IMG/VR virus record: IMGVR_UViG_3300034170_000057
Source of the DNA: a virus
Lineage: Duplodnaviria > Caudoviricetes
Direction: 5' to 3' (one strand)
DNA: 64,000 nucleotides
Program-made: the position numbers and the translations under genes
Notes under the pieces: generated by a model
What the model was told of the DNA's origin: nothing
Database searches by the model: none
Seen by the model: only the letters and a program-made list of their open reading frames with translations
In this document: one piece after another, positions 1 to 64,000 of the stretch
Layout of the letters: each line of letters starts with the position of its first letter
How positions within the stretch are numbered: position 1 is the stretch's first letter

Positions 1-210
1 CCCGGCATCATCAAGCACATCGGCAAAGCTATTCCGAATGCTGGCGCCAAGTGGATGAAATCTGACGGTGAATGGATGTACTTCGGGAAGAATAAAACCG
101 ACCTGAAATCCAAGATTGCCGAAGTCGTGCGCAGCGGCATTAGCGTTTCGAACAAAGATCAGGCTCTGAAAGAGTTGTCCGAACTGACCTTCAAATATAA
201 AACCCGCTAA
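1..210 (+). CDS. hypothetical protein, 3' end (partial)
   Basis: Frame 1 is open from the window edge to TAA at 208-210, with codon usage like neighbouring genes. Confidence 0.5.
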   Translation, partial: PGIIKHIGKAIPNAGAKWMKSDGEWMYFGKNKTDLKSKIAEVVRSGISVSNKDQALKELSELTFKYKTR

Positions 211-218
211 TGGGAAAA

Positions 219-234
219 GGGCCAAGGAAGGCCC
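219..234. promoter_or_regulatory. GGGCC-AAGGAA-GGCCC hairpin (ANGGAN loop; terminator-like on the - strand)
   Basis: 5-bp GC stem 8 nt after a stop codon; preceded by AAAA, no U-tract on the + strand. Confidence 0.45.
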
Positions 235-255
235 AATTAGCGACGGGAGAAAATA

Positions 256-642
256 ATGCAAACTGGTAAAGTTGAACTGATGGCACAGCAGGTTGTTCTG
301 GCGTTCCTCGGTTTTTACACCGGGGCAATCGACGGCATTTGGAGTGACGCTACGATCCGTGCTAAGCGCGCTTTCGAATACGACGATTCGTATGTGCCGG
401 GTATTCCACACAATGGTCTGCCGTTCGCACTGAATGAGAAACTGCCGAAGGGCCTGTACTGGGAGAAAAAGGTGCTGAATCATCGCAACCTTACCCCGGA
501 AAAAATGCAGGAAATCATCAAGTCTCGTTCGCGCACTACGCCGACCGTAACACCAATCAATCCGCAGAAAAATCAGGGCCAGCAAAAGCCTGTCACGCCT
601 GTGGAAGAATCGGAGAATTCCGATGACGATGCACAAGAGTGA
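256..642 (+). CDS. peptidoglycan-binding-domain (PG_binding_1-like) protein
   Basis: QQVVLAFLGFYTGAIDGIWSDATIRAKRAFE fits the Q..L..LG...G..DG..G..T..A...F pattern; low-complexity C-terminus; SD GGGAG. Confidence 0.55.
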   Translation: MQTGKVELMAQQVVLAFLGFYTGAIDGIWSDATIRAKRAFEYDDSYVPGIPHNGLPFALNEKLPKGLYWEKKVLNHRNLTPEKMQEIIKSRSRTTPTVTPINPQKNQGQQKPVTPVEESENSDDDAQE

Positions 643-1108
643 AATAGCGTTACATTACGCTTACATCAAGTCCGGTGGAAAACACTATCGGATTCTGGCC
701 TCGAACTTTCCCCAGTTGATTGCAGGCCATGAGACCTCGGATATTTTCGGTTTCTTTGGTTTGGGTTCTGGTGAATTTTGGGGACCGCGAATTGAAGGGC
801 TGGAAGAGGGTGTGTCGGTTGTCGAGATTCCCAACACCGAAGGCGCTTTGATGTTGTGGCGGGAAAGTCCGCGCTTTATCGGATTCATTGATGCAGAGCC
901 GCACCATCGGCCAATGGTTATTTTGAAAGGTGGTGACAAAAGCGTTTATGAACTTCCGATCAATTGGGAAGTGTACACACAGTTGGGCGACAAGCTGCTA
1001 GCCACTGATATGCTGCGCACGCTTAGCCGCCGCTGGTGCTGCTACCCAACGCCAGAAGAGTACGACAGTCGCCTATCGGATATTCTTCGATTGGTTAACC
1101 TGTTTTGA
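623..1108 (+). CDS. hypothetical protein
   Basis: 161-aa ORF overlapping the previous stop. Confidence 0.55.
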   Translation: MTMHKSEIALHYAYIKSGGKHYRILASNFPQLIAGHETSDIFGFFGLGSGEFWGPRIEGLEEGVSVVEIPNTEGALMLWRESPRFIGFIDAEPHHRPMVILKGGDKSVYELPINWEVYTQLGDKLLATDMLRTLSRRWCCYPTPEEYDSRLSDILRLVNLF

Positions 1109-1161
1109 AGCACCCGGCCCTCGTTTCCTATTGGATTCGGGGGCTTCTTCGTTGTTGGAGA

Positions 1162-1173
1162 AAACTGTAAATA
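1162..1173 (+). promoter_or_regulatory. phage-specific promoter motif AWACTGTAAATA
   Basis: AAACTGTAAATA, intergenic, 33 nt before the polymerase ATG; motif recurs across the window. Confidence 0.65.
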
Positions 1174-1206
1174 TACCGTAGGCCTAATCCCCTAACGGGT
1201 ATCTCT

Positions 1207-4170
1207 ATGAAGTATGAATATGTAGAGTTTTCCCACAAGTATGGCAAGGTGCTGAAGCAGTACGACATTACCGGATTCGATAACGTTGAACTAGCCAAGC
1301 ACGTAACCAAAAAAGCTCGTGGCAAAATTCTGTTTGTGTTGGACTACATGCCGGGCGAGGCGTTGCGCAAGCGGCGTATTCTCGATGGGGCGACCGGCGA
1401 TCTTATGCAGAACCTTTTTTGGGCTGCCGAAGAGTATTACAAAGCGCCGAACAAGTTGGACGATTACAACTGGTTGTGCATGAGTTATCACAGCTTCAAA
1501 ACCGTCGGCGGTGCGCCGGGGTTTATGGAGATTGCACAGCAAGAATTCAAGAAGCGTTTGGAATACATTATCTCGGTTTACAAACCGGATACGGTTGTGA
1601 CGTTCGGGTCTGATCCGACCAAAGCAATCAGCGGCGATTTTATCGCGCAGCACAAAAGCGAACGTGGTGTTTTGTGGCAACACTTCTACGGGGTGCCGAT
1701 CAAAGCCAGCGTTACGGTGAAGGGCGACACTCACAAATTCAATCACGTATCTACCCTGTCATTGCGCTCATTGCAGAAATCCGATGACTCGATGGCAGCA
1801 GCCGGTTACGTGGCGCGGAACCTGACGACCTGTCTTAATGACGGCGAGTTGATGTACAAGATTCCGAAGTTGGATTATAAGATCGTGATGGTTGATACGA
1901 TCAAGAAATTCGACAAGATGTTGAAAGACATTACCAACGCAGAATACGTGGCAATCGACACGGAAACGCGAAATCTAAAACGGAGGAAAAACTACACGGT
2001 GACGTGGCAGTTCGCGACGGATGCGGGGAAGGCGTATATCTTGCCTTTCCTGCATAAGGACACGCCATTCCTCCCGAAAGAAATTCAGTACATCAAAGAG
2101 AAGTTGCGTGACTACTTCGAATATAAATCGAAGAACAAATACAACCTCTACGCAAACGCCGCGTTCGACCTGATCGCTGCACGTCGTGACCTTGGTGTTC
2201 GTTTCTTCAAATGCAAACTGTGGTGTGTTATCTCGGCGGAATTCGCCAAGGATGAAAACCACAAAGCGATTCAAGGTATCAGCGGGCGGAACTATTATTC
2301 GCTGCTGAATATCACCATGCAATATGGTTGTCGTGCTTACTACGAATCCGATTTCGGTAAGGAACAGCGCGCATTCATTGCGGACATGGATCTAGAAGGG
2401 CCTGTGCTTACGTACATGGCCCTCGACGTTATTGTGCTGCTACACATCCAGAAATTGCAGCTGAAGCAGGCCAAGAAAATTGGCTATAAGAAATATGAAT
2501 CGCTCGTTACTGAGCAGCTGAGTGACCAGATTCACACGCTCTCCAATCTTGAATACAACGGCTCCTATGTCGATATCGACTGGTTGTTCAAACTCAAGTC
2601 GAAAGATTCACATATTGTGCGGGAGAAAAACCGCGTAATTAAAGCGCTGTACGAATCGGAAGGTGTGGCGAAAGCGAACAAGCTGCTGGCGAAGAAAACC
2701 GGCGTGCCTGCCATGGGCCTGTTCGGTCGAACGAAAACGAAGCTGTTCAAGATCAATAAGGACGAACACAAGCAGCTGCTGTTCTTCGAAGTGCTGAAAC
2801 TCAAGCCGCTGACGATGAACAAAAAGGGTCAGGGCAAGATCGACAAAGACTTCCAAAAGAAATACGAAGACGTACCGGAAGTTAAGCTGTTTACCGAACT
2901 GACCAAGATCGAAAAACTCTACAACGCATACGTGAAGAGCTTCATTAAAAAATGGGGCGAAGACGAAGACTTCCGATTCGACCGCTGCATGCGTCCTCGA
3001 TTCGGTTATCTCGATGTGGTTACGGGTCGAACATCGGCACGCGATCCAACGTTGCAGACAATTCCGTCGCGTAGTGAAATGGGTAAACTGATTAAACGAT
3101 TGTTCATTGCACCGAACGGTCGAATAATTATCAAGGTGGACTACTCGGCGCACGAAGTACGATGCTGGTCGCTGATTTCCGGCGATGGCGCGGTAGCCGA
3201 TGCATTCCGGATTGGTTTGAAATTGCGTGAGAAATTCAAGCGCAAACCAACCCTCGACCTTGCCCAAGAAATTGACCTGAAAGGTGACGTACACAAAATC
3301 AACGCCGCGTTCTTCTTCCGTAAGAAAATTCAGGAAGTTGACAAGGTGATGCGTCAAGCGGTTAAGCAGGTAATTTTCGGTCTGATTTACCAGCAAGGCG
3401 CGAAGGGTACAGCGAAGTCGATTAATGCCACGGTCGAAATGGTTGAAGAGCTGACGACACAGTTCTTTAAACGCTTCCCTGTTGGCGGTAAGTGGTTTGA
3501 GAAGGCCAAGGCACACGCACGTAAGCACCTGTACGTGGAATCGCCTGTGGGCCGTCGTCGTAACCTGTGGGCGTTGATCACGCCGCAATCGCATGAGGAC
3601 TCCGGCAACATCCTGTCGCGTTCCGAACGGCAATCTGTAAATAGCCCAGTACAGGGCATGGGTTCTGATTTCATGATGACGGGTGCCCGCTGCATTGAAC
3701 GTCGCCGGTTTGAGCATTTCCAGAAGACCGGTCACTATCCTGATTTCATTCAGGCAAATAGCGTACACGACTCCCTTGAATTCTCGTGTGCATACGAAGA
3801 CATTTGGCTGGCAATTCAGATGATCGAAGAGGGCCTGACCAACGACGTAGAACGCGAAATGATCGCACGTCACGATTTCAAGTTTGATATCCAATTGGAA
3901 ATCGACTTCGAATTCGGTCACTCGCTCGATAAGTGCGAAGGTTGGAATTACGCTTTGACTGGTGATTTCAAGACGAAAGATAAATACGCATTCAACGAAG
4001 TAATCATGAAAACTCTTCGGGGTCAGCGCGACGATCTAGGTTTCGATCTTGATCCAAACGCCACGTTCAAACAAATCATGGCGCGCATGAAAGAGGACGC
4101 ACCGGAATGGGCCTTGAAACAGAAAAACTTTTGGACGAAACAGGGTGTGAAGATCAAGGCTACGGCGTAG
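1207..4170 (+). CDS. polA: DNA polymerase family A with N-terminal UDG-like domain and 3'-5' exonuclease
   Basis: ExoI IDTETR; motif A KVDYSAHEVR; motif B RQAVKQVIFGLIY; motif C NSVHDSLEF; TGRTSARDPTLQTIP; N-terminus KILFVLDYMPG...GATGDLMQNL resembles family-4 UDG. Confidence 0.95.
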   Translation: MKYEYVEFSHKYGKVLKQYDITGFDNVELAKHVTKKARGKILFVLDYMPGEALRKRRILDGATGDLMQNLFWAAEEYYKAPNKLDDYNWLCMSYHSFKTVGGAPGFMEIAQQEFKKRLEYIISVYKPDTVVTFGSDPTKAISGDFIAQHKSERGVLWQHFYGVPIKASVTVKGDTHKFNHVSTLSLRSLQKSDDSMAAAGYVARNLTTCLNDGELMYKIPKLDYKIVMVDTIKKFDKMLKDITNAEYVAIDTETRNLKRRKNYTVTWQFATDAGKAYILPFLHKDTPFLPKEIQYIKEKLRDYFEYKSKNKYNLYANAAFDLIAARRDLGVRFFKCKLWCVISAEFAKDENHKAIQGISGRNYYSLLNITMQYGCRAYYESDFGKEQRAFIADMDLEGPVLTYMALDVIVLLHIQKLQLKQAKKIGYKKYESLVTEQLSDQIHTLSNLEYNGSYVDIDWLFKLKSKDSHIVREKNRVIKALYESEGVAKANKLLAKKTGVPAMGLFGRTKTKLFKINKDEHKQLLFFEVLKLKPLTMNKKGQGKIDKDFQKKYEDVPEVKLFTELTKIEKLYNAYVKSFIKKWGEDEDFRFDRCMRPRFGYLDVVTGRTSARDPTLQTIPSRSEMGKLIKRLFIAPNGRIIIKVDYSAHEVRCWSLISGDGAVADAFRIGLKLREKFKRKPTLDLAQEIDLKGDVHKINAAFFFRKKIQEVDKVMRQAVKQVIFGLIYQQGAKGTAKSINATVEMVEELTTQFFKRFPVGGKWFEKAKAHARKHLYVESPVGRRRNLWALITPQSHEDSGNILSRSERQSVNSPVQGMGSDFMMTGARCIERRRFEHFQKTGHYPDFIQANSVHDSLEFSCAYEDIWLAIQMIEEGLTNDVEREMIARHDFKFDIQLEIDFEFGHSLDKCEGWNYALTGDFKTKDKYAFNEVIMKTLRGQRDDLGFDLDPNATFKQIMARMKEDAPEWALKQKNFWTKQGVKIKATA

Positions 4171-4181
4171 ACGTAAGCGGC

Positions 4182-4496
4182 ATGCGCATAACGGAATTTT
4201 CAGCCTCGGTGCATGGTGCGGATATCAACGATCCGCGCCTAGCTGACCTCTGCACATTCCTGCAAGCGCTGGTGTTTCGTTTGCAGGCCGTCGATACCGA
4301 TATGCCGGTCTACGCAACACAGGAATCCGTGGATGAGCTTCTGGATATTCTAGAGGCTCAAGTGGTCACGAAATTCAAATTGGTATTCGCGTGGGATGGT
4401 GTGATCGCCGTATGTGAGGAAACAGAAACCCTGAGCATGCTGATTCGAATGATCGGCTACGACCACGCAAACATTTTCGGATATACCCTACAATGA
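4182..4496 (+). CDS. hypothetical protein
   Basis: In-frame ATG at 4182 just after the polA stop; ATGA overlap with the next gene. Confidence 0.55.
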   Translation: MRITEFSASVHGADINDPRLADLCTFLQALVFRLQAVDTDMPVYATQESVDELLDILEAQVVTKFKLVFAWDGVIAVCEETETLSMLIRMIGYDHANIFGYTLQ

Positions 4497-5635
4497 AATT
4501 GATCGAAGGTAACGAACTAGAATTCGAGTGTAACGGTAAGGAATTTGCCTCAACACTTTCCAACATTATCAACGTGACGATGTACATCAAAGCGGACGAT
4601 GCCAAGTTTATTTTGGCGACACAAAAAGGCAAAGGTATTTTCCTGATTGGTTCGTCCACTGATGCACTGGCCTGTGCAAAGATCGGTGGTACTGCCACCA
4701 AATCGGGCACTGTGAAAATCGACGCGCCAACCCTGATCGGCCTGTTGAAATCTCGTGGTGACTGCCTGTTCAAAACGGGCGGCGGTCAAATCGCTTTCAA
4801 GGAAAAGAAAGGCAACTTCAAAGCGACGATCAACGTTACGGAATTCGACGCTGACGATATCCAGATGTTGGAACACCAATTGGTCGGCAAGAAAACCGAT
4901 CCAATGCCAAAGGATGTTGTGACGAAGTTGCGCGATGCTGTGAAGCGTGTGCGTCTTCAGGATTTCTATGGATCGTCGGAACTCCCGATCATCTTTGAAA
5001 TCGGCACAAAAGTCATGCGCGTGTACTGCCACGACGAACACCACGTGGCACTGTTCAAAACGAAAGTGAAGAACAACGCCCCGCTGAAAACTGCACTGCC
5101 TGCCAAAGCGTTTTCCGTGATCGAAAAGTTCATCCAATCCGACAAGATTAGTTTCTCGGTGGACTCCGGTCGGTTCCGTGCAACTGGTGCTGATTTCACC
5201 GTGTCGATTCCCGAAGGCCAGTTGCTTTATGGCGAAGTCGGGCAGGCGGTGATTTACAACAAAGCACTAGATGAAATGAAAGTTATGAGCGCCATGACCT
5301 TCGACACGAAAGCTGTCGATGTGGTTTCGAACATGGCGGTTCTGACTGACGGCGAAACGAAAATGGCGCTCGCTCTGGAAGAGGGCCACGTGAAAATGAG
5401 CGTGCAGGGCAAAGGCGGTCGTGTATCCGATGAATTCGAAGCCAACGTAACCGGGAAGGCCATGGATATTCGTGTTGACCCACGGATTTTTATGGATCTT
5501 TTTAATAAAGTATCCGGTATCGAAATCGACATGAACTTCTACAAGGTGCCCGGTGCAATGTCGGCCTATCGCCTTGTGACAAAAGTCGATGGCGGCACCC
5601 TGACTCTGGTCGGCACATATGATGAAGCGAAGTAG
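4493..5635 (+). CDS. DNA polymerase sliding clamp (DnaN/beta-clamp-like)
   Basis: 380 aa (beta-clamp size); repeating beta-alpha pattern; C-terminal IRVDPRIFMDLFNKV...IDMNF resembles I.FN..YL.D.L....; next to polA. Confidence 0.55.
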   Translation: MKLIEGNELEFECNGKEFASTLSNIINVTMYIKADDAKFILATQKGKGIFLIGSSTDALACAKIGGTATKSGTVKIDAPTLIGLLKSRGDCLFKTGGGQIAFKEKKGNFKATINVTEFDADDIQMLEHQLVGKKTDPMPKDVVTKLRDAVKRVRLQDFYGSSELPIIFEIGTKVMRVYCHDEHHVALFKTKVKNNAPLKTALPAKAFSVIEKFIQSDKISFSVDSGRFRATGADFTVSIPEGQLLYGEVGQAVIYNKALDEMKVMSAMTFDTKAVDVVSNMAVLTDGETKMALALEEGHVKMSVQGKGGRVSDEFEANVTGKAMDIRVDPRIFMDLFNKVSGIEIDMNFYKVPGAMSAYRLVTKVDGGTLTLVGTYDEAK

Positions 5636-6065
5636 CATTAGCCCGATATTTAGTCTGGCTGACACGTTCACCCACACCGTGCAGCAGATTGAAACTTTCG
5701 AAGATTTTGGATCGGCCCATGACGGCCACCATATCGGGCTGTTCTTCCGGAAACTAGTTGATCAACCAATGATGATCGACTATGAAAATCCTGAGCCGCT
5801 GAATCGCTTTTGCAAGATGTACAATTTCGTGAATAAGCGCCGTTCTGTCTACGGGCATTTGTTTGTAATCTCGGATGTTTCCAAGGTGGAACTGGCGCCT
5901 CACAAGATGGTGATTTCCTGTAACAAAAAGGAACGCTACGATTCGTCGCAGCACCCGATCACGACCTACCGACAAAAACTGTTAATATTCAAGAGCAGCA
6001 CAGGTTCCGTGCTGGCCCTGAGTGGCAACGCAGTATCTCCTTACCTTGTGACTGAGGCTGTTTAA
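5619..6065 (+). CDS. hypothetical protein
   Basis: 148-aa ORF in the replication operon. Confidence 0.55.
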   Translation: MMKRSSISPIFSLADTFTHTVQQIETFEDFGSAHDGHHIGLFFRKLVDQPMMIDYENPEPLNRFCKMYNFVNKRRSVYGHLFVISDVSKVELAPHKMVISCNKKERYDSSQHPITTYRQKLLIFKSSTGSVLALSGNAVSPYLVTEAV

Positions 6066-6449
6066 ATGCGCTACTTCGAAGAAACCGAACACGGCGAATT
6101 GCTGTGTGCGATGATCTACACGTTTGCCAAGGTCTGCGGGGTTTTGCATTACCCGCATTGGGAACAGCAAGCCACGGCTGACCGCCTGCGCTATTCCGAG
6201 GCGTTGCAGGAATTGGGGGAAATGATTCACGACCACCAATCGCAATTCAAAGAAGACGAACAGATGGCACCGTTCGACGCGAGTATCTGGTATCGCGCCA
6301 ACTGGCGGATCTTTCCATGGTGCGATCCCGAGTATTCCAACCTGACCGAAATCAATCAAGAATTCGTGTTGAGTACAGCGGAATTCAGTATCGCAATGGC
6401 TGGGCATTACGGCACCCAACTTGAGCCGGAAGAGGACGTAAATGAGTAG
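6066..6449 (+). CDS. hypothetical protein
   Basis: 127-aa ORF, TAAATG junction with the previous gene. Confidence 0.6.
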   Translation: MRYFEETEHGELLCAMIYTFAKVCGVLHYPHWEQQATADRLRYSEALQELGEMIHDHQSQFKEDEQMAPFDASIWYRANWRIFPWCDPEYSNLTEINQEFVLSTAEFSIAMAGHYGTQLEPEEDVNE

Positions 6450-6987
6450 TCGTGAAGAATGGAAGGCGATCCGGCGCATACTGAAAAAGAACCCGCGCTA
6501 TCAGCAGTTCCTCGAAAACTTTCGGGGCAACCCGGCATACAATATTGATTTCGAGGAATTCCACCAAGAATTACAACGCCTTCACACCACACGACTAACC
6601 CGTGAATTGAAGCGTAAGAAATCCCGCTCGTTCCCGGAAAAAGCCTTGGACGCAATGCTGCAAGATCAATCGACGCGCAGCCGCTGTGCTGAAATCCTCG
6701 GCCAATGTACCAAGATCAGCAGCGCCATGGACCGCAACCTATCCAAGCTGCGCGATTACCTGTGTTCTGAATATTCGGATTCGCTGAAACGAGTCGGTAC
6801 ACAGGTCGAACGGAAATCTTTTGTGGAAGCGCTCATGCGTGACTTCTACGATTTCTTTGACGAAGTAAAAACGCTGGAGAAATCCGCCAGCATTGTTATC
6901 GAAGATATCGACAAAGCGAACTACATGTTCAAGAACCTTGTCGAAATCATTAAAGTCCTCTCACGACCTGAGCAAGTAATCCTATGA
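6442..6987 (+). CDS. helical/coiled-coil protein, possibly UvsY-like recombination mediator
   Basis: All-helical charged 181 aa near a UvsW-like helicase; the UvsY link is positional only. Confidence 0.3.
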   Translation: MSSREEWKAIRRILKKNPRYQQFLENFRGNPAYNIDFEEFHQELQRLHTTRLTRELKRKKSRSFPEKALDAMLQDQSTRSRCAEILGQCTKISSAMDRNLSKLRDYLCSEYSDSLKRVGTQVERKSFVEALMRDFYDFFDEVKTLEKSASIVIEDIDKANYMFKNLVEIIKVLSRPEQVIL

Positions 6988-7298
6988 AAACGGCATTCGT
7001 GTACGCAGAAAAAGAAGTGTCCAACGACGAACTATTCGAGCGCTTCAAGGGCACTCGCATTACTCGGTGCAACAGTATCATTATGCTGGACACCGAAGGT
7101 TCGACCGATGACCTTCAACAATTTCACGACGAAATTGAAGAGTACACGAATGCATCGCATGAGCCTGTGCTGGTCGCGGTTTATACCGAAGACCTCGGCA
7201 TGCTTCGCGGTATTGTTTTCGCTCTGCTGGAACGCGGGCTGTCTGTGGTTTTTGAACTGGACGATTATCAACGGAAAATGATTGGTGAATCCAAATGA
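6984..7298 (+). CDS. hypothetical protein
   Basis: ATGA overlaps at both ends. Confidence 0.6.
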   Translation: MKTAFVYAEKEVSNDELFERFKGTRITRCNSIIMLDTEGSTDDLQQFHDEIEEYTNASHEPVLVAVYTEDLGMLRGIVFALLERGLSVVFELDDYQRKMIGESK

Positions 7299-7618
7299 CC
7301 GAAGTGTCTACCGCTACACCGAAAAATATTCTGGTTGTCGTGCATGACCACATGACTGCGCCGGAAAATCTGCGCACGATGTTCAGCAATTGCCGCAACC
7401 GTTTCAACGAAGTGTTCCAGTCCCAACTGGATGACGTGAACGATTTGTGGCCGCTCATGCACAATACAGCGGACGCACATCCGGGTTCGTTCATCGTATT
7501 CGAATTGCAGCTGGCAAATCCCGATGTGATCCGCGCCGCACAACGCTACGTGTTTACCGAACTGCCCAGCATTACGCTAGCGCATAGTCCGCTATTGGGG
7601 CCGCTCTTAAACGACTGA
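7295..7618 (+). CDS. hypothetical protein
   Basis: 107-aa ORF, coupled to the previous gene. Confidence 0.55.
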   Translation: MTEVSTATPKNILVVVHDHMTAPENLRTMFSNCRNRFNEVFQSQLDDVNDLWPLMHNTADAHPGSFIVFELQLANPDVIRAAQRYVFTELPSITLAHSPLLGPLLND

Positions 7619-7646
7619 TACATACACCTTTATCCGAAGTGAGTGC

Positions 7647-9326
7647 ATGGGAAAAATAATCGTATCGGATAAGATGTACATTCCGAAATTCGACCTCAAG
7701 GAAAGGCTAGTCACGAAGGAATATTCACATGACTTCTTTTCTGATATGGGTTGTCGAAGTTGCGAGCTACGGCCAGAGCGTCCGGTAGCAGCCTGTAAGG
7801 GTTGTGAGAACTTTAACGGTTCATACCGGCTGGCCCGCGCTGCTGTAATCGGGAATAAAGAGTACATCGGCCTACCACTAGGCGACCGGCAAAACATCGA
7901 AGAAAAAATGCGCATTGATTTCGACGACTACAAAATCGTCGATAAGCGCACACGTGCCCCCTTCGATTACAAAGTCAAAATCGACTTAGGCGAAGACCGC
8001 GATTGGTTTAGCTATCAGCTCAAAACCGTTAAGCGAATGAAAGAGGCCAAGTACGGCCTTTTCGTGCTTCCGCCCCGTTCCGGTAAATCGCTTACTGCAT
8101 TAAAACTGGCAATCGAACTAGGACATAAAGTTCTGTTGATGGCCGACCAATACGACTTCCTGAATCAATTCATCGGGGATATCGAAGAGTCCACCAACCT
8201 GCCAAGATTGCAGGAACGGACGGGCAAAAAGCTGTACGGATTTATCAAGTGCGTCGAAGACCTCGAAGACATTCAAATCGGGATCATCACCTACCAAAGT
8301 TTCCTGAGCAAGAATGGTAAAAAGCTGCTGAAAGCGTGCAACAAAACTTTCGGCACCGTGGTAGTGGACGAAGTGCAGGCAACGGGCGCGCCCGAGTTTG
8401 CGAACGTCATGAACAATCTGAAAATGCGTTACCGCTTCGGCTGTACCGGTACTGAGAAACGCAAGGACGGCAAAGACAAAATCACCACGTTGGTAATCGG
8501 TGAAGTTAAGTCCAAGATCCTGCGTGCGCAGCTGGTTGCAAAAATGCTGGCGGTTGATACCGGCATGAAATCGAAAGGTGTGTTCAAAGGCAAACCGGGT
8601 TTTGTGAAGCTGGGCAAATCGCTGGCGAATCACAAGAAGCGAAACGAATTCATTATCCAGTGGATTCTGAAAGACCTTGAGGCCGGACACAGCATCGTAA
8701 TTCCCTGCCATTTCAAACAACACATTTTCGATATCGTGAAGCGCGTTAATACGCTGGTCGGTTACGAAGTGGCGGCTGCCTTTGTTGGTGGCGGTGGCAA
8801 GAAAAACAAGTTGGAACGTGACCACATTAAAAAGATGGCGAACGAACGGAAAATTCGTGTTGTTGTCGGTATCCGTCGCCTGTTGCAGCGCGGTATCAAC
8901 ATCAAGCCATGGTCATGCCTGTACTACATCATGCCGATGAACAACGAACCAAACTGGAAACAGGAAAGTTCGCGTATTTTGACGCCTGATCCTGACAAGC
9001 GACAACCCATAATTCGTTTCTTCGTGGACACGGGCGCGCAAGCCTCATTGAAGTATTGTGCGAACACGTGGAAACAGGCATTGGAATTTAAACACCAGCC
9101 GACCGAAGTTGCTGAAGAGCGTATGAAATTGTGGTTACGAAATGTGAAGCGTGATATTGGGGAAGACTACGAACCTGACGAACAGGTCGAAGTTTCCAAG
9201 GTCGCGCACAATGACGGCGCAAGTATGTTCGGTGGTATGTTCGCCAAGTTGGGCGCGGGCATTCGCAAACAGAAGAACGAAAACAAGGCTGAGAGAAAAT
9301 CGAAATGGGCGAAGAAAAACAAGTAG
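7647..9326 (+). CDS. superfamily 2 DNA helicase (UvsW/ResIII-like)
   Basis: Walker A LPPRSGKS, DEVQ, motif III TGT, RGINIK, QESSRILT; N-terminal CxxC-x10-CxxC. Confidence 0.85.
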   Translation: MGKIIVSDKMYIPKFDLKERLVTKEYSHDFFSDMGCRSCELRPERPVAACKGCENFNGSYRLARAAVIGNKEYIGLPLGDRQNIEEKMRIDFDDYKIVDKRTRAPFDYKVKIDLGEDRDWFSYQLKTVKRMKEAKYGLFVLPPRSGKSLTALKLAIELGHKVLLMADQYDFLNQFIGDIEESTNLPRLQERTGKKLYGFIKCVEDLEDIQIGIITYQSFLSKNGKKLLKACNKTFGTVVVDEVQATGAPEFANVMNNLKMRYRFGCTGTEKRKDGKDKITTLVIGEVKSKILRAQLVAKMLAVDTGMKSKGVFKGKPGFVKLGKSLANHKKRNEFIIQWILKDLEAGHSIVIPCHFKQHIFDIVKRVNTLVGYEVAAAFVGGGGKKNKLERDHIKKMANERKIRVVVGIRRLLQRGINIKPWSCLYYIMPMNNEPNWKQESSRILTPDPDKRQPIIRFFVDTGAQASLKYCANTWKQALEFKHQPTEVAEERMKLWLRNVKRDIGEDYEPDEQVEVSKVAHNDGASMFGGMFAKLGAGIRKQKNENKAERKSKWAKKNK

Positions 9327-9547
9327 TTCTGACCGACCGTCAAATCGCAGAAATGTCGAAAGAGCAGCAGAAAGAATTGCTGATGACTAACCTGCGCCAG
9401 CTTATGCTCACTGATCGGAAAGCAGGGGAGAAATTCCTCAAGATGTTGAACCCGGATCTTGAACCGGTCAACACCAACGAACTGTTTCAGCGCGGACGTA
9501 AGCTCAATCGTGCGGAACGTCGGGCACAGAAACACCGAGGTAAATAA
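9305..9547 (+). CDS. hypothetical protein
   Basis: 80-aa basic ORF ending LNRAERRAQKHRGK. Confidence 0.5.
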   Translation: MGEEKQVVLTDRQIAEMSKEQQKELLMTNLRQLMLTDRKAGEKFLKMLNPDLEPVNTNELFQRGRKLNRAERRAQKHRGK

Positions 9548-9549
9548 TC

Positions 9550-9882
9550 ATGTTTTCACGTGCGCAACGATTGCGTTTCTACAAGTGGCTCAAAGGTTGG
9601 GCCGCTAGAAAAGAACGTAAAGCGGATATGGAACGCCGCTTTAGCACCCTGTGCTGTCCGCACTGCAACACGTGGGATTCCAATATGCCTAACCGTCGCT
9701 GGGAAGGCATGAATCCAAATACACCAACGCCGCAACACGACCAGTTTAAATGCGGGCAGTGTGGGCAATGGACAACTTGGCTGGATACCGGGATGGGCAG
9801 AGCCCTCGACGATCCGGCATTCCCTGATAACCGACCGCAATGGGTCGAAGTGAAACCGAAAAATGAAGGATCTGATACGTAA
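9550..9882 (+). CDS. zinc-ribbon protein
   Basis: CPHC and CGQC pairs. Confidence 0.6.
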   Translation: MFSRAQRLRFYKWLKGWAARKERKADMERRFSTLCCPHCNTWDSNMPNRRWEGMNPNTPTPQHDQFKCGQCGQWTTWLDTGMGRALDDPAFPDNRPQWVEVKPKNEGSDT

Positions 9883-10147
9883 ACTTTTTGGTATCCGCAA
9901 TTACGAAGAGGACTTCGACGCGGGTGTTAAATATGTAAAATCTGAATTGCGCAAATACGGCAAAAACAATCTGATGGAAAATAGTCGGTTGTGGGCTGAG
10001 TGTGATTCGAGTGGTTTTGACCCTACGGGCTATGACGCGGGTATGCGACAGGCTCTGAAAACTTACGATATTCCACACCCTTTTGATCAGGTGAATTATG
10101 GAACACGAATCGCCGCTACCGATGCTGACTGTGGTTGTAAACGGTAA
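9863..10147 (+). CDS. hypothetical protein
   Basis: 94-aa ORF, coupled overlaps. Confidence 0.55.
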   Translation: MKDLIRKLFGIRNYEEDFDAGVKYVKSELRKYGKNNLMENSRLWAECDSSGFDPTGYDAGMRQALKTYDIPHPFDQVNYGTRIAATDADCGCKR

Positions 10148-10439
10148 GTCCGAACAGCGGCCCCTTGAATGCATCCAGACAATGAGGGACGGGCGAACTC
10201 GCACGGTTCCTCGGCTACGGGTTGGTGAAGAGGCGCATTACACCGTGGATGGTGGGATTGTGATTACGACGTACCCGATTCCACCTTCTGATTACGTGAC
10301 CGAAATTCGTTTCGAACCGGGTAGCGGCGAGTACCCTAAATACATCGTCACTTATGCGGACGGTCACGAACGGGAAGTATCAAAAGAATATGCAGAATCC
10401 CTGCACAAAGAAATGGAGGAACGTCATGCAAAGTTTTAA
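10098..10439 (+). CDS. hypothetical protein
   Basis: 113-aa ORF, SD-like CAGGTG; alternative start at 10122. Confidence 0.5.
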   Translation: MEHESPLPMLTVVVNGKSEQRPLECIQTMRDGRTRTVPRLRVGEEAHYTVDGGIVITTYPIPPSDYVTEIRFEPGSGEYPKYIVTYADGHEREVSKEYAESLHKEMEERHAKF

Positions 10440-10716
10440 TCGCGGGTGCAGTATTCCACCGAACGGCTGGCCGCAACGCCAGCTGGAAGAAATGGAAATT
10501 TACCTTGCTCGGATGGCAATCGAGGGCAGTGCCCTTGCCGTTTCTGCGCACGTTCCTACAGGCCTTACAGCGGCTCGAAATACTGTAAATAAACCATATC
10601 CATCCACTTACACTACGGGGCACTCTGATGGCAAGGGAACTCAAGCCAGCCAAGAAGCGCACACTGTCCTCGGAACTGAAAATGTCCAAGGAGGACAAAC
10701 CGCTCAAGAAACTTAA
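10426..10716 (+). CDS. hypothetical protein
   Basis: Strong SD GGAGGA before ATG 10426; overlaps the next gene by 89 nt. Confidence 0.4.
   Translation: MQSFNRGCSIPPNGWPQRQLEEMEIYLARMAIEGSALAVSAHVPTGLTAARNTVNKPYPSTYTTGHSDGKGTQASQEAHTVLGTENVQGGQTAQET
10580..10591 (+). promoter_or_regulatory. promoter motif AWACTGTAAATA
   Basis: ATACTGTAAATA 36 nt before ATG 10628. Confidence 0.6.
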
Positions 10717-11503
10717 ATTCGAGCGGGAGGAAGAAGAGGCCAGTAAAGAACGGGAAGAAAAAACCAGTTCTATCCAACCGCGCCGCCGTGCCGTAGTGGA
10801 GAAAGTAAACAGCATAAGAAAGCCGAAGGGAAAGGTTAGCGCACCATCGCGCATGCCTGCACCATCCCTGAAATTCCGTTTTGATTCGGATCGCGTGAAA
10901 CTGCTGAAGTCGCAAGGTGTGGACGGTACTGCATTGCAAGTAATGCGTAGCCCGTTTCTGCTGGATGACGCGCTTGTCTCCATTACTCCGATGGTGCCGA
11001 AATGGTTGCCCGAGGATTACCAGATTGCAAAAACCAGTGTGAAGCGACAGATTGAAACCTGTTATCGCATGCTGACAAATCCGTTGCATGGTTCGCCAAT
11101 TATTGGCATTGGTTCCATGGCAACAGACGAACGTGCAAAGTTTATGGCAATGAGCATTATGGATGCAGCCATTGATCAGCAGCGTTCGGGTTCACACAAA
11201 GGTAAACTGCTTCCGGTGTGGCACCGGGTATTTGGCGGATACCAAGACGAATTGCGTGATGAAAAACAACGTCGAAACATTTCGATGGTTATCATTGCAA
11301 ATGTGGGACCAGACTCGACGCCGCATAAGCTGGAAAAGGTGCGGGACTTGCTGGAGAAGTACGACAATATTCCGCGAATCGTTGTAGTGAACGGGTGCGA
11401 CCCGGTTACTTTCTTTGCGGAGAAAATGCGAATGCCGATGCAGTTTGCTTTGATGCTCAATAGCAAGCGCAGTGATAAAGCCGACTTGATGGACATTTTA
11501 TGA
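10628..11503 (+). CDS. degenerate DnaC/IstB-like (helicase loader-like) protein
   Basis: Strand order IIGIGS...MVIIANVG...PRIVVVNG parallels DnaC Walker A / hhhhDDLG / PTIITTN, but the GKT and DD residues are missing; charged N-terminal tail. Confidence 0.35.
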   Translation: MARELKPAKKRTLSSELKMSKEDKPLKKLKFEREEEEASKEREEKTSSIQPRRRAVVEKVNSIRKPKGKVSAPSRMPAPSLKFRFDSDRVKLLKSQGVDGTALQVMRSPFLLDDALVSITPMVPKWLPEDYQIAKTSVKRQIETCYRMLTNPLHGSPIIGIGSMATDERAKFMAMSIMDAAIDQQRSGSHKGKLLPVWHRVFGGYQDELRDEKQRRNISMVIIANVGPDSTPHKLEKVRDLLEKYDNIPRIVVVNGCDPVTFFAEKMRMPMQFALMLNSKRSDKADLMDIL

Positions 11504-12282
11504 TCTCACTCGATAAGTTCGAAGAAATCAAAACCGACGAAGCCAACCTACACCGATTCATTGCAATGCTGGAACACGGCTACAGCTGGCTTAGCGCCAA
11601 GTGTATGCACGCGCTCGGCGGCGTAGGTGATGGTATCTACGAAGACGAAGAAAACGAAAGCGATTTCCCGGAAGAAACCGAAGCTGATAAGAATTTGGCG
11701 CCGGACGATATGCGCCGGACAATCATTAAAGCCAAGATCGAAGCACTCGATGATTTCGATCCGCATAAATTCGAAGACCCGGATTATTTCGACGAACCAA
11801 TCGAGTTTGATGAATTCAATCCAGATGAACCGGCCCCATTCAAAGAGCCGGCCGACGAAGCCCCTGCAATTGCGGATCTATACCGGAAGATCAAACAGCT
11901 TTCGCATCCGGACAAGATCATGCGTTTCAGCGCCGCCGACAAAGTGTTAATCGTTGAGATATTCCACGAATCAACCGAATTCATGGAAGACGACAATCTG
12001 GAAGCATTGGTATTCTGTTATGCCAAGCTACTGATCATTCGTCACGAACCACACCGCATTCCGGATTACGTTGAGGAATTCATTCGCAAACGTCATACGC
12101 AAATCTTGCGGCATATGGCGTTCCTTATGGAAAAGCCTTTTACCGAGGCAATTCTCGCATGGCGCGATGGCAATGAAGCGTGGGCAATTGTCCTGTTTAA
12201 ACGTTACCTGAAAGAAGAAGCACGCAATGATGAATTGAATCGCCAGCATGCACAATCCGATGAAGAGTATTTCAAGGATTAA
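11500..12282 (+). CDS. J-domain (DnaJ-like, HPD motif) protein
   Basis: LYRKIKQLSHPDK matches the J-domain helix II-HPD signature YRKLA..YHPDK; preceded by an acidic region. Confidence 0.65.
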   Translation: MISLDKFEEIKTDEANLHRFIAMLEHGYSWLSAKCMHALGGVGDGIYEDEENESDFPEETEADKNLAPDDMRRTIIKAKIEALDDFDPHKFEDPDYFDEPIEFDEFNPDEPAPFKEPADEAPAIADLYRKIKQLSHPDKIMRFSAADKVLIVEIFHESTEFMEDDNLEALVFCYAKLLIIRHEPHRIPDYVEEFIRKRHTQILRHMAFLMEKPFTEAILAWRDGNEAWAIVLFKRYLKEEARNDELNRQHAQSDEEYFKD

Positions 12283-12304
12283 TCATTACAAATGCAATAC
12301 AATG

Positions 12305-12329
12305 AGGGGGCCTATATGGCCCCTTTTTT
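12305..12329 (+). terminator. rho-independent terminator
   Basis: GGGGCC-tatat-GGCCCC followed by TTTTTT. Confidence 0.8.
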
Positions 12330-12351
12330 GTTGCCTGAAATCCCCTTTGCG

Positions 12352-12358
12352 TAATTTA
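12352..12358 (+). promoter_or_regulatory. putative late promoter motif TAATTTA
   Basis: Intergenic, after a terminator and before sheath 1; the same motif precedes other virion/lysis genes. Confidence 0.5.
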
Positions 12359-12425
12359 AATACAGGAAATGCGTTTATTCGCGATTCTTATTTCCCGTAT
12401 TCCAACCATATAAGGGGTTTCATCC

Positions 12426-14066
12426 ATGGCTTTTACTAACTCCAGTGCTGGGGTTTATGATCAGGATCGCGATGTAAGCGGACGCGGTTCACCGGTCATT
12501 AGTTCTATCGCAGCAGCTGTAATCGAGGCCGGTCGCGGCTCCACGTCGGAATGGATTTACGTTACCGACAAACAAGATTTGCAGGAAAAGTTCGGTGTTA
12601 AGGACTATTCCAAATACGGTTACGGCATGCATTGTGCTGAACACGTTTTGGCACAAACTGCAATGTGGCTCAAACGCGCAACAAACGCGGCCACCGCCCG
12701 TACCGCTGGCGCTTATTTGAGCGTTGACGATACCGCTGCATCGGAACCAGTTTTGAAGCTGGTGAATTTCGACGACGGTTCGAATAAACCCCAAGGCGTA
12801 TTGGGCAATCCGCTCGACGTACTGGGTTTCAACGTGAGTGATGCGGGCGTTAAAAACGTATTGCTTTACGTTTGTGCAAATTCGCCGGGTGAATGGGCAA
12901 CCACAATTACCGTTCGCGTGCGTCCGGGCAATCCAGAAGGCACCGAGGTTGGCGAGTACACCGACGCTACCCATTTCTATCTGGAAGTTTTCCTGAATTA
13001 TCAGGGCAGCTCCAGCCTTCCGGTTGAATCCTATCTGTGTTCGCGTAAATACGAACTGGATGGCGAAGGCAATCAGATGTTTGTCGAGTCGCGTGTAAAC
13101 TCGTTCTCGCAATACATCAAAGTGAAAAACAACACGCTTTGCCCAGCTGTTGAAATTCACACCACCACGTTCGAAAAACTCGATGGTGGTAACGATGGCG
13201 TTCGCGCTACCGAAGCCGAAGTTATTAACGCGTGGGACGGTATCGACGACACCGATCAATACGCGGTTCAAATGCTGGTTGGTTGCGGCCAAGAAAGCCC
13301 GGTTGTTCATCGTCGTCAGGATACCGTGGCTCAAACCCGTGGTGATGCGATTTCGATCATCGACCTGCCGTATGCATTCGAGGAAGTTTCGCGTGCAGTG
13401 AATTACCGTCGCAATACGCTGAACCTGAGTTCCAGCTATTCGGCAATGTACGGCCCGCGTGGTCAAATCACCGACGACATTTCGGGCAAGAAGTTTTTCT
13501 GCCCTATTTCCGGTTTGGTTGCCGCGCAATACGCGTTTACCGACCGCGTTCGTGCCTACTACTGGGCACCGGCTGGTTTGAATCGTGGTCAGGTAAAAGT
13601 CACGGATCTTTCCAAGAAATACTCGTTGCGTGAGCGTAACGCTTTGCAACAGGCGCAAATCAACTACGTGCGTCGGATTCCGGGCCGTGGTTTCGTGATC
13701 ATGGAACAGCTGACTTTGCAGAATTTCGCGTCTGGTTTCCAGAACGTGAACGTGCGTCGTCTGGTTAACGGTATCAAGGCAATGATCCGCAAAGCCTTCT
13801 TGCCGTCGGTATTTAACCCGGCTGACGATTACGAACGCAAACAGCTGAAAAACATCGTTGACGCCGAAGCAGCCTCGGTTAAACGCGGTCGTGGTTTGTA
13901 CGAATGGGAAACCGTTTGCGACAGCCGGAACAACAAACCGGCAGATATTGCGAATAACGATATCAACCTCGATTTCGTAATCGACCCAAGCATTCCGGCC
14001 AGCCGTGCTTCCCTGACCGCCGATATCCGTAACGCCGGTTCCTCTATCAACTTCCAAGAGAATTAA
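12426..14066 (+). CDS. contractile tail sheath protein, paralogue 1
   Basis: N-terminal SAGVY; YYWAPAGLNRG; INYVRRIPGRGFVIM; NVNVRRL; 546 aa. Confidence 0.9.
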   Translation: MAFTNSSAGVYDQDRDVSGRGSPVISSIAAAVIEAGRGSTSEWIYVTDKQDLQEKFGVKDYSKYGYGMHCAEHVLAQTAMWLKRATNAATARTAGAYLSVDDTAASEPVLKLVNFDDGSNKPQGVLGNPLDVLGFNVSDAGVKNVLLYVCANSPGEWATTITVRVRPGNPEGTEVGEYTDATHFYLEVFLNYQGSSSLPVESYLCSRKYELDGEGNQMFVESRVNSFSQYIKVKNNTLCPAVEIHTTTFEKLDGGNDGVRATEAEVINAWDGIDDTDQYAVQMLVGCGQESPVVHRRQDTVAQTRGDAISIIDLPYAFEEVSRAVNYRRNTLNLSSSYSAMYGPRGQITDDISGKKFFCPISGLVAAQYAFTDRVRAYYWAPAGLNRGQVKVTDLSKKYSLRERNALQQAQINYVRRIPGRGFVIMEQLTLQNFASGFQNVNVRRLVNGIKAMIRKAFLPSVFNPADDYERKQLKNIVDAEAASVKRGRGLYEWETVCDSRNNKPADIANNDINLDFVIDPSIPASRASLTADIRNAGSSINFQEN

Positions 14067-14071
14067 TTCCA

Positions 14072-14716
14072 ATGGAAAAACAACTCGTAGATATTCGCGA
14101 GTCGATGCGTGTCCTTTCGGACATTCAGAATCTCGACGAAACCAACCCGATCCCGATCCGCATCCAGAATTCGACCGTTCGCCGTGTGACCACCGTTGTG
14201 TGCGCATTGCGTGAACCGTACAACGAAATTCTGCCACTCAATGTGGTTTGGTTCGATTTCAACCCGAACCACGGCGCGTTCTACAACACCGCACGCCGTC
14301 GCGTTTCGAAAAACCCTGATGTGGCAAACGGCACAACCCATACGTGGGAAGTGATCGACACAATGGCGCAGTTTAACGCCGACCAGTTTTACGACGCGGA
14401 AGACTCTGCGATTCTGGCGCAGCATGACCCGATTCCGGGCGCGACTACGGCTGTCCTTGGTATCGCACGCCTGAGCGTTGCGCCGAAGGATGCAGCGGCC
14501 CCTATCGCTGTTGGTGAAGGTGATTCGCGTCTGACCGACGCCCGCAAACCAACCGATCACACGCACGCGGAAAAACCGGCTACGCAACTGAAAACCAAAA
14601 CTGGCGTTGTTACCATTTCCGGCAGTGCAACGCCGGTTATCGGTGCGACCCTGATTTTCAGCGGCAATAACACTGCTGGATGGCGCCAGCTGACTTCTAC
14701 CGACATTCAGAAATAA
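14072..14716 (+). CDS. short fibre/appendage protein with His-box repeat
   Basis: GIARLS...IAVGEGDSRLTDARKPTDHTH phage fibre motif; homologous to the N-terminus of the next gene. Confidence 0.55.
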   Translation: MEKQLVDIRESMRVLSDIQNLDETNPIPIRIQNSTVRRVTTVVCALREPYNEILPLNVVWFDFNPNHGAFYNTARRRVSKNPDVANGTTHTWEVIDTMAQFNADQFYDAEDSAILAQHDPIPGATTAVLGIARLSVAPKDAAAPIAVGEGDSRLTDARKPTDHTHAEKPATQLKTKTGVVTISGSATPVIGATLIFSGNNTAGWRQLTSTDIQK

Positions 14717-14725
14717 GGAGTCGTC

Positions 14726-17053
14726 ATGACGCTGACCGAGTTTGTTGACGAGAAAATCGCGATTGCTTTGAACTATCGCGGTCTCTCGAAATTCAACCCG
14801 GTCGAGATTATCATCGAGGGCAACGCGAAGAAATTCGTAGTCCTCGTTTCTCTTCTCGAACCGGATACCTTGACCGTTCCGTATAACGTGACGTGGATTA
14901 ACGCTGATCCAAATCACGCAGACTACAAAGTCCTGATGCGCCGTGTTGACGCAGAAAAATACGACGATAAGGATTACCGTGGTTCGTGGTCGGTTCTTTC
15001 CACCGTGGAAGAAATCTACAACGAAGAACAGTATTTCAAAAAGGAAGCTGATCCGATTCTCGGCGCAGTTCCTGATTTCCGCCCACCATTGGCGTCGGTT
15101 GACCGTTTCGGCGGTTTCAAACTTTCGCAAGGTTCGGTAATCGTTAATCCGTTGTCGCCTATCGTGGTTGGTGATAACGATCCACGCATGAGCAACCCAC
15201 GCGAAGCGCTGCCCCACACCCACGGCGATATTCCCCGCACCATGCTTTCCTGTGGTGATGGTTCGGATAATTATGTGACTGTGAATGGCACCGATCCGAG
15301 TGACGGTTCTTTGCTGTTTATCACCGAAGAAACCGAAGACGGAAACTTCATTGCCGAATGGCTTCCGCCTACCACCGAATTTGCGTACCTCGGCCCACGC
15401 CCTGTTTCGCTTTCGGTTGTTGGCCCAGCAGAGAAAGTTCCGGGTAATACCAATCACGTGTTGCGCTCTGACGTAACCATGGATGACGGCACGAAGGTTT
15501 TCAGCGTGCAGGCGACGTGGGAAGTTGTGGGCAATAGCGAACACGGCACAATCAATCCTGCTACCGGTGTTTTCCATGCTGGTTTGGTTGCGGTTGATAC
15601 GCCGGTAACTGTTCGTTCGTCGTGGAAACATCCGGAAAGTGGCGACACTGTTTTCATGGATTTCGTGATTACCATTATTGGTGATCCATCGCTGGTCCTT
15701 TTGGATCACATCGAAATCGTTGGCCCGACTGAGTTCCTGAAATCGGAAATCGGAAACTACACCGTTAAAGCCACTTACAGCGACGGCTCGTTCGCCACTG
15801 TTACGCCAAACGCGTTTGTTTCCAGCAATTCGAATGCCGGTTCTTTTGTTGGTGGTGTTTTGACTCCACGCCCGACGCAAATTCGTGACGTGACCACCAA
15901 ACTGTCGGCAACCTTCGCGAGCGCGGGTATTACTCGCACTGCAACGCTCGACGTGAATATCAAAGATCCAAACGTTTACCCTGCGTCGATTGCAATCACT
16001 GGGCCGAACACCGTTGATCAGGCCGCGACTGTTGACCTGAATGCACACGTTGTTTTCACTGATGCTTCCGAAGCCGATGTGAACGCACTGTGGACTTTGA
16101 CCAGTGGGACTTATGCGACCATTGATCAAACTGGTTTGCTGACCGCGAAACCTTTCACCGTGCCGGGTAGCAAAAACGTTGAAGTAAACGTTTCGTACAC
16201 CCAAAACGGCGTGACCGTAACTGCGAAGAAAACCATCGCAATTGCCGACACGAAAAACTGGCCTGTATCGGCTGCAATTACCGGTGTGAATTCCATCGCA
16301 CCACTGGAAACCAAACAGTACGTTTACACTGTGACGTACAGCGACGGTTCGCACGTGGATAAAATTCCGGGCGAATGGACAACCTCGGATGCAACGAAAG
16401 CCACTGTTGACGCAGAAGGCCAAGTGACCGGCGTTGCAAACGGCGTAGTTAACGTGCGTGCGACGTATAGCGAAGACGGTGTAAACCTGAACGCGACGAA
16501 AGCAATCACTGTAGAAACTGGCGTGGTAACAATTCCGCCAGCGCGTTACGGCGTAGCGATGTTCTCCAACAAGGAATTTACTGGCGGCCCGATTGTCAGC
16601 GAAATTACTCAAGAAGACCGCGACTACGGTGTGACCGATGAGACCTCCGCTAGTGGGCGTCAATACACCCATTGGACCGGCCTCGCTGACTTCGTTTCGA
16701 AAGTCATGACCAACACCGTCGATATCAAAACCGATGGCGTTGCGAAAAATATCGAAACCACAATCACGGTTGACGATTATGTTTACCTGATGTGGGATGC
16801 CCGCGCTGGCGACACGTTTATCGTGGACTTGCAGAACTCGTTCAACGTTACTTTCGACGGTATCAATTACCGCAACGATGTGATTGGTAACGAACAAGGT
16901 CTGCCGGGTTACGATGCAAACTTGCCGAAACAACTCACCGTGCAGTTTGACGATGGGACTGGCGTCCGTCCGTGGATTATCGTTCGTAGTGAGGCAACGA
17001 CTCTTCCAGAGTTTAGCCCGCGCACAAACGGTTACTCCATTAAATACGTGTAA
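14726..17053 (+). CDS. fibre/appendage protein with Ig-like (Big_2-type) repeats
   Basis: N-terminal ~230 aa paralogous to 14072; then repeats such as ITGPNTV...V.F.D.S...V...W......ATIDQTGLLTA. Confidence 0.7.
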   Translation: MTLTEFVDEKIAIALNYRGLSKFNPVEIIIEGNAKKFVVLVSLLEPDTLTVPYNVTWINADPNHADYKVLMRRVDAEKYDDKDYRGSWSVLSTVEEIYNEEQYFKKEADPILGAVPDFRPPLASVDRFGGFKLSQGSVIVNPLSPIVVGDNDPRMSNPREALPHTHGDIPRTMLSCGDGSDNYVTVNGTDPSDGSLLFITEETEDGNFIAEWLPPTTEFAYLGPRPVSLSVVGPAEKVPGNTNHVLRSDVTMDDGTKVFSVQATWEVVGNSEHGTINPATGVFHAGLVAVDTPVTVRSSWKHPESGDTVFMDFVITIIGDPSLVLLDHIEIVGPTEFLKSEIGNYTVKATYSDGSFATVTPNAFVSSNSNAGSFVGGVLTPRPTQIRDVTTKLSATFASAGITRTATLDVNIKDPNVYPASIAITGPNTVDQAATVDLNAHVVFTDASEADVNALWTLTSGTYATIDQTGLLTAKPFTVPGSKNVEVNVSYTQNGVTVTAKKTIAIADTKNWPVSAAITGVNSIAPLETKQYVYTVTYSDGSHVDKIPGEWTTSDATKATVDAEGQVTGVANGVVNVRATYSEDGVNLNATKAITVETGVVTIPPARYGVAMFSNKEFTGGPIVSEITQEDRDYGVTDETSASGRQYTHWTGLADFVSKVMTNTVDIKTDGVAKNIETTITVDDYVYLMWDARAGDTFIVDLQNSFNVTFDGINYRNDVIGNEQGLPGYDANLPKQLTVQFDDGTGVRPWIIVRSEATTLPEFSPRTNGYSIKYV

Positions 17054-17057
17054 CGTG

Positions 17058-17093
17058 AAAGCGGGTTGTCCAATTTCGGGCACCCCGCTTTTT
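17058..17093 (+). terminator. rho-independent terminator
   Basis: AAAGCGGG..TGTCC/GGGCA..CCCGC followed by TTTTT, after the 17053 stop. Confidence 0.7.
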
Positions 17094-17119
17094 CCGTTGA
17101 ATATGGAGAATATTTTCTC

Positions 17120-18787
17120 ATGGCCGATCCTAGCTTTGAGGAACTGTGGCCTGTCCAACTGGATTTGGTTGGTCCCGGTGCTCCAATAGCGGAGCGTTCG
17201 ACTTTTCAAATGCGGGCAGTCGTTACTTTTGACGACAATTCGCAACACGAAGTCGAGGCAGAATGGTCTGTTGCTTCCGAACAGTACGGCACGATTACCC
17301 TGAGTGGTTTGTTTACTGCTGGATCGGTGCAGGCTGGTACGCGCCCGGTTCAAGTTTTGTGCAGGTATTACCACGCAGGTTCGGATTCCACGCTGACGGC
17401 AACAGTTGTTATTAACGTGCGGGATATTGATACACCGCCCGCCCTGATTTCTATTTCCATCGGCGGTAAACCCGAGGTGGAGAAAAACACAATTGAACCA
17501 TACGTAATTACAGCGAATTACGACAATGGCTCAAGCGCAATCGTTGTACCGACCACTTTTGTTTCCAGTCGCCCCAGTGTCGCCACAATTGACACTACGG
17601 GTTTAGCGCATTTCCAAAAGATTCGCGGTTCTGCAATGGTTCGATTCACCGCCTCTTACGCAGAGCATGGTGTGACGCGCCAGATTTTCATGGACATTCT
17701 GGTTGTCGATTCTTCGATTTATCCGGTTAAGGCTTTTGTGATCGGGCCGACAATTGTTACGGAGCGCGGACGGGCTAGTTTTGGTCTGGATGTTCTTTTT
17801 GACAATGGCAAAAATAATGAGGTTGTTGCTAATTGGATCAGCACCAATCCATTGGCCGGTACGATTTCATGCACGGGCGTTTTCTGCGCCGACGCAGTTG
17901 AAGGTGTGGTTTCCACCACGATTATTGGCACCTTCGAATTTGATGGAATCGTCACTAGTGCGTCAATTGAATTAAGCGTCGTCGGCCTCACGGTGCGCGC
18001 TGAAGCAATTGAAATCGAAGGCCCTCCGAAAGTGCGCGAAGGCTTGGTTGTTCAATATTACACGACGTTGATTTTCAGTGACGGCACGCGTAAATCCGTA
18101 GTGGCGAAAATCCACACGGTGACGACTGTGGGCCACCTTGACGACGGCAACCAATTCTATGCGGCGCCTAAAGTTGAAGCGGAAACTCCCGTTAATCTCA
18201 TGGCGTATTACGAAAACCTTTCGGCTTATAAAACCATTGACGTTGTGCCGTCCACTACGCTGCCTGTCAGTTCGTGGATTGAATTGCGCTCGCCAATGTA
18301 CGTCGGTGAATATCAGTCGCTTAAATTCCACGTCGTTTATGCAGACGGTACAGACATTGTGCTGCCCGCTAAGTGGACGCTTTCCAATAACCATATCGCG
18401 TCGATTTCCAATGCTGGAGTTTTACACGCGGTGCAGGTAATGGAAACCGCAGAACTGACTATTTACGCTGCGCTGTCAATTAGCGGTGTTGAATTGGAAG
18501 CGAGTTTGCCCGTGACCCTTATCGACAATCGCACGTACCCAATCCATACCCGCATAGAAGGGCCGGAAACGTTACGTGCAATGGTGCCCACTATGTACAG
18601 GGCGCTAGTCGAATTCAGTGATGGTTCCGAACGCGTAGCAAGTGCTTTGTGGTTCTGCTCTGACGACAACGTTTCAGTCGTTCTCGGCGTTGTTACCGCA
18701 ACCGTTCCCGGCACTTACATGCTGCAAACTTCCTACACTCTCCAACACGAAACAGTCACCGCGACGAAAGAGATTATTGTGACATGA
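17120..18787 (+). CDS. tandem Ig-like (Big_2) repeat virion protein
   Basis: About six ~90-aa repeats (I.GP..V.E....Y.....F.DG....V...W.S......I...G); SD GGAG before ATG 17120. Confidence 0.75.
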   Translation: MADPSFEELWPVQLDLVGPGAPIAERSTFQMRAVVTFDDNSQHEVEAEWSVASEQYGTITLSGLFTAGSVQAGTRPVQVLCRYYHAGSDSTLTATVVINVRDIDTPPALISISIGGKPEVEKNTIEPYVITANYDNGSSAIVVPTTFVSSRPSVATIDTTGLAHFQKIRGSAMVRFTASYAEHGVTRQIFMDILVVDSSIYPVKAFVIGPTIVTERGRASFGLDVLFDNGKNNEVVANWISTNPLAGTISCTGVFCADAVEGVVSTTIIGTFEFDGIVTSASIELSVVGLTVRAEAIEIEGPPKVREGLVVQYYTTLIFSDGTRKSVVAKIHTVTTVGHLDDGNQFYAAPKVEAETPVNLMAYYENLSAYKTIDVVPSTTLPVSSWIELRSPMYVGEYQSLKFHVVYADGTDIVLPAKWTLSNNHIASISNAGVLHAVQVMETAELTIYAALSISGVELEASLPVTLIDNRTYPIHTRIEGPETLRAMVPTMYRALVEFSDGSERVASALWFCSDDNVSVVLGVVTATVPGTYMLQTSYTLQHETVTATKEIIVT

Positions 18788-20082
18788 TTATTTCCCTTGC
18801 CGCATCACCTGCTGATTTCAAGCAGTTCGAATGGATGTACAACGCGGGTAAAAGTTTTAAATTGCGGCTGGACGATACGCCTGTCACGGTCGAGGCTGAC
18901 GATTTGGTCGGTTTCCGTAAAGCAACACGGGGGCCGACCGCTGGCGCGTATCAAGTGGTACTCGCCAAATACCCGCAAAAGATATACCGGTCGATCAAAC
19001 AGGAACAGGTCGATAAATTCATCAAGCAATTCAAAGAGTACAAGGGGATTCCGGAAGCGCCAAAAAAGGAAGGCGCACGGCACCAGTACATGCGGAAAAA
19101 CCAGTTGGAAAATGATCGTCAGGAATCACAGTTTTATGTGAGCCCGTCGAAGCCTCGTGAAGTTCACAGCTACGACCGCGACGATTACCAATGGCGAAAG
19201 GTAATGCACCCTGTGAACGTGGCAACCAAGCATCACGGGACAACCCGTGCCACTATTCGACCGGGTGACATTGTGGGCATGCGCTACCTGCGCAAATCCC
19301 ATGGTGGTTATGTGATTATGCCAAACGGCGAACGCGTGTTGATTTCGCATGAACTGTACGAAGAAATCACGAACAATACCGACATTGAACCGCGTGCCCA
19401 GCAGCAGACGGGACTTGTTGAATTTGCCGAGTTGGCAAAGTCACTTCCTATCCGCTCGCGTGCAATTAAAATCCCGCGTAAACCACGTGACGTTATGACA
19501 CGCGTTTCCCGCACGGGCGTAACCGAAACCGCGAAGCATGTGGCGCGCAATAAGCCACTGACCACCACTTTCGATTACAAAGATATCGACGAAGATTTCG
19601 CATTCGAACCAGAAGACGAAGAAAACCTGTTGAATCCACCTGAAGAACAGGAAGATTTCCCGGATGAAGGGGCGTCTAATACTGTAAATAAAGGAGAAGA
19701 ACCGGGTATTACTTCGCTTGACGACGAAGACTTCGAAGAGGAAGACGATCCAGAAATGGACTTCCACAAAGATCAGGAAACCGATGAGGATGGCGAGCCA
19801 ATCGAGGATGACACCGAAGTAATTGCACAGGAAGGACAAGTGCTGATTGCGCGGGATAATGCCGAGTGGGTAATCGTCAGCCAAGAAGAGCATAACATGT
19901 CGGAAACGCTTGTGCTTTTCAACGAGGAATCCAAAGCTCTTCGTCATTACAAAGTACCGCTCGGTGAAGACTTGCGGAATCTGAAATCTGTTACGGTCGG
20001 TCGCATTATTACTGGCCCTGAGTTGGACAAGATTTTGGAAAAGGCCGCTGACCTTGAAATGACTGCTGGGAAACGTCTATGA
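18784..20082 (+). CDS. hypothetical protein with acidic region, possible internal head protein
   Basis: 432 aa; basic N-terminal half, D/E-rich tract; starts MIISLAASP like 26644. Confidence 0.55.
   Translation: MIISLAASPADFKQFEWMYNAGKSFKLRLDDTPVTVEADDLVGFRKATRGPTAGAYQVVLAKYPQKIYRSIKQEQVDKFIKQFKEYKGIPEAPKKEGARHQYMRKNQLENDRQESQFYVSPSKPREVHSYDRDDYQWRKVMHPVNVATKHHGTTRATIRPGDIVGMRYLRKSHGGYVIMPNGERVLISHELYEEITNNTDIEPRAQQQTGLVEFAELAKSLPIRSRAIKIPRKPRDVMTRVSRTGVTETAKHVARNKPLTTTFDYKDIDEDFAFEPEDEENLLNPPEEQEDFPDEGASNTVNKGEEPGITSLDDEDFEEEDDPEMDFHKDQETDEDGEPIEDDTEVIAQEGQVLIARDNAEWVIVSQEEHNMSETLVLFNEESKALRHYKVPLGEDLRNLKSVTVGRIITGPELDKILEKAADLEMTAGKRL
19679..19690 (+). promoter_or_regulatory. promoter motif AWACTGTAAATA (intragenic)
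   Basis: ATACTGTAAATA ~390 nt upstream of the ligase. Confidence 0.5.
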
Positions 20083-22019
20083 AATTCACGCTTGAACAAA
20101 AGCGAGCAATGCGCCGCGATCCTTTAGCGTTCGCGAAAACGTACAAACTTCCGCAGCTGAGTGCGATCCTCGCAGAACTGGATGATCGTTATCAGGAAAA
20201 TGCGCCAGTTGTTACGGATGAAATCTACGATATCATGGACGATTATCGCTGGACGATTTCGAAACGTGCAAAAAGCGCAAAGGATGTTGGCGGTACTAAA
20301 AACGTCGATATCGTTCTCGAAGTTCCGATGGCAAGTCTCGATAAGTTTCACACGCTGACGGAAAGTCGCCGCCTCGCTTTTATGAAGGCAACGAGCTACA
20401 CCCTGAGCGACAAGGAAGACGGAATTTCTTTGTCGATCACCTACCAAGATGGGGCGCCGATTCTGGCTACCACACGCGGTAAGAAAGGCACGGTTGGTAA
20501 GAACGTGTCGAAGATTATTCCACACCTACGAATTCCGAAAACAATTCCGTACAAAGGGCGATTCATTGTCCGTGCGGAATTCACGATTGATAAAACCACA
20601 TTCAAGAAGTATTTCCCCGACGATAAGACTGGCCGCAATACAGCGGGCGGTTTGCTGAACCGGGACGTAGTGCATGAACATGCGAAGAAATTCCGCACCG
20701 TCTGCTACGAAATTCTTTTGGGTAAAGGTGCAGGCATTCCACTCAACGAACAATTGGCGATTCTCGAACGCTATAAATTCGATGTGGTGCCTCACATTGT
20801 GGTGAAGAAAATCACGCAAGAAGCGTTGGTGAAATATCACGATCAGCGTAAGCAGGAATCAGGCCGGGATATCGACGGCGTGGTGGTTGCGCAGAACGTG
20901 AAGTATCGGGCCGGTGAAGGCTATCCCGATCACTCCTACGCATTCAAGATCAACAGCATTGCAAACTCGGTCGTCGTGCCGGTTAAAGATGTGTTGTTTG
21001 CAGAAAGCCGCCTCGGTAAATTGAGCCAGCGAATTGAGATTGAACCCACCATTATTGGCGGCGTAGAAGTCTCGTTTTTCACTGCGCACAATTACGAATA
21101 TATCGAGAAGGGTTACAGTCGGGAACAAGTGAAGAAGAACGGCGGCAAGGCACCGTATAAACCGCGACCATTGAACAAAGGCGCGATAATTCGCTGCGTG
21201 CGTTCTGGCGATGTGATTCCGTACATCATGGAAGTGGTGGAAGGTGCGAAAAAGCCAGCAGTACCGACCATTCCTAACGAACGCAAAGGCGCGTTCCTGT
21301 ACGCGGTGCATGAGGGCAAATCCGACCTGCGCCAGATTAAAGAACTCACGTATTTTTTCACTGTGTTGGAAGTTGACGGCGTGAAGCAAGGTGTAGTTAC
21401 CAAGCTCGTTAACGCTGGTTACGATACGGTGCGTAAAATCCTCGATATGGACTTGGCCGATATCAAGAATCTGCCAGCTTACGGCGAAACATCTGCCGTC
21501 AAGTTGCATAAGGCCCTGAAGACCGTTAAATCCAAAATGACTTTCCTAAACGTTGCCCAAGGTTCCGCCGCTTTTGGCGAGGGTATCGGTGAAAAACGTT
21601 TGCAGCTTTTGTTCGACGAAATTCCGGAACTGCTCGACACACAATGGAATGACTCGCAGCTGGCACGACGTATCCGGGACGTTAAAGGTTTCGATAAACT
21701 GGCAGACCAAATTGCCGGGAACCTGAATGCTTTCGTTAAATTCTGCAAGCGTAATGGGATTAAACTTGTTGCGGCTAAAAAAGCGGAAGTAGTCGGTTCT
21801 AAAATGAAAGGTCAGTCGGTGCTGTTTACTTCTGTGCGCGATGCAGAGGCGCAGGCATGGATTGTTGCGAACGGCGGTAAGATCGCCTCCACCGTTAATC
21901 AGGCGACGTTGCTGATTACCAAGGACGCGGACGCCTCAAATAAAAAGACCGTCGAAGCAGAATCCAAAGGAATCCCCGTACAACCAATCGACACTTTTCG
22001 CAACAAACACGGAATATAA
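20079..22019 (+). CDS. ligA: NAD-dependent DNA ligase
   Basis: Domain Ia VTDEIYD; adenylation KEDG; TRG; DIDGVV; YAFK; VRSGDVIPYI OB fold; HhH motifs; C-terminal BRCT. Confidence 0.92.
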   Translation: MKFTLEQKRAMRRDPLAFAKTYKLPQLSAILAELDDRYQENAPVVTDEIYDIMDDYRWTISKRAKSAKDVGGTKNVDIVLEVPMASLDKFHTLTESRRLAFMKATSYTLSDKEDGISLSITYQDGAPILATTRGKKGTVGKNVSKIIPHLRIPKTIPYKGRFIVRAEFTIDKTTFKKYFPDDKTGRNTAGGLLNRDVVHEHAKKFRTVCYEILLGKGAGIPLNEQLAILERYKFDVVPHIVVKKITQEALVKYHDQRKQESGRDIDGVVVAQNVKYRAGEGYPDHSYAFKINSIANSVVVPVKDVLFAESRLGKLSQRIEIEPTIIGGVEVSFFTAHNYEYIEKGYSREQVKKNGGKAPYKPRPLNKGAIIRCVRSGDVIPYIMEVVEGAKKPAVPTIPNERKGAFLYAVHEGKSDLRQIKELTYFFTVLEVDGVKQGVVTKLVNAGYDTVRKILDMDLADIKNLPAYGETSAVKLHKALKTVKSKMTFLNVAQGSAAFGEGIGEKRLQLLFDEIPELLDTQWNDSQLARRIRDVKGFDKLADQIAGNLNAFVKFCKRNGIKLVAAKKAEVVGSKMKGQSVLFTSVRDAEAQAWIVANGGKIASTVNQATLLITKDADASNKKTVEAESKGIPVQPIDTFRNKHGI

Positions 22020-22021
22020 AT

Positions 22022-22339
22022 ATGAACACCGTAGCAAGCGTCCAATCTATGCTGGCCCGTGACTACCCGTACAACGTAAAGCTAGTAGAGCATCATGAAA
22101 AACCCGATTTGCCTCCGCGCTTGAGCCTGTTGGTTTTTGGCGAGCAAAACGGTTTGGCTGTTGTGACTCTGGAACGCTCCACCGCTTGGGGCATTTCGGA
22201 TATCAAAACCAACAACCATTATCGCAACGTAATGTGGCCCAACGATCATAAACTTCCGCCTACGGCTGAAGGTGCAGAGGGCCTTGTGAAATCCATCATG
22301 GAAAGCATTTCCGCTTTCGATAAACTGCGGGTTAAGTAA
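22022..22339 (+). CDS. hypothetical protein
   Basis: 105-aa ORF between ligA and the glycosyltransferase. Confidence 0.6.
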   Translation: MNTVASVQSMLARDYPYNVKLVEHHEKPDLPPRLSLLVFGEQNGLAVVTLERSTAWGISDIKTNNHYRNVMWPNDHKLPPTAEGAEGLVKSIMESISAFDKLRVK

Positions 22340-23497
22340 ATGAAAATTGCCGTGTACGCGATTGCGAAAGATGAACAACACAACGTTGAAACTTGGCTGG
22401 AAAATGTGAAGGATGCAGACGGCATCTTTGTTCTGGACACTGGGAGCAAAGACGCCACAATAGGCCTGCTGGAAGCGGGCGGCGCTGTAGTCAACCAGAT
22501 GCACACCGGTAAAACATTCCGGTTCGACCACGCCCGTAATGAGGCAATGGCATATATTCCAAATGACTACGACGTTTGCGTTTCTCTCGATTTCGATGAA
22601 CGTTTGTCCCCCGATTGGCGGGAAGTAATCGAAACACAATTCACAGATGAAATGACTACAGCCAATTACACGTTGGTTTATTCGCACGATTCGGAAGGGA
22701 ACATTTTAATGTCCTATCCGCGCCTTGCGATTCACCGTCGCAACACATGTACATGGCAATACCCGGTGCATGAAATACTGATTGCGCATGAAGCTGGACA
22801 GAAGCCTACCCTGCCAATCGCTACAGTGCATTACGGCAATCCAAAACCGTCCGGGCATTATATCGACCTGCTTAAAATCGCATACGACGAAAACCCAAAA
22901 GACGCACGCAACGTGCAGTACCTTGCACGCGAATACTGCGGTATGGGTAATTTCTCTATGGCGATCCCGCTTTATCAGCAACACGTGGACATGGAAGAAT
23001 CTGCGCCATTCCGTGCAGAGAGCTGTATGCGCATTGCGCAAATGTCCGAAGATTTCGCGACCGTAGAATGGTGGTATCGTCACGCAATTCAACATTGCAA
23101 CAATATCCGTGAACCGTTCTGCAAACTCGCACAGTTTTATCTCAAGCACGGCAAGTACGAACACGCGATTGCGTGCGTCAAGTCTGCGCTGGAACTCGAA
23201 AAGCCAGATTACGATATGATTTTCGAGGATATGTATTACGCAGGCACGTGGTGTGATCACATGCTTATGGCCTGTTACCAACAACTCGGACATTACCGTT
23301 TCGCTACGCAGCACCGCGACAATTTGTTGCGTATGCATTTGAACGGAAATATCCCGGTAGATATTGCAAGCGACATTGTGCAATTGAACCAGACAATTCA
23401 GGAAGTCTTCTATGATTATTGCTCTAGCGTGGGCGTTCAAGGACGAATCGCACGTGAAGGAAATGGCAACGTGGCAGAAACGCCTGAGCAAGGCTGA
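22340..23497 (+). CDS. glycosyltransferase family 2 with C-terminal TPR repeats
   Basis: KIAVYAIAKDE, VLDTGSKDAT, FDHARNEA, LDFDE (DxD), VHE, HYG; helical YLAREY repeats. Confidence 0.85.
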   Translation: MKIAVYAIAKDEQHNVETWLENVKDADGIFVLDTGSKDATIGLLEAGGAVVNQMHTGKTFRFDHARNEAMAYIPNDYDVCVSLDFDERLSPDWREVIETQFTDEMTTANYTLVYSHDSEGNILMSYPRLAIHRRNTCTWQYPVHEILIAHEAGQKPTLPIATVHYGNPKPSGHYIDLLKIAYDENPKDARNVQYLAREYCGMGNFSMAIPLYQQHVDMEESAPFRAESCMRIAQMSEDFATVEWWYRHAIQHCNNIREPFCKLAQFYLKHGKYEHAIACVKSALELEKPDYDMIFEDMYYAGTWCDHMLMACYQQLGHYRFATQHRDNLLRMHLNGNIPVDIASDIVQLNQTIQEVFYDYCSSVGVQGRIAREGNGNVAETPEQG

Positions 23498-24740
23498 GTT
23501 TCTGAAACTCTCGAAGAGCGGGAAAGAGCGATACATTAAACTCTACCCGCATTCGAGTCACCGTTTCCTCATGACCGGTAATGTCGATCCGGATAATATC
23601 GAAAAGAAAGCACCGGCCCCCACTGGTGCTGCTCGATTCAAATCCGAGGACGAAATTCAACAGCAGCGCAAACAGCGTATTGCGACCCGCAAAGATATTT
23701 CGGACTACAACAAAACGAATGTCGCGGTAATCAATCCGCAATCTTTGCAGGCTCTCGATCAGGTAAAAGACAGCCACCTACGCGAAGCATCCGACAATAT
23801 CCAACGCAATAAGAAAGATATTGTGTCGGCTGTGCGTCAGCAGCAAAAGAAACTCCCGAACATGTACGGCAAAGGCTTGGGCGCCGTTCGGGATCTGGTA
23901 TCCGGTGAACAGCACCCGGACGATATGAGTACCACGCAAAAGCACGCAATGCAGCGCGTTTTGGGCGGCGTTGCGACCATGGCCCTTATGGGTGCTGGCA
24001 TCTTGGCGTGTGGCATGGCTGCTGCGCCGCTGGGCGTTCTTATCGGTGCAGGCCTGTTTAACGTGTGGGCCGGTTCGAAGCACGGTAAAAACCTGCGTGA
24101 CGATATCGACGAATTGCGTGCAGCACGTGAGAAGAAACGTCGTGCAGAACGTAAAGAAAACGGTTTCGACGTGGACGATGATGAGCCCCTGACTGCACGG
24201 CGTGGTTCCGCACAGAAAGATCGTGAAGAACTGGCGAAGAAAAAGAAAGAATCCGAAAAACGTTCGAAAAAGAACAACAAGGAAAGCGATTACAAAGCCG
24301 CTGCGTCTTCGGTATTTACGCCGAACACTTCCACGGAAATGACCGACGATCAAACTATCGGCCTGATTCTGGATCACGTTTCGGACGTGCTGAAATACCA
24401 ATCGGTTAAGGATTTCCAAGAGCATCGCGACGAAATGTTCGCTAATGCCAGCGCGACCCTGCCGAAAGAGGATTTCAACGAACTGCGTTATCTGCTGACC
24501 TATGCACATTGTCGCGATTACACCCCGGTCGGTGATGGCGTTTCGTTTAGCTGTGCAGGCGGTTATCCAACACTGGAAAAACTGTTTAAACGCATGGGTT
24601 ACATTGTCAGCGCTTCGGAAGTTGGCGATCAGGTTGCGTACCATTTTGATAATGGGAAAGGCCGCGCAACGTTGGGCAAATTCGACGACAATTTCTATAT
24701 TCGTTACGAAGGTGATTTCGATTACCGCACCGTTCTTTAG
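23412..24740 (+). CDS. putative virion/internal protein with hydrophobic hairpin
   Basis: 442 aa; hydrophobic segment LGGVATMALMGAGILACGMAAAPLGVLIGAGLF; highly charged regions; alternative start 23463. Confidence 0.55.
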   Translation: MIIALAWAFKDESHVKEMATWQKRLSKAEFLKLSKSGKERYIKLYPHSSHRFLMTGNVDPDNIEKKAPAPTGAARFKSEDEIQQQRKQRIATRKDISDYNKTNVAVINPQSLQALDQVKDSHLREASDNIQRNKKDIVSAVRQQQKKLPNMYGKGLGAVRDLVSGEQHPDDMSTTQKHAMQRVLGGVATMALMGAGILACGMAAAPLGVLIGAGLFNVWAGSKHGKNLRDDIDELRAAREKKRRAERKENGFDVDDDEPLTARRGSAQKDREELAKKKKESEKRSKKNNKESDYKAAASSVFTPNTSTEMTDDQTIGLILDHVSDVLKYQSVKDFQEHRDEMFANASATLPKEDFNELRYLLTYAHCRDYTPVGDGVSFSCAGGYPTLEKLFKRMGYIVSASEVGDQVAYHFDNGKGRATLGKFDDNFYIRYEGDFDYRTVL

Positions 24741-24748
24741 GAGGTTAC

Positions 24749-25087
24749 ATGCTCACGTTTTTGAGTGATCCTGACGAACGTCATTTGCCCATGCATGAGC
24801 GCACCACGGTTTGGGTTTGCGATGGCGATAAACGCATTGCAACCCTTGCCGCTGTGCCTGACGAAAGCGCAAACCGTTCGCAGCAAACCGCAATGTGGAC
24901 CGCAAAAATCCACCACAAACAATTCGATCCTTTCGATCATGATCAAGAATTGGACGAAGAAAATCCAAACGTTCATGTGGCACAAAGTGAGGAAGGATTA
25001 CTATCGCTGAATAATCCGAATAAGCTGGCAATTGCAGACGCCCGCCAGTGGGTGCGCGATCATTACACTGGAGGTTCCAAAAAATGA
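24749..25087 (+). CDS. hypothetical protein
   Basis: SD GGAGG, 112 aa. Confidence 0.65.
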   Translation: MLTFLSDPDERHLPMHERTTVWVCDGDKRIATLAAVPDESANRSQQTAMWTAKIHHKQFDPFDHDQELDEENPNVHVAQSEEGLLSLNNPNKLAIADARQWVRDHYTGGSKK

Positions 25088-25905
25088 TTGTCGATCAACA
25101 CGGAAACGATATAGGCAATATGTCGCTAGCGTTCAATTTCGGTACGCCAGTTTCGACCATTGAACTCAACGGCGCTCGTTTGAACGAAGCCGGACAGCTG
25201 CCTATCAGCGCAGAGTTTTCTGGCACTGGTGAAGCGGTAACGCTGGAAGCAAACACGTGGCTGCGCCGTGCTGCTGAATATCACAATCTTTCGCGCAATA
25301 TTAACGATTACATTTTGGTGGCCGTTCCTGCAATGGTTACGCGCCTCCCCAATACCAATGGGGATTCCGTAGACCTTAAGCAATTCACCGCGTGGAATGA
25401 ACCGTGCGCACGCATGGCTTACAAAACGTGGGAAGGCCGCCCGATGTATATCGAACACCAGCACAAACCTGAATGGGTTCGTGGTCTGATTTTCGGTACG
25501 TTTATGCGCCCGACGCCGTTCAAAAACATCGAGAAATTGGTAATGCTCGCAGCCCTCGACCGCACCCGCGATCAGGTTCGTTGTGCGCGTGTTCTGAAAC
25601 GTGAATTGAACACGTATTCCATGGGCATGATGTACAGCGCTTATCAGTGTTCCGTTTGCGGGCATATTGCCGGTAAAGGAATCGGTGCGCCGTGCAGCCA
25701 TACGCGACCGGGTAAACCGACATATCGTTTGACCGATGGCCGTTTGGTTTATCGCCGTTGCATGAATATCACAGGTTTCGAATTGTCGCTGCTGGAAAAC
25801 GTTGGTGGTCGCCACGGCCAAGACGGGTACACGCAAGGCTTTGGTGATCCGTCCTATGTTTCCGCAATCGGGGATATTATTCTCGATCCGAAATCAATGC
25901 AGTAA
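25084..25905 (+). CDS. prohead (capsid maturation) protease, HK97/assemblin-type with Cys-rich insert
   Basis: YIEHQH (catalytic His-like), TYSMG (catalytic Ser-like), CSVCG...CSH, FELS; upstream of scaffold and MCP. Confidence 0.6.
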   Translation: MIVDQHGNDIGNMSLAFNFGTPVSTIELNGARLNEAGQLPISAEFSGTGEAVTLEANTWLRRAAEYHNLSRNINDYILVAVPAMVTRLPNTNGDSVDLKQFTAWNEPCARMAYKTWEGRPMYIEHQHKPEWVRGLIFGTFMRPTPFKNIEKLVMLAALDRTRDQVRCARVLKRELNTYSMGMMYSAYQCSVCGHIAGKGIGAPCSHTRPGKPTYRLTDGRLVYRRCMNITGFELSLLENVGGRHGQDGYTQGFGDPSYVSAIGDIILDPKSMQ

Positions 25906-25916
25906 AGGGGATTTAA

Positions 25917-26060
25917 ATGGCCGAAGTATTGTGGCGAATCAAGATGCACCGTCGTGCTGAAATCACTGCGGTGTTTCTCGGCACCTATCGACCACGCGGC
26001 ATGTATGCGAGCTTTGGTGCATACGTTGTACCTCGTGAAATCGGTGTTGGTGAAGGTTGA
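25917..26060 (+). CDS. small hypothetical protein (47 aa)
   Basis: ATG after AGGGG, read manually (MAEVLWRIKMHRR...); absent from the ORF track. Confidence 0.35.
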   Translation: MAEVLWRIKMHRRAEITAVFLGTYRPRGMYASFGAYVVPREIGVGEG

Positions 26061-26205
26061 AAACCAACGAAGAATTGCCGCCCGGACATAAGCAGAAAAA
26101 CCAAGATCCTCCGAAGGATAATCACGAAGATGATTGGTCAAACGGCTGGTAAACATTCAAAGGTCTACATGCGATAGCCCATCACATTCCCGTGGTGGGC
26201 GTCGA

Positions 26206-26481
26206 ATGCAGATTAAGCGAATGTCCTACGATAAAGAACAGAAACAATTGCAGCGGTTTCATGTGGCACGCGTTATTCAACGCCGCGTTAAAGCATGGAA
26301 CCATTACCCAAATGGAACCGATACGCTCAAGCCATCTAATAAGTGGAATAAGCGCAACGCATTCAATTGCGGTCAATCGAACTGTTGGATGTGCGGCAAC
26401 CCTCGGCGTGTTAAAGGCGAAGTAACCATTCATGAATTGGTTGCAATCGAATCGTTTGAATACGCACTGAAACACATCTGA
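26206..26481 (+). CDS. small Cys-rich phage protein
   Basis: CGQSNCWMCGNPRR motif; in-frame ATG at 26206. Confidence 0.55.
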   Translation: MQIKRMSYDKEQKQLQRFHVARVIQRRVKAWNHYPNGTDTLKPSNKWNKRNAFNCGQSNCWMCGNPRRVKGEVTIHELVAIESFEYALKHI

Positions 26482-26491
26482 AAAACGTCGC

Positions 26492-26498
26492 TAATTTA
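26492..26498 (+). promoter_or_regulatory. putative late promoter motif TAATTTA
   Basis: AAAACGTCGCTAATTTATTAATAG, close to AAAATCGTCGTAATTTAGTTATAG before the endolysin. Confidence 0.45.
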
Positions 26499-26502
26499 TT
26501 AA

Positions 26503-26589
26503 TAGTCTACGAGGGTAGGCTTGTTGTATCTCTTTATGTCACAGCATTTTAGCCCATACAGGTTCCCCCGCCTGTGTGGGCTTTTTTTT
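26503..26589 (+). ncRNA. candidate small RNA between a late-promoter motif and a terminator
   Basis: 5' hairpin AGTCTAC-gagg-GTAGGCT, U-rich linker, 12-bp terminator; no SD-led ORF. Confidence 0.3.
26551..26589 (+). terminator. rho-independent terminator
   Basis: AGCCCATACAGG/CCTGTGTGGGCT 12-bp stem followed by a T-run. Confidence 0.85.
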
Positions 26590-26610
26590 GTCCAAAATAA
26601 CTGTTTGCCC

Positions 26611-26617
26611 TAATTTA
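26611..26617 (+). promoter_or_regulatory. putative late promoter motif TAATTTA
   Basis: Just after the terminator, 26 nt before ATG 26644. Confidence 0.5.
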
Positions 26618-26643
26618 AACATGTAGCATCAAGGAGTCTGCTA

Positions 26644-27006
26644 ATGGAAATGTTCATTGCGTTAGCAGCCTCGCCATTGTCTGATATGCACCAGCCCAAA
26701 ACATTTGATTTTCGTAGTCTGAAGCATCATTTGCATAACATTCAAGAAATCCGAAAGGGTTTAGTTCATTGCGAAATCAACTACGATCACGAATGTAATG
26801 GCAAGCCGCATCATAGCGCCCGCGTTGACTTCGTTTCTGATATGGGTACAGGTAGCATTCAATTCACCCTTGAAGAAACGAATTGGAAATACGAGGGTGA
26901 AACGGATATTAATGGCGAAAACACGAAATACGCAGGGTATACCGCACACAATTCTGTGCAAGCGGTTTGCCGCAAGGTTCGTGGGCTGCTGTTGAAACTA
27001 CTCTGA
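26644..27006 (+). CDS. hypothetical head-region protein
   Basis: SD AAGGAG; starts MEMFIALAASP. Confidence 0.65.
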   Translation: MEMFIALAASPLSDMHQPKTFDFRSLKHHLHNIQEIRKGLVHCEINYDHECNGKPHHSARVDFVSDMGTGSIQFTLEETNWKYEGETDINGENTKYAGYTAHNSVQAVCRKVRGLLLKLL

Positions 27007-27074
27007 AGTTTTTGAACTTTGTAATTTTTAAACGTGAGGTATAAAAACCCACAAACTCTTAAATGGAGTGAACC

Positions 27075-29030
27075 ATGTCGAATCGAAAATCGCGCCTGCG
27101 CGGCATCGTCGTTATGGCTGATAACCAAGAGCAAGCAATGGAGCTTTTCAGCGCTGTCGCTTCCGGCACCTATCGCGTTATGGAAAGTAAAAGCGGCGAT
27201 TTTGCCGTTGCTACTGCCATTTCGGATATGCAACTTCTGAACCCGATTGACGGCGAAGAAATGGTTGCAGTTGCGGATGCGGATAAGCATGAAATGGTGG
27301 CTGTAGCCTCGAATGCTGGTGAGGATATGGACGCATTCTATCAAGCCTGCTCTAGCGGTTGCGGCGCACACGTTATTACTGACAGTCTTGAACTGTTGGA
27401 TAAATGCCCAGCTTGCGCTTCCGACCTCCCAAAAATGGAAGACGCTGACTTGAAAACGAACTCTCAACCAAAAGAATTGCTGCTCGCCGTAGCAACTGAT
27501 CGCGTTTCTGCTGTTGAAGCATTCCGCGCTCTGGCCTCTGGCGAATGCGAGACTTTCGCCGCTAAATGCGACGACGTGATGGTGATTTCGAACCAACCAA
27601 TCAACTTCGATATTTACAAAAATATCCCAGCTGTTGCGGTTGCCGAATACACCCCACAACTGGCCGTGGCATCCAGCGCCACCGAAGACGGCAAATTGAA
27701 GGTGCATTACCTGACCACCGCTAGCGATAGCGGCCAAGAAATGCACATCATCGCCAGCAATCCCTCCCCGATTTTCTGCCCTGTTACCAACATGGGCCTC
27801 GTTGATCCGGAAGACGAAATGAGCGCAGAGCAAAAAGCTACTGCAAGCGCTGATTTCCTCGGCACTGCTGCCAAGTGCAAAGCCTCTGACGAAGAGGAAG
27901 AAGAGGACGAAGACGAAGACGAAGACGAAGACTTCGACGACGAAGACGAAGAGGAAGAAGACAGCGAAGAGGAAGAAGAGGAAGACGAAGACGACAACGA
28001 AGAAGAGGAAGAAGATGACGACGATCTTTCCCTCGGTCTGGCTGCCTCGAAAAAAGGCAAAAAGAAAAAAGGCGGCGTAAAGCGCAAGGTAAAACCTGAA
28101 ATGGCTACCGCAAACGCACAAACCGACGCAATCGTACCGGCTGCCGAACAGGCCCCGGCTGTTGCTGTCGCAACCGAACAAACCGAAGCAGAACAAGCCG
28201 CAGCACCAGTTGTTGCCGCTGTTGTTGAAACCACGGCTCCGGTCGAAGTTTCCGCTTCTTTCGTTTCCATCGCCAGCGCCGAAATGAAAGAAAATTCTGT
28301 TGATGTTAATTATGTAGGTAACGTCCAAGGCGAACCTACGTGGATGGCATTTCACAACGGTATTCCTTTCGCGAAAGCAATTGCTTCGGCTTCCGAAAAC
28401 CCTGCCACTTTTGCTGATCCAGCAATTGGCCGTGCTTTCAAAGCAATCGCCAGTGAACAAGGCGTGCATGCTGCGTTGGAACAACTTCGTTTCGAAGAAA
28501 TCAAACCGGTTCTGCAAATCGAACAGGTTGTTGCGGAACAAATTCAATCGCAAGTTACCGAACAAGGTAACGTGCTGGCTGAAGCAACCGCACGCGATAA
28601 ATCGGAACTCGCAACCCGCTACGAATCCGCTCTGGCGACGGCTGCACACGGTATTAACACCGGTTATTTCCGTGACATGAGCAACCCGATTGTGACCGCG
28701 CTCGCTTCCTCTTTGGAAGACGTAGGTCTGGCCGGTGCTGCTGAACTTCTGCAACGTGCTTTCATTGATCACTCGCCGGAATACCATGCCAGCATCTTGG
28801 CAAAGGCCGCTGAAATCATGCAGTACGAGCAAGTGGTTCAAAACCAGATGGCAACCGCCGTAACGCAAATCGAACCGAAAAACGTGGCTACCGCGTCCTC
28901 GCTTTCGATGGGCCGAGCGGTTCAACGTCCTGCGCAAGTGCAACAAGAAAACGTGATCGCGACCGCTTCGGCTGAGCAACCACAAAACACCGACTTCCAA
29001 AGCAAGCTGAAAGGCTTGAAACTGTTCTAA
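27075..29030 (+). CDS. prohead scaffolding/core-like protein with 46-aa acidic tract
   Basis: Between protease and MCP; A/E/D-rich; many A-x-A-S/T motifs; coiled C-terminus; Cys pairs. Confidence 0.6.
   Translation: MSNRKSRLRGIVVMADNQEQAMELFSAVASGTYRVMESKSGDFAVATAISDMQLLNPIDGEEMVAVADADKHEMVAVASNAGEDMDAFYQACSSGCGAHVITDSLELLDKCPACASDLPKMEDADLKTNSQPKELLLAVATDRVSAVEAFRALASGECETFAAKCDDVMVISNQPINFDIYKNIPAVAVAEYTPQLAVASSATEDGKLKVHYLTTASDSGQEMHIIASNPSPIFCPVTNMGLVDPEDEMSAEQKATASADFLGTAAKCKASDEEEEEDEDEDEDEDFDDEDEEEEDSEEEEEEDEDDNEEEEEDDDDLSLGLAASKKGKKKKGGVKRKVKPEMATANAQTDAIVPAAEQAPAVAVATEQTEAEQAAAPVVAAVVETTAPVEVSASFVSIASAEMKENSVDVNYVGNVQGEPTWMAFHNGIPFAKAIASASENPATFADPAIGRAFKAIASEQGVHAALEQLRFEEIKPVLQIEQVVAEQIQSQVTEQGNVLAEATARDKSELATRYESALATAAHGINTGYFRDMSNPIVTALASSLEDVGLAGAAELLQRAFIDHSPEYHASILAKAAEIMQYEQVVQNQMATAVTQIEPKNVATASSLSMGRAVQRPAQVQQENVIATASAEQPQNTDFQSKLKGLKLF
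27888..28025 (+). repeat. GAA/GAC/GAG low-complexity tract encoding 43 D/E in 46 residues
   Basis: Direct reading and count. Confidence 0.9.
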
Positions 29031-29045
29031 TCGGAGAAATTCCCC

Positions 29046-29783
29046 ATGATCGTTGATAAATACACTCGCGCTTTCAACACCGAATTCCGCGACGTTGAAC
29101 CCGGCCTCGACCTGCGTGAAGACGGCCAAGCGCTCGTTTTCTCGAAAGTGAATGGCCGTACTTACGTGCGCCCATCGCAAGGCGTTACTGGCGAAATCTT
29201 CGCCGGTATTTCCGTGAACCGGAACACCCCGCCTTCGTTCCTGCCGAAAATCGTTTCCGGTTCCATCGTTCCGGAAAGCGGCGTTGTTGACCTCGGTCGT
29301 CTGCCACTGAATGGCCAAATGCTGGTTAAAGTCGGCGGCGACGTTCTGGAAATTTCCGCTGCTGCGCCTGTTGAAGGCAAAGTGCAAAGCGTCGGCACCA
29401 AACTGTATTTCTTCACCGGCACTCCAGCCAACGGCGGCACCCCTGCTGTTCCGGGCGATACCGGCAAAGAACTGTTTGTGCAGATGATGTACGAACCGAC
29501 CGTTTCCGAAGCCAAAACCGTGCGCGGTGATGCGCCAATCGGCGGCCTGTCGAGTTCCGAACTGGGCCGCATTGCGGTACTGACCCGTGCCGAATCCGTC
29601 GCTACCACTTTCTACGACGCCGCTGCCGATTGGTCGAACGTTCTGCGTCCGAAATTGGGCGTTGACGGTAAATTCACTTCGAGCGGTCCCGGCGAAATCG
29701 TCAACACTGTGTTGGTTCTGCAAACCCCAGTGGCTGACGCTTCTTCCTACGGCCCTCTGGTCGTCAAAATCACCAACGCTTAA
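29046..29783 (+). CDS. head decoration/cement-like protein
   Basis: 245 aa, beta-rich, highly biased codons, immediately upstream of the MCP. Confidence 0.45.
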   Translation: MIVDKYTRAFNTEFRDVEPGLDLREDGQALVFSKVNGRTYVRPSQGVTGEIFAGISVNRNTPPSFLPKIVSGSIVPESGVVDLGRLPLNGQMLVKVGGDVLEISAAAPVEGKVQSVGTKLYFFTGTPANGGTPAVPGDTGKELFVQMMYEPTVSEAKTVRGDAPIGGLSSSELGRIAVLTRAESVATTFYDAAADWSNVLRPKLGVDGKFTSSGPGEIVNTVLVLQTPVADASSYGPLVVKITNA

Positions 29784-29819
29784 TCGCGGATCATTCGAAA
29801 ATCTTTGGAGATACAAAAC

Positions 29820-30920
29820 ATGTTGAACAAAATTCAAGGCGCCCGGATGGTACTGGCTGGTACTGGTGATCCGCTCGAATCCCTGCGTTATTCGAAAGGT
29901 GGTGAACTGGCCCTGTCCGCCAGCACCGGCGAATTCAACGCCAGCTCGCAAAAAGACCTCGCGCTGCAAATCGGTCGTTTGATGCAGGCTGTACAAAGCG
30001 GCGTGATCGTTCCTGAAGCTCAACAAATGGCAACCGCTTCGACTCGCGAAGATCGTCGCGATATCATGCGCGAAGCAATGGCTTCCGACGAAAACTGGAA
30101 AGCACTGGGCGCGAACATTGCGCAACAGGTTTACGAGCAATCCGAGCGCGACGGTTTCCTGCGTAAACTTTCGCAAGGTAACACCCTGCGTCAGGGCGAA
30201 GTACAACGCGTTCCAATGCCTCCGCATGATTCGATGGCAGTTGTTGCCACCGGCCCTGCTGGCGTCGGCTACCAGAACATTCGCGCACGTCAATTCCTGC
30301 CTGCCGAATTCGAAATCATCGCCAACGTTCGCGTAAACGCGCTGGACATGGAACAGGTTTCGGGCGATCTGCTGGAACACGCTTACAACGACGCGCTGCA
30401 ATCCATGATGGTGCAGGAAGACCGTCTGTGGAAAATCGCAGCTGACGCAACTGTCGGCATGATGAACCCAATCGAATACATCGCGGGCGAACTGACCACC
30501 AAAAACCTTGGTCGTCTGCGCACCGCTGTGACCGACTGGAACCTGCCCGCAACCACCGCGATCATTTCGAACGATTACTGGTCCGATATCATCGGTTCGA
30601 ACGATTTCGCAACCATGCTCGATCCGATCACCAAGTACGACTTGGCTCTGAACGGCCAGCTGGGTACGCTGGTTGGTCTGCAACTGCTGACCGATGGTTT
30701 CCGCGCACCGAACCAAAAGGTTCTGGATCGTGGCGAAATCTACGTTGTTGCCAGCCCTGAACACCACGCCGCGTACAGCACCCGTGGCGGTATCCAATCC
30801 CGTCCGGTTGACTACGCGCACGAAGGTTCGACCGCCAAAGGCTGGATGCTGTCCGAAGCGTTCTCGTTCGTTCTCGCCAACAACCGTTCCGTAGTGAAAG
30901 GTAAGCGTCTGGTTCGTTAA
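29820..30920 (+). CDS. major capsid protein
   Basis: 366 aa from the ATG after GGAG; strongest codon bias; HK97-fold-like layout (EDRLW E-loop/spine region, final beta strand SFVLANNRSV); follows protease/scaffold. Confidence 0.75.
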   Translation: MLNKIQGARMVLAGTGDPLESLRYSKGGELALSASTGEFNASSQKDLALQIGRLMQAVQSGVIVPEAQQMATASTREDRRDIMREAMASDENWKALGANIAQQVYEQSERDGFLRKLSQGNTLRQGEVQRVPMPPHDSMAVVATGPAGVGYQNIRARQFLPAEFEIIANVRVNALDMEQVSGDLLEHAYNDALQSMMVQEDRLWKIAADATVGMMNPIEYIAGELTTKNLGRLRTAVTDWNLPATTAIISNDYWSDIIGSNDFATMLDPITKYDLALNGQLGTLVGLQLLTDGFRAPNQKVLDRGEIYVVASPEHHAAYSTRGGIQSRPVDYAHEGSTAKGWMLSEAFSFVLANNRSVVKGKRLVR

Positions 30921-30930
30921 TTAATCTCCG

Positions 30931-30976
30931 CGTCGGTTGAAGTGAAAAGGAGCGCCCCTTTAAATTTCAACCGGCG
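30931..30976 (+). promoter_or_regulatory. long stem-loop after the MCP stop (processing/stability element)
   Basis: CGTCGGTTGAA/TTCAACCGGCG plus inner AAAGG/CCTTT; no U-tract. Confidence 0.5.
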
Positions 30977-31000
30977 TTAGATTCTTCTGGAGATTATACG

Positions 31001-31534
31001 ATGGACATTCAGGCTCTTTTTTCACTTGCGGCATTGTGTTGCAAAAACGGAAGAGACGAATTGGCAATCCAAGTGCTTAAACAGATTTGTGATTGCGATG
31101 AATTTTCTTCGGTCCTGAACAGTTCGCTAATGCCTGCATTGAATGGTGTTTCGGCACCAGACTGTGCAACGGTTCCGATTGCTGAAAGTGGCAATGAAGG
31201 GCAAGTCGATGGACTCGATAGTTATGTCGATTACGTCGAAGAAACTTCCCCGACTGTGACCAAGTTCGGCACTGCTCCAAATTCGGAAAACTCCATCAAC
31301 CCTTCGTTGCATGGAACTGATAGCACTGCGCTTCGCCAGATTCTGTCGATTGCTTCCGCTGTCTACGTACAAAAGCAGTATCTGGAAGAGGGTGAGGTAA
31401 TTATCCTCGATCCACAATTATCGGCTTTTGCTTCTGTTGACCTCGAACCCTACGACGATGAATCGTTGGTAGTTCGCGGTAAACCGCAAGCGATGCAACC
31501 GCTTATTCCGGGCCGTATCAGGATCACGCTGTAA
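31001..31534 (+). CDS. hypothetical protein
   Basis: SD GGAG, 177 aa, followed by a terminator. Confidence 0.6.
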   Translation: MDIQALFSLAALCCKNGRDELAIQVLKQICDCDEFSSVLNSSLMPALNGVSAPDCATVPIAESGNEGQVDGLDSYVDYVEETSPTVTKFGTAPNSENSINPSLHGTDSTALRQILSIASAVYVQKQYLEEGEVIILDPQLSAFASVDLEPYDDESLVVRGKPQAMQPLIPGRIRITL

Positions 31535-31536
31535 CG

Positions 31537-31578
31537 AAAAGGCCGCTGTGAGAAATCACGACGGCCTTTTTTGTTTTT
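31537..31578 (+). terminator. rho-independent terminator
   Basis: AAAAGGCCG...CGGCCTTTTTTGTTTTT. Confidence 0.8.
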
Positions 31579-31591
31579 GGAGGCAGAAAAT

Positions 31592-32314
31592 ATGACTGAT
31601 ACGCCAGCCCAAGAGAAATTTCGGGATGTATTAAAAAGTCGTGACTTGCTAGGCAATCAAAGTTTTAAACAGACGCATTTGTTTACCTCGTTCGCCGCCA
31701 TCCGTGCGTCGTTCAAACGATATTTTAAACTTGAGGATTTGCCGTTCGTTCACAACAACGATGCAAAGATGGTGCAACGGTCGAAGCTGGTGCCGACGTA
31801 TCCCTATGCCTACGTGAGCGTGAACAGCATTGCAAAGACTGAGGCTCATTTGCTATCGACGACAATTCGCCGTCGTGGCTCCGGGGATGTTCTGGATGGC
31901 TCGAATAGCCAAATCACCCGGCTGCATTATTTCCCAATTACACTTCGTTATGAACTCCACTACATCACGAACGATTATTTCGATGCGATCCGTTTCATCG
32001 GGGAATGTCTTATCTTGGTTGATTCGAAAGCCTTGAACGTGCGCATCACAAGTGGTAAAGCCAGTAGCTTCCTCGACATTGTGTTGGACTCAAAAGAAAT
32101 CGCAATTCCACGGGCCGACAAAGAAAACGAAGCCGACCCGGAATCTTTCGATTTGGTTGTTTCTTGTTATTCCAATACGTGGACTGGTGTTGAGAAGAAA
32201 ATCTCCAAGATCAACAATCGCGGAGAAGTCGAATTCAATGCTGTCGTGGTCAATCCCGATGGCACTGTTACGGACGAAGAAATTTCCATACTCCAAACGG
32301 CGGGTGATGTATGA
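31592..32314 (+). CDS. tail completion/terminator or neck protein (putative)
   Basis: SD GGAGG; position before sheath/tube; FPITLRYELHY strand pattern. Confidence 0.4.
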   Translation: MTDTPAQEKFRDVLKSRDLLGNQSFKQTHLFTSFAAIRASFKRYFKLEDLPFVHNNDAKMVQRSKLVPTYPYAYVSVNSIAKTEAHLLSTTIRRRGSGDVLDGSNSQITRLHYFPITLRYELHYITNDYFDAIRFIGECLILVDSKALNVRITSGKASSFLDIVLDSKEIAIPRADKENEADPESFDLVVSCYSNTWTGVEKKISKINNRGEVEFNAVVVNPDGTVTDEEISILQTAGDV

Positions 32315-33666
32315 AGCCACTCCAAGTTTACCGTCCACCGGCCCGCACAATCGTGACGGAAACGCGCCAGTTTCTGGTGGACAATACGCGGCGCACAGGC
32401 ATTAACGCTTTCAGTGTCGCGACTAAAGTAACAGAAGCAACACTCGATCAAAAAGACATTACGATCGGTCCCGGAAATCCGTACACAATTAAGGATGTGC
32501 ATCACATTCTTTCTATTCAGTGTCCGCATCCGATCCAGATTGAAATGCTCGCCTTCGGTACGATTCCAGAACCAGAAGTGCGCACGGAACAGGTTTATTT
32601 CGACGCTGAAATTGTGATCGGTGTAGCGAACGCCTCGCGCTTTGTGACGGTTCGCGTTATTGATCAGGACATTTTCACTTCGGCACCAATCACTATTTCC
32701 GTGCAGAATATGCGGACTGGTGAAACCGAAGAGGTGCAGCTGCAACGCGTCGAGTCCGGTATTTATGAGTCCTTTTTGCAGACGCAAAACAACGATGCGA
32801 CCGGCACCGATTTTGACGGCACAATGTTCTGCCGAAAAGATGACACGTTGCGATTCATTTACGAAGAGCCTTACGACGTCACCGGGAAATCCCGTGTAGT
32901 GACAAAAGATCAGGTTGTTACGCTGGATTTCGAACCGACTACGATTGACGTTCCGGCCACTGTTGTTTTCGGTGGTTTCCTGAATTTCAAGGTGCGTAAT
33001 GCACGATCGCAATCGGCGCAGATTACCAACGTTCGCAGTGGTTCCACCTTGACCGTTTTACACAGTGCGTTCGTACCCATTGAATTGACGTTCAACGACG
33101 GCCCAGCGGCTCTGGCAGTGAACGATAATGACGTAATTCAGATTGTCACCCAAGGCCGGGATATCTACGGTCAAGTGCAAAACGTTATTTCTGAAGTCAC
33201 TGTGCGCCCTGCTGACACTGCTGTAATTGACGCTCCGACACAGGTTGATATCACTAAACCTTTCTCGGTATTGATCACGGATAACAGCGCAGGCAATTCG
33301 AAAAGCGTTGTGTTCCGCAATCAATTGACGGGCTCTGTTTTCAGTTACCCGTTGAATCAAATGTTTTATCCGTATTCCGGCAAATATGGGATTGATCTGG
33401 AATCGTTCCACCACATCGGCCTGCCGGGCCAACCTGTTTCAATCGAATATACGGTTGGAGTTTCGACCGTGACAAAAACGCTGGAATTGGTAATGCCTGC
33501 AACGGCATCCTGTCCCGCGCCAGCCGTAACCGATCCGGATGCTGGTGTTCAAAGCACTCCGGTAAAAATGACGGTAAATGGTCAATTCTTTCTGAATGGA
33601 TCTTTTGCCGGAACCATTCGGCTTTCGTCCGATATGGTCGTTCGCTGTACTTTGATAAAAGCGTAA
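32311..33666 (+). CDS. virion structural protein, beta-rich
   Basis: 451 aa, T/V/S-rich, in the tail operon. Confidence 0.5.
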   Translation: MKPLQVYRPPARTIVTETRQFLVDNTRRTGINAFSVATKVTEATLDQKDITIGPGNPYTIKDVHHILSIQCPHPIQIEMLAFGTIPEPEVRTEQVYFDAEIVIGVANASRFVTVRVIDQDIFTSAPITISVQNMRTGETEEVQLQRVESGIYESFLQTQNNDATGTDFDGTMFCRKDDTLRFIYEEPYDVTGKSRVVTKDQVVTLDFEPTTIDVPATVVFGGFLNFKVRNARSQSAQITNVRSGSTLTVLHSAFVPIELTFNDGPAALAVNDNDVIQIVTQGRDIYGQVQNVISEVTVRPADTAVIDAPTQVDITKPFSVLITDNSAGNSKSVVFRNQLTGSVFSYPLNQMFYPYSGKYGIDLESFHHIGLPGQPVSIEYTVGVSTVTKTLELVMPATASCPAPAVTDPDAGVQSTPVKMTVNGQFFLNGSFAGTIRLSSDMVVRCTLIKA

Positions 33667-33670
33667 TTTA
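33664..33670 (+). promoter_or_regulatory. putative late promoter motif TAATTTA
   Basis: Overlaps the 33666 stop, 44 nt before the sheath 2 ATG. Confidence 0.45.
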
Positions 33671-33714
33671 TTAGTAATCCCGAAAACAGTTTGGGAGATT
33701 ACTGGAGAAAGTCC

Positions 33715-35307
33715 ATGACCCTACAAAACGGCAGTAATACGTCGGCGGGTGTGTACGGCGGTGAAGTGGATAACTCACAATCCACATCGTCCACCTACCC
33801 GACCACGGGGGCTATGGTAAGTGAATCCAATCGCGGACGTGTTGGCATTCCAACGCTTGTTACCAGCGTGGGGGATTTCCGGGCCAAATTTGGCTTGCGT
33901 GATGCATCGCTTACCTTCGGCCATTTTGCCGCTGAACGCTTCCTGAAAAAAGCACAGCGGCTCTGGTTTTTGCGCGTTGATACCGAAGCAGAATTCGGTT
34001 CGGCAACGGTTGTTACGAAAGACGGATTCGCCATGCCAAAAGCGGCGACCCAAGGTTATCTTGATCCGGATACCGAACACAACCAACTGCCAGACGAAAT
34101 CGGTTTGATTTACGCCGCTGATCCGGGCAAGTGGAACAACCAACTTCGCGTCTTGATGTATCCGGACGTGAACGATATTGAAAACGAGCAATTTGTTTTG
34201 CAAGTTTTCGAAACCAACATGAGTAACCCGGTTGAAACTTACCGTGGCACTCTGCGCGAAAAGGTTGACGGCCAACGCCGCCAATTGAGCATCGCGTACC
34301 AGTTGGAAAACCTCGAATCCCGCGTTCGTTTCAAACCGAACGTTGAGCATCCTGAGTACGTGAGTTCGGGCGGTTCCAAACGTCTGATTAACGCGATTGT
34401 CGAAGTCGATTTGTCCTACGGTTCCAATGGCCGTGTGGCGAACGCTGGCGATATCATCACAGGCTGGGGCGAATTCGAAAACGAGGATGATTTCGAAATC
34501 CGTTTGCTGATCAACGCGGGCTATGCCGACGCGGGGATTCATCAGGAAATGATTCAGCTGGCGGAAACTCGCCGTGACTGTTTCGCGATTCTCGATATTC
34601 CGTCCGATCAACAAACGGTAACGCGTGCGGTTAATTACCGACGCAACACGTTGAACACCAACACCAGTTTCGCCGCACTTTATTGCGCGGATATTCTGGA
34701 AGTTACCGACGATAACCAAGAAGTCTACGTGCCTTGTTCCGGTGCTATCGCTGCTGTGTTCGCACAGTCTGACGAAGCGCGTGACGTATTTTGGGCACCG
34801 GCTGGTGTTATCCGTGGCGTGATCACCGAAATCAGCGGCGTGCGTCACCGTTACTCGCTGCCAGAACGGAACATCCTCGACCAAAACCAAATCAACATGA
34901 TCCACAAGCAAGCCGGTTACGGTTATTGCGTGTGGGGCGCACAGACTTTGCAATCGCAGAAATCGGCGTTGCAAGATGTACCTGTTCGCCGTCTGATTAA
35001 CTTGATCGAAACCACTGCGAAATATGACGTTCTTGTCGGCCTGTTTGATCCGAACGATGAATTCCTGTGGGCACAATTGAAAGGCGTTGTGGAACGTATC
35101 CTCGACCCGATCAAACGTGCGCGTGGTCTGTATTTCTCGGCTGTGTATTGCGACAAGAATACCAACCCGAAATCGCAGATTGCGAATGGTGACGTTGCAC
35201 TGGTCTACGTGATTCAGCCGACTCGTTATGCGAAGCGGATCAAATTCACAACGACTGTTGCGGCCACCGGCCAACTGTCCACCGCCGTGGAACAAATCGC
35301 GGCGTAA
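33715..35307 (+). CDS. contractile tail sheath protein, paralogue 2
   Basis: SAGVY; VFWAPAGVIRG; INMIHKQAGYGYCVWGAQTL; VPVRRL; SD GGAG. Confidence 0.92.
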   Translation: MTLQNGSNTSAGVYGGEVDNSQSTSSTYPTTGAMVSESNRGRVGIPTLVTSVGDFRAKFGLRDASLTFGHFAAERFLKKAQRLWFLRVDTEAEFGSATVVTKDGFAMPKAATQGYLDPDTEHNQLPDEIGLIYAADPGKWNNQLRVLMYPDVNDIENEQFVLQVFETNMSNPVETYRGTLREKVDGQRRQLSIAYQLENLESRVRFKPNVEHPEYVSSGGSKRLINAIVEVDLSYGSNGRVANAGDIITGWGEFENEDDFEIRLLINAGYADAGIHQEMIQLAETRRDCFAILDIPSDQQTVTRAVNYRRNTLNTNTSFAALYCADILEVTDDNQEVYVPCSGAIAAVFAQSDEARDVFWAPAGVIRGVITEISGVRHRYSLPERNILDQNQINMIHKQAGYGYCVWGAQTLQSQKSALQDVPVRRLINLIETTAKYDVLVGLFDPNDEFLWAQLKGVVERILDPIKRARGLYFSAVYCDKNTNPKSQIANGDVALVYVIQPTRYAKRIKFTTTVAATGQLSTAVEQIAA

Positions 35308-35331
35308 ACCCAACAAAGGAACAGGTGATTT

Positions 35332-35841
35332 ATGCCTAAAGTAACGTTGGACGAAGCGTATAGCCTGCTCGACCCGATGCTGAATGACAACTTTGAACTT
35401 TTGTTCACTGACATTCCGGGCGGTGGCGACGGTCGTCAATTGCGGATTCAATGCTTGGGCGCTTCGCTCCCCGGCGCAAGTCTGCAAACTGTTGAGGTCG
35501 AATTGTTCGGCCACAAACTGATTTTTGCTGCACGTAAAACCTTCAGCCATAGCATGACCGTGGCGCTGCACGAAGTTTATGATGCGCGCACTTATCAGGC
35601 TCTGAAAGATTGGGCGGCTGTTGGCCGTGCAACGCAAACGCAAACTGGTGGTTTCCACGATGCGTACATGCGTACCGCGCAGCTGACCGTGTTCGACCAA
35701 ACTGGCGCGGATGCTGCGTCGTGGAATATTCACCGGATGTTCCCGACCGAAATTTCCGAGTACGCTTTCGAAGGTGCTGGTGGTCAAGCACTCCGTCAGG
35801 ATGCGACCTTCGCCTATGGCTACGTAGAGCGCGTTATCTGA
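35332..35841 (+). CDS. tail tube protein
   Basis: 169 aa directly after the sheath; ASLPG, W..HRMFPTEIS, ATFAY (gp19-like pattern). Confidence 0.8.
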   Translation: MPKVTLDEAYSLLDPMLNDNFELLFTDIPGGGDGRQLRIQCLGASLPGASLQTVEVELFGHKLIFAARKTFSHSMTVALHEVYDARTYQALKDWAAVGRATQTQTGGFHDAYMRTAQLTVFDQTGADAASWNIHRMFPTEISEYAFEGAGGQALRQDATFAYGYVERVI

Positions 35842-35848
35842 TTTGCGG

Positions 35849-35883
35849 AAAGCCCGGTGCATATTTTTGCATTGGGCTTTTTT
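35849..35883 (+). terminator. rho-independent terminator
   Basis: AAAGCCCGGTGCA/TGCATTGGGCTTT followed by TTT. Confidence 0.8.
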
Positions 35884-35903
35884 CGCTTGTGTGGAGTCTA
35901 TAA

Positions 35904-36407
35904 ATGCCAATCCTTTCGCTCGAAGAATTTGCAGAAAAACGTTCGGGTGATCGAAGCCCGATGCTTGATTTTTATTGGTACTGTATCGAATTGCCTTTCG
36001 ACCTTGATCCGTCATACGTCGAGGAAGTTACGCTACCAGTTCCGTCGATCAACATGAAGCCGGTTTTCATGGCTGGTCGTTTTGCACAGTACCCCGGCTT
36101 TCGTGAATTAAGTGCATTCGATCTTACTTTTTACGAAGACGTTTCGATGCGCAGTTTCAAATATGTGGAGGCATGGCGCAATCGTGTGATGCATCCTACG
36201 GAAGGTTATTATTACCTACCGGGAAACTACAAACGCAATATGAAATTTGCTTTGACTGACGGGCGCACAACTGACACGCCTGTCATGACGATAACGCTAG
36301 AGGATGTTTGGCCCACCACCACAAGCCCCATCGGCTTAGTGAACAATGGCGGCCAAGCGATTAAGGTTCAGCAAAACTTTGCAATTGATAGGGTGACATA
36401 CGAATGA
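35904..36407 (+). CDS. tail tube-like protein (tube initiator, gp54-like)
   Basis: 167 aa; VTLPVP, LTFYED, LEDVWPTT, QNFAID: a second tube-fold pattern. Confidence 0.65.
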   Translation: MPILSLEEFAEKRSGDRSPMLDFYWYCIELPFDLDPSYVEEVTLPVPSINMKPVFMAGRFAQYPGFRELSAFDLTFYEDVSMRSFKYVEAWRNRVMHPTEGYYYLPGNYKRNMKFALTDGRTTDTPVMTITLEDVWPTTTSPIGLVNNGGQAIKVQQNFAIDRVTYE

Positions 36408-37186
36408 AATTCGATAGTTCTAATCTGCCGTCCCGTGGGATTCCTTATGCTGTCAAAAGTATCGAGGCAAATCCTTTTCGCCCGCGCCATCTGCCGTATC
36501 TTTCTGAAGCCATCTTGACGAAAAACGATGCGCCTCTGATCGAAGCTGTAGGGCAGGTTTTGGACTTCGATGTAAATCAGCTTACCGACGGGGATTTTTA
36601 TTATATCCTGACGTGGCTGCGTTTCGTTTCGCGTGACCTCCCGATCTTTTGTGAGTGGGAATGCACAGGCCTTGTGTTCACCCGTGAGGATGACCCAACC
36701 GGCAAGCTGTACACCATGGAAGATATCGACAATATGGCCGCGAATTATGATGCGGCTAAAGGCACCGAAGCCGAAGAACACATGGAAGATCCGAGCAAGA
36801 TTCAATGGCTCGAAGAAGACTGCGAACAGTACAACAATCAGACGGCAGCGTTTGAAGATTTTACGATTCGCTACATGGATGAATCCGACCTCGATCCTGA
36901 GCTGGATTATCCGCGTGTGCGCGATTTGGTTTCGTACAAAGAACTCGGCGCCGACGTGCGCAATCAGAAAGTGATCGGCCCCGTGCGTTACCTGAAGGAA
37001 GGTAAAACCCTGCACGAACGCCTAAACTCTCTCGACAATATCGAAATGGAATTGTTCGATAAAGCTACACGCGCCCACTTCCAATTTGACCACGGCGTGA
37101 TGCAGCGCATTCACAAGAAGTGCCCGAAGTGTGGGCGCGAACATGCGTTCGACGTGAACGTCGATGCTCATTCGTTCTTCGTTTAA
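36404..37186 (+). CDS. baseplate hub assembly protein (T4 gp26-like), paralogue A
   Basis: LPSRG.PY, DVNQLTDGDFYYILTWLR, C-terminal KCPKCG. Confidence 0.65.
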   Translation: MKFDSSNLPSRGIPYAVKSIEANPFRPRHLPYLSEAILTKNDAPLIEAVGQVLDFDVNQLTDGDFYYILTWLRFVSRDLPIFCEWECTGLVFTREDDPTGKLYTMEDIDNMAANYDAAKGTEAEEHMEDPSKIQWLEEDCEQYNNQTAAFEDFTIRYMDESDLDPELDYPRVRDLVSYKELGADVRNQKVIGPVRYLKEGKTLHERLNSLDNIEMELFDKATRAHFQFDHGVMQRIHKKCPKCGREHAFDVNVDAHSFFV

Positions 37187-38155
37187 ATGAAAGACGAATT
37201 AGATGCTCTTTTCGTAGAGGTGGGGGATCTGCTAACTGGCAATCCTGCAATTGACGACTTCTACGATTTCGACCGCATTTATCTGCGTCAATTCGTACTA
37301 AAAGAATTGCCGCTGCTGCATACCGGTATGACGGCTAAGACACGTCCGCACCAGCACATTATCCGTGCGGTGCAAATGTGCTGCAACGTCGATATCAATC
37401 AATTAACAGACGGCGATTTCATGTACATCATGGCGCGTCTGCGAAAAAATTCCTTTCCTGAGTTTCCCGTGCGTGCGCAATACACCTGCAACAATATGGT
37501 TTATGTGAACGCCAAAAACAATATCGGTTTCGGTGTGCAGGCTAAGGACGCCAAGCGTCTTGGCTTTACGCTGCAACCGTGTGGGCACACACAGTCGGAA
37601 ATCGTTCCACAAACTGAAATCCTGCTGAACACTTTGGAAGACGACAACAACCGTTTAATCCATCCGAAAATTTCGTTGCCTCGTGTGGGCACACTGACCG
37701 ATTACTACGAACACATTGACGATCACCCGCGTGATAAATACGTGGGCGATATTGCGCGCTGGGTCAAGCAAGGCAAGACGTTTAAAGCCAAGCTCAATTA
37801 TTTGATGGCGCAGCCGGACATGGTTCTGTTTCATGAAATCGAGAAAGTAAAAACGAAATGGTTTCACGGCGTCACGGAAAAAGTGCGGCTGCGTTGCGGT
37901 CAGTGTAACCACGTTATGTTCCATGAATCGAGTCCATCCATGCTGAGCTTCTTTGCGGATAACTCCGACAAAGACGTTTATGTAATGTGCTATAACCTCA
38001 TGTCACAATTCGGGGTTATGCCTGATATGAATATGCCGGTGCGTATGTTCCTCTATCACCATTCCACTTTGGCAGCCGACCGGCGTGAAGCGGAACAGAA
38101 AGCAAAAGCACAACAAAATGGTGGTAAACCTGTGATGGGCACCAGAAGAAGGTAA
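37187..38155 (+). CDS. baseplate hub assembly protein (gp26/gp51-like), paralogue B
   Basis: DINQLTDGDFMYIMARLR, PRVG, RCGQCN; shares motifs with the previous gene. Confidence 0.6.
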   Translation: MKDELDALFVEVGDLLTGNPAIDDFYDFDRIYLRQFVLKELPLLHTGMTAKTRPHQHIIRAVQMCCNVDINQLTDGDFMYIMARLRKNSFPEFPVRAQYTCNNMVYVNAKNNIGFGVQAKDAKRLGFTLQPCGHTQSEIVPQTEILLNTLEDDNNRLIHPKISLPRVGTLTDYYEHIDDHPRDKYVGDIARWVKQGKTFKAKLNYLMAQPDMVLFHEIEKVKTKWFHGVTEKVRLRCGQCNHVMFHESSPSMLSFFADNSDKDVYVMCYNLMSQFGVMPDMNMPVRMFLYHHSTLAADRREAEQKAKAQQNGGKPVMGTRRR

Positions 38156-38160
38156 ATCGC

Positions 38161-41100
38161 ATGGCTGCTCTAGACAAGCTAAACGAAATTGTTGATAAAC
38201 ACGCGACGGAAAAAACCGAACGCGAAGCGGCGCCAAAGCGTAAGAACGAAACCAAACCACGCCTAATGCAGCACGCACACGTGGCGCAGGATGACGACGT
38301 GCGGCTGTCGGGACAGAAGCGCCATTCGTATGCGCGTACCGGTCGTGCTGATCAGAAAAATCAGGGCCAGAAAAACACTGCGGTTCGCACACAAACGCAG
38401 GCAGGTAAAGGCGACCGTTCCAATGCTGACGCTATCGACGGGCAGACGCAGGTTATCCGCACGCAGGTAATGGCGTCGAATAAACAATCGAATTTGCTGC
38501 AACAGCAATCCGGTTTGATGCAAGATCAATTGGGCGCCATGCGTGACGTATCCGACGTAATCACGCGCCTTGCTGATTTCATGCAAAAGCAAGCGACCAA
38601 GCCAGAACCAAAAGTGCAGGGCGGCCACACTTACGAAGGACAATTTAGTCGCGTAAATGAACAAGAAGTCGCGGCCCAAGAACGTCGCCGCACGATCATG
38701 GATGACATGAAAGAAAGACGCCGCGAAAAACAGCGTGATCGTGCATCACGGCAGGAACGGGATCGCTTAGGACGTTTCAAACGCAGCGCGCCGAAAGGCC
38801 CCAAACTGCAACGTGTTGGCGGTGCTTTGCGTGGCGGTGCTGGCGCTCTAGGTGAAATGGGCGGCCTCGGCGGTCGTGCTGCGGGCATGGGTGCTGCTGC
38901 ATTAGGCCCCCTTCTCGCGTTGGCTACTGCGTACTATGGCGGCAAAGCCATGGATGCAATGTATGACAATGCAACGTTTGAAAAAAGTGAAGCCGGTTCC
39001 CTGCGCAAAGGTTATCAAAGCGCTGGCGATTGGATGCAGGACAAAATGCGTCCTGAGCAAGGGAATTCTTACGTCGATCAAAACACGCGTAATCAAGGCC
39101 GCGACGTAGAAGGCAAAATGATTGGCGAAAAGTCTCGCCATCAAGAATTTGGTGCGATTAGCGCAAACTTCGAATCCGGTGGCCGTGGCGTTGCGACCGT
39201 TTCCACAGGCAAGGGTGATAACGGCGGTGTTTCTTACGGGAAACATCAGCTTAGTTCCAAAGAAGGAACGATGACCGCTTACCTGCGTTCGGAAGACGGC
39301 CAGAAGTATTACAACGATTTCCGAGGACTGGCACCGGGCTCGAAAGAATTCGACTCGAAGTACAAAGAAGTCGCTGGTCGTGACGGTGATGAGTTCGATA
39401 AATCGCAACAGAAATTCGTAACCAAATCACACTACGATCCGCTGGCTGAATGGTTCACCAAACAATACGGCATTGATCTGGATAAGCGCTCGCGTGCTTT
39501 GAAAGAAGCGCTTTATTCTGTGTCGGTTCAGTACGGTGTTTCCACTGGTAAATCTGTTTTAGGTGATGCGTTCGGCAACCGCGATTTGGAAGGTATGGAC
39601 GATGCAACACTGATCGACTATATCCAAGAAACACGGGCCAACACTGTATCGACTCGTTTCCGTTCCAGTGACAAAGCAACACAGGAATCCGTTTACAAAC
39701 GTGCGGGTACTGAAAAAGCTGCGCTGTTGGGAATGCTCAACGAAGAAAAAGCGGGTCCGGGTTCTGCTGCAAAAGATGGTTCCGGAATCGGTGCTGCTTA
39801 TTCGCAGAAAATGATCGGTGCATACGGCGGCCAACCTGCGGGCGGTGGCGGTAGTAACACGGGCACAGGCGCTGCGTCGAACGGCACAATCGGAATCATG
39901 GCCCCTACTTCGGGCGGTGCTGCAACAACTGGTGCGGGTGACGAAGCGGGCGGCGGTACTGCTGCGGCTACGCTTAGTCCGGGTGACGGTGCGCTTTATG
40001 CACTCGGCCAAAAGAACACAATTCCAAACGATAATTCCGTGAACATGTCCGGTTTGAATGACAAATTCAAGCAAGCATTTTTCACCATGGTTGGCGATTG
40101 GGTTCAGAATAATTCCGGCACACAAGTAAAAGTTGCGTCGGCTTTCCGTACCCGTGCGGAACAGGAACAATTGTGGATTAAATACGGTCGCAATACCAAA
40201 CGCGTTGCACGTCCCGGTACGTCGCGGCACGAATCTGGTTTTGCAATCGACATTGACCGCGATTCTGCGTCGAAAATGGAAAGCACTGGCCTGTTCAAGA
40301 AATACGGTTTTCACCGTCCACTTTCTAATGAGCCTTGGCACGTCGAATTAATTGGTGGCTCGAAGGGTGGCGGCACTCCACCGGAAACTAAAGCGTCTGG
40401 CGCTGCCCCGCAATTAATGCAACAGGCGTCCGCTGAAATGGATGCTTCGGCAAAAGCTGTCGCAACAAATAGTGCTGAAGAAAACACGAAAGGTGCGGGC
40501 GCTGCACCGAGCGGTGGTGGTGCAACAACTGGTGCGGGTGACGAAGCGGGCGGCGGTACGGTTGCGAAATCTGGCGTGGCAGGCGGTAAGGATAAAATCG
40601 AGGAAGAGGAAGAAGAGGAAGAGGTAGACGAAAAACCAGAAGGCCCCGAAGGTGAAAATCACGAAATAAAAACGGAAGCAATGCCAGCAACCGTAAACGT
40701 GATGGGCGACACGCCGGTAACTACGCAGGGCGGTGTTCAAAATCCAGACGGAACCTATACAAAATCTGGAGCTAATGGGAATCCCTACGGCACTCCCGGT
40801 TCTCCCGGTACAAAAGCTGGTGGAACGTGGTCACAGCGCAATGGGCAAATGGGCCAAACCATGGGCGGCGGCGGATATTCTGGCTCTCCCGGTACACCCG
40901 GCTACGGTCAACGCGCACGCCCGTATTCCCAAACACAAACCGGTCGCGCAGTAACTGGCGCAGTTACAAAAATCGGTAACGTTATGGGCCTCGGTTCTTT
41001 CGGCACAATGGCTCCCGGCGTAGACGGTGGTTTGCGTGGAATTGATTCGAAAGTAAACGGCGTTTTCAACAAGGTTCCGGGGTTGCGTGAGCTTTCGCGT

Positions 41101-41670
41101 ATTCCGGGTCTTCCACAAATCCCGCGCCTGTCTTCTGGTCTGCCGAGTTTCGGAAATATCGTAACTGGCGCAGCAGATAAAATCGGAAGTTTCTTTGGTG
41201 GTGGCGATCCTGCACCAACCAACGTGCCTTATTCCGAGCGTCCGAAAATCATGAACGGCCAGAAGGTTACATACGATGGCCCTGCCGTAACTTCCACGGA
41301 TCAAATCGGTAAAACTTCGCTGAATGCTCCGGTGGCCGCAATGTCGCCCGCATCTGCAACGTATTACAACAACGATGCGCCGGTAGTTACTAAGTCCGCT
41401 GGCTCTATGCCGATTTCTCCAATGTCTGCACCTTCCCAAGCAACCGCAATGCCTGCACCCGAAGCTGTCGAAAGAAATAGTTTTGACGGCGTACAAAAGG
41501 TTTCTATTGCTTCGTCGGATGTTCCACAAGCCGATGGTGGCGGTGGCGCAGCAGCAGGCGGTGGTGGCGGTAGCGCAGGCGGTGCTAAAAACGATATGCC
41601 ACAAATCGACGACGCACCCGCAATCATGGATGACTTCGGCCTTCTGTTCGTAAATATGGGAATGGTTTAA
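38161..41670 (+). CDS. tape measure/baseplate hub protein with VgrG3-like muramidase and M15 (VanY-like) peptidase domains
   Basis: Coiled N-terminus, Gly/Ala-rich linkers; FESGGRG..VS.G.GD.GGVSYG.HQL lysozyme-like motif; SAFRT..EQ, ARPGTSRHESGFAID, EPWH zinc-peptidase motifs. Confidence 0.75.
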   Translation: MAALDKLNEIVDKHATEKTEREAAPKRKNETKPRLMQHAHVAQDDDVRLSGQKRHSYARTGRADQKNQGQKNTAVRTQTQAGKGDRSNADAIDGQTQVIRTQVMASNKQSNLLQQQSGLMQDQLGAMRDVSDVITRLADFMQKQATKPEPKVQGGHTYEGQFSRVNEQEVAAQERRRTIMDDMKERRREKQRDRASRQERDRLGRFKRSAPKGPKLQRVGGALRGGAGALGEMGGLGGRAAGMGAAALGPLLALATAYYGGKAMDAMYDNATFEKSEAGSLRKGYQSAGDWMQDKMRPEQGNSYVDQNTRNQGRDVEGKMIGEKSRHQEFGAISANFESGGRGVATVSTGKGDNGGVSYGKHQLSSKEGTMTAYLRSEDGQKYYNDFRGLAPGSKEFDSKYKEVAGRDGDEFDKSQQKFVTKSHYDPLAEWFTKQYGIDLDKRSRALKEALYSVSVQYGVSTGKSVLGDAFGNRDLEGMDDATLIDYIQETRANTVSTRFRSSDKATQESVYKRAGTEKAALLGMLNEEKAGPGSAAKDGSGIGAAYSQKMIGAYGGQPAGGGGSNTGTGAASNGTIGIMAPTSGGAATTGAGDEAGGGTAAATLSPGDGALYALGQKNTIPNDNSVNMSGLNDKFKQAFFTMVGDWVQNNSGTQVKVASAFRTRAEQEQLWIKYGRNTKRVARPGTSRHESGFAIDIDRDSASKMESTGLFKKYGFHRPLSNEPWHVELIGGSKGGGTPPETKASGAAPQLMQQASAEMDASAKAVATNSAEENTKGAGAAPSGGGATTGAGDEAGGGTVAKSGVAGGKDKIEEEEEEEEVDEKPEGPEGENHEIKTEAMPATVNVMGDTPVTTQGGVQNPDGTYTKSGANGNPYGTPGSPGTKAGGTWSQRNGQMGQTMGGGGYSGSPGTPGYGQRARPYSQTQTGRAVTGAVTKIGNVMGLGSFGTMAPGVDGGLRGIDSKVNGVFNKVPGLRELSRIPGLPQIPRLSSGLPSFGNIVTGAADKIGSFFGGGDPAPTNVPYSERPKIMNGQKVTYDGPAVTSTDQIGKTSLNAPVAAMSPASATYYNNDAPVVTKSAGSMPISPMSAPSQATAMPAPEAVERNSFDGVQKVSIASSDVPQADGGGGAAAGGGGGSAGGAKNDMPQIDDAPAIMDDFGLLFVNMGMV
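39921..40559 (+). repeat. 39-bp perfect direct repeat (39921-39959 and 40521-40559), 600 bp apart
   Basis: TGCAACAACTGGTGCGGGTGACGAAGCGGGCGGCGGTAC in both copies. Confidence 0.95.
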
Positions 41671-42387
41671 ATGGCAGTTATCGCGAATCCGTACAATCCA
41701 AAAATTCCCAGCTCGACGCGATCCAAACCGGATATTTCCAGTATCTACACGATCCAGCTGGAGGTGCGTCGAGAAGGGGCCAGCTACCTAACCTTGGATA
41801 CGCCAATTCCGGAAAACTTCGGTTTTTCTTTGGCGTCTTCCTATGACCGACCGTTCGCTAAACCCCTGTCTGAAATGGCAGGGGATAAAATTGGCATGGG
41901 CGGCGAAGCAAAAATGGCCGAGGACGTTGCACGTGCGTCCACCGGCATAACCTCGATCATGAAATATCTTTCGGGTGCGGTATGGTCGTCGGGTTCTGCT
42001 ATGACCATTTCGATTCCGTTCGTGATTGTTGCGCACGATAATGCCTACATGGAAGTGACCCACATAATCAAGAAACTTACACAGCTTGCGGCACCGTCCG
42101 AAAGCACAGTCGGTACATTGATTGCGCCGGGTCCACACGTTGGTAATACCGCTTCGTTGCTCGCTGGTGACTTCACAAGCACCATGCAATTAGGCGGCGA
42201 TGAAATCACGTTGCGTATCGGACGTTTTATGAAATTCACACCGTGTATTATCAACTCGGTGCATACGACATTCGATTCGCAGTTTGATCAGTCAGGCAAC
42301 CCGATTGCCGCAACAATTAACGTCGAGTTCGAAGCCTTCTGGACTACCACGAAAGAAGACCTCGATAAATTCTTCACCATAATCTAA
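41671..42387 (+). CDS. baseplate/tube cap protein (gp48-like)
   Basis: After the tape measure; LRIGRFMKFTPCIINSVHTTFDSQFDQSGNPIAATINVEF is typical of contractile-system tube-cap proteins. Confidence 0.55.
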   Translation: MAVIANPYNPKIPSSTRSKPDISSIYTIQLEVRREGASYLTLDTPIPENFGFSLASSYDRPFAKPLSEMAGDKIGMGGEAKMAEDVARASTGITSIMKYLSGAVWSSGSAMTISIPFVIVAHDNAYMEVTHIIKKLTQLAAPSESTVGTLIAPGPHVGNTASLLAGDFTSTMQLGGDEITLRIGRFMKFTPCIINSVHTTFDSQFDQSGNPIAATINVEFEAFWTTTKEDLDKFFTII

Positions 42388-42396
42388 GGACCATTT

Positions 42397-42726
42397 ATGC
42401 CGGTTTATGATCAGCGTGAATTTGTGAGCGTGGATGAATTTGGAATCGACCCGCTGCTCGATCCTTCCTACGAGGCCATCGAGGGCACCACTTCGTTCCG
42501 ATATTATACTGTAAATGCTACAGAGCAATTCAACCCTGCCCTGATCGCATATAACGTGTATCGGCAAGCGAAGTGGTGGAAGGCAATCATGATCTACAAC
42601 GGGTATGTGGACATTTGGGAAATCGTAGAAAATGCGAAGATCAAAATCCCCGATGTAAACGAAATGAGTACACGCCTACAACGGGCGAAAACTGGTGCTA
42701 CTTCAAGCATCACCGTAACCCTGTAA
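42397..42726 (+). CDS. baseplate wedge protein (gp53/LysM-like)
   Basis: PALIAYNVY....WWKAIMIYNG...IW.....KIKIP pattern. Confidence 0.65.
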   Translation: MPVYDQREFVSVDEFGIDPLLDPSYEAIEGTTSFRYYTVNATEQFNPALIAYNVYRQAKWWKAIMIYNGYVDIWEIVENAKIKIPDVNEMSTRLQRAKTGATSSITVTL

Positions 42727-42729
42727 ATA
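42721..42729 (+). promoter_or_regulatory. CTGTAAATA core motif overlapping a stop codon
   Basis: 15 nt before ATG 42745; lacks the AWA prefix. Confidence 0.35.
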
Positions 42730-42744
42730 AAAGAGAAATTGGAT

Positions 42745-44019
42745 ATGGCTCAAGCATCCCTAAACATTGAAGGCATGGCGTTTTGCACGCTGGATATTGC
42801 GGGAAGCCCTATGCCCCCTTCCATGAACCTGATTGAAAATATCTGGATTATGGAAGGGTTCGGCATGGGTCTACCGACTATGAAACTTAGTCTGTATGAC
42901 GAAAAAGAAACCTTGAGCCGTGACCTCAATCTCAAGGAAGGCACAACGATTTCAATTCGTTTGGGAAAAACTGCTGACACTGCGCCGGAAATGAAATTCC
43001 GCGTATTCGGTTGGGGCCGCCCACGAAATAGCAGCGGTAAAGTTATCCACGTTGCTTGCATTCTCGATTCACCGAAATTCGGTGCTGGTGCCATGACGGA
43101 ATCTTTCGACGGGCACAGCGCAAACGTAATGCAACAATTGGCAGAGAAAAGCGGCCTGCGTTTTGAAGGGCCGCCCGGTGCCACCAAGGACACGCAAGTC
43201 TGGCTCAATATTGGGCAGACACGTTTGTCATTCTCTGAAGACTTGGCAATGCGCGGATATATCAGCGACGAAAGTTGCATGGCCCGCGTTGTGCGCATGG
43301 ATGGCACACTGGTTTACAAAGACCTGATTGCAACGTTGAAAGAAGAACCAAAATTCACACTGATTCACAACAAAGACGGTGCTGGCGCCAGCGGTAAAGC
43401 GATTGACGTTCGTTCGGCAAAAGACCGAAGTTATTCCGGTTTGTTTTCGCACTACATTAACTACGGTCACAAATTGTTCGGCCATGATTTTGGTTCGGAT
43501 GAAAACGGCACGTTCTCGATTGAAACCCTCGAAATTAAAGCGCCTAGCGCAGCGGGTGTGCCGGTGAACATGGAAGTGGCAGCGGAGTTAAAAGAACGCG
43601 GCTCCCGTGTGACCTACAGTGGCCTAGATCCCGGCACTGGCCCTGACGAAGGGTTCAATATCCATGAGCATTACGAACGCGCCTATTATCAGAATGTGCG
43701 TTTGCTTTCCATGTTCAGCGAAAGCGTAATTGCCTTGTCGGATACTGCAACAGGAATTCAATCATTCCAGTCGATTGATTACCAACAGGGTTCGGGTTCC
43801 AAAGGCCCTTCCACACCAGCACCAAACGATATTGCCGGTCGCTACATCGTCGGCGGTAAAACGATCATGGTGAAGGGCGGGAAGAAATACGCAGAACTGT
43901 TTTATCTGTATCGACCGTTCATAACCGAGGCCGGTAATCCTGCGGGTACGTCGGCGCCTAAAAAGACCGTGAGTGCCAGTGCATCCGGCGTCAACACAAG
44001 CAGTCGAAATTTCAACTAA
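42745..44019 (+). CDS. baseplate hub protein (gp27/GpD/VgrG N-terminal-like)
   Basis: ~425 aa after gp48/gp53-like genes; IWIMEG.....PT..L.L.D, QTRLSF..DLA pattern. Confidence 0.55.
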   Translation: MAQASLNIEGMAFCTLDIAGSPMPPSMNLIENIWIMEGFGMGLPTMKLSLYDEKETLSRDLNLKEGTTISIRLGKTADTAPEMKFRVFGWGRPRNSSGKVIHVACILDSPKFGAGAMTESFDGHSANVMQQLAEKSGLRFEGPPGATKDTQVWLNIGQTRLSFSEDLAMRGYISDESCMARVVRMDGTLVYKDLIATLKEEPKFTLIHNKDGAGASGKAIDVRSAKDRSYSGLFSHYINYGHKLFGHDFGSDENGTFSIETLEIKAPSAAGVPVNMEVAAELKERGSRVTYSGLDPGTGPDEGFNIHEHYERAYYQNVRLLSMFSESVIALSDTATGIQSFQSIDYQQGSGSKGPSTPAPNDIAGRYIVGGKTIMVKGGKKYAELFYLYRPFITEAGNPAGTSAPKKTVSASASGVNTSSRNFN

Positions 44020-44210
44020 TGAACGAAGTCTACATAGATAACCACGACCAGCCCAGCCATGTCGAAGAAACTGTAAATAAACTGGGAATACAGGTCATAA
44101 AGTTTGAACACGCCGATAGCGTAAGCTGCATTCATTTGCATGGCTCTATTGGAATCGAACCATTGTACGCACTGGATATACTGCACGTGCGCAAAGCTGG
44201 AGAAAAGTAA
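44019..44210 (+). CDS. small hypothetical protein
   Basis: TAATG overlaps on both sides. Confidence 0.45.
44068..44079 (+). promoter_or_regulatory. promoter motif AWACTGTAAATA
   Basis: AAACTGTAAATA 130 nt upstream of dcd. Confidence 0.55.
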
Positions 44211-45070
44211 TGAGTATTAAAGCGGATCGCTGGATCAAACGTATGTGTCAGCCGACACGTGAAGCGCTGTTGGTAAACGGCGAATTCTACGCGTGGTTTG
44301 GTTCGCACCGTGCGGACGCCCTGCTTGCGCTGCGTAATTGTGGCTCACGTCTTCTGTCCACCAAATTCATCGAACACGTTCCGATGATTTCGCCTTTTTC
44401 GGACAAGCAAATTTCGCAGGTCGAAATCCCCGGCGAAGTTGAGCGCCGTTCCGCAATGCATTACAAAGGCGAGTTCTACTGCTGGCAAGAAGAACTAAAA
44501 GAAAAAGCAGCAGCTGACGGCTATTTGTTCCCGCTCATGGGACCAGATTGGAGCATGTTCGATCTGGAAGTTGGGCCGCGTATGCGTTCCATCATTCCAT
44601 ACGGCCTGAGTTCCTATGGCTACGACATTCGTTGCGGTAACGAATTCAAGATTTTCACCAACCTAAATACGACGGTTGTTGATCCGAAGAATTTCACTGA
44701 GGACAACTTCGTTACCCGCCACGCAGACGACGGCGATGCAATCATTATTCCGCCGAATTCTTTTGCACTGGCAAACACGCCTGAGCAATTCAACATCGAC
44801 CGCGACACGCTGGTAATCTGCCTCGGCAAATCGACGTATGCGCGCTGCGGTATCATCGTAAACGTCACGCCGTTAGAGCCCGAGTGGACCGGCAGCTTGA
44901 CGCTGGAATTCTCCAACACAACGCCGTTGCCTGCGAAGATTTATGCGGGCGAAGGTTGCGCACAAATTCTGTTCATCGGCTCTGACGAAGAATGCGAAGT
45001 TTCCTATGCGGATCGCAAAGGGAAATACATGCATCAAGCGGCGGTGCCCGTCTCCCCGAAAATGCTTTGA
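44210..45070 (+). CDS. dcd: dCTP deaminase with two N-terminal insertions
   Basis: [93 protein letters not shown]. Confidence 0.95.
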
Positions 45071-45080
45071 GGATTAGCCT

Positions 45081-45479
45081 GTGGACGATTTCGATTTCGG
45101 CGGCTTGATTGAAGGTGCTGGGGAATTACTCGGCTCCTTAGTTGAAATGGTTACGTTTAATTCGATGCTTCCGGACGGCGACACGGTTTCTACCGCGACC
45201 GCTATGAGCGCCACGCCCCTTACTCCGGAACAAAAGCGCACACTGCAAAAGACACCGTTTTTGCCGGGTTTCGAAGAGGGAACGAAATACCGCGTGAAGG
45301 CCAACGAGTGGTGGGCAGACGTAACGGTTGACGATGTTCTAGTGGTGAATATTTCCACTTCGACGCACGTTATTTTCAATCGGCCTGAAGGTGAAATCCT
45401 TTCGGTTCCTAACGGCATGATCGACGACTTCGAGCGAATCGAAAATGGCCTACAAAAAGATTCGAGTGGCCCCTCATAA
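45081..45479 (+). CDS. hypothetical protein
   Basis: GTG start after GAGG, 132 aa. Confidence 0.55.
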   Translation: MDDFDFGGLIEGAGELLGSLVEMVTFNSMLPDGDTVSTATAMSATPLTPEQKRTLQKTPFLPGFEEGTKYRVKANEWWADVTVDDVLVVNISTSTHVIFNRPEGEILSVPNGMIDDFERIENGLQKDSSGPS

Positions 45480-45801
45480 AACATCGGTAGCTCTACGAAA
45501 TGGTACGTCCCTTATTATGCCTCACTGGGGCCGGAATACGTGCCAGCGCCTGATGTTGGAAAACGAACTGTTCTCCCATATGAAATTCGGTCCAATCGAA
45601 TGCACAGATGAAAATATTTTGGATCTTGCAGAGCGTTTACGTCAGGAATTCGAGACGTTACGAATGACGCAGGTCTGCCGAAACTTCATTGTCAGTAGGA
45701 AACGCCGTAACGGCATTCATGTCACGCATGTATGGCTGACAGACGGTGAATCTACTTTCACAATTCCGTGGCCTGTTCCGAGGAAAGAAAATGGCGCCTA
45801 A
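45445..45801 (+). CDS. hypothetical protein
   Basis: 118 aa, overlapping its neighbours. Confidence 0.5.
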   Translation: MAYKKIRVAPHKTSVALRNGTSLIMPHWGRNTCQRLMLENELFSHMKFGPIECTDENILDLAERLRQEFETLRMTQVCRNFIVSRKRRNGIHVTHVWLTDGESTFTIPWPVPRKENGA

Positions 45802-45964
45802 CGACAATCGTGAAACAAAAGCCACGAAATACAAAATCCGCATTCGTGTTTTGAACAGCGGTGAGTTTCTGGCGTACAACTGGTTCGGGCATTACGCCTC
45901 GTATGGTATTACCATGCAGGACGCACACACCCGGCACTGCAAGCTGATCTGCTCACTGAATTAA
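45791..45964 (+). CDS. small hypothetical protein
   Basis: ATG 45791 after GAGGA; followed by a terminator. Confidence 0.5.
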   Translation: MAPNDNRETKATKYKIRIRVLNSGEFLAYNWFGHYASYGITMQDAHTRHCKLICSLN

Positions 45965-45967
45965 ACG

Positions 45968-46001
45968 AACGGGATTTGCCTTGCGGTAGATCCCGTTTTT
46001 T
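45968..46001 (+). terminator. rho-independent terminator
   Basis: AACGGGATTTGCC-ttgc-GGTAGATCCCGTT followed by TTTT. Confidence 0.8.
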
Positions 46002-46031
46002 GTGGTCAAAAATTATAAAAGGATTTGCCTG

Positions 46032-46289
46032 ATGCGTTCGCTCTATATTTGGGTTGCATGCTTGGCTTGTACCTTGGTGGCTATCGGTTTCTGCCATGCC
46101 GGAATTCTGCTGATGACGTTGTGGCGTCAGGCAGATAATCGCTACGTGGAACTTTTCGGCACTTACACTGTCGCGTCGATCATTCCATTATTCTTTTTGG
46201 CATTCATGATTTCGTGTTGCCTTGTAACTCTCAAATGGGCGGTCTGCCGACTGTTCAAACGTGAACCCAATTTACCGGACTTCTTTTAA
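46032..46289 (+). CDS. small membrane protein (2 predicted TM segments)
   Basis: Two hydrophobic stretches; SD AGGA. Confidence 0.55.
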   Translation: MRSLYIWVACLACTLVAIGFCHAGILLMTLWRQADNRYVELFGTYTVASIIPLFFLAFMISCCLVTLKWAVCRLFKREPNLPDFF

Positions 46290-46543
46290 TGCGTCTCTTT
46301 GCTCTACGTTGCTTGCTGGTGCTTATTCCGCTGACTATGGTGATCATGGCAGCGTTGGTTATTGCGTTAACCCACAAGGCTTTTTCCGGGTTCCTATGGA
46401 TGGAAGAACACGAACTGTATAAGCATTCTTTTCTGTTTTCAATTGCTGCATTTGTCGTCGTTTGGTTTTGTGTGTGGACGCTGCGTGATGGCTATTTGCT
46501 AACACGTCAATTGATAAAGGATATTTCCGCCATTAAAGGGTAA
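46289..46543 (+). CDS. small membrane protein (2 predicted TM segments)
   Basis: Two hydrophobic stretches; TAATG coupling. Confidence 0.55.
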   Translation: MRLFALRCLLVLIPLTMVIMAALVIALTHKAFSGFLWMEEHELYKHSFLFSIAAFVVVWFCVWTLRDGYLLTRQLIKDISAIKG

Positions 46544-46547
46544 TTTA
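46541..46547 (+). promoter_or_regulatory. putative late promoter motif TAATTTA
   Basis: Overlaps the 46543 stop, 59 nt before the 46607 gene. Confidence 0.45.
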
Positions 46548-46606
46548 ATGGTAGGTATTCCGTGCAGCTATTTGCACATGTTTTCCACTAACACAGGTAT
46601 TCTTTA

Positions 46607-47530
46607 ATGAATGTCCAAGGCTATGATGGGGTGATGGGCGAAATCGTCGATGCCCTACAGGACCACGGCGACCCCGACAAGATCCGCCGCATTCAGGTAA
46701 CTGAAGCGGAAATGAATGAAATCGTAAAATCCGGTGCGTTTCGTAAAACCGCTGGCACCTATTACGGTTCCTCGGACGTTTATGTTTTCTCGGATATCGA
46801 AGCAGACTCATCGGGCAACATTTACTCGATGCGGCTTAGCGGTGTTCTGATTTGCCTCGGCCCATGGGAACCCAGCGGCGCATTGGCCGCTGTAGTTTAT
46901 GGCCCACTTACCGAAACACTGAAAGCCGAAACTGTTTTCGTGCGTGAAGTGAACGGCCAGAAATATATGCTGGCTGGCACAGGTAATCCGGCCAACGATT
47001 TCGTGATCGGAAAGAACGCAAATATCGAACTCGGTATTGCTGTGCGCAAATATAACAACGCTGATTATTTCGGTGATGGTGCAGGCACCTTCGATGTTGA
47101 ACTGGATGCAGGCGAGCGCTGGACTTTCGCACTGACCGCTGGTTCTGTTCTGGAAGGCGTTCCAAACTTCACGGAAATGTACGACGTTTCTCTGTACATC
47201 GACGTGGACCCGACCGGCGTCGTTGCCCCTATCAAATGGGATTTGCAGTGGACGCCAAACAGCACCGGTAAGGGCAATAATTTCACTTGGTACAACCAAG
47301 GCATTCGCGTTGTGGATGATTCTGCGACCAACGAATTGCACAACGTCACACAAATGATTCAGCAGTACACTTTCCCGTACATCGACCACGCAATTCCGCT
47401 GGGCGTTGAGCGCACGGAAGACGGTGTGCCACTGGGTATTTTCAGTTTGAAATTGGAAGCGCGCCCACGCCTGCAAACCGGCGATGCGGTTTCGGTTGAA
47501 GTGTTGGCAAACATCACAAAAAAGTTGTAA
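46607..47530 (+). CDS. putative virion surface protein (beta-sandwich C-terminal domain); short form
   Basis: 307 aa; GTGNPANDF....NIELGIAVR motif of surface beta-sandwich proteins; ends ACA AAA AAG TTG TAA. Confidence 0.65.
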   Translation: MNVQGYDGVMGEIVDALQDHGDPDKIRRIQVTEAEMNEIVKSGAFRKTAGTYYGSSDVYVFSDIEADSSGNIYSMRLSGVLICLGPWEPSGALAAVVYGPLTETLKAETVFVREVNGQKYMLAGTGNPANDFVIGKNANIELGIAVRKYNNADYFGDGAGTFDVELDAGERWTFALTAGSVLEGVPNFTEMYDVSLYIDVDPTGVVAPIKWDLQWTPNSTGKGNNFTWYNQGIRVVDDSATNELHNVTQMIQQYTFPYIDHAIPLGVERTEDGVPLGIFSLKLEARPRLQTGDAVSVEVLANITKKL

Positions 47531-47571
47531 AACCTGTTCCGCGACGTTCGCTGGTTGTCGGTGGTACAGGT
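47518..47571 (+). promoter_or_regulatory. -1 programmed ribosomal frameshift signal (A AAA AAG, 7-nt spacer, hairpin)
   Basis: Heptamer 47518-47524 in the correct phase; stem ACCTGT/ACAGGT extended by CCG/TGG and CGACG/TGTCG over 47532-47571. Confidence 0.75.
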
Positions 47572-48327
47572 ACTGACCAAGATGGAAACGGTTTATTCGT
47601 TCAGTCTAATGGTTTCGTACCTGCATCTGTTGCTGCATCCATTGTTGATATTGCGGCTGGTGATGGTCGCTACATTGCAGTGGGTTCTAAAGTCTACGAA
47701 TCTTTCGATAAGATCGAATGGACTGCGATGGATGTTGATTTAGTGTTTTCTCACATCGTTTACGCAGGTAAGTTTTACGCCTGCGTGGATGGTGTAGGGA
47801 TTTATGCACTCGATAAAGACTGGACGCTTGTCCACGAATTTACTGGTAATTTTGTGTGTGCCAGAAACATCGGCGGGCCTGCGTTCGGGACGGATCAGGG
47901 AATGATCTTGATTGGGCCAGAATGGCACTCGGTAACGGTTGGCGTTGGGCGTGTATGGTTGACGGATACTTCGGCAGATTTCCGTGTTGTTTTGAACAAC
48001 GGTGATCAGCTTGAAACTTTCCGTGGGCCGGTCAATGCGCTGATATCCGAAGGCGTAACCGAACTCGATGGCCTCACGGTTAGCGGGTGCTGGTACGACC
48101 AACAAAATAAATGCGTAGTAGTTAGCGCCGCGTTTGATGACTGTCCGATTTATGCAGTCTATAAAAACGGATGGACATTCAACATTGTCGAAGGTGACGT
48201 AGCAATCGACGTGGCCGACGGTGCAATGCTGACTAGCAACGCGGTGTACACCACCAAAGACTGGGCGACGTTCGAACTGCTGCATACGTTCGAAAACTTC
48301 GCTGCAAAAACTTTGCTGTTTGCGTGA
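47524..48327 (+). CDS. -1 frame extension (267 aa, beta-propeller/BNR-like) of the 46607 protein
   Basis: Frame open from 47500 with no ATG/GTG/TTG until GTG 47680, which has no SD; repeats such as YESFDKIEWT and YTTKDWATF. Confidence 0.7.
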   Translation, partial: VVKPVPRRSLVVGGTGTDQDGNGLFVQSNGFVPASVAASIVDIAAGDGRYIAVGSKVYESFDKIEWTAMDVDLVFSHIVYAGKFYACVDGVGIYALDKDWTLVHEFTGNFVCARNIGGPAFGTDQGMILIGPEWHSVTVGVGRVWLTDTSADFRVVLNNGDQLETFRGPVNALISEGVTELDGLTVSGCWYDQQNKCVVVSAAFDDCPIYAVYKNGWTFNIVEGDVAIDVADGAMLTSNAVYTTKDWATFELLHTFENFAAKTLLFA

Positions 48328-48330
48328 CAA

Positions 48331-48366
48331 GAAACCCCTGTTTCCAAAAGGAAACAGGGGTTTTTT
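48331..48366 (+). terminator. rho-independent terminator
   Basis: 14-bp perfect stem AAACCCCTGTTTCC/GGAAACAGGGGTTT followed by TTT. Confidence 0.9.
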
Positions 48367-48377
48367 CATTTGGGCAG

Positions 48378-48389
48378 ATACTGTAAATA
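48378..48389 (+). promoter_or_regulatory. promoter motif AWACTGTAAATA
   Basis: ATACTGTAAATA right after the terminator, 39 nt before ATG 48429. Confidence 0.7.
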
Positions 48390-48428
48390 TAGGTCATGTA
48401 TCTGACTGCCTAGTGCGAGGCAATAAAA

Positions 48429-49082
48429 ATGTGTGAAGATCATTATCACGATCCGGATCTTGAAACGGATAACGATGATTCCGATTTGGATATGTTGGAA
48501 TATTACGACTGGCGTGAAGAGCCGCCAAGCAAGCCGAAGTATTACCCGGCTGCTGCGCCTACGCCTCTCGCTGATCGTCTGGCCTACTACAAATACGAAC
48601 TGAAATTCCGAAAGTTTTGCAACAACATGCGCAAACTTTTCACGCGTCTGGAATTCAACGCAGATAAACAACCGAAAAAGAAACTGCTATGCGTTCGACT
48701 GGGCACTGAGTATTTTGCCCTCGATCCGAAATCAGTGGACCAGAAAACACCGTTCACCGAAGTCGGAATGTATGGCGTCATGCGGCGCTTCCCGTCAGCC
48801 CCACCGAACATCACGATGACTGCACATGTGGTGACAGCAAACGAAAAAGAAATGTGGCGGAAATACGAATACCTCCGTAAGCATTTTCACGGAATGATTA
48901 GCACCGTAATTTGTGGCGAGCGTTGGTATGCCGTTAGCCTCGATTATAGTTTCCATTCCGGATCGGTAATTGAAGTCGGATTCCAGTTGCCTGCTGACGT
49001 GAAGCAACTGCTGCACCAGCACCTGCGTGATGCAGAAGCCGAACACAAAAAACGTTTCGCAAAATTCGCATCACTAACTTAA
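48429..49082 (+). CDS. hypothetical protein
   Basis: SD GAGG, 217 aa. Confidence 0.6.
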   Translation: MCEDHYHDPDLETDNDDSDLDMLEYYDWREEPPSKPKYYPAAAPTPLADRLAYYKYELKFRKFCNNMRKLFTRLEFNADKQPKKKLLCVRLGTEYFALDPKSVDQKTPFTEVGMYGVMRRFPSAPPNITMTAHVVTANEKEMWRKYEYLRKHFHGMISTVICGERWYAVSLDYSFHSGSVIEVGFQLPADVKQLLHQHLRDAEAEHKKRFAKFASLT

Positions 49083-49091
49083 AGGAATTCC

Positions 49092-49445
49092 ATGACAAGC
49101 CTTTCCCAAATGCAAGACCAGCTGGAGTCCATACGCACGCACCTCGGCACAGTACGAATCACCATCGGTAGTCACACGGTAAACGCCGATATCTTGGGCA
49201 CAAAAGTAAATGAAGCGGACGGTGACGCGCCTGAGTTTTTGGGAGCCTCGGTTCAGCTTCACACACCGTCACATGAATTGATTCGCATGCAGGAAACAAT
49301 CATCGACGCGCTGAAAGATGGCGACGACGCATTGGCCTATCTGCTGGCACCACAACGCACCTTGTGGAAAATCGCAGAAACACTGGATCTTACGCAGACC
49401 GCGCAAGGTGATTACATCTGGACACTTGGGGTTAAATATTTCTGA
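49092..49445 (+). CDS. hypothetical protein
   Basis: SD AAGGA, 117 aa. Confidence 0.6.
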   Translation: MTSLSQMQDQLESIRTHLGTVRITIGSHTVNADILGTKVNEADGDAPEFLGASVQLHTPSHELIRMQETIIDALKDGDDALAYLLAPQRTLWKIAETLDLTQTAQGDYIWTLGVKYF

Positions 49446-49897
49446 TGAGTAGTTTTACAACCCCGCTCGTTGCGGAATTTGAAGACGACGGAATTCATTA
49501 CGTTATCTGGCAGATGTTCACCTACCTAATCGGCATGCTCGGTTCTGGTATTTCTGTGAATGTTCCAGTCGGTTATCGTACTGATCTTGCATCCGTACCG
49601 TGGTGGATTCGCTGGCTGTTGCCACCTAACGGCAAGTACGGGAAGGCGGCAGTTATCCACGATTATATTTGCAGTTACAGAACTGTAAATGTGAATGGTA
49701 TAAACGTTTATGTCACACGCAAGCAAGGCGACATGATCTTTCTCGAAGCCATGGGCGTGCTGGGTGTTCCGGCGTGGCAAAAGTGGTCGATGTTCTGTGC
49801 CGTCCGCGCCTACGCAATCACAACGGGTATCGACAAGGCTGATGCACAAAAAGCTGCGAACGATCCGAAGTATTTCACCGACGTTTTAGCTGCGTGA
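49445..49897 (+). CDS. DUF1353-family protein
   Basis: VPVGYRTDLASVPWW.R...PP.GKY..AAVIHDY...R..GD.IFLEAM signature. Confidence 0.8.
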   Translation: MSSFTTPLVAEFEDDGIHYVIWQMFTYLIGMLGSGISVNVPVGYRTDLASVPWWIRWLLPPNGKYGKAAVIHDYICSYRTVNVNGINVYVTRKQGDMIFLEAMGVLGVPAWQKWSMFCAVRAYAITTGIDKADAQKAANDPKYFTDVLAA

Positions 49898-49904
49898 GAA
49901 AACC

Positions 49905-50381
49905 ATGAGCGACGACAAAGAATTTGATAGTGCTGACAAGAAAGAAATGTTGGAACAAGTCAAACGCCTGATGAAAGCCGCTGACGGAAAGCCAAACAGC
50001 CATGACCGTGAACTGATTGTAGAACTTGCAGCCAACACGGACGAACGCTGGCAGGAACTCGGCAAAATGATTGCTGACCAGATGATGGAAATGGCATATT
50101 CGCCGCGTCTGTCTGGCGCACGTTGGATGCTGTTCGCTGCTGCTCTCGACAAAAACGATACCGAAGCACTTGCGAATTGCGACAATTATTATCACGAAGG
50201 CTGCTACCATTTCCAAAAGCGTTTCGGTGAAGAACGCTTGTGGGAAAACGTGAATAAAGCCTACGACACTCCGGAATTCCGTAAGCAACTACTCGATAAG
50301 GGAATCAAACCAACGCTGACCACTTTGGTTCTGCAAGCGTTCCCTAAACTCGGATCAAAAACTGGTGAAGAAAATGCGTAA
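49905..50381 (+). CDS. hypothetical protein
   Basis: 158-aa helical ORF. Confidence 0.6.
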   Translation: MSDDKEFDSADKKEMLEQVKRLMKAADGKPNSHDRELIVELAANTDERWQELGKMIADQMMEMAYSPRLSGARWMLFAAALDKNDTEALANCDNYYHEGCYHFQKRFGEERLWENVNKAYDTPEFRKQLLDKGIKPTLTTLVLQAFPKLGSKTGEENA

Positions 50382-50724
50382 GATTTCCCGCGCCGAAAGT
50401 GATCGTCTGTACAACGCAGTCGGCGCCGTGATGCAACTGCCGGTGCCCGTGCAAATCAATAACGAGCGCCCAATCTGTCACATCTTTTGTGGCACACACG
50501 ATTACAAAAACAAACGCTTCGAAATCGTGATGGGTATCAACGATCCGGAACCCTCTGCAACCCTACGCCACATCATGCAAGAAGGTCAGTTGACCTGCGT
50601 GTGGGAAGGCGTGCAATTTAAACAGGGTGCCGAATTCTTTCCGGACGAAAACGAAACCGGTTTGGAAGCATTTGAAGTTCCGGAATACGATACCTACCTG
50701 AGTTTCTTTGTCGAGATTGAGTAA
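50374..50724 (+). CDS. hypothetical protein
   Basis: ATG 50374 overlapping the previous stop. Confidence 0.55.
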   Translation: MRKISRAESDRLYNAVGAVMQLPVPVQINNERPICHIFCGTHDYKNKRFEIVMGINDPEPSATLRHIMQEGQLTCVWEGVQFKQGAEFFPDENETGLEAFEVPEYDTYLSFFVEIE

Positions 50725-51281
50725 TGGCCGCATACCTCTGTGCTGATATGCACCTGACCCACGCCAGTATTCACATTCACCGCAAGTTCGACAGCGTTGA
50801 ACAACACGATGAATTTGTGTGCGATAACTGGTGTGATACGGTGCGTTCCAACAAGCGCGATACCGCTTATGTACTGGGCGACGTGGCATTCTCCGAAGCA
50901 GGCTGGTTGAAATTTGATTCGCTGCCCGGTCACAAGGTGGTGATCCTCGGCAACCACTGCACTGAGAAAGTAAGCGCGCATTTTATTGCAGGGCTGAAAA
51001 CTGTAAATAGTGTACATAGCATGTATCGTTACAAAAACGGTACGGTCATGTCGCATGCGCCGCTGCATCCGGAACACCTGCGCGGCAAGCGTAACCTACA
51101 CGGCCACCTGCATTCCCACCTTGTGCGCGACCGTCGCTATTACAATTGCTCACTTGAACAAATCGACATGCGTCCGATTCACATGGACGAAGTATTCGAT
51201 GAATTCGAACGTCGGCAATCGGTAAACTACGTGCTGCATACGCTGGGATGGAAGGCCGCCTACCGGGCACTGACACAATGA
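50724..51281 (+). CDS. calcineurin-like metallophosphoesterase
   Basis: ADMHLTH, VLGDV, ILGNH, MSHAP, LHGHLH motifs. Confidence 0.85.
   Translation: MAAYLCADMHLTHASIHIHRKFDSVEQHDEFVCDNWCDTVRSNKRDTAYVLGDVAFSEAGWLKFDSLPGHKVVILGNHCTEKVSAHFIAGLKTVNSVHSMYRYKNGTVMSHAPLHPEHLRGKRNLHGHLHSHLVRDRRYYNCSLEQIDMRPIHMDEVFDEFERRQSVNYVLHTLGWKAAYRALTQ
50998..51009 (+). promoter_or_regulatory. promoter motif AWACTGTAAATA (intragenic)
   Basis: AAACTGTAAATA ~270 nt before ATG 51278. Confidence 0.45.
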
Positions 51282-51634
51282 GCAAAAAGCCTGAAAGAGA
51301 TTTCCACCTTGCATTGCTGTGCATGCGAGACGACGTTGAAAAAGGCTGCACGCTTTCCGACGTGAAACTCTGCACCGAACGCGGTTTCCAGCAGTGTGAT
51401 TATCTCCATCACAGTACGCGCACTGACTGCGAAGAAAATCTGCTGTTAGTTGTGGAGTTCTTTTCCCACCAACGCGCCTACGATTTTGATCGTGATTTCT
51501 ATGTGGTGCTAGACAGCAAATCGTGCCGTGTGCCTGTTCGCGTAGTGCGTTCCCACTGCGAAGCAAACGGCGTTGGTTACACCTATATCGTGAAGCTACA
51601 AGGCAACACGAAAAAATGGCAGGAATCGAAATGA
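51278..51634 (+). CDS. hypothetical protein
   Basis: ATGA overlap; Cys/His-rich. Confidence 0.5.
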   Translation: MSKKPERDFHLALLCMRDDVEKGCTLSDVKLCTERGFQQCDYLHHSTRTDCEENLLLVVEFFSHQRAYDFDRDFYVVLDSKSCRVPVRVVRSHCEANGVGYTYIVKLQGNTKKWQESK

Positions 51635-52509
51635 ACGAACCCGAATTTACCAGCGCTGAAGCTGAAGCCGTGGCGGACTCCGTAGCGCTGTACAAAAGCC
51701 GTGTGAAGAATATGAAAAAGAAATACGGCGTTGGCGAAGAGGCTGCACTGGCTGCTGGCGGAAATGCATTGAATTATCCAACGGATAAAATCGTGCGTAT
51801 CGAACCAATTGACGCCGATTATATTCCCGGCCAAGAAGTCCACTGCCCGTCTTGCGGACGCGGGCACTCTCCGGTGTTCCGGCCAATCGACGATTTGTTT
51901 CTGCGTGGCGATAGCGCACACCAGACTTCGGAATCCTCGGATATTGGCGCTGGCCTTAGCTGGATGGATTCGTCCCGTGGTCGCATCGGCAACACCATGG
52001 AATTTATTCCGGGCGAAGAACCAGACGTGAATTCCGCCTATGCTGCGGCCTATACCCGCCAGTCGCATGCACAAGCGCTGACATACAATGAAAAAGCACG
52101 TTTGTTTTTCACCGAAAGTTACAGTGCCGCGCAAATGGCAGGCCTGAAACAATTGGCCGATTCGCTGGTGATCGCGGCTCGCCCGGAACCAATCGAAGTC
52201 AAAGCGTCGTTTACACTCACTGCGTCGGAAATCGAAATCGAAATCGACGCAGACGGCAATCCGACCACACTGGAAAGCGCGATGGCCCTCGACGCTGTTG
52301 ATGCTTTGTGTGCGGCGGAAGACGAAGCGTGGAAAAAAGAACTCGAAGAAATGGAATTCGATTTCTCGAAAGAATCCATCGTCGAAATGCTCAACGAAGA
52401 ATTGATTGCTGAAGGACGTGATCCGTTCTACAGCGTTCAACTGCTTTCTGCACAAGCCGCTGCTGCGGTGCGCAAGAAGCAAAAAGCCCGTAAGAAAAAA
52501 CGCAAATAA
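51631..52509 (+). CDS. hypothetical protein with CPSC motif and basic C-terminus
   Basis: SD AGGA; acidic middle, RKKQKARKKKRK tail. Confidence 0.6.
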   Translation: MNEPEFTSAEAEAVADSVALYKSRVKNMKKKYGVGEEAALAAGGNALNYPTDKIVRIEPIDADYIPGQEVHCPSCGRGHSPVFRPIDDLFLRGDSAHQTSESSDIGAGLSWMDSSRGRIGNTMEFIPGEEPDVNSAYAAAYTRQSHAQALTYNEKARLFFTESYSAAQMAGLKQLADSLVIAARPEPIEVKASFTLTASEIEIEIDADGNPTTLESAMALDAVDALCAAEDEAWKKELEEMEFDFSKESIVEMLNEELIAEGRDPFYSVQLLSAQAAAAVRKKQKARKKKRK

Positions 52510-52522
52510 CTGGAGTTTCCCC

Positions 52523-52840
52523 ATGTCCCTAGTTCCATATGTTGGTGCCCTGACCGCGATTCACAATAGCCCTGTAGCTATGACCGTAAACGAAGTGATC
52601 ACCAACGAAATCAGCGGCGATATCGAATACGTTCAATGCGTTTACTTTTCGGGTAACAAACTGAATCATCACACCGGTAAGCCTGACTCGTTTATCGGCT
52701 TCGGTGAAGAACTCGCATTTTCCAGCGGCGCTTTCCAATACGCTTTCGGTGCGCCGGACAGCGAAGATGATGGGCCAGACGACGAAGAGGAAGAACTCGA
52801 AGAGGAAGAGGAAGACTCCGACGAACTGGTCAAAGCGTAA
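52523..52840 (+). CDS. hypothetical protein with acidic tail
   Basis: SD GGAG before ATG 52523. Confidence 0.6.
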   Translation: MSLVPYVGALTAIHNSPVAMTVNEVITNEISGDIEYVQCVYFSGNKLNHHTGKPDSFIGFGEELAFSSGAFQYAFGAPDSEDDGPDDEEEELEEEEEDSDELVKA

Positions 52841-52848
52841 ATGAAATC

Positions 52849-52872
52849 GGGCCATGGAAGGCCCTTTTCTTT
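52849..52872 (+). terminator. terminator hairpin GGGCC-ATGGAA-GGCCC with ANGGAN loop
   Basis: Followed by TTTTCTTTT. Confidence 0.7.
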
Positions 52873-52885
52873 TAGGGAGAAATTT

Positions 52886-53212
52886 ATGAGTTTGTTTCAA
52901 TGCGAAGTTTGCGGCTGCTGTGAAAATACCGCGCTGTCTGCACAAGGTTGTAAACCAAGTTTCATGCAGAACCTGTTCGACTGGTCCTATGCGCCTGAGC
53001 GTAAAGGCATGTACCTTTGCAGCGTCTGCGCCCCGTTGAAATATCGTGATGGGGAACCCACTAAATTCGGCGTGTGGCATGGCGAGTTCCCCCGCAACTT
53101 TCTGCCAATGGGTGAATTCAAAACAAACGCCCGTGGAAATCTCGAACACATCGAGGACGGAAGCGAAGACTTTATGATGTACGAAATCGAGAAGCCTGCT
53201 CATGTCAAATGA
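52886..53212 (+). CDS. zinc-finger-like phage protein
   Basis: CEVCGCCENT...CSVC; SD AGGGAG. Confidence 0.65.
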   Translation: MSLFQCEVCGCCENTALSAQGCKPSFMQNLFDWSYAPERKGMYLCSVCAPLKYRDGEPTKFGVWHGEFPRNFLPMGEFKTNARGNLEHIEDGSEDFMMYEIEKPAHVK

Positions 53213-53705
53213 AGTGGTGGACGTTAATGGAATTCCGGTTCGCCCGGAAGGTGTGATTTTCAATGACGCTCGTGGCGGTGCAATCATCGGCCACCACATC
53301 GTAGAAGCAGACGGCACCACGCGCAAAGAACGCAACATGAAATTGCAGCACGAAATTCCTCTTTTGACTTTGGTAGAAATCAAAAGCGGTTCTATGGAAG
53401 GCCTGCGTCTGTTTGTGCAGAGCTACACCCGTGACTGTGACGGCACGCCGCTGTACAACCTAAGTTTCCGTTGGAAGCTGGTCGGCATTGAACATAGTAT
53501 TCACAATCCCAATTTCGTGAAGAATTCAGGCGGTATTTCTACCGGCCATAATCCTAATAATCTGGAAGTTGTGAAATCGCACCGTGACCTCATGGCCTAC
53601 CTGATTGCAGATGGCTACTTCAATGCGGAAGGTGTTCCTATCGGCCATTGGTTTACACCAGAACAGGCAGGAATCTACCTACTCGACCAACTAAACCACT
53701 GGTGA
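53202..53705 (+). CDS. hypothetical protein
   Basis: 167-aa ORF. Confidence 0.6.
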   Translation: MSNEVVDVNGIPVRPEGVIFNDARGGAIIGHHIVEADGTTRKERNMKLQHEIPLLTLVEIKSGSMEGLRLFVQSYTRDCDGTPLYNLSFRWKLVGIEHSIHNPNFVKNSGGISTGHNPNNLEVVKSHRDLMAYLIADGYFNAEGVPIGHWFTPEQAGIYLLDQLNHW

Positions 53706-53709
53706 CAAA

Positions 53710-54024
53710 ATGACTCGCGAAAAACTGATGAATATTTATTCTCACGTGCAGGGCGAAATTCTGGCGAAAGAGTGCATCCTCTTAGGCCTTATGTATACGG
53801 GCGCCGACGTACCTACATTGGACCGCCTCGGTGTTCTACCGGCCAACGATACCAAAGCCGAACTCAAGGCCATGCAGTATTTCACAACGGTGCATATGGT
53901 TGAAACCGTTGACGCGGCCATCCGCAAGAAAGATGAATTGGAAAAACGCATTCAGCAATACCGCGATGCATCCCGCCACACCACATTGGTTTGTGCCATC
54001 GAAGGCATGTATCCGGACGCGTGA
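53710..54024 (+). CDS. hypothetical protein
   Basis: 104-aa helical ORF. Confidence 0.55.
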   Translation: MTREKLMNIYSHVQGEILAKECILLGLMYTGADVPTLDRLGVLPANDTKAELKAMQYFTTVHMVETVDAAIRKKDELEKRIQQYRDASRHTTLVCAIEGMYPDA

Positions 54025-54608
54025 AAAAGTGGACAGGCGTCGGCAGTCAGAAAACACCTGAAAGCGTTTGCGCGGTGCAGACCCTGTTTGCCGCAACAAA
54101 GCCTAATTCCATTATGCGTTCCGGGGCCGCTAAGGGCTCCGACGAAGCGTTTGAACTGGGTGCTAAACACACGGAAATTTACCTGCCTGATCGTGGGTTC
54201 CGTGGGCACCGCACCGGCATTTGGCAGTACACTGAAGAACAGACACAATGGGGAGAATATCTCGCACAGAAAGTTTACCCGATTGTGATTCAAAATAAGC
54301 AACACATGAAAATGTTTCGCCGCAATGCTTTTCAAGTGGTTGGCCTCACGACATGCGTTGAGGATTCCGACCCCTCTGAATTTCTGGTGTGCTGGACGCC
54401 TGACGGTTGTGTCAGCCCATCCGGTTACTTGCGCGGACGTACAGGCGGCACCGGGATTGCGATTCTGATTGCTTGGGAATTTGATATCCCAATTTACAAT
54501 CTGAGAAACAAACCCGACATGAAAAAAGTGCTGGCCCGCATCGACCGCCACGGAACCGATATCAATCCAATTAAACAACGCCTCATGCGCGAAGGACTTT
54601 ACGGATGA
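54021..54608 (+). CDS. SLOG-superfamily (DprA/Smf-like Rossmann) protein
   Basis: WTGVGSQKTP, MRSGAAKGSDEAFE, RNAFQVVG, VCWTPDG, GGTGIAI, IPIYNL. Confidence 0.7.
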   Translation: MKKWTGVGSQKTPESVCAVQTLFAATKPNSIMRSGAAKGSDEAFELGAKHTEIYLPDRGFRGHRTGIWQYTEEQTQWGEYLAQKVYPIVIQNKQHMKMFRRNAFQVVGLTTCVEDSDPSEFLVCWTPDGCVSPSGYLRGRTGGTGIAILIAWEFDIPIYNLRNKPDMKKVLARIDRHGTDINPIKQRLMREGLYG

Positions 54609-54910
54609 CCACTCAAACTAAGCTGGAACAACTCCGCTACAATTTGGCCCGTGCTGCGTTGCTCAAGGCGTGCGGCCAGTTGGATCGTCTGCGCCACCGG
54701 CTGGAATGTTTCCACAATCAGGATAAAGCAATTCGGTTTGTTCCGTCTGAAACTCCGCAGACCGAAACGCTGAGTGACGTTCTGGCTGAAATGGAAAAGC
54801 TGCTGGAACCTACAGCAACCATCTGCGCCGAACTTGATGCGTTGCCTGAAAAAGGTACGTTCTCTGATATCGTGCGCACTGCCAATTTGCTTGGGATTAA
54901 AGTGCAATGA
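54605..54910 (+). CDS. hypothetical protein
   Basis: ATGA overlaps. Confidence 0.55.
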   Translation: MTTQTKLEQLRYNLARAALLKACGQLDRLRHRLECFHNQDKAIRFVPSETPQTETLSDVLAEMEKLLEPTATICAELDALPEKGTFSDIVRTANLLGIKVQ

Positions 54911-55353
54911 TCCAGTGGCTAAAATCTTGGATCGCCCCGCCGATTATGCAGTGTGGCATTGTGGAATGCCCTGTGTGCAGACGCGACCTGAAAAAGCACA
55001 TGAATATTTTCCATCGCCGCCGCTTTAAAATGGCGCTGAAATACAACGGTGTGTACACCATGACTTGCGGTCGCTGCAATGGCCAATCTGAATGGTGTGG
55101 AACTGTGGGCGACGAAGAGCCTAAACCCTTCGTGTATCTGCGCATCACGTGGCCTCGTGGCCGGGTATCACAGGCAGACTTGATCGAGTTAGCGCAGGAC
55201 GCACAAGCCAGATACAACATAAAGTTAATCCGCATGGGCGGCCCCGGTATGCGCCCGGATCGAATCAATTTTTCGCAGTACAGTCGTAAAGAACTTTTAA
55301 CCTATATCAAACGCATAGAATCACGAACTAAAAATATCAAAATCATTAAGTGA
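54907..55353 (+). CDS. zinc-ribbon protein
   Basis: CPVC and CGRC pairs. Confidence 0.6.
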   Translation: MIQWLKSWIAPPIMQCGIVECPVCRRDLKKHMNIFHRRRFKMALKYNGVYTMTCGRCNGQSEWCGTVGDEEPKPFVYLRITWPRGRVSQADLIELAQDAQARYNIKLIRMGGPGMRPDRINFSQYSRKELLTYIKRIESRTKNIKIIK

Positions 55354-55360
55354 GGCGGTA

Positions 55361-55690
55361 ATGGACTTCGACGTTAGCACACCCGACCAAATTGTCCGCA
55401 TTGTGGACAAGATCAATGACCACCTCGTTTACGAGGGTTTGCCCGAACGTCTCGAACATCTGGTTCCGCTGCTGTCTTTCAATTATGCGGCTGGTGAATT
55501 CGGTGTGGAATTCTGCGGGTTCAATCTGTGGGATAGCGTCAACGACAACATGTTTCTCGGTGAAGACGGTTTGGAAAATTTCCTGCTGGCACGCATCGCT
55601 GAAATTCGCAAAGTGTTCAACCACGCAACAAGCGGTATCCAACCATCGGCCATCGACACTCTGATGGATGACAACGGCGATAAACTGTAA
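55361..55690 (+). CDS. hypothetical protein
   Basis: SD GAGG, 109 aa. Confidence 0.6.
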   Translation: MDFDVSTPDQIVRIVDKINDHLVYEGLPERLEHLVPLLSFNYAAGEFGVEFCGFNLWDSVNDNMFLGEDGLENFLLARIAEIRKVFNHATSGIQPSAIDTLMDDNGDKL

Positions 55691-55693
55691 ATA
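55682..55693 (+). promoter_or_regulatory. promoter motif AWACTGTAAATA
   Basis: Overlaps the 55690 stop; ~80 nt before ATG 55773. Confidence 0.6.
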
Positions 55694-55772
55694 ACACATG
55701 TAACACAAACCCACCGGGCGGCGCATATGCTACCCACCACTTACGCGTGAAAAGCGCGAAGGATATTATCTA

Positions 55773-56756
55773 ATGAAATTGCATCATAGCGTAATTGACG
55801 ACTCGGATATGTTTGACAGCGTTTCCCGTTCCATTATGTTCGGTTACGGCCTGCCTACACCCAAACACCAGACTATCGGAAAAGGACTGGCGGATCATAT
55901 CAACGTGATCGTGATCGGCGCCACGTGTGACTCGGCAGAACAGCGCGTGCGCAATTGCTTCAAAGGAGAAGTGCCTGCGAACGTCGGCGTATTCGGTGCA
56001 GATTCCGATATGGAACACACAACGGAATTGCTGAAGAAAATCAACTTCACCGGGCACATTATTTTCACTCCGGAAATTTCGTACCTGCGTGATTATTCCT
56101 ATGTGCTTTTTGCACAGCTTGTGACACTGATCGGCAAGCATGTTGATCGGCACCGTAGCGGTTGTGAAATGCACCTGTTGTTTCCTAGCCGGGAGATTCT
56201 GGAAAACCTGCTGGGCGCAATGTTCGAAGACTGGAAAACAAGCCAATCGCATCGCTGGTTTCCCTACGAGGAAAGCAACAAGTTTTCCCGTAAAGAATTC
56301 GAGTCTGCATTGAAGCTCGAAAAGCGCAATCGCGGCCTCGGCTTCGAAGGTGAATTCGATGTGGATTTGAGCGAAGGTGAAAGCAAGATCGCTACGCCAT
56401 GGATTCTCGACGCCGGGAAAACCTTCCTGTCGTACCTGAACCCGCGTGAAGAGTTCGACCGCTCGCATCTGCATCCGATTCGTTTGGGTGAAGACTTCCT
56501 GAAATTTGATTCCAGCACGCTCTTTGATATTCTTTGCGACCTGCGCACGCTTGCAGGCGTAGACCTCGAAGACGAAAAATCGAAACCGCGTGAAATCTGC
56601 CTGCATGATTCCGTAGCGTGGAAACTGTTCTCCGGCTCTATCCAGCCGCGCCTGCCGTTCTACAATGGCGGCCACGACTCTGAAATGGGCACAGCCTGCG
56701 ACGGCAAGAAACAGCCGAAGAAACGCGTCGTGTTTATGGAAGAAATTTCCAAATAA
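55773..56756 (+). CDS. hypothetical protein (alpha/beta)
   Basis: 327 aa, SD AAGGA; no motif I can assign. Confidence 0.65.
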   Translation: MKLHHSVIDDSDMFDSVSRSIMFGYGLPTPKHQTIGKGLADHINVIVIGATCDSAEQRVRNCFKGEVPANVGVFGADSDMEHTTELLKKINFTGHIIFTPEISYLRDYSYVLFAQLVTLIGKHVDRHRSGCEMHLLFPSREILENLLGAMFEDWKTSQSHRWFPYEESNKFSRKEFESALKLEKRNRGLGFEGEFDVDLSEGESKIATPWILDAGKTFLSYLNPREEFDRSHLHPIRLGEDFLKFDSSTLFDILCDLRTLAGVDLEDEKSKPREICLHDSVAWKLFSGSIQPRLPFYNGGHDSEMGTACDGKKQPKKRVVFMEEISK

Positions 56757-56762
56757 TCTGGC

Positions 56763-56786
56763 GGGCCAAGGACGGCCCTTTTGTTT
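56763..56786 (+). terminator. terminator hairpin GGGCC-AAGGAC-GGCCC with ANGGAN loop
   Basis: Followed by TTTTGTTT. Confidence 0.7.
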
Positions 56787-56794
56787 GGTGACTT

Positions 56795-57229
56795 ATGATC
56801 GAAGTAATTATCGACAACGCAAATTCTGATTGTACCCATCGCGAGTTCTGCGCATTTTTCATGGAACACACTTTTGACTGGGTGCATGCCCCCAAGCATC
56901 TGCGTAATGATGAAATGTCCGACTTGCTTTTGATGGCTGCACATCGGATAAAAGAACCAACCCGAATTTCCGCAATCCTCCGGCACACGTGCAGTCGCCG
57001 GGAGTATTTGAACAACTGGCACTACCTACGCGATCACTGCTACACGAAACTGCTGAATACCGAAGGGCAGTATCGAGCGTCACGTGTTTTAGTGGGCCTT
57101 TTTGGAGAAGTGAACAATGTCGTCGCCGGATCGAAACGGAAACTTGTACCCTACTATGCAGGCCCTCGGTTCTATGCAAGGATACCGAGTGGTTTCCGAT
57201 CCAACGATGCTGAAAATAAAGTTTCGTAA
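56795..57229 (+). CDS. hypothetical protein
   Basis: 144-aa ORF. Confidence 0.5.
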   Translation: MIEVIIDNANSDCTHREFCAFFMEHTFDWVHAPKHLRNDEMSDLLLMAAHRIKEPTRISAILRHTCSRREYLNNWHYLRDHCYTKLLNTEGQYRASRVLVGLFGEVNNVVAGSKRKLVPYYAGPRFYARIPSGFRSNDAENKVS

Positions 57230-57425
57230 AGAAGAGCGTAAATGGTCGCACCGCAAACGCTGGAAACCCGAACGTCGCTTCAATTTTATTCCGTACCAAG
57301 TGCCCTCTGATGAAATCCTTATCTTGGGCAATAACCTCGTGGCGCATCCGGCGCAGGTTCAACGCATCAAGGATGCAATCGACAAACAAAGCCACACCAA
57401 TTATTCCATAGGGATGCAATTATGA
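57207..57425 (+). CDS. small basic hypothetical protein
   Basis: In-frame ATG 57207 minimises overlap with the previous gene. Confidence 0.45.
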   Translation: MLKIKFRKEERKWSHRKRWKPERRFNFIPYQVPSDEILILGNNLVAHPAQVQRIKDAIDKQSHTNYSIGMQL

Positions 57426-57721
57426 TCGTTGGTAAATTTATCCTGCAATCTGTTGACCGCCAAGTAGTGAAAATCCCACTGCCCGCAAAAATTCTTTCTG
57501 TGATCGAACAGCATGGTGAAATCGTGATGTACGCACTCATGTGTAAAGACGCGCCCACCGTACCAAAGACCATCGACATTTACGGCACCGGGCACGACGT
57601 GCGCGACAAACGTACTGATTTCTGCGACGGCCTTTCTGAGCCGGGTATTTTCATCGGTACTGTTAGCACCGAAAACGGTAGCCTGATTTGGCACGTATTC
57701 GACGGTAGCGACTGCAAATAA
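57422..57721 (+). CDS. conserved small phage protein
   Basis: P..AKILSV..Q.G....YAL...IYGTGH...FIGTV....LIWHVF pattern common in phages. Confidence 0.65.
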   Translation: MIVGKFILQSVDRQVVKIPLPAKILSVIEQHGEIVMYALMCKDAPTVPKTIDIYGTGHDVRDKRTDFCDGLSEPGIFIGTVSTENGSLIWHVFDGSDCK

Positions 57722-57737
57722 AAGAAGGTTAAAGACA

Positions 57738-58178
57738 GTGATCCGCAAGCTGAAATGCAAGGTGTATACGTTTTCACAATCGTGCGTAGGATTTTTCAAA
57801 GAGCCGGGCGTGCCTTCTGATCGTGGCAATTATTTCAGCGTCATTTTGCAAGATGACAAAGACGACATGGAAGGTATGCTCATTGGCGATAAAATCCGGA
57901 AAATCGACGAAGGAAAACTGCGCTATAACGTGGTGAACATGTGGGCGGAAAACTACAAGGAAGCCGCTAAAGACCTCGGCCCGTTGGACGTGATCACAAT
58001 CCAATGCCCAACGACCGGCGCACGTGTCATTCTGATTGTCGATGAACGCATTCCTGACTCGTACAAAATGAAAAATCTTTTTCGTTCGTACAACACGCCA
58101 TGGAGCCCCGAGTTTATCGCGCTTGTGGAATCCGCATCCGATTTGAAGTTTTACCGAAAAGAAGACGGGAGTATTTGA
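57738..58178 (+). CDS. hypothetical protein
   Basis: GTG start after GAAGG. Confidence 0.6.
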   Translation: MIRKLKCKVYTFSQSCVGFFKEPGVPSDRGNYFSVILQDDKDDMEGMLIGDKIRKIDEGKLRYNVVNMWAENYKEAAKDLGPLDVITIQCPTTGARVILIVDERIPDSYKMKNLFRSYNTPWSPEFIALVESASDLKFYRKEDGSI

Positions 58179-58687
58179 TGTTCAGTCGAGTTCTGTACAA
58201 AGACGGGAGTTATATTCCGCAAGCGCGTCCGATGCTGTGGCCGCGTTGGCACAATATTTCCGACCCGATTTTCGAGGAAGAATACGAAAAACTGGATTGC
58301 TACAATAGCGATCTTGATCCGGAAGACGTGGCCGTAGATTGCGCAAAACGTTTCGCCGGAAACAACCGTGAATATCATGGCGTTGTTCGCTACATGCCCA
58401 TGCTGGCGCGTTGGATGAAAGTTTTCCAAGGCCCCACGGGAATGCAGGGCGCGATGGGTGCGCGTGGTGACAGGGGTGAACCGGGACGTGACGGAAAGGC
58501 GCGCAGTGTTCACGATTTGCAATGTCCACACTGCAATCAGTTTCTTAGCGACGAACCTTCACAAGGCCTGTTGCTGGAAGCAATCGGTGACGGAAAATTT
58601 AAGTTCGATTGCGCGAAATGCGAAAGCTCTTCGGAATGGTTTAACTTGAGCGGCACGCTCATGTCTGTGCTATCAATCAAGCGTTAA
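58178..58687 (+). CDS. protein with short collagen-like (Gly-X-Y)8 segment and C-terminal zinc ribbon
   Basis: TGATG coupling; GPTGMQGAMGARGDRGEPGRDGKA; CPHC...CAKC. Confidence 0.65.
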   Translation: MFSRVLYKDGSYIPQARPMLWPRWHNISDPIFEEEYEKLDCYNSDLDPEDVAVDCAKRFAGNNREYHGVVRYMPMLARWMKVFQGPTGMQGAMGARGDRGEPGRDGKARSVHDLQCPHCNQFLSDEPSQGLLLEAIGDGKFKFDCAKCESSSEWFNLSGTLMSVLSIKR

Positions 58688-58697
58688 AAAATCGTCG

Positions 58698-58704
58698 TAA
58701 TTTA
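58698..58704 (+). promoter_or_regulatory. putative late promoter motif TAATTTA
   Basis: Intergenic, 31 nt before the endolysin ATG. Confidence 0.5.
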
Positions 58705-58735
58705 GTTATAGAACCCAACCAAAAGGAAAGTCTTT

Positions 58736-59344
58736 ATGACTGATGCACGACGTGAGATTACTGGCGATATCGCTGGTAAATATGAATCCGGTGGCCGTGG
58801 CGTTGCAACCGTTTCCACTGGCAAAGGCGACAACGGTGGTGTGAGCTACGGCAAACACCAACTGGCTTCAAACAATGGTTCCATGGCGAAATATCTCGCT
58901 TCGCAATTCGGTGCGCCGTACCGCGCTGCGTTTGGCGACCTACAACCGGGCACCAAAGAATTCACCGCCGTTTACAACAAAATCGCAGCGGAAAAACCGC
59001 TCGAATTCGGCACCAATCAATTCCTGTACATCGCAGCAACGCACTACGAACCACAAGTCGTGAAACTGAAAGCCAATTACATCGACGTGTTTCCGCGTCA
59101 TGTGGCGGTGCGCGAATGTGTGCTGAGCGTTTCCATTCAGTACGGACCTAATACCAGCTTTATCATCAAAGCTCTCGGCCCGAACTTCAAAGGCACCGAC
59201 AAAGAGTTCATCGAAAAGGTTCAGAACTATCGCGGTGCATCTGTCGCTGTCTATTTCAAATCCAGCAGCGTGAAAACTCAAGCCAGCGTTGCACAGCGTT
59301 CGAAAGACGAACTGAAAGATTTGCTGGCACTACTCAACACGTAA
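58736..59344 (+). CDS. putative endolysin, VgrG3-C-terminal-like muramidase
   Basis: KYESGGRGVATVSTGKGDNGGVSYGKHQL, SVSIQYGP; stand-alone 202 aa; SD AAGGA; late-type motif upstream. Confidence 0.75.
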   Translation: MTDARREITGDIAGKYESGGRGVATVSTGKGDNGGVSYGKHQLASNNGSMAKYLASQFGAPYRAAFGDLQPGTKEFTAVYNKIAAEKPLEFGTNQFLYIAATHYEPQVVKLKANYIDVFPRHVAVRECVLSVSIQYGPNTSFIIKALGPNFKGTDKEFIEKVQNYRGASVAVYFKSSSVKTQASVAQRSKDELKDLLALLNT

Positions 59345-59353
59345 GGAAAAACC

Positions 59354-59779
59354 ATGCAGGACACGACCGAACAAACTCCAGTCGAATCGGCATTCGAATT
59401 CCATTACAAACTCGGCAATCGTTCGTTTCGATTCAACTGCGACGACATTGTGGCGCTTCGCGCTTCGCTGAAATACACCGAGGTTGTTTTGCGTAATTCT
59501 CCGATCATTCCGATTTGGAATGAGTCGCTGAAAACACTGATGAGCGACGAACGATTCAAACATGATTTCGTTTACGTGCATCGGGCTACGTTGGTTCGTA
59601 TGGCTGACATTTTCAGCGTTGATCGTGAGCCTGCATCATCCTCCAATTACTCTATCGTGCTGGACGCCACGGATGGGCAGCCCGCCAGCCCGCGTTACAG
59701 CTTCGTGATATCGCGTCGTTACTACGGCCCTATGCGGCGCACTGTGGCGGCCCGCAATGCCTTGACAGCCCCGGCCTAG
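59354..59779 (+). CDS. hypothetical protein
   Basis: SD AAGGA, 141 aa. Confidence 0.6.
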   Translation: MQDTTEQTPVESAFEFHYKLGNRSFRFNCDDIVALRASLKYTEVVLRNSPIIPIWNESLKTLMSDERFKHDFVYVHRATLVRMADIFSVDREPASSSNYSIVLDATDGQPASPRYSFVISRRYYGPMRRTVAARNALTAPA

Positions 59780-59808
59780 AGGCCCATACTTCCCACCGTG
59801 GCACCACT

Positions 59809-60222
59809 GTGTCCGGATATTTTACACTCACAAAATATGGGAAGTTTCTAATGGATGCCGATAGCACCGTTGCACAACGCGATAACGTTCTGCTTTGCTA
59901 CGAATTGATTCCTGAAGAGGTTTCGTTCTATTTCATTCCCTCTATTTCTGACGTGCCATTGCCGTTGCTGCATGCGCTTATCAGACTTGAGGGCGTGTAT
60001 GTAAATCACCTTACGAAAAGCCCCGATAGCGAACGCGCTGATAAAGATGCGGCTTACTTGTCGGCGGCACTTTGCGCGCAACGTGAGCATCTAGACGACA
60101 ACGACCAGCACCAACAAAACCGTTTCTTCGGTGCGCTGGTGAAATACAAGGTCGATACGCCGTCGTTTAGCTTCGAATCGGGTGGAACCGTCCACCTGAT
60201 CCGCACCGGTTTTTTGATGTAG
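59809..60222 (+). CDS. hypothetical protein
   Basis: GTG start, 137 aa; alternative ATG 59851. Confidence 0.5.
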   Translation: MSGYFTLTKYGKFLMDADSTVAQRDNVLLCYELIPEEVSFYFIPSISDVPLPLLHALIRLEGVYVNHLTKSPDSERADKDAAYLSAALCAQREHLDDNDQHQQNRFFGALVKYKVDTPSFSFESGGTVHLIRTGFLM

Positions 60223-60226
60223 ACAA

Positions 60227-60238
60227 AAACTGTAAATA
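60227..60238 (+). promoter_or_regulatory. promoter motif AWACTGTAAATA
   Basis: Intergenic, ~90 nt before ATG 60328. Confidence 0.65.
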
Positions 60239-60327
60239 ATACAGAGCAATAAACACTAGGCGTTGGCTATCGCTGACCAGCATGGCGCCCGGTGCATTCC
60301 TATAGGTTGGCACAAGGAAATAAAACG

Positions 60328-60768
60328 ATGGCTAAGTACGATCCTGCTGACACTGCGAAAGTTGAAACCCAAGTTCTCGCAATGGTGGAAGCTGCAAAGA
60401 TTGCCGGTAAGACAACGATCTTTTTCGATACCCGTGCGATGTTTAGCGCGATGAAATTTTCCAAGCTGACGCGTAACCAGTTCGGGGAACAACTCTGCGA
60501 TCAACTGACGGGTTCCACTTTCCACAAGAAGTATGGCGATTGGGTTGCGTGTGAGTACGAATGCGAAGTTTGGGTTATGACTCGTTTGGCTGCCCCCGGT
60601 GCTTTGCTTTCGATTAACGACGAAGGTCGTAACCTGTTCTACAACACGAACACGCGCAACAAGGTCAAAGCAAAGAAACAAATGGTTAGCGTGGAAATCC
60701 CTGCTGATGCTGATCCGGTGAAAGCCGCCGCGCTTATGCAGGAACTGTTCGCCAACCACCAGCAGTAA
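60328..60768 (+). CDS. hypothetical protein
   Basis: SD AAGGA; strongly biased codons. Confidence 0.65.
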   Translation: MAKYDPADTAKVETQVLAMVEAAKIAGKTTIFFDTRAMFSAMKFSKLTRNQFGEQLCDQLTGSTFHKKYGDWVACEYECEVWVMTRLAAPGALLSINDEGRNLFYNTNTRNKVKAKKQMVSVEIPADADPVKAAALMQELFANHQQ

Positions 60769-60782
60769 CTGCTGGAAGGCAC

Positions 60783-60814
60783 GCCCCGCCTAGATATTAG
60801 TGTGGGGCTTTTTT
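60783..60814 (+). terminator. rho-independent terminator
   Basis: GCCCCGC...GTGGGGC followed by TTTTTT. Confidence 0.7.
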
Positions 60815-60841
60815 ATGCCTAACCAAAATGGATTTCCACGC

Positions 60842-61357
60842 ATGAAACTGACAGGCCGTAAAATTCAAATCTGGCGCCAACGCCTGAATATCAAACAGAC
60901 TGACCTTGCCGATTATGTCGGCATTCCTCAAACGGATTTGCAGCGGATCGAAAATAAACAGCACGTGGAGCATACCGACGAAATTCTCACGCTGCTATGC
61001 GCTGCAATGACCTACTTCGACAGAACGTCGATGGCGGATATCGTGGTGGATGCCGTGAAACGAAATGTCAGCACGCACGGATTTGTCGCGGGTTTGCAAA
61101 CGCTGACAGATACCGACACGACGACAGAATTCTACGTGACGAAAATCCGGCAGGCGAAATCACACATGCGCATTGCGGACACTCTGCGTTTCCGTAAAAA
61201 TGCGCTGGCTGGAGAAAAGCGGTACACCCTGCTTTTCGATAAAGGGCGCGACATGGAATTGTGGGGCAACGCGTTTACGATTGCTGCCCACTACGAAAAA
61301 TACTACGGCGACCGGAAAGTAGTACGCATTATTTCGACCGAGGTAGCCCCTGCATGA
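60842..61357 (+). CDS. XRE-family helix-turn-helix protein
   Basis: IQIWRQRLNIKQTDLADYVGIPQTDLQRIEN; alternative start 60815. Confidence 0.75.
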   Translation: MKLTGRKIQIWRQRLNIKQTDLADYVGIPQTDLQRIENKQHVEHTDEILTLLCAAMTYFDRTSMADIVVDAVKRNVSTHGFVAGLQTLTDTDTTTEFYVTKIRQAKSHMRIADTLRFRKNALAGEKRYTLLFDKGRDMELWGNAFTIAAHYEKYYGDRKVVRIISTEVAPA

Positions 61358-61361
61358 GCGA

Positions 61362-61862
61362 ATGCGCGTGAACCTGTTCATCACTCATAGTTCCCAAACT
61401 TTATGTGCGCGTGCCCACTGCGACGTGCATCTAAATAAAATGATGGTCGAGTGCGCGCAGTTACTTTCTACTGCGCACCATGCCACAACCGGGGAGCAGG
61501 TCGGATACAAACCAACGCACAAAAATCACCCGTGTGCAATTTGGGTCCGGGAGTCCGCAGCGAATTATCGGTGGGCGTTCATTTTCTTCTGCGCGCTGCA
61601 TACCGAATATGAATACAGGACGGGCAAGGTTCAGAAATCGGCGCGGTACAAAAAAGTCCTGCGCTGTGTTCCGCCACTTCCTGAAATCGGACTGACTCCA
61701 TTTGCGCAAGCGGTGGACGATGAACACCGGCACCCAAACACCCACATTGCATATAGGCGCCACATTCGCGCAAAGCTAATAGAGTGGCCTACCCGTGACA
61801 GACCAGTGCGCACCACGTACACCCGGCGCCCCGCACCATGCTTTCTAACCGATTCCCCTTAG
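61362..61862 (+). CDS. pyrimidine dimer DNA glycosylase/endonuclease V-like protein
   Basis: NLF....CARAHCDVHLNKM.VE.AQLLSTAH, YKPTH.NHPC..W.RES..NY, EY..R.GK. Confidence 0.75.
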   Translation: MRVNLFITHSSQTLCARAHCDVHLNKMMVECAQLLSTAHHATTGEQVGYKPTHKNHPCAIWVRESAANYRWAFIFFCALHTEYEYRTGKVQKSARYKKVLRCVPPLPEIGLTPFAQAVDDEHRHPNTHIAYRRHIRAKLIEWPTRDRPVRTTYTRRPAPCFLTDSP

Positions 61863-61885
61863 CCCGCCCCGTGCGGGCTTTGTCG
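61861..61885 (+). terminator. hairpin element copy 1 (AGCCCGC-cccgt-GCGGGCT-TTGTCG)
   Basis: Immediately after a stop codon. Confidence 0.55.
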
Positions 61886-61924
61886 TTTCTGGTTCCCGCG
61901 TTCATTGGGTCAAACAGAAAGCGT

Positions 61925-61953
61925 TTGACGTTCTACAGGCCCTTTGATACCTT
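61925..61953 (+). promoter_or_regulatory. possible host sigma70-type promoter
   Basis: TTGACG-17 nt-TACCTT with TGn extended -10, in a 150-nt intergenic gap. Confidence 0.35.
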
Positions 61954-62016
61954 TGGGGCCTCAACGGACTTCTGCTGTCCGCTATTCTTGCACTCACACT
62001 ATATGGGAAGTTAGAC

Positions 62017-62187
62017 ATGACCATCCGCATTGGCAATTTCAAAACCTCGAAACACACCTACGAAGCTGGCGTCGAGAAAGACGGCGTGCGCTCCACGATC
62101 ACCATTGATGCGAACACGCGCACCATTGCCGGAAAGCTGGCCCGTGAAAACGGCTACACCGTCCGCGATATGAATATGGTGGGCTGA
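62017..62187 (+). CDS. small hypothetical protein (56 aa)
   Basis: Read manually: MTIRIGNFKTSKHTYEAGVEKDG...; SD GGGAAG; absent from the ORF track. Confidence 0.55.
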   Translation: MTIRIGNFKTSKHTYEAGVEKDGVRSTITIDANTRTIAGKLARENGYTVRDMNMVG

Positions 62188-62190
62188 TCC

Positions 62191-62472
62191 ATGGCTAAGC
62201 CTAATGCGATTCCGCAATTCTACTGGGGCGACGACGCAGTAATTGTACCGGGCACCCGTGTACGAATTGTGAGCCGCCACGGATCAACCGGAAACGGCAC
62301 GGTGACGGAAATCCTCTATTGGGATAACTGCCCGCCGACAATCTGTCTGGAAATGGACGCCGACGCGGTTTATTCAGAACGCGTGCAATCCGGATGGGGG
62401 CCAGACGAACAACGCATTGCCGACATTGGTGTTTTCGGCGGCGAGATAAAAGAAGTGCTAGCCAAGCATTAA
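62191..62472 (+). CDS. hypothetical protein (SH3/KOW-like beta strands)
   Basis: VPGTRVRIVS....G.G.VTEI pattern. Confidence 0.55.
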   Translation: MAKPNAIPQFYWGDDAVIVPGTRVRIVSRHGSTGNGTVTEILYWDNCPPTICLEMDADAVYSERVQSGWGPDEQRIADIGVFGGEIKEVLAKH

Positions 62473-62478
62473 CCAACT

Positions 62479-62503
62479 ACCCCGCCCTGTGCGGGGTTTG
62501 TCG
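62479..62503 (+). terminator. hairpin element copy 2 (ACCCCGC-cctgt-GCGGGGT-TTGTCG)
   Basis: 6 nt after a stop codon. Confidence 0.55.
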
Positions 62504-62541
62504 GTAGTAAACCAAATCGCCCTTTATCAAGGACTGCAAAA

Positions 62542-63024
62542 ATGACCGCAACCAAACGCGTTACCACCGCCGCCATTATGAAAGCCATCGGCTGCGACCA
62601 CCTGAATCTGCATAAAGGTGCTGGCTACTTTTATTTCACCTACGACAATCAGCCGCTGGGCATTTACGAAACCGAAAACGTTATGGTCTGCGCACTCAAC
62701 CATTTGCCACTGGAGCGCTGGATTGCAGAGGGCCGTGACTTCGTAAAGAAAATGGAACCTGCGCCGCGCCATCCGGGTTTCGACCTGATTGACAAATTGC
62801 GGACGTGTCGTGAAGTGCTGAGCCGCAGGCCGAGCGGCGAATATATCCACAAGCACGAAATGCAAGAATTGTGGGACCGTGAACAGGAAATTTTGTGCGG
62901 CATGGAAGCGGAACGGCGTGCCGAGTTTTATTTGGAATGGATTAAAACCAACCGGTTCGACCGCAACGAAATGCCTGCTGCTTTTTACGCGGCTGAAAAA
63001 GCAAACGGTTTGGGGAAATACTGA
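62542..63024 (+). CDS. hypothetical protein
   Basis: SD AAGGA, 160 aa. Confidence 0.65.
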   Translation: MTATKRVTTAAIMKAIGCDHLNLHKGAGYFYFTYDNQPLGIYETENVMVCALNHLPLERWIAEGRDFVKKMEPAPRHPGFDLIDKLRTCREVLSRRPSGEYIHKHEMQELWDREQEILCGMEAERRAEFYLEWIKTNRFDRNEMPAAFYAAEKANGLGKY

Positions 63025-63025
63025 A

Positions 63026-63286
63026 ATGTGCAACGTACCAGAAGATGAATTTTGTGCAGCCTGTGCCGATGTTGCGCCGACTGATCCGTATTACGGCCAG
63101 TGCTTGGCGTGCGGGAACTTAGATCCCCGTGGCGCACCTGCAAAGGCTGCTGCCTACGTGCTGGAACTGGAAGGCCTGCTGCAAGATGCTATTGCGCAGT
63201 GCTACACCAAAAACAAACCTATGCAAGATCCTTTGCATATTCGTATTACGCAGGCGCTGACCCGCGACCGTGGACAAGGTAATTAA
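63026..63286 (+). CDS. small CxxC-containing protein
   Basis: ATG right after the previous stop; CAAC and CLAC. Confidence 0.55.
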   Translation: MCNVPEDEFCAACADVAPTDPYYGQCLACGNLDPRGAPAKAAAYVLELEGLLQDAIAQCYTKNKPMQDPLHIRITQALTRDRGQGN

Positions 63287-63288
63287 TC

Positions 63289-63741
63289 ATGACGCCGAAT
63301 GACGTTGCGAAAGTGAATCGCCGCCTGAAACCCAGCAACATGAAAATTCGCCGTTACGGTAGCGGCCACGCACTGTTCGATATTACCGGCACGCATCCGG
63401 AATTCATGGATTTCCTTTCCGTGCCAGATATGACGCTTTCGACGGTCGAGGAACTGGCTGCACTCTGCCGGTTGAAAGATACCCGCGCCCCTGCGCAGGA
63501 AACCCCGCCTGTCAAAAAGAAAGGCGTAGCGCGGGAGAAAGTGCCTCGTGATGTGCGCGGCGTTGAAATCGGAATCGGTGATTTGGTTTCCTATGCGATT
63601 GACTCGCGCCTGTACTGCAATCATGTGGTACGGATTACGCCTGCATTTGTTTGGATGGGTTGCGATCCGGACAAGCGCAATCTAACAGGTAACGCCCGAC
63701 GCGAACCCAACCGCGTTGTGGTAATCGAGAAAGCCAAATGA
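63289..63741 (+). CDS. hypothetical protein
   Basis: 150 aa; C-terminal D.RG.EI.IGD.V motif (YorP/KOW-like). Confidence 0.6.
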   Translation: MTPNDVAKVNRRLKPSNMKIRRYGSGHALFDITGTHPEFMDFLSVPDMTLSTVEELAALCRLKDTRAPAQETPPVKKKGVAREKVPRDVRGVEIGIGDLVSYAIDSRLYCNHVVRITPAFVWMGCDPDKRNLTGNARREPNRVVVIEKAK

Positions 63742-63941
63742 TTAAATTTATTCGCTGGCTTCTTGGTTTGTGCGTTCATGATTTCCGCGTGGTGGGAATC
63801 GAGGATGTGAAATGGCGTTCTGATCAACACAACCGACTTATCGACACTGATATGGCGCACGCTGGTGTAATCCACCACCGCAACTATACGATCCACTGCA
63901 CGAAATGCCCGTGCGTGAAAGTGAAACGAATTAAAATCTGA
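63738..63941 (+). CDS. small hypothetical protein
   Basis: ATGA overlap; C.HDF...CTKC pattern. Confidence 0.55.
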   Translation: MIKFIRWLLGLCVHDFRVVGIEDVKWRSDQHNRLIDTDMAHAGVIHHRNYTIHCTKCPCVKVKRIKI

Positions 63942-64000
63942 GGGCCAGACCATGCAACAATCCAACCTGCTTTCCAACGTGCCAAAAATCAAAGCGCTGT

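What the first reader, a model, noticed from the sequence alone, without database searches (positions are those of the whole stretch)
46607..48327. Programmed -1 frameshift adding a propeller-like domain to a virion protein
Seen: the 307-aa gene ends ATC ACA AAA AAG TTG TAA, so A AAA AAG (47518-47524) is in the X XXY YYZ phase. After a 7-nt spacer an extended hairpin spans 47532-47571. The -1 frame is open from 47500 to TGA 48327, and its first possible start (GTG 47680) has no SD. The 52 codons before that GTG read as normal protein (VVKPVPRRSLVVGGTGTDQDGNGLFVQ...IVDIAAGDGRYIAVG). A strong terminator follows. Established: A AAA AAG is the most efficient bacterial -1 slippery site (E. coli dnaX, IS3-family elements), and a 3' hairpin stimulates it. 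Inference: the locus makes 307-aa and ~573-aa forms at a fixed ratio, the longer carrying a BNR/beta-propeller-like adhesion or glycan-binding domain. It is not the tail chaperone G/GT locus, and automated annotation would split it and truncate the second ORF.
Basis: partly seen in the sequence, partly recalled or inferred. Interest (0 to 1): 0.85.

Follow-up and report, generated by a model that had tools for sequence, protein, structure and literature searches.

The report
Conserved -1 frameshift in jumbo phage gene
A gene of a Lu11-like Pseudomonas jumbo phage almost certainly uses a programmed -1 ribosomal slip to make a 307-residue protein and a 573-residue version carrying an extra beta-rich domain; this is a well-supported, unannotated example of a known phage trick.

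Summary
ORF1 (46607-47530) ends ACA AAA AAG TTG TAA, so A_AAA_AAG (47518-47524) is in X_XXY_YYZ phase. A hairpin (47532-47571) follows a 7-nt spacer. The -1 frame stays open to TGA 48327, with no start codon for 52 codons.

The heptamer alone is not rare (18 in the window, about 22 expected). The comparative evidence is decisive:
- Twenty-one loci carry the in-phase heptamer, a zero-frame stop 0-1 codons later, and a 250-270-codon -1 frame whose first start codon lies 39-88 codons downstream where tabulated. They are the window, Lu11, HRDY3 and 18 metagenomic loci; two pairs are near-duplicates.
- Synonymous variability falls to 0.05-0.1 at the slip site and hairpin, against 0.27-0.63 elsewhere.
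- The residues just after the slip are among the best conserved.
- One distant relative encodes both halves as a single in-frame 582-aa protein without a heptamer.

The functional labels are weaker. ORF1's Ig-like C-terminal domain is homologous to PA5oct EST35_0383, annotated as a mass-spectrometry-detected structural protein. The extension matches one blade of DUF6242-type propeller repeats, but its fold model failed.

Verdict: a new member of a known kind, frameshift-appended C-terminal domains on phage structural proteins. GenBank records split it and truncate the second ORF. The same stretch was noted once before in this scan (e1-5408915).

The parts
46607..47530 (+). ORF1, the zero-frame product of 307 aa. 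It has an N-terminal module of about 90 aa and an Ig-like beta-sandwich domain at about residues 105-307.
   Evidence: ORF list and translation. Eighteen homologues of 306-309 aa with 61-86% identity. AF2 model with pLDDT 74. Ig-like matches at Z 5-6.5 only. hhalign to PA5oct EST35_0383: probability 97.4%, E 9e-12.
47518..47524 (+). Slippery heptamer A_AAA_AAG in X_XXY_YYZ phase.
   Evidence: It is present and in phase in 21 loci. The preceding codon varies (ACA, GCA, GTA) but always ends in A. It is absent from the in-frame fusion L013.
47525..47531 (+). 7-nt spacer that contains the zero-frame stop TAA at 47528-47530.
   Evidence: The spacer length is constant. The zero-frame stop lies 0-1 codons after AAG in all loci.
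47532..47571 (+). Putative 3' stimulatory hairpin of 13-14 bp with one bulged G.
   Evidence: RNAfold. In the 12-sequence consensus structure the stem is invariant or changes only to G-U-compatible pairs, and variation sits in the loop. No compensatory pairs were found. The distant L023 keeps the lower 9 bp at the same spacing with a different upper stem.
47524..48327 (+). -1 frame extension of 267 codons plus TGA. It is an all-beta, propeller-like C-terminal domain of the 573-aa transframe product.
   Evidence: There is no start codon for 52 codons. The first 35 residues are nearly invariant. Third-position bias in codons 21-52 is 223/295/599. One blade matches DUF6242-type repeat proteins.
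48332..48366 (+). Intrinsic-terminator-like hairpin plus T-run directly after the -1 frame stop.
   Evidence: Read directly from the sequence. Weak Rfam hits here are generic terminator hairpins. Contigs from an RNA library stop at 48326 and resume at 48388, which is only a weak hint.

Best explanation
This is one gene decoded in two ways. Most ribosomes translate ORF1 (46607-47530) to its TAA and release a 307-aa protein. That protein has a small N-terminal module and an Ig-like beta-sandwich.

A fraction of ribosomes behave differently. They pause over A_AAA_AAG (47518-47524) because the hairpin 7 nt downstream (47532-47571) resists unwinding. The lysyl-tRNAs slip back one base, and translation continues in the -1 frame for 267 more codons to TGA 48327. 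The result is a 573-aa protein with the same N-terminal 306 residues plus an all-beta, propeller-like domain. The transcript then ends at the terminator at 48332-48366.

What is shown: the anatomy and its conservation, purifying selection on the start-less -1 frame, RNA-level constraint on the slip site and hairpin, and a natural in-frame fusion in a relative.

What is inferred: that the slip is ribosomal, that the hairpin is the stimulator, and that both products are used. I also infer that the long form is a minority, surface-exposed virion component whose propeller domain binds a host or environmental ligand.
For: (1) Anatomy at the exact coordinates.

(2) Twenty-one loci have the in-phase heptamer, a zero-frame stop 0-1 codons later and an open -1 frame. 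They are the window, HRDY3, Lu11 and 18 metagenomic loci, two pairs of which are near-duplicates. ORF1 identity across its homologues is 61-86%. In the 13 tabulated loci the -1 frame runs 267-270 codons and its first possible start lies 40-88 codons downstream, at different positions. Seven IMG/VR loci give 268-269 codons. In L023 the frame runs about 260 codons (a 250-codon called gene plus 10 codons between the slip and its start), with the called start about 10 codons after the slip.

(3) Among pairs with the same residue, the fraction with different codons drops to 0.05-0.11 in the 15-codon windows from the slip site to about 20 codons downstream. It is 0.27-0.63 everywhere else in the 585-column alignment.

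(4) The stretch with no start codon behaves as coding sequence. The first 35 residues after the slip are nearly invariant. Codons 21-52 show pairwise differences of 223/295/599 at positions 1/2/3, and the -1 frame has no stops while both other frames do.

(5) P0024 (582 aa, locus L013) is an in-frame fusion of both halves. It is 40% identical to ORF1 and 37% to the extension. Its junction has neither a heptamer nor a stop.

(6) The hairpin stem is invariant or G-U compatible, and variation is confined to the loop. The distant L023 keeps a hairpin at the same 7-nt spacing with a different inner stem.

(7) An independent 86-kb DNA contig with 80 substitutions has no indel in the junction. A contig from an RNA library is identical across the heptamer.

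Against: - No transframe protein, junction peptide or reporter measurement exists, so the efficiency and even the occurrence of slipping are inferred.
- The hairpin has no compensatory base changes, and its energy is unremarkable against shuffles. Its role rests on sequence conservation alone.
- No dnaX-like upstream Shine-Dalgarno stimulator is evident.
- The heptamer is common in the window.
- Transcriptional slippage on the A6 run would give the same protein and was not excluded, because only consensus contigs were available.
- Virion location and ligand binding rest on remote homology only.
Confidence: 0.86

Rival explanations
1. Transcriptional slippage rather than ribosomal slippage. RNA polymerase adds one extra A in the A6 run, so a subset of mRNAs encodes the 573-aa fusion in frame.
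For: The run of six A's is conserved, including the variable preceding codon that always ends in A. An A insertion would give exactly the same protein. The data available here are consensus contigs, which cannot show minority transcripts.
Against: - By my own knowledge, six A's is shorter than the roughly 8-9 nt runs that give productive slippage in bacteria.
- The conserved element lies downstream at a fixed 7-nt spacing. That placement suits a ribosome but not a polymerase, whose stimulatory hairpins form upstream in the nascent RNA.
- The heptamer is always in X_XXY_YYZ phase and always ends in G.
- The RNA-library contig carries A6.
Confidence: 0.06
2. Two separate genes. The second ORF starts on its own at an internal GTG, ATG or TTG, or at a non-canonical codon by termination-reinitiation. 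The heptamer is incidental.
For: Gene callers and both GenBank records annotate two genes. Candidate starts exist 39-88 codons after the slip site in the 13 tabulated loci.
Against: - The candidate starts are at different positions in different loci, and the window's GTG 47680 has no SD.
- The 39-88 codons upstream of them are open, under purifying selection, and include the best-conserved residues of the whole extension.
- No canonical start exists in the -1 frame between its upstream stop and the slip site.
- A relative fuses the two halves in frame.
Confidence: 0.04
3. Artefact or decay. Either a sequencing or assembly indel in a homopolymer, or a recent frameshift mutation that broke an ancestrally fused gene.
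For: An in-frame fused relative exists. The break falls in a homopolymer run.
Against: - The same arrangement appears in 21 loci from isolates, JGI, ENA, Logan and IMG/VR assemblies that differ by up to about 40% in protein sequence.
- Both halves are under purifying selection.
- A second DNA assembly has no indel in the junction.
- The fused relative has a quite different junction sequence without an A run.
Confidence: 0.02

Closest known systems
Frameshift-appended C-terminal domains on phage structural proteins: T3/T7 gene 10A/10B, Lactobacillus phage A2 major head protein, Listeria phages A118/A500/PSA capsid and tail proteins, and the Ig-like domain additions described by Fraser et al. 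2006 (as reviewed in PMC5009743).
   Same: - One gene yields a short form and a C-terminally extended form through a slip near the end of the zero-frame ORF.
- The extension is a separate folded domain.
- Relatives carry the same domain in frame without frameshifting. L013 shows this here, and the review notes the same indifference for Ig-like extensions.
   Different: - The appended domain is large (267 aa) and propeller-like rather than a roughly 90-aa Ig-like domain. Here the Ig-like part belongs to the zero-frame body.
- The host gene is not a major capsid or major tail protein, and its role is unknown.
- The lineage is jumbo myoviruses of the Lu11 group.
- Virion incorporation has not been shown.
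E. coli dnaX gamma/tau -1 frameshift cassette
   Same: It has the identical slippery heptamer A_AAA_AAG followed by a 3' stem-loop after a short spacer (PMC5009743).
   Different: - dnaX slipping truncates the protein, whereas here it extends it.
- dnaX also has an upstream SD-like stimulator, and none is evident here.
- The genes are unrelated.
Phage tail assembly chaperone G/GT frameshift (lambda-like)
   Same: It is a conserved -1 frameshift in a phage late-region gene that gives two products sharing an N-terminus.
   Different: - G/GT genes are short and sit between the major tail and tape-measure genes, and their products are absent from virions (PMC5009743).
- This gene encodes 307 and 573 aa.
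- It lies between a dCTP deaminase-like gene and DUF1353 or unknown genes.
- Its homologue in PA5oct is annotated as virion-associated.
Pseudomonas phage PA5oct EST35_0383 (326 aa), annotated 'structural protein, ESI-MS/MS'
   Same: It is homologous to ORF1 residues 105-305 (hhalign probability 97.4%, E 9e-12). Both proteins end at the same C-terminal ...VTK / ...ITKK.
   Different: PA5oct has no extension, heptamer or downstream propeller ORF, so only the short form exists there.

Membership tests
-1 programmed ribosomal frameshift cassette (X_XXY_YYZ plus 3' structure) | Slippery heptamer in X_XXY_YYZ phase near the end of the zero-frame ORF | tested here: met
   A_AAA_AAG at 47518-47524 is in phase in the window and in 20 further loci.
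-1 programmed ribosomal frameshift cassette (X_XXY_YYZ plus 3' structure) | Stable 3' RNA structure 5-9 nt downstream of the heptamer | tested here: met
   A hairpin of about -16 to -17 kcal/mol sits after a 7-nt spacer in all close loci, and L023 has a variant at the same spacing. There are no compensatory changes, so its function is inferred from conservation.
-1 programmed ribosomal frameshift cassette (X_XXY_YYZ plus 3' structure) | -1 frame open from the site, lacking its own start, and evolving as protein | tested here: met
-1 programmed ribosomal frameshift cassette (X_XXY_YYZ plus 3' structure) | Suppressed synonymous variation over the signal | tested here: met
   0.05-0.11 at the signal against 0.27-0.63 elsewhere.
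-1 programmed ribosomal frameshift cassette (X_XXY_YYZ plus 3' structure) | Transframe polypeptide actually made, with heptamer-dependent efficiency | not testable with these tools
   This needs proteomics or reporter assays.
dnaX-type cassette specifically | Upstream Shine-Dalgarno-like stimulator about 10 nt 5' of the heptamer | tested here: not met
   The 36 nt upstream hold no conserved AGGAG-like element. GAAGTG or GAGGT 14-20 nt upstream varies and is explained by Val-Glu-Val codons.
Tail assembly chaperone G/GT | Short ORF pair placed between the major tail protein and tape-measure genes | tested here: not met
   The products are 307 and 573 aa. The neighbours are a dCTP deaminase-like gene, small unknown ORFs and DUF1353. 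No Pfam or PHROG chaperone family hit was found.
Frameshift-appended domain on a phage virion protein | The zero-frame body is a virion structural protein | tested here: inconclusive
   There is only remote homology to PA5oct EST35_0383, annotated 'structural protein; ESI-MS/MS'. The PA5oct paper reports 93 virion-linked products but does not name this one in its main text. No proteome for Lu11 or HRDY3 could be read.
Frameshift-appended domain on a phage virion protein | The same domain combination occurs in frame in relatives | tested here: met
   P0024 / L013, 582 aa.
BNR/Asp-box or DUF6242-type beta-propeller | Pfam model hit above the gathering threshold | tested here: not met
   No BNR, DUF6242 or propeller family hit for the window's extension or nine homologues.
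BNR/Asp-box or DUF6242-type beta-propeller | Homology to repeat blades of recognised propeller proteins | tested here: met
   phmmer finds multi-repeat proteins P0028-P0032 (E 1e-8 to 1e-4) that themselves hit DUF6242 and Beta-prop_HVO_0234. hhalign of A4 against P0028 gives probability 95%, E 2.7e-8, but over one blade of 51 columns only. Atlas feature hits point the same way, as leads only.
BNR/Asp-box or DUF6242-type beta-propeller | Closed multi-blade propeller fold | tested here: inconclusive
   The AF2 model has mean pLDDT 38.6 and is all-beta but unusable. About six W-containing blade-like segments are seen by eye only.

The most novel reading that the evidence does not exclude
The frameshift sets a fixed sub-stoichiometric dose of a propeller-type ligand-binding domain on an Ig-like virion surface protein of Lu11-group jumbo phages. 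Only some copies of a repeated structural position would then carry a receptor- or glycan-binding head. Across relatives the three states would tune host adsorption: short form only in PA5oct, PRF mixture in the Lu11 group, and always fused in L013.
Probability: 0.3. Interest if true: 0.6.

Novelty: new member of a known kind. Interest (0 to 1): 0.5.

Why it matters
- It corrects the annotation of a conserved gene in a whole jumbo-phage lineage. Lu11 gp042/gp041, HRDY3 and many metagenomic genomes currently list two 'hypothetical proteins', the second truncated by 40-90 codons.
- It adds a clean, comparatively validated case of -1 frameshifting outside the tail-chaperone locus. The appended domain is unusually large and not Ig-like.
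- It offers a natural three-state series for testing why phages use recoding to dose an accessory domain: body alone, PRF-linked, and fused.
- Lu11 and HRDY3 are cultured phages, so the prediction can be tested directly.

Tried and rejected
- Pfam and PHROGs on both halves gave nothing significant. The weak hits were Phage_hub_GP28 at E 0.23 and DUF2917 at E 0.02.
- A profile search of PDB sequences with the extension gave nothing below E 0.19.
- The AlphaFold model of the extension, built from 10 sequences, had pLDDT 38.6 and was not used for fold searches.
- For the ORF1 model, Foldseek against PDB found no hit at E <= 0.001. VIA-align wide gave only generic Ig-like sandwiches at Z <= 6.5. 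Atlas gave TM <= 0.48. BFVD hits were other unnamed jumbo-phage proteins.
- The first viral-contig scan with ORF1 peptide patterns found no relatives.
- Covariation test of the hairpin: 0 compensatory pairs, and the shuffles did equally well.
- A pseudoknot between the hairpin loop and downstream ACCAAG was considered by eye. It was dropped because the loop and the downstream stretch vary independently.
- Rfam found no frameshift element, only terminator-like noise at 48320-48390.
- The window has no tRNA genes, so a phage tRNA-Lys could not be assessed.
- No whole genome is held for the window. No paralogues of either half exist in Lu11 or HRDY3.
- The Lu11 genome paper could not be read. No paper in the library mentions HRDY3 or this frameshift.
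- In run X1, contigs break at 47480-47494 and at 48327-48387. The runs are contigs only, so they give no information on transcript ends or minority A7 species.
Full report
**1. The observation**

- ORF1 runs 46607-47530 and gives 307 aa. It ends ATC ACA AAA AAG TTG TAA.
- A_AAA_AAG occupies 47518-47524, with its first A in codon position 3.
- The -1 frame has no stop from 47500 to TGA 48325-48327.
- The first ATG/GTG/TTG in that frame is GTG 47680, 52 codons after the slip site, and it has no Shine-Dalgarno-like sequence in front.
- RNAfold places a 13-14 bp hairpin at 47532-47571, after a 7-nt spacer. It is worth about -17 kcal/mol on its own.
- A GC-rich hairpin with a T-run follows the -1 stop at 48332-48366.
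- A -1 slip on the heptamer would give 306 + 267 = 573 aa.

Taken singly, these features are not unusual. AAAAAAG occurs 18 times in the window against about 22 expected. The 83-nt region folds no better than shuffles (z = -0.67).

**2. What the window is**

The stretch matches the Pseudomonas jumbo phages HRDY3 (313 kb) and Lu11 (280 kb) at about 67% nucleotide identity. Upstream the window carries a 1169-aa protein with VgrG3-like and VanY domains and a dCTP deaminase-like gene. A DUF1353 gene lies downstream. Both GenBank records annotate two hypothetical proteins at this locus. The second is started 40 codons (Lu11 gp041) or 90 codons (HRDY3) after the slip site.

**3. Comparative test**

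ORF1 has 18 homologues of 306-309 aa in the large protein collection. I fetched the DNA for ten of them. Seven further IMG/VR loci came from a scan with the extension. One distant locus, L023, came from the representative search.

With the window, Lu11 and HRDY3, this makes 21 loci; two pairs are near-duplicates. All 21 share these features:
- A_AAA_AAG is in the same phase.
- A zero-frame stop lies 0-1 codons later.
- The -1 frame is open for 267-270 codons in the close loci and about 260 in L023.
- No canonical start lies between the -1 frame's upstream stop and the slip site.

The codon before the heptamer varies (ACA, GCA, GTA) but always ends in A. In the 13 tabulated loci the first possible -1 start lies 40-88 codons downstream, at inconsistent positions. 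Gene callers accordingly produced second ORFs of 112 to 226 aa.

**4. The start-less stretch is translated**

The residues just after the slip are close to invariant across loci whose extensions are otherwise 50-85% identical. They read VVKPVPRRSLVVGG.GT...G..VQS.GFVPAS. In codons 21-52, still upstream of the window's GTG, pairwise differences at codon positions 1/2/3 are 223/295/599. The -1 frame has no stops, while both other frames have them in every locus.

**5. RNA-level constraint**

I built a codon alignment of the conceptual transframe gene from 13 loci. For pairs with the same residue, I measured the fraction that use different codons. That fraction is 0.27-0.63 along the whole 585-column alignment, with one exception. 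In the windows that begin at the slip site and run about 20 codons downstream it drops to 0.05-0.11. This is the expected signature of an overlapping functional RNA element, and it coincides with the heptamer, spacer and hairpin.

Within the hairpin, substitutions fall in the loop or are G-U compatible. There are no compensatory double changes, and the formal pair count is no better than shuffles. Support for the structure is therefore conservation, not covariation. The distant L023 keeps the heptamer, the 7-nt spacer and the lower nine base pairs but has a different upper stem. No dnaX-like upstream SD element is evident. Rfam has no matching family.

**6. A natural fusion**

An exhaustive phmmer search with the extension found only 12 representatives. 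One of them, P0024, is 582 aa long. Its first 305 residues align with ORF1 at 40% identity, and residues 307-582 align with the extension at 37% identity.

Its locus L013 lies on a 115-kb contig and is also followed by a DUF1353 gene. The junction there reads straight through (...ITYKEPTPTPKKTFIIGG...) with no A run and no stop. This shows that the two halves function as one polypeptide. It also argues against an assembly indel, because the fused relative's junction is quite different.

An independent 86-kb DNA contig, 96% identical with 80 substitutions across the stretch, has its only indel after the -1 stop. A contig from an RNA library is identical across 47495-48326.

**7. What the protein is**

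ORF1 models reasonably well (pLDDT 74). It has a small helix/strand N-terminal module and a beta-sandwich at about residues 105-307.
- Solved structures give only generic Ig-like matches (Z <= 6.5).
- Predicted viral structures give other jumbo-phage proteins.
- A profile of ORF1 aligns with PA5oct EST35_0383 at 97.4% probability (E 9e-12, 179 columns). Both proteins end at the same point.
- That PA5oct gene is annotated 'structural protein; ESI-MS/MS'. The PA5oct paper reports 93 virion-linked products (PMC7318152). PA5oct has no extension.
- The N-terminal 83 residues match a stand-alone 93-aa PaBG protein.

The extension has no Pfam hit, and its AlphaFold model failed (pLDDT 38.6, all-beta). 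Three lines of evidence point to a propeller-like repeat:
- Its residues 42-117 match, several times over, repeat proteins P0028-P0032, which themselves hit DUF6242 and HVO_0234-like beta-propeller models.
- hhalign to one of them gives 95% probability over one blade.
- Language-model neighbours are BNR/DUF6242-type clusters, which are leads only.

By eye there are about six blade-like segments ending in a conserved Trp. 'Propeller-like' is therefore plausible but not established. 'Adhesin or glycan-binding' is inference.

**8. Mechanism and rivals**

The best explanation is classical tandem -1 slippage of lysyl-tRNAs on A_AAA_AAG, stimulated by the downstream hairpin. A_AAA_AAG is the dnaX shift site and is far more shift-prone in E. 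coli than the other heptamers tested (PMC5009743).
- Transcriptional slippage on A6 would yield the same protein. It fits poorly with the short run and with a conserved element at fixed spacing downstream. It could not be excluded with consensus contigs.
- Independent initiation is contradicted by sections 3, 4 and 6.
- Artefact or decay is contradicted by sections 3, 4 and 6.

**9. Relation to known systems**

This belongs with frameshift-appended C-terminal domains on phage structural proteins: T3/T7 gene 10, phage A2, and Listeria phages. The Atkins et al. review notes that such domains are found in frame in some phages and via frameshifting in others. That is the pattern seen here across PA5oct, L013 and the Lu11 group.

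It differs from those cases in three ways. The appended domain is large and not Ig-like. The body protein is uncharacterised. The lineage is jumbo phages.

It is not a G/GT tail chaperone, judged by size, neighbourhood and family. I found no paper describing it.

**10. Verdict**

It is a new member of a known kind and of moderate interest. What is missing is protein-level proof and the role of the two forms. Both are directly testable in the cultured phages Lu11 and HRDY3.

Noticed in passing
L002:4707-5159 (Lu11 gp040); window 49445-49897: Lu11 gp040 is annotated 'tail assembly chaperone', but the homologous window gene hits only DUF1353 (E 7e-25). A DUF1353 gene follows the frameshift gene at a short distance in nearly all loci, including the in-frame-fusion locus L013.
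   Followed up: partly
L010:1-1052: In one metagenomic relative the dCTP deaminase-like gene upstream encodes 608 aa, with an Intein_splicing domain inserted between two DCD halves. In the window and the other loci it is 243-286 aa without an intein.
   Followed up: no
window 38161-41670: A 1169-aa protein combines a T6SS VgrG3-like C-terminal domain (E 5e-55) with a VanY D-Ala-D-Ala carboxypeptidase domain. It is probably a tail spike or hub protein with cell-wall hydrolase activity.
   Followed up: no
window 46607-46860; PaBG KF147891 33665-33919: The N-terminal 83 residues or so of ORF1 occur as a stand-alone 93-aa protein in phage PaBG (tblastn 41% identity, E 5e-8; BFVD S5VZG7, TM 0.71). 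ORF1 therefore appears to be modular itself.
   Followed up: partly
window 47480-47494 and 48327-48387: Contigs from a metatranscriptomic library that holds 97% of the stretch break at these two places. The second gap spans the terminator hairpin. These are contigs only, so nothing can be concluded about transcript ends.
   Followed up: no
window 47572-47592: A second small conserved stem (CCA...UGG, 3 bp) sits just 3' of the main hairpin. Reduced synonymous variation extends to about 66 nt past the slip site, a little beyond the hairpin. Whether the stimulator is larger than the simple hairpin is unknown.
   Followed up: partly
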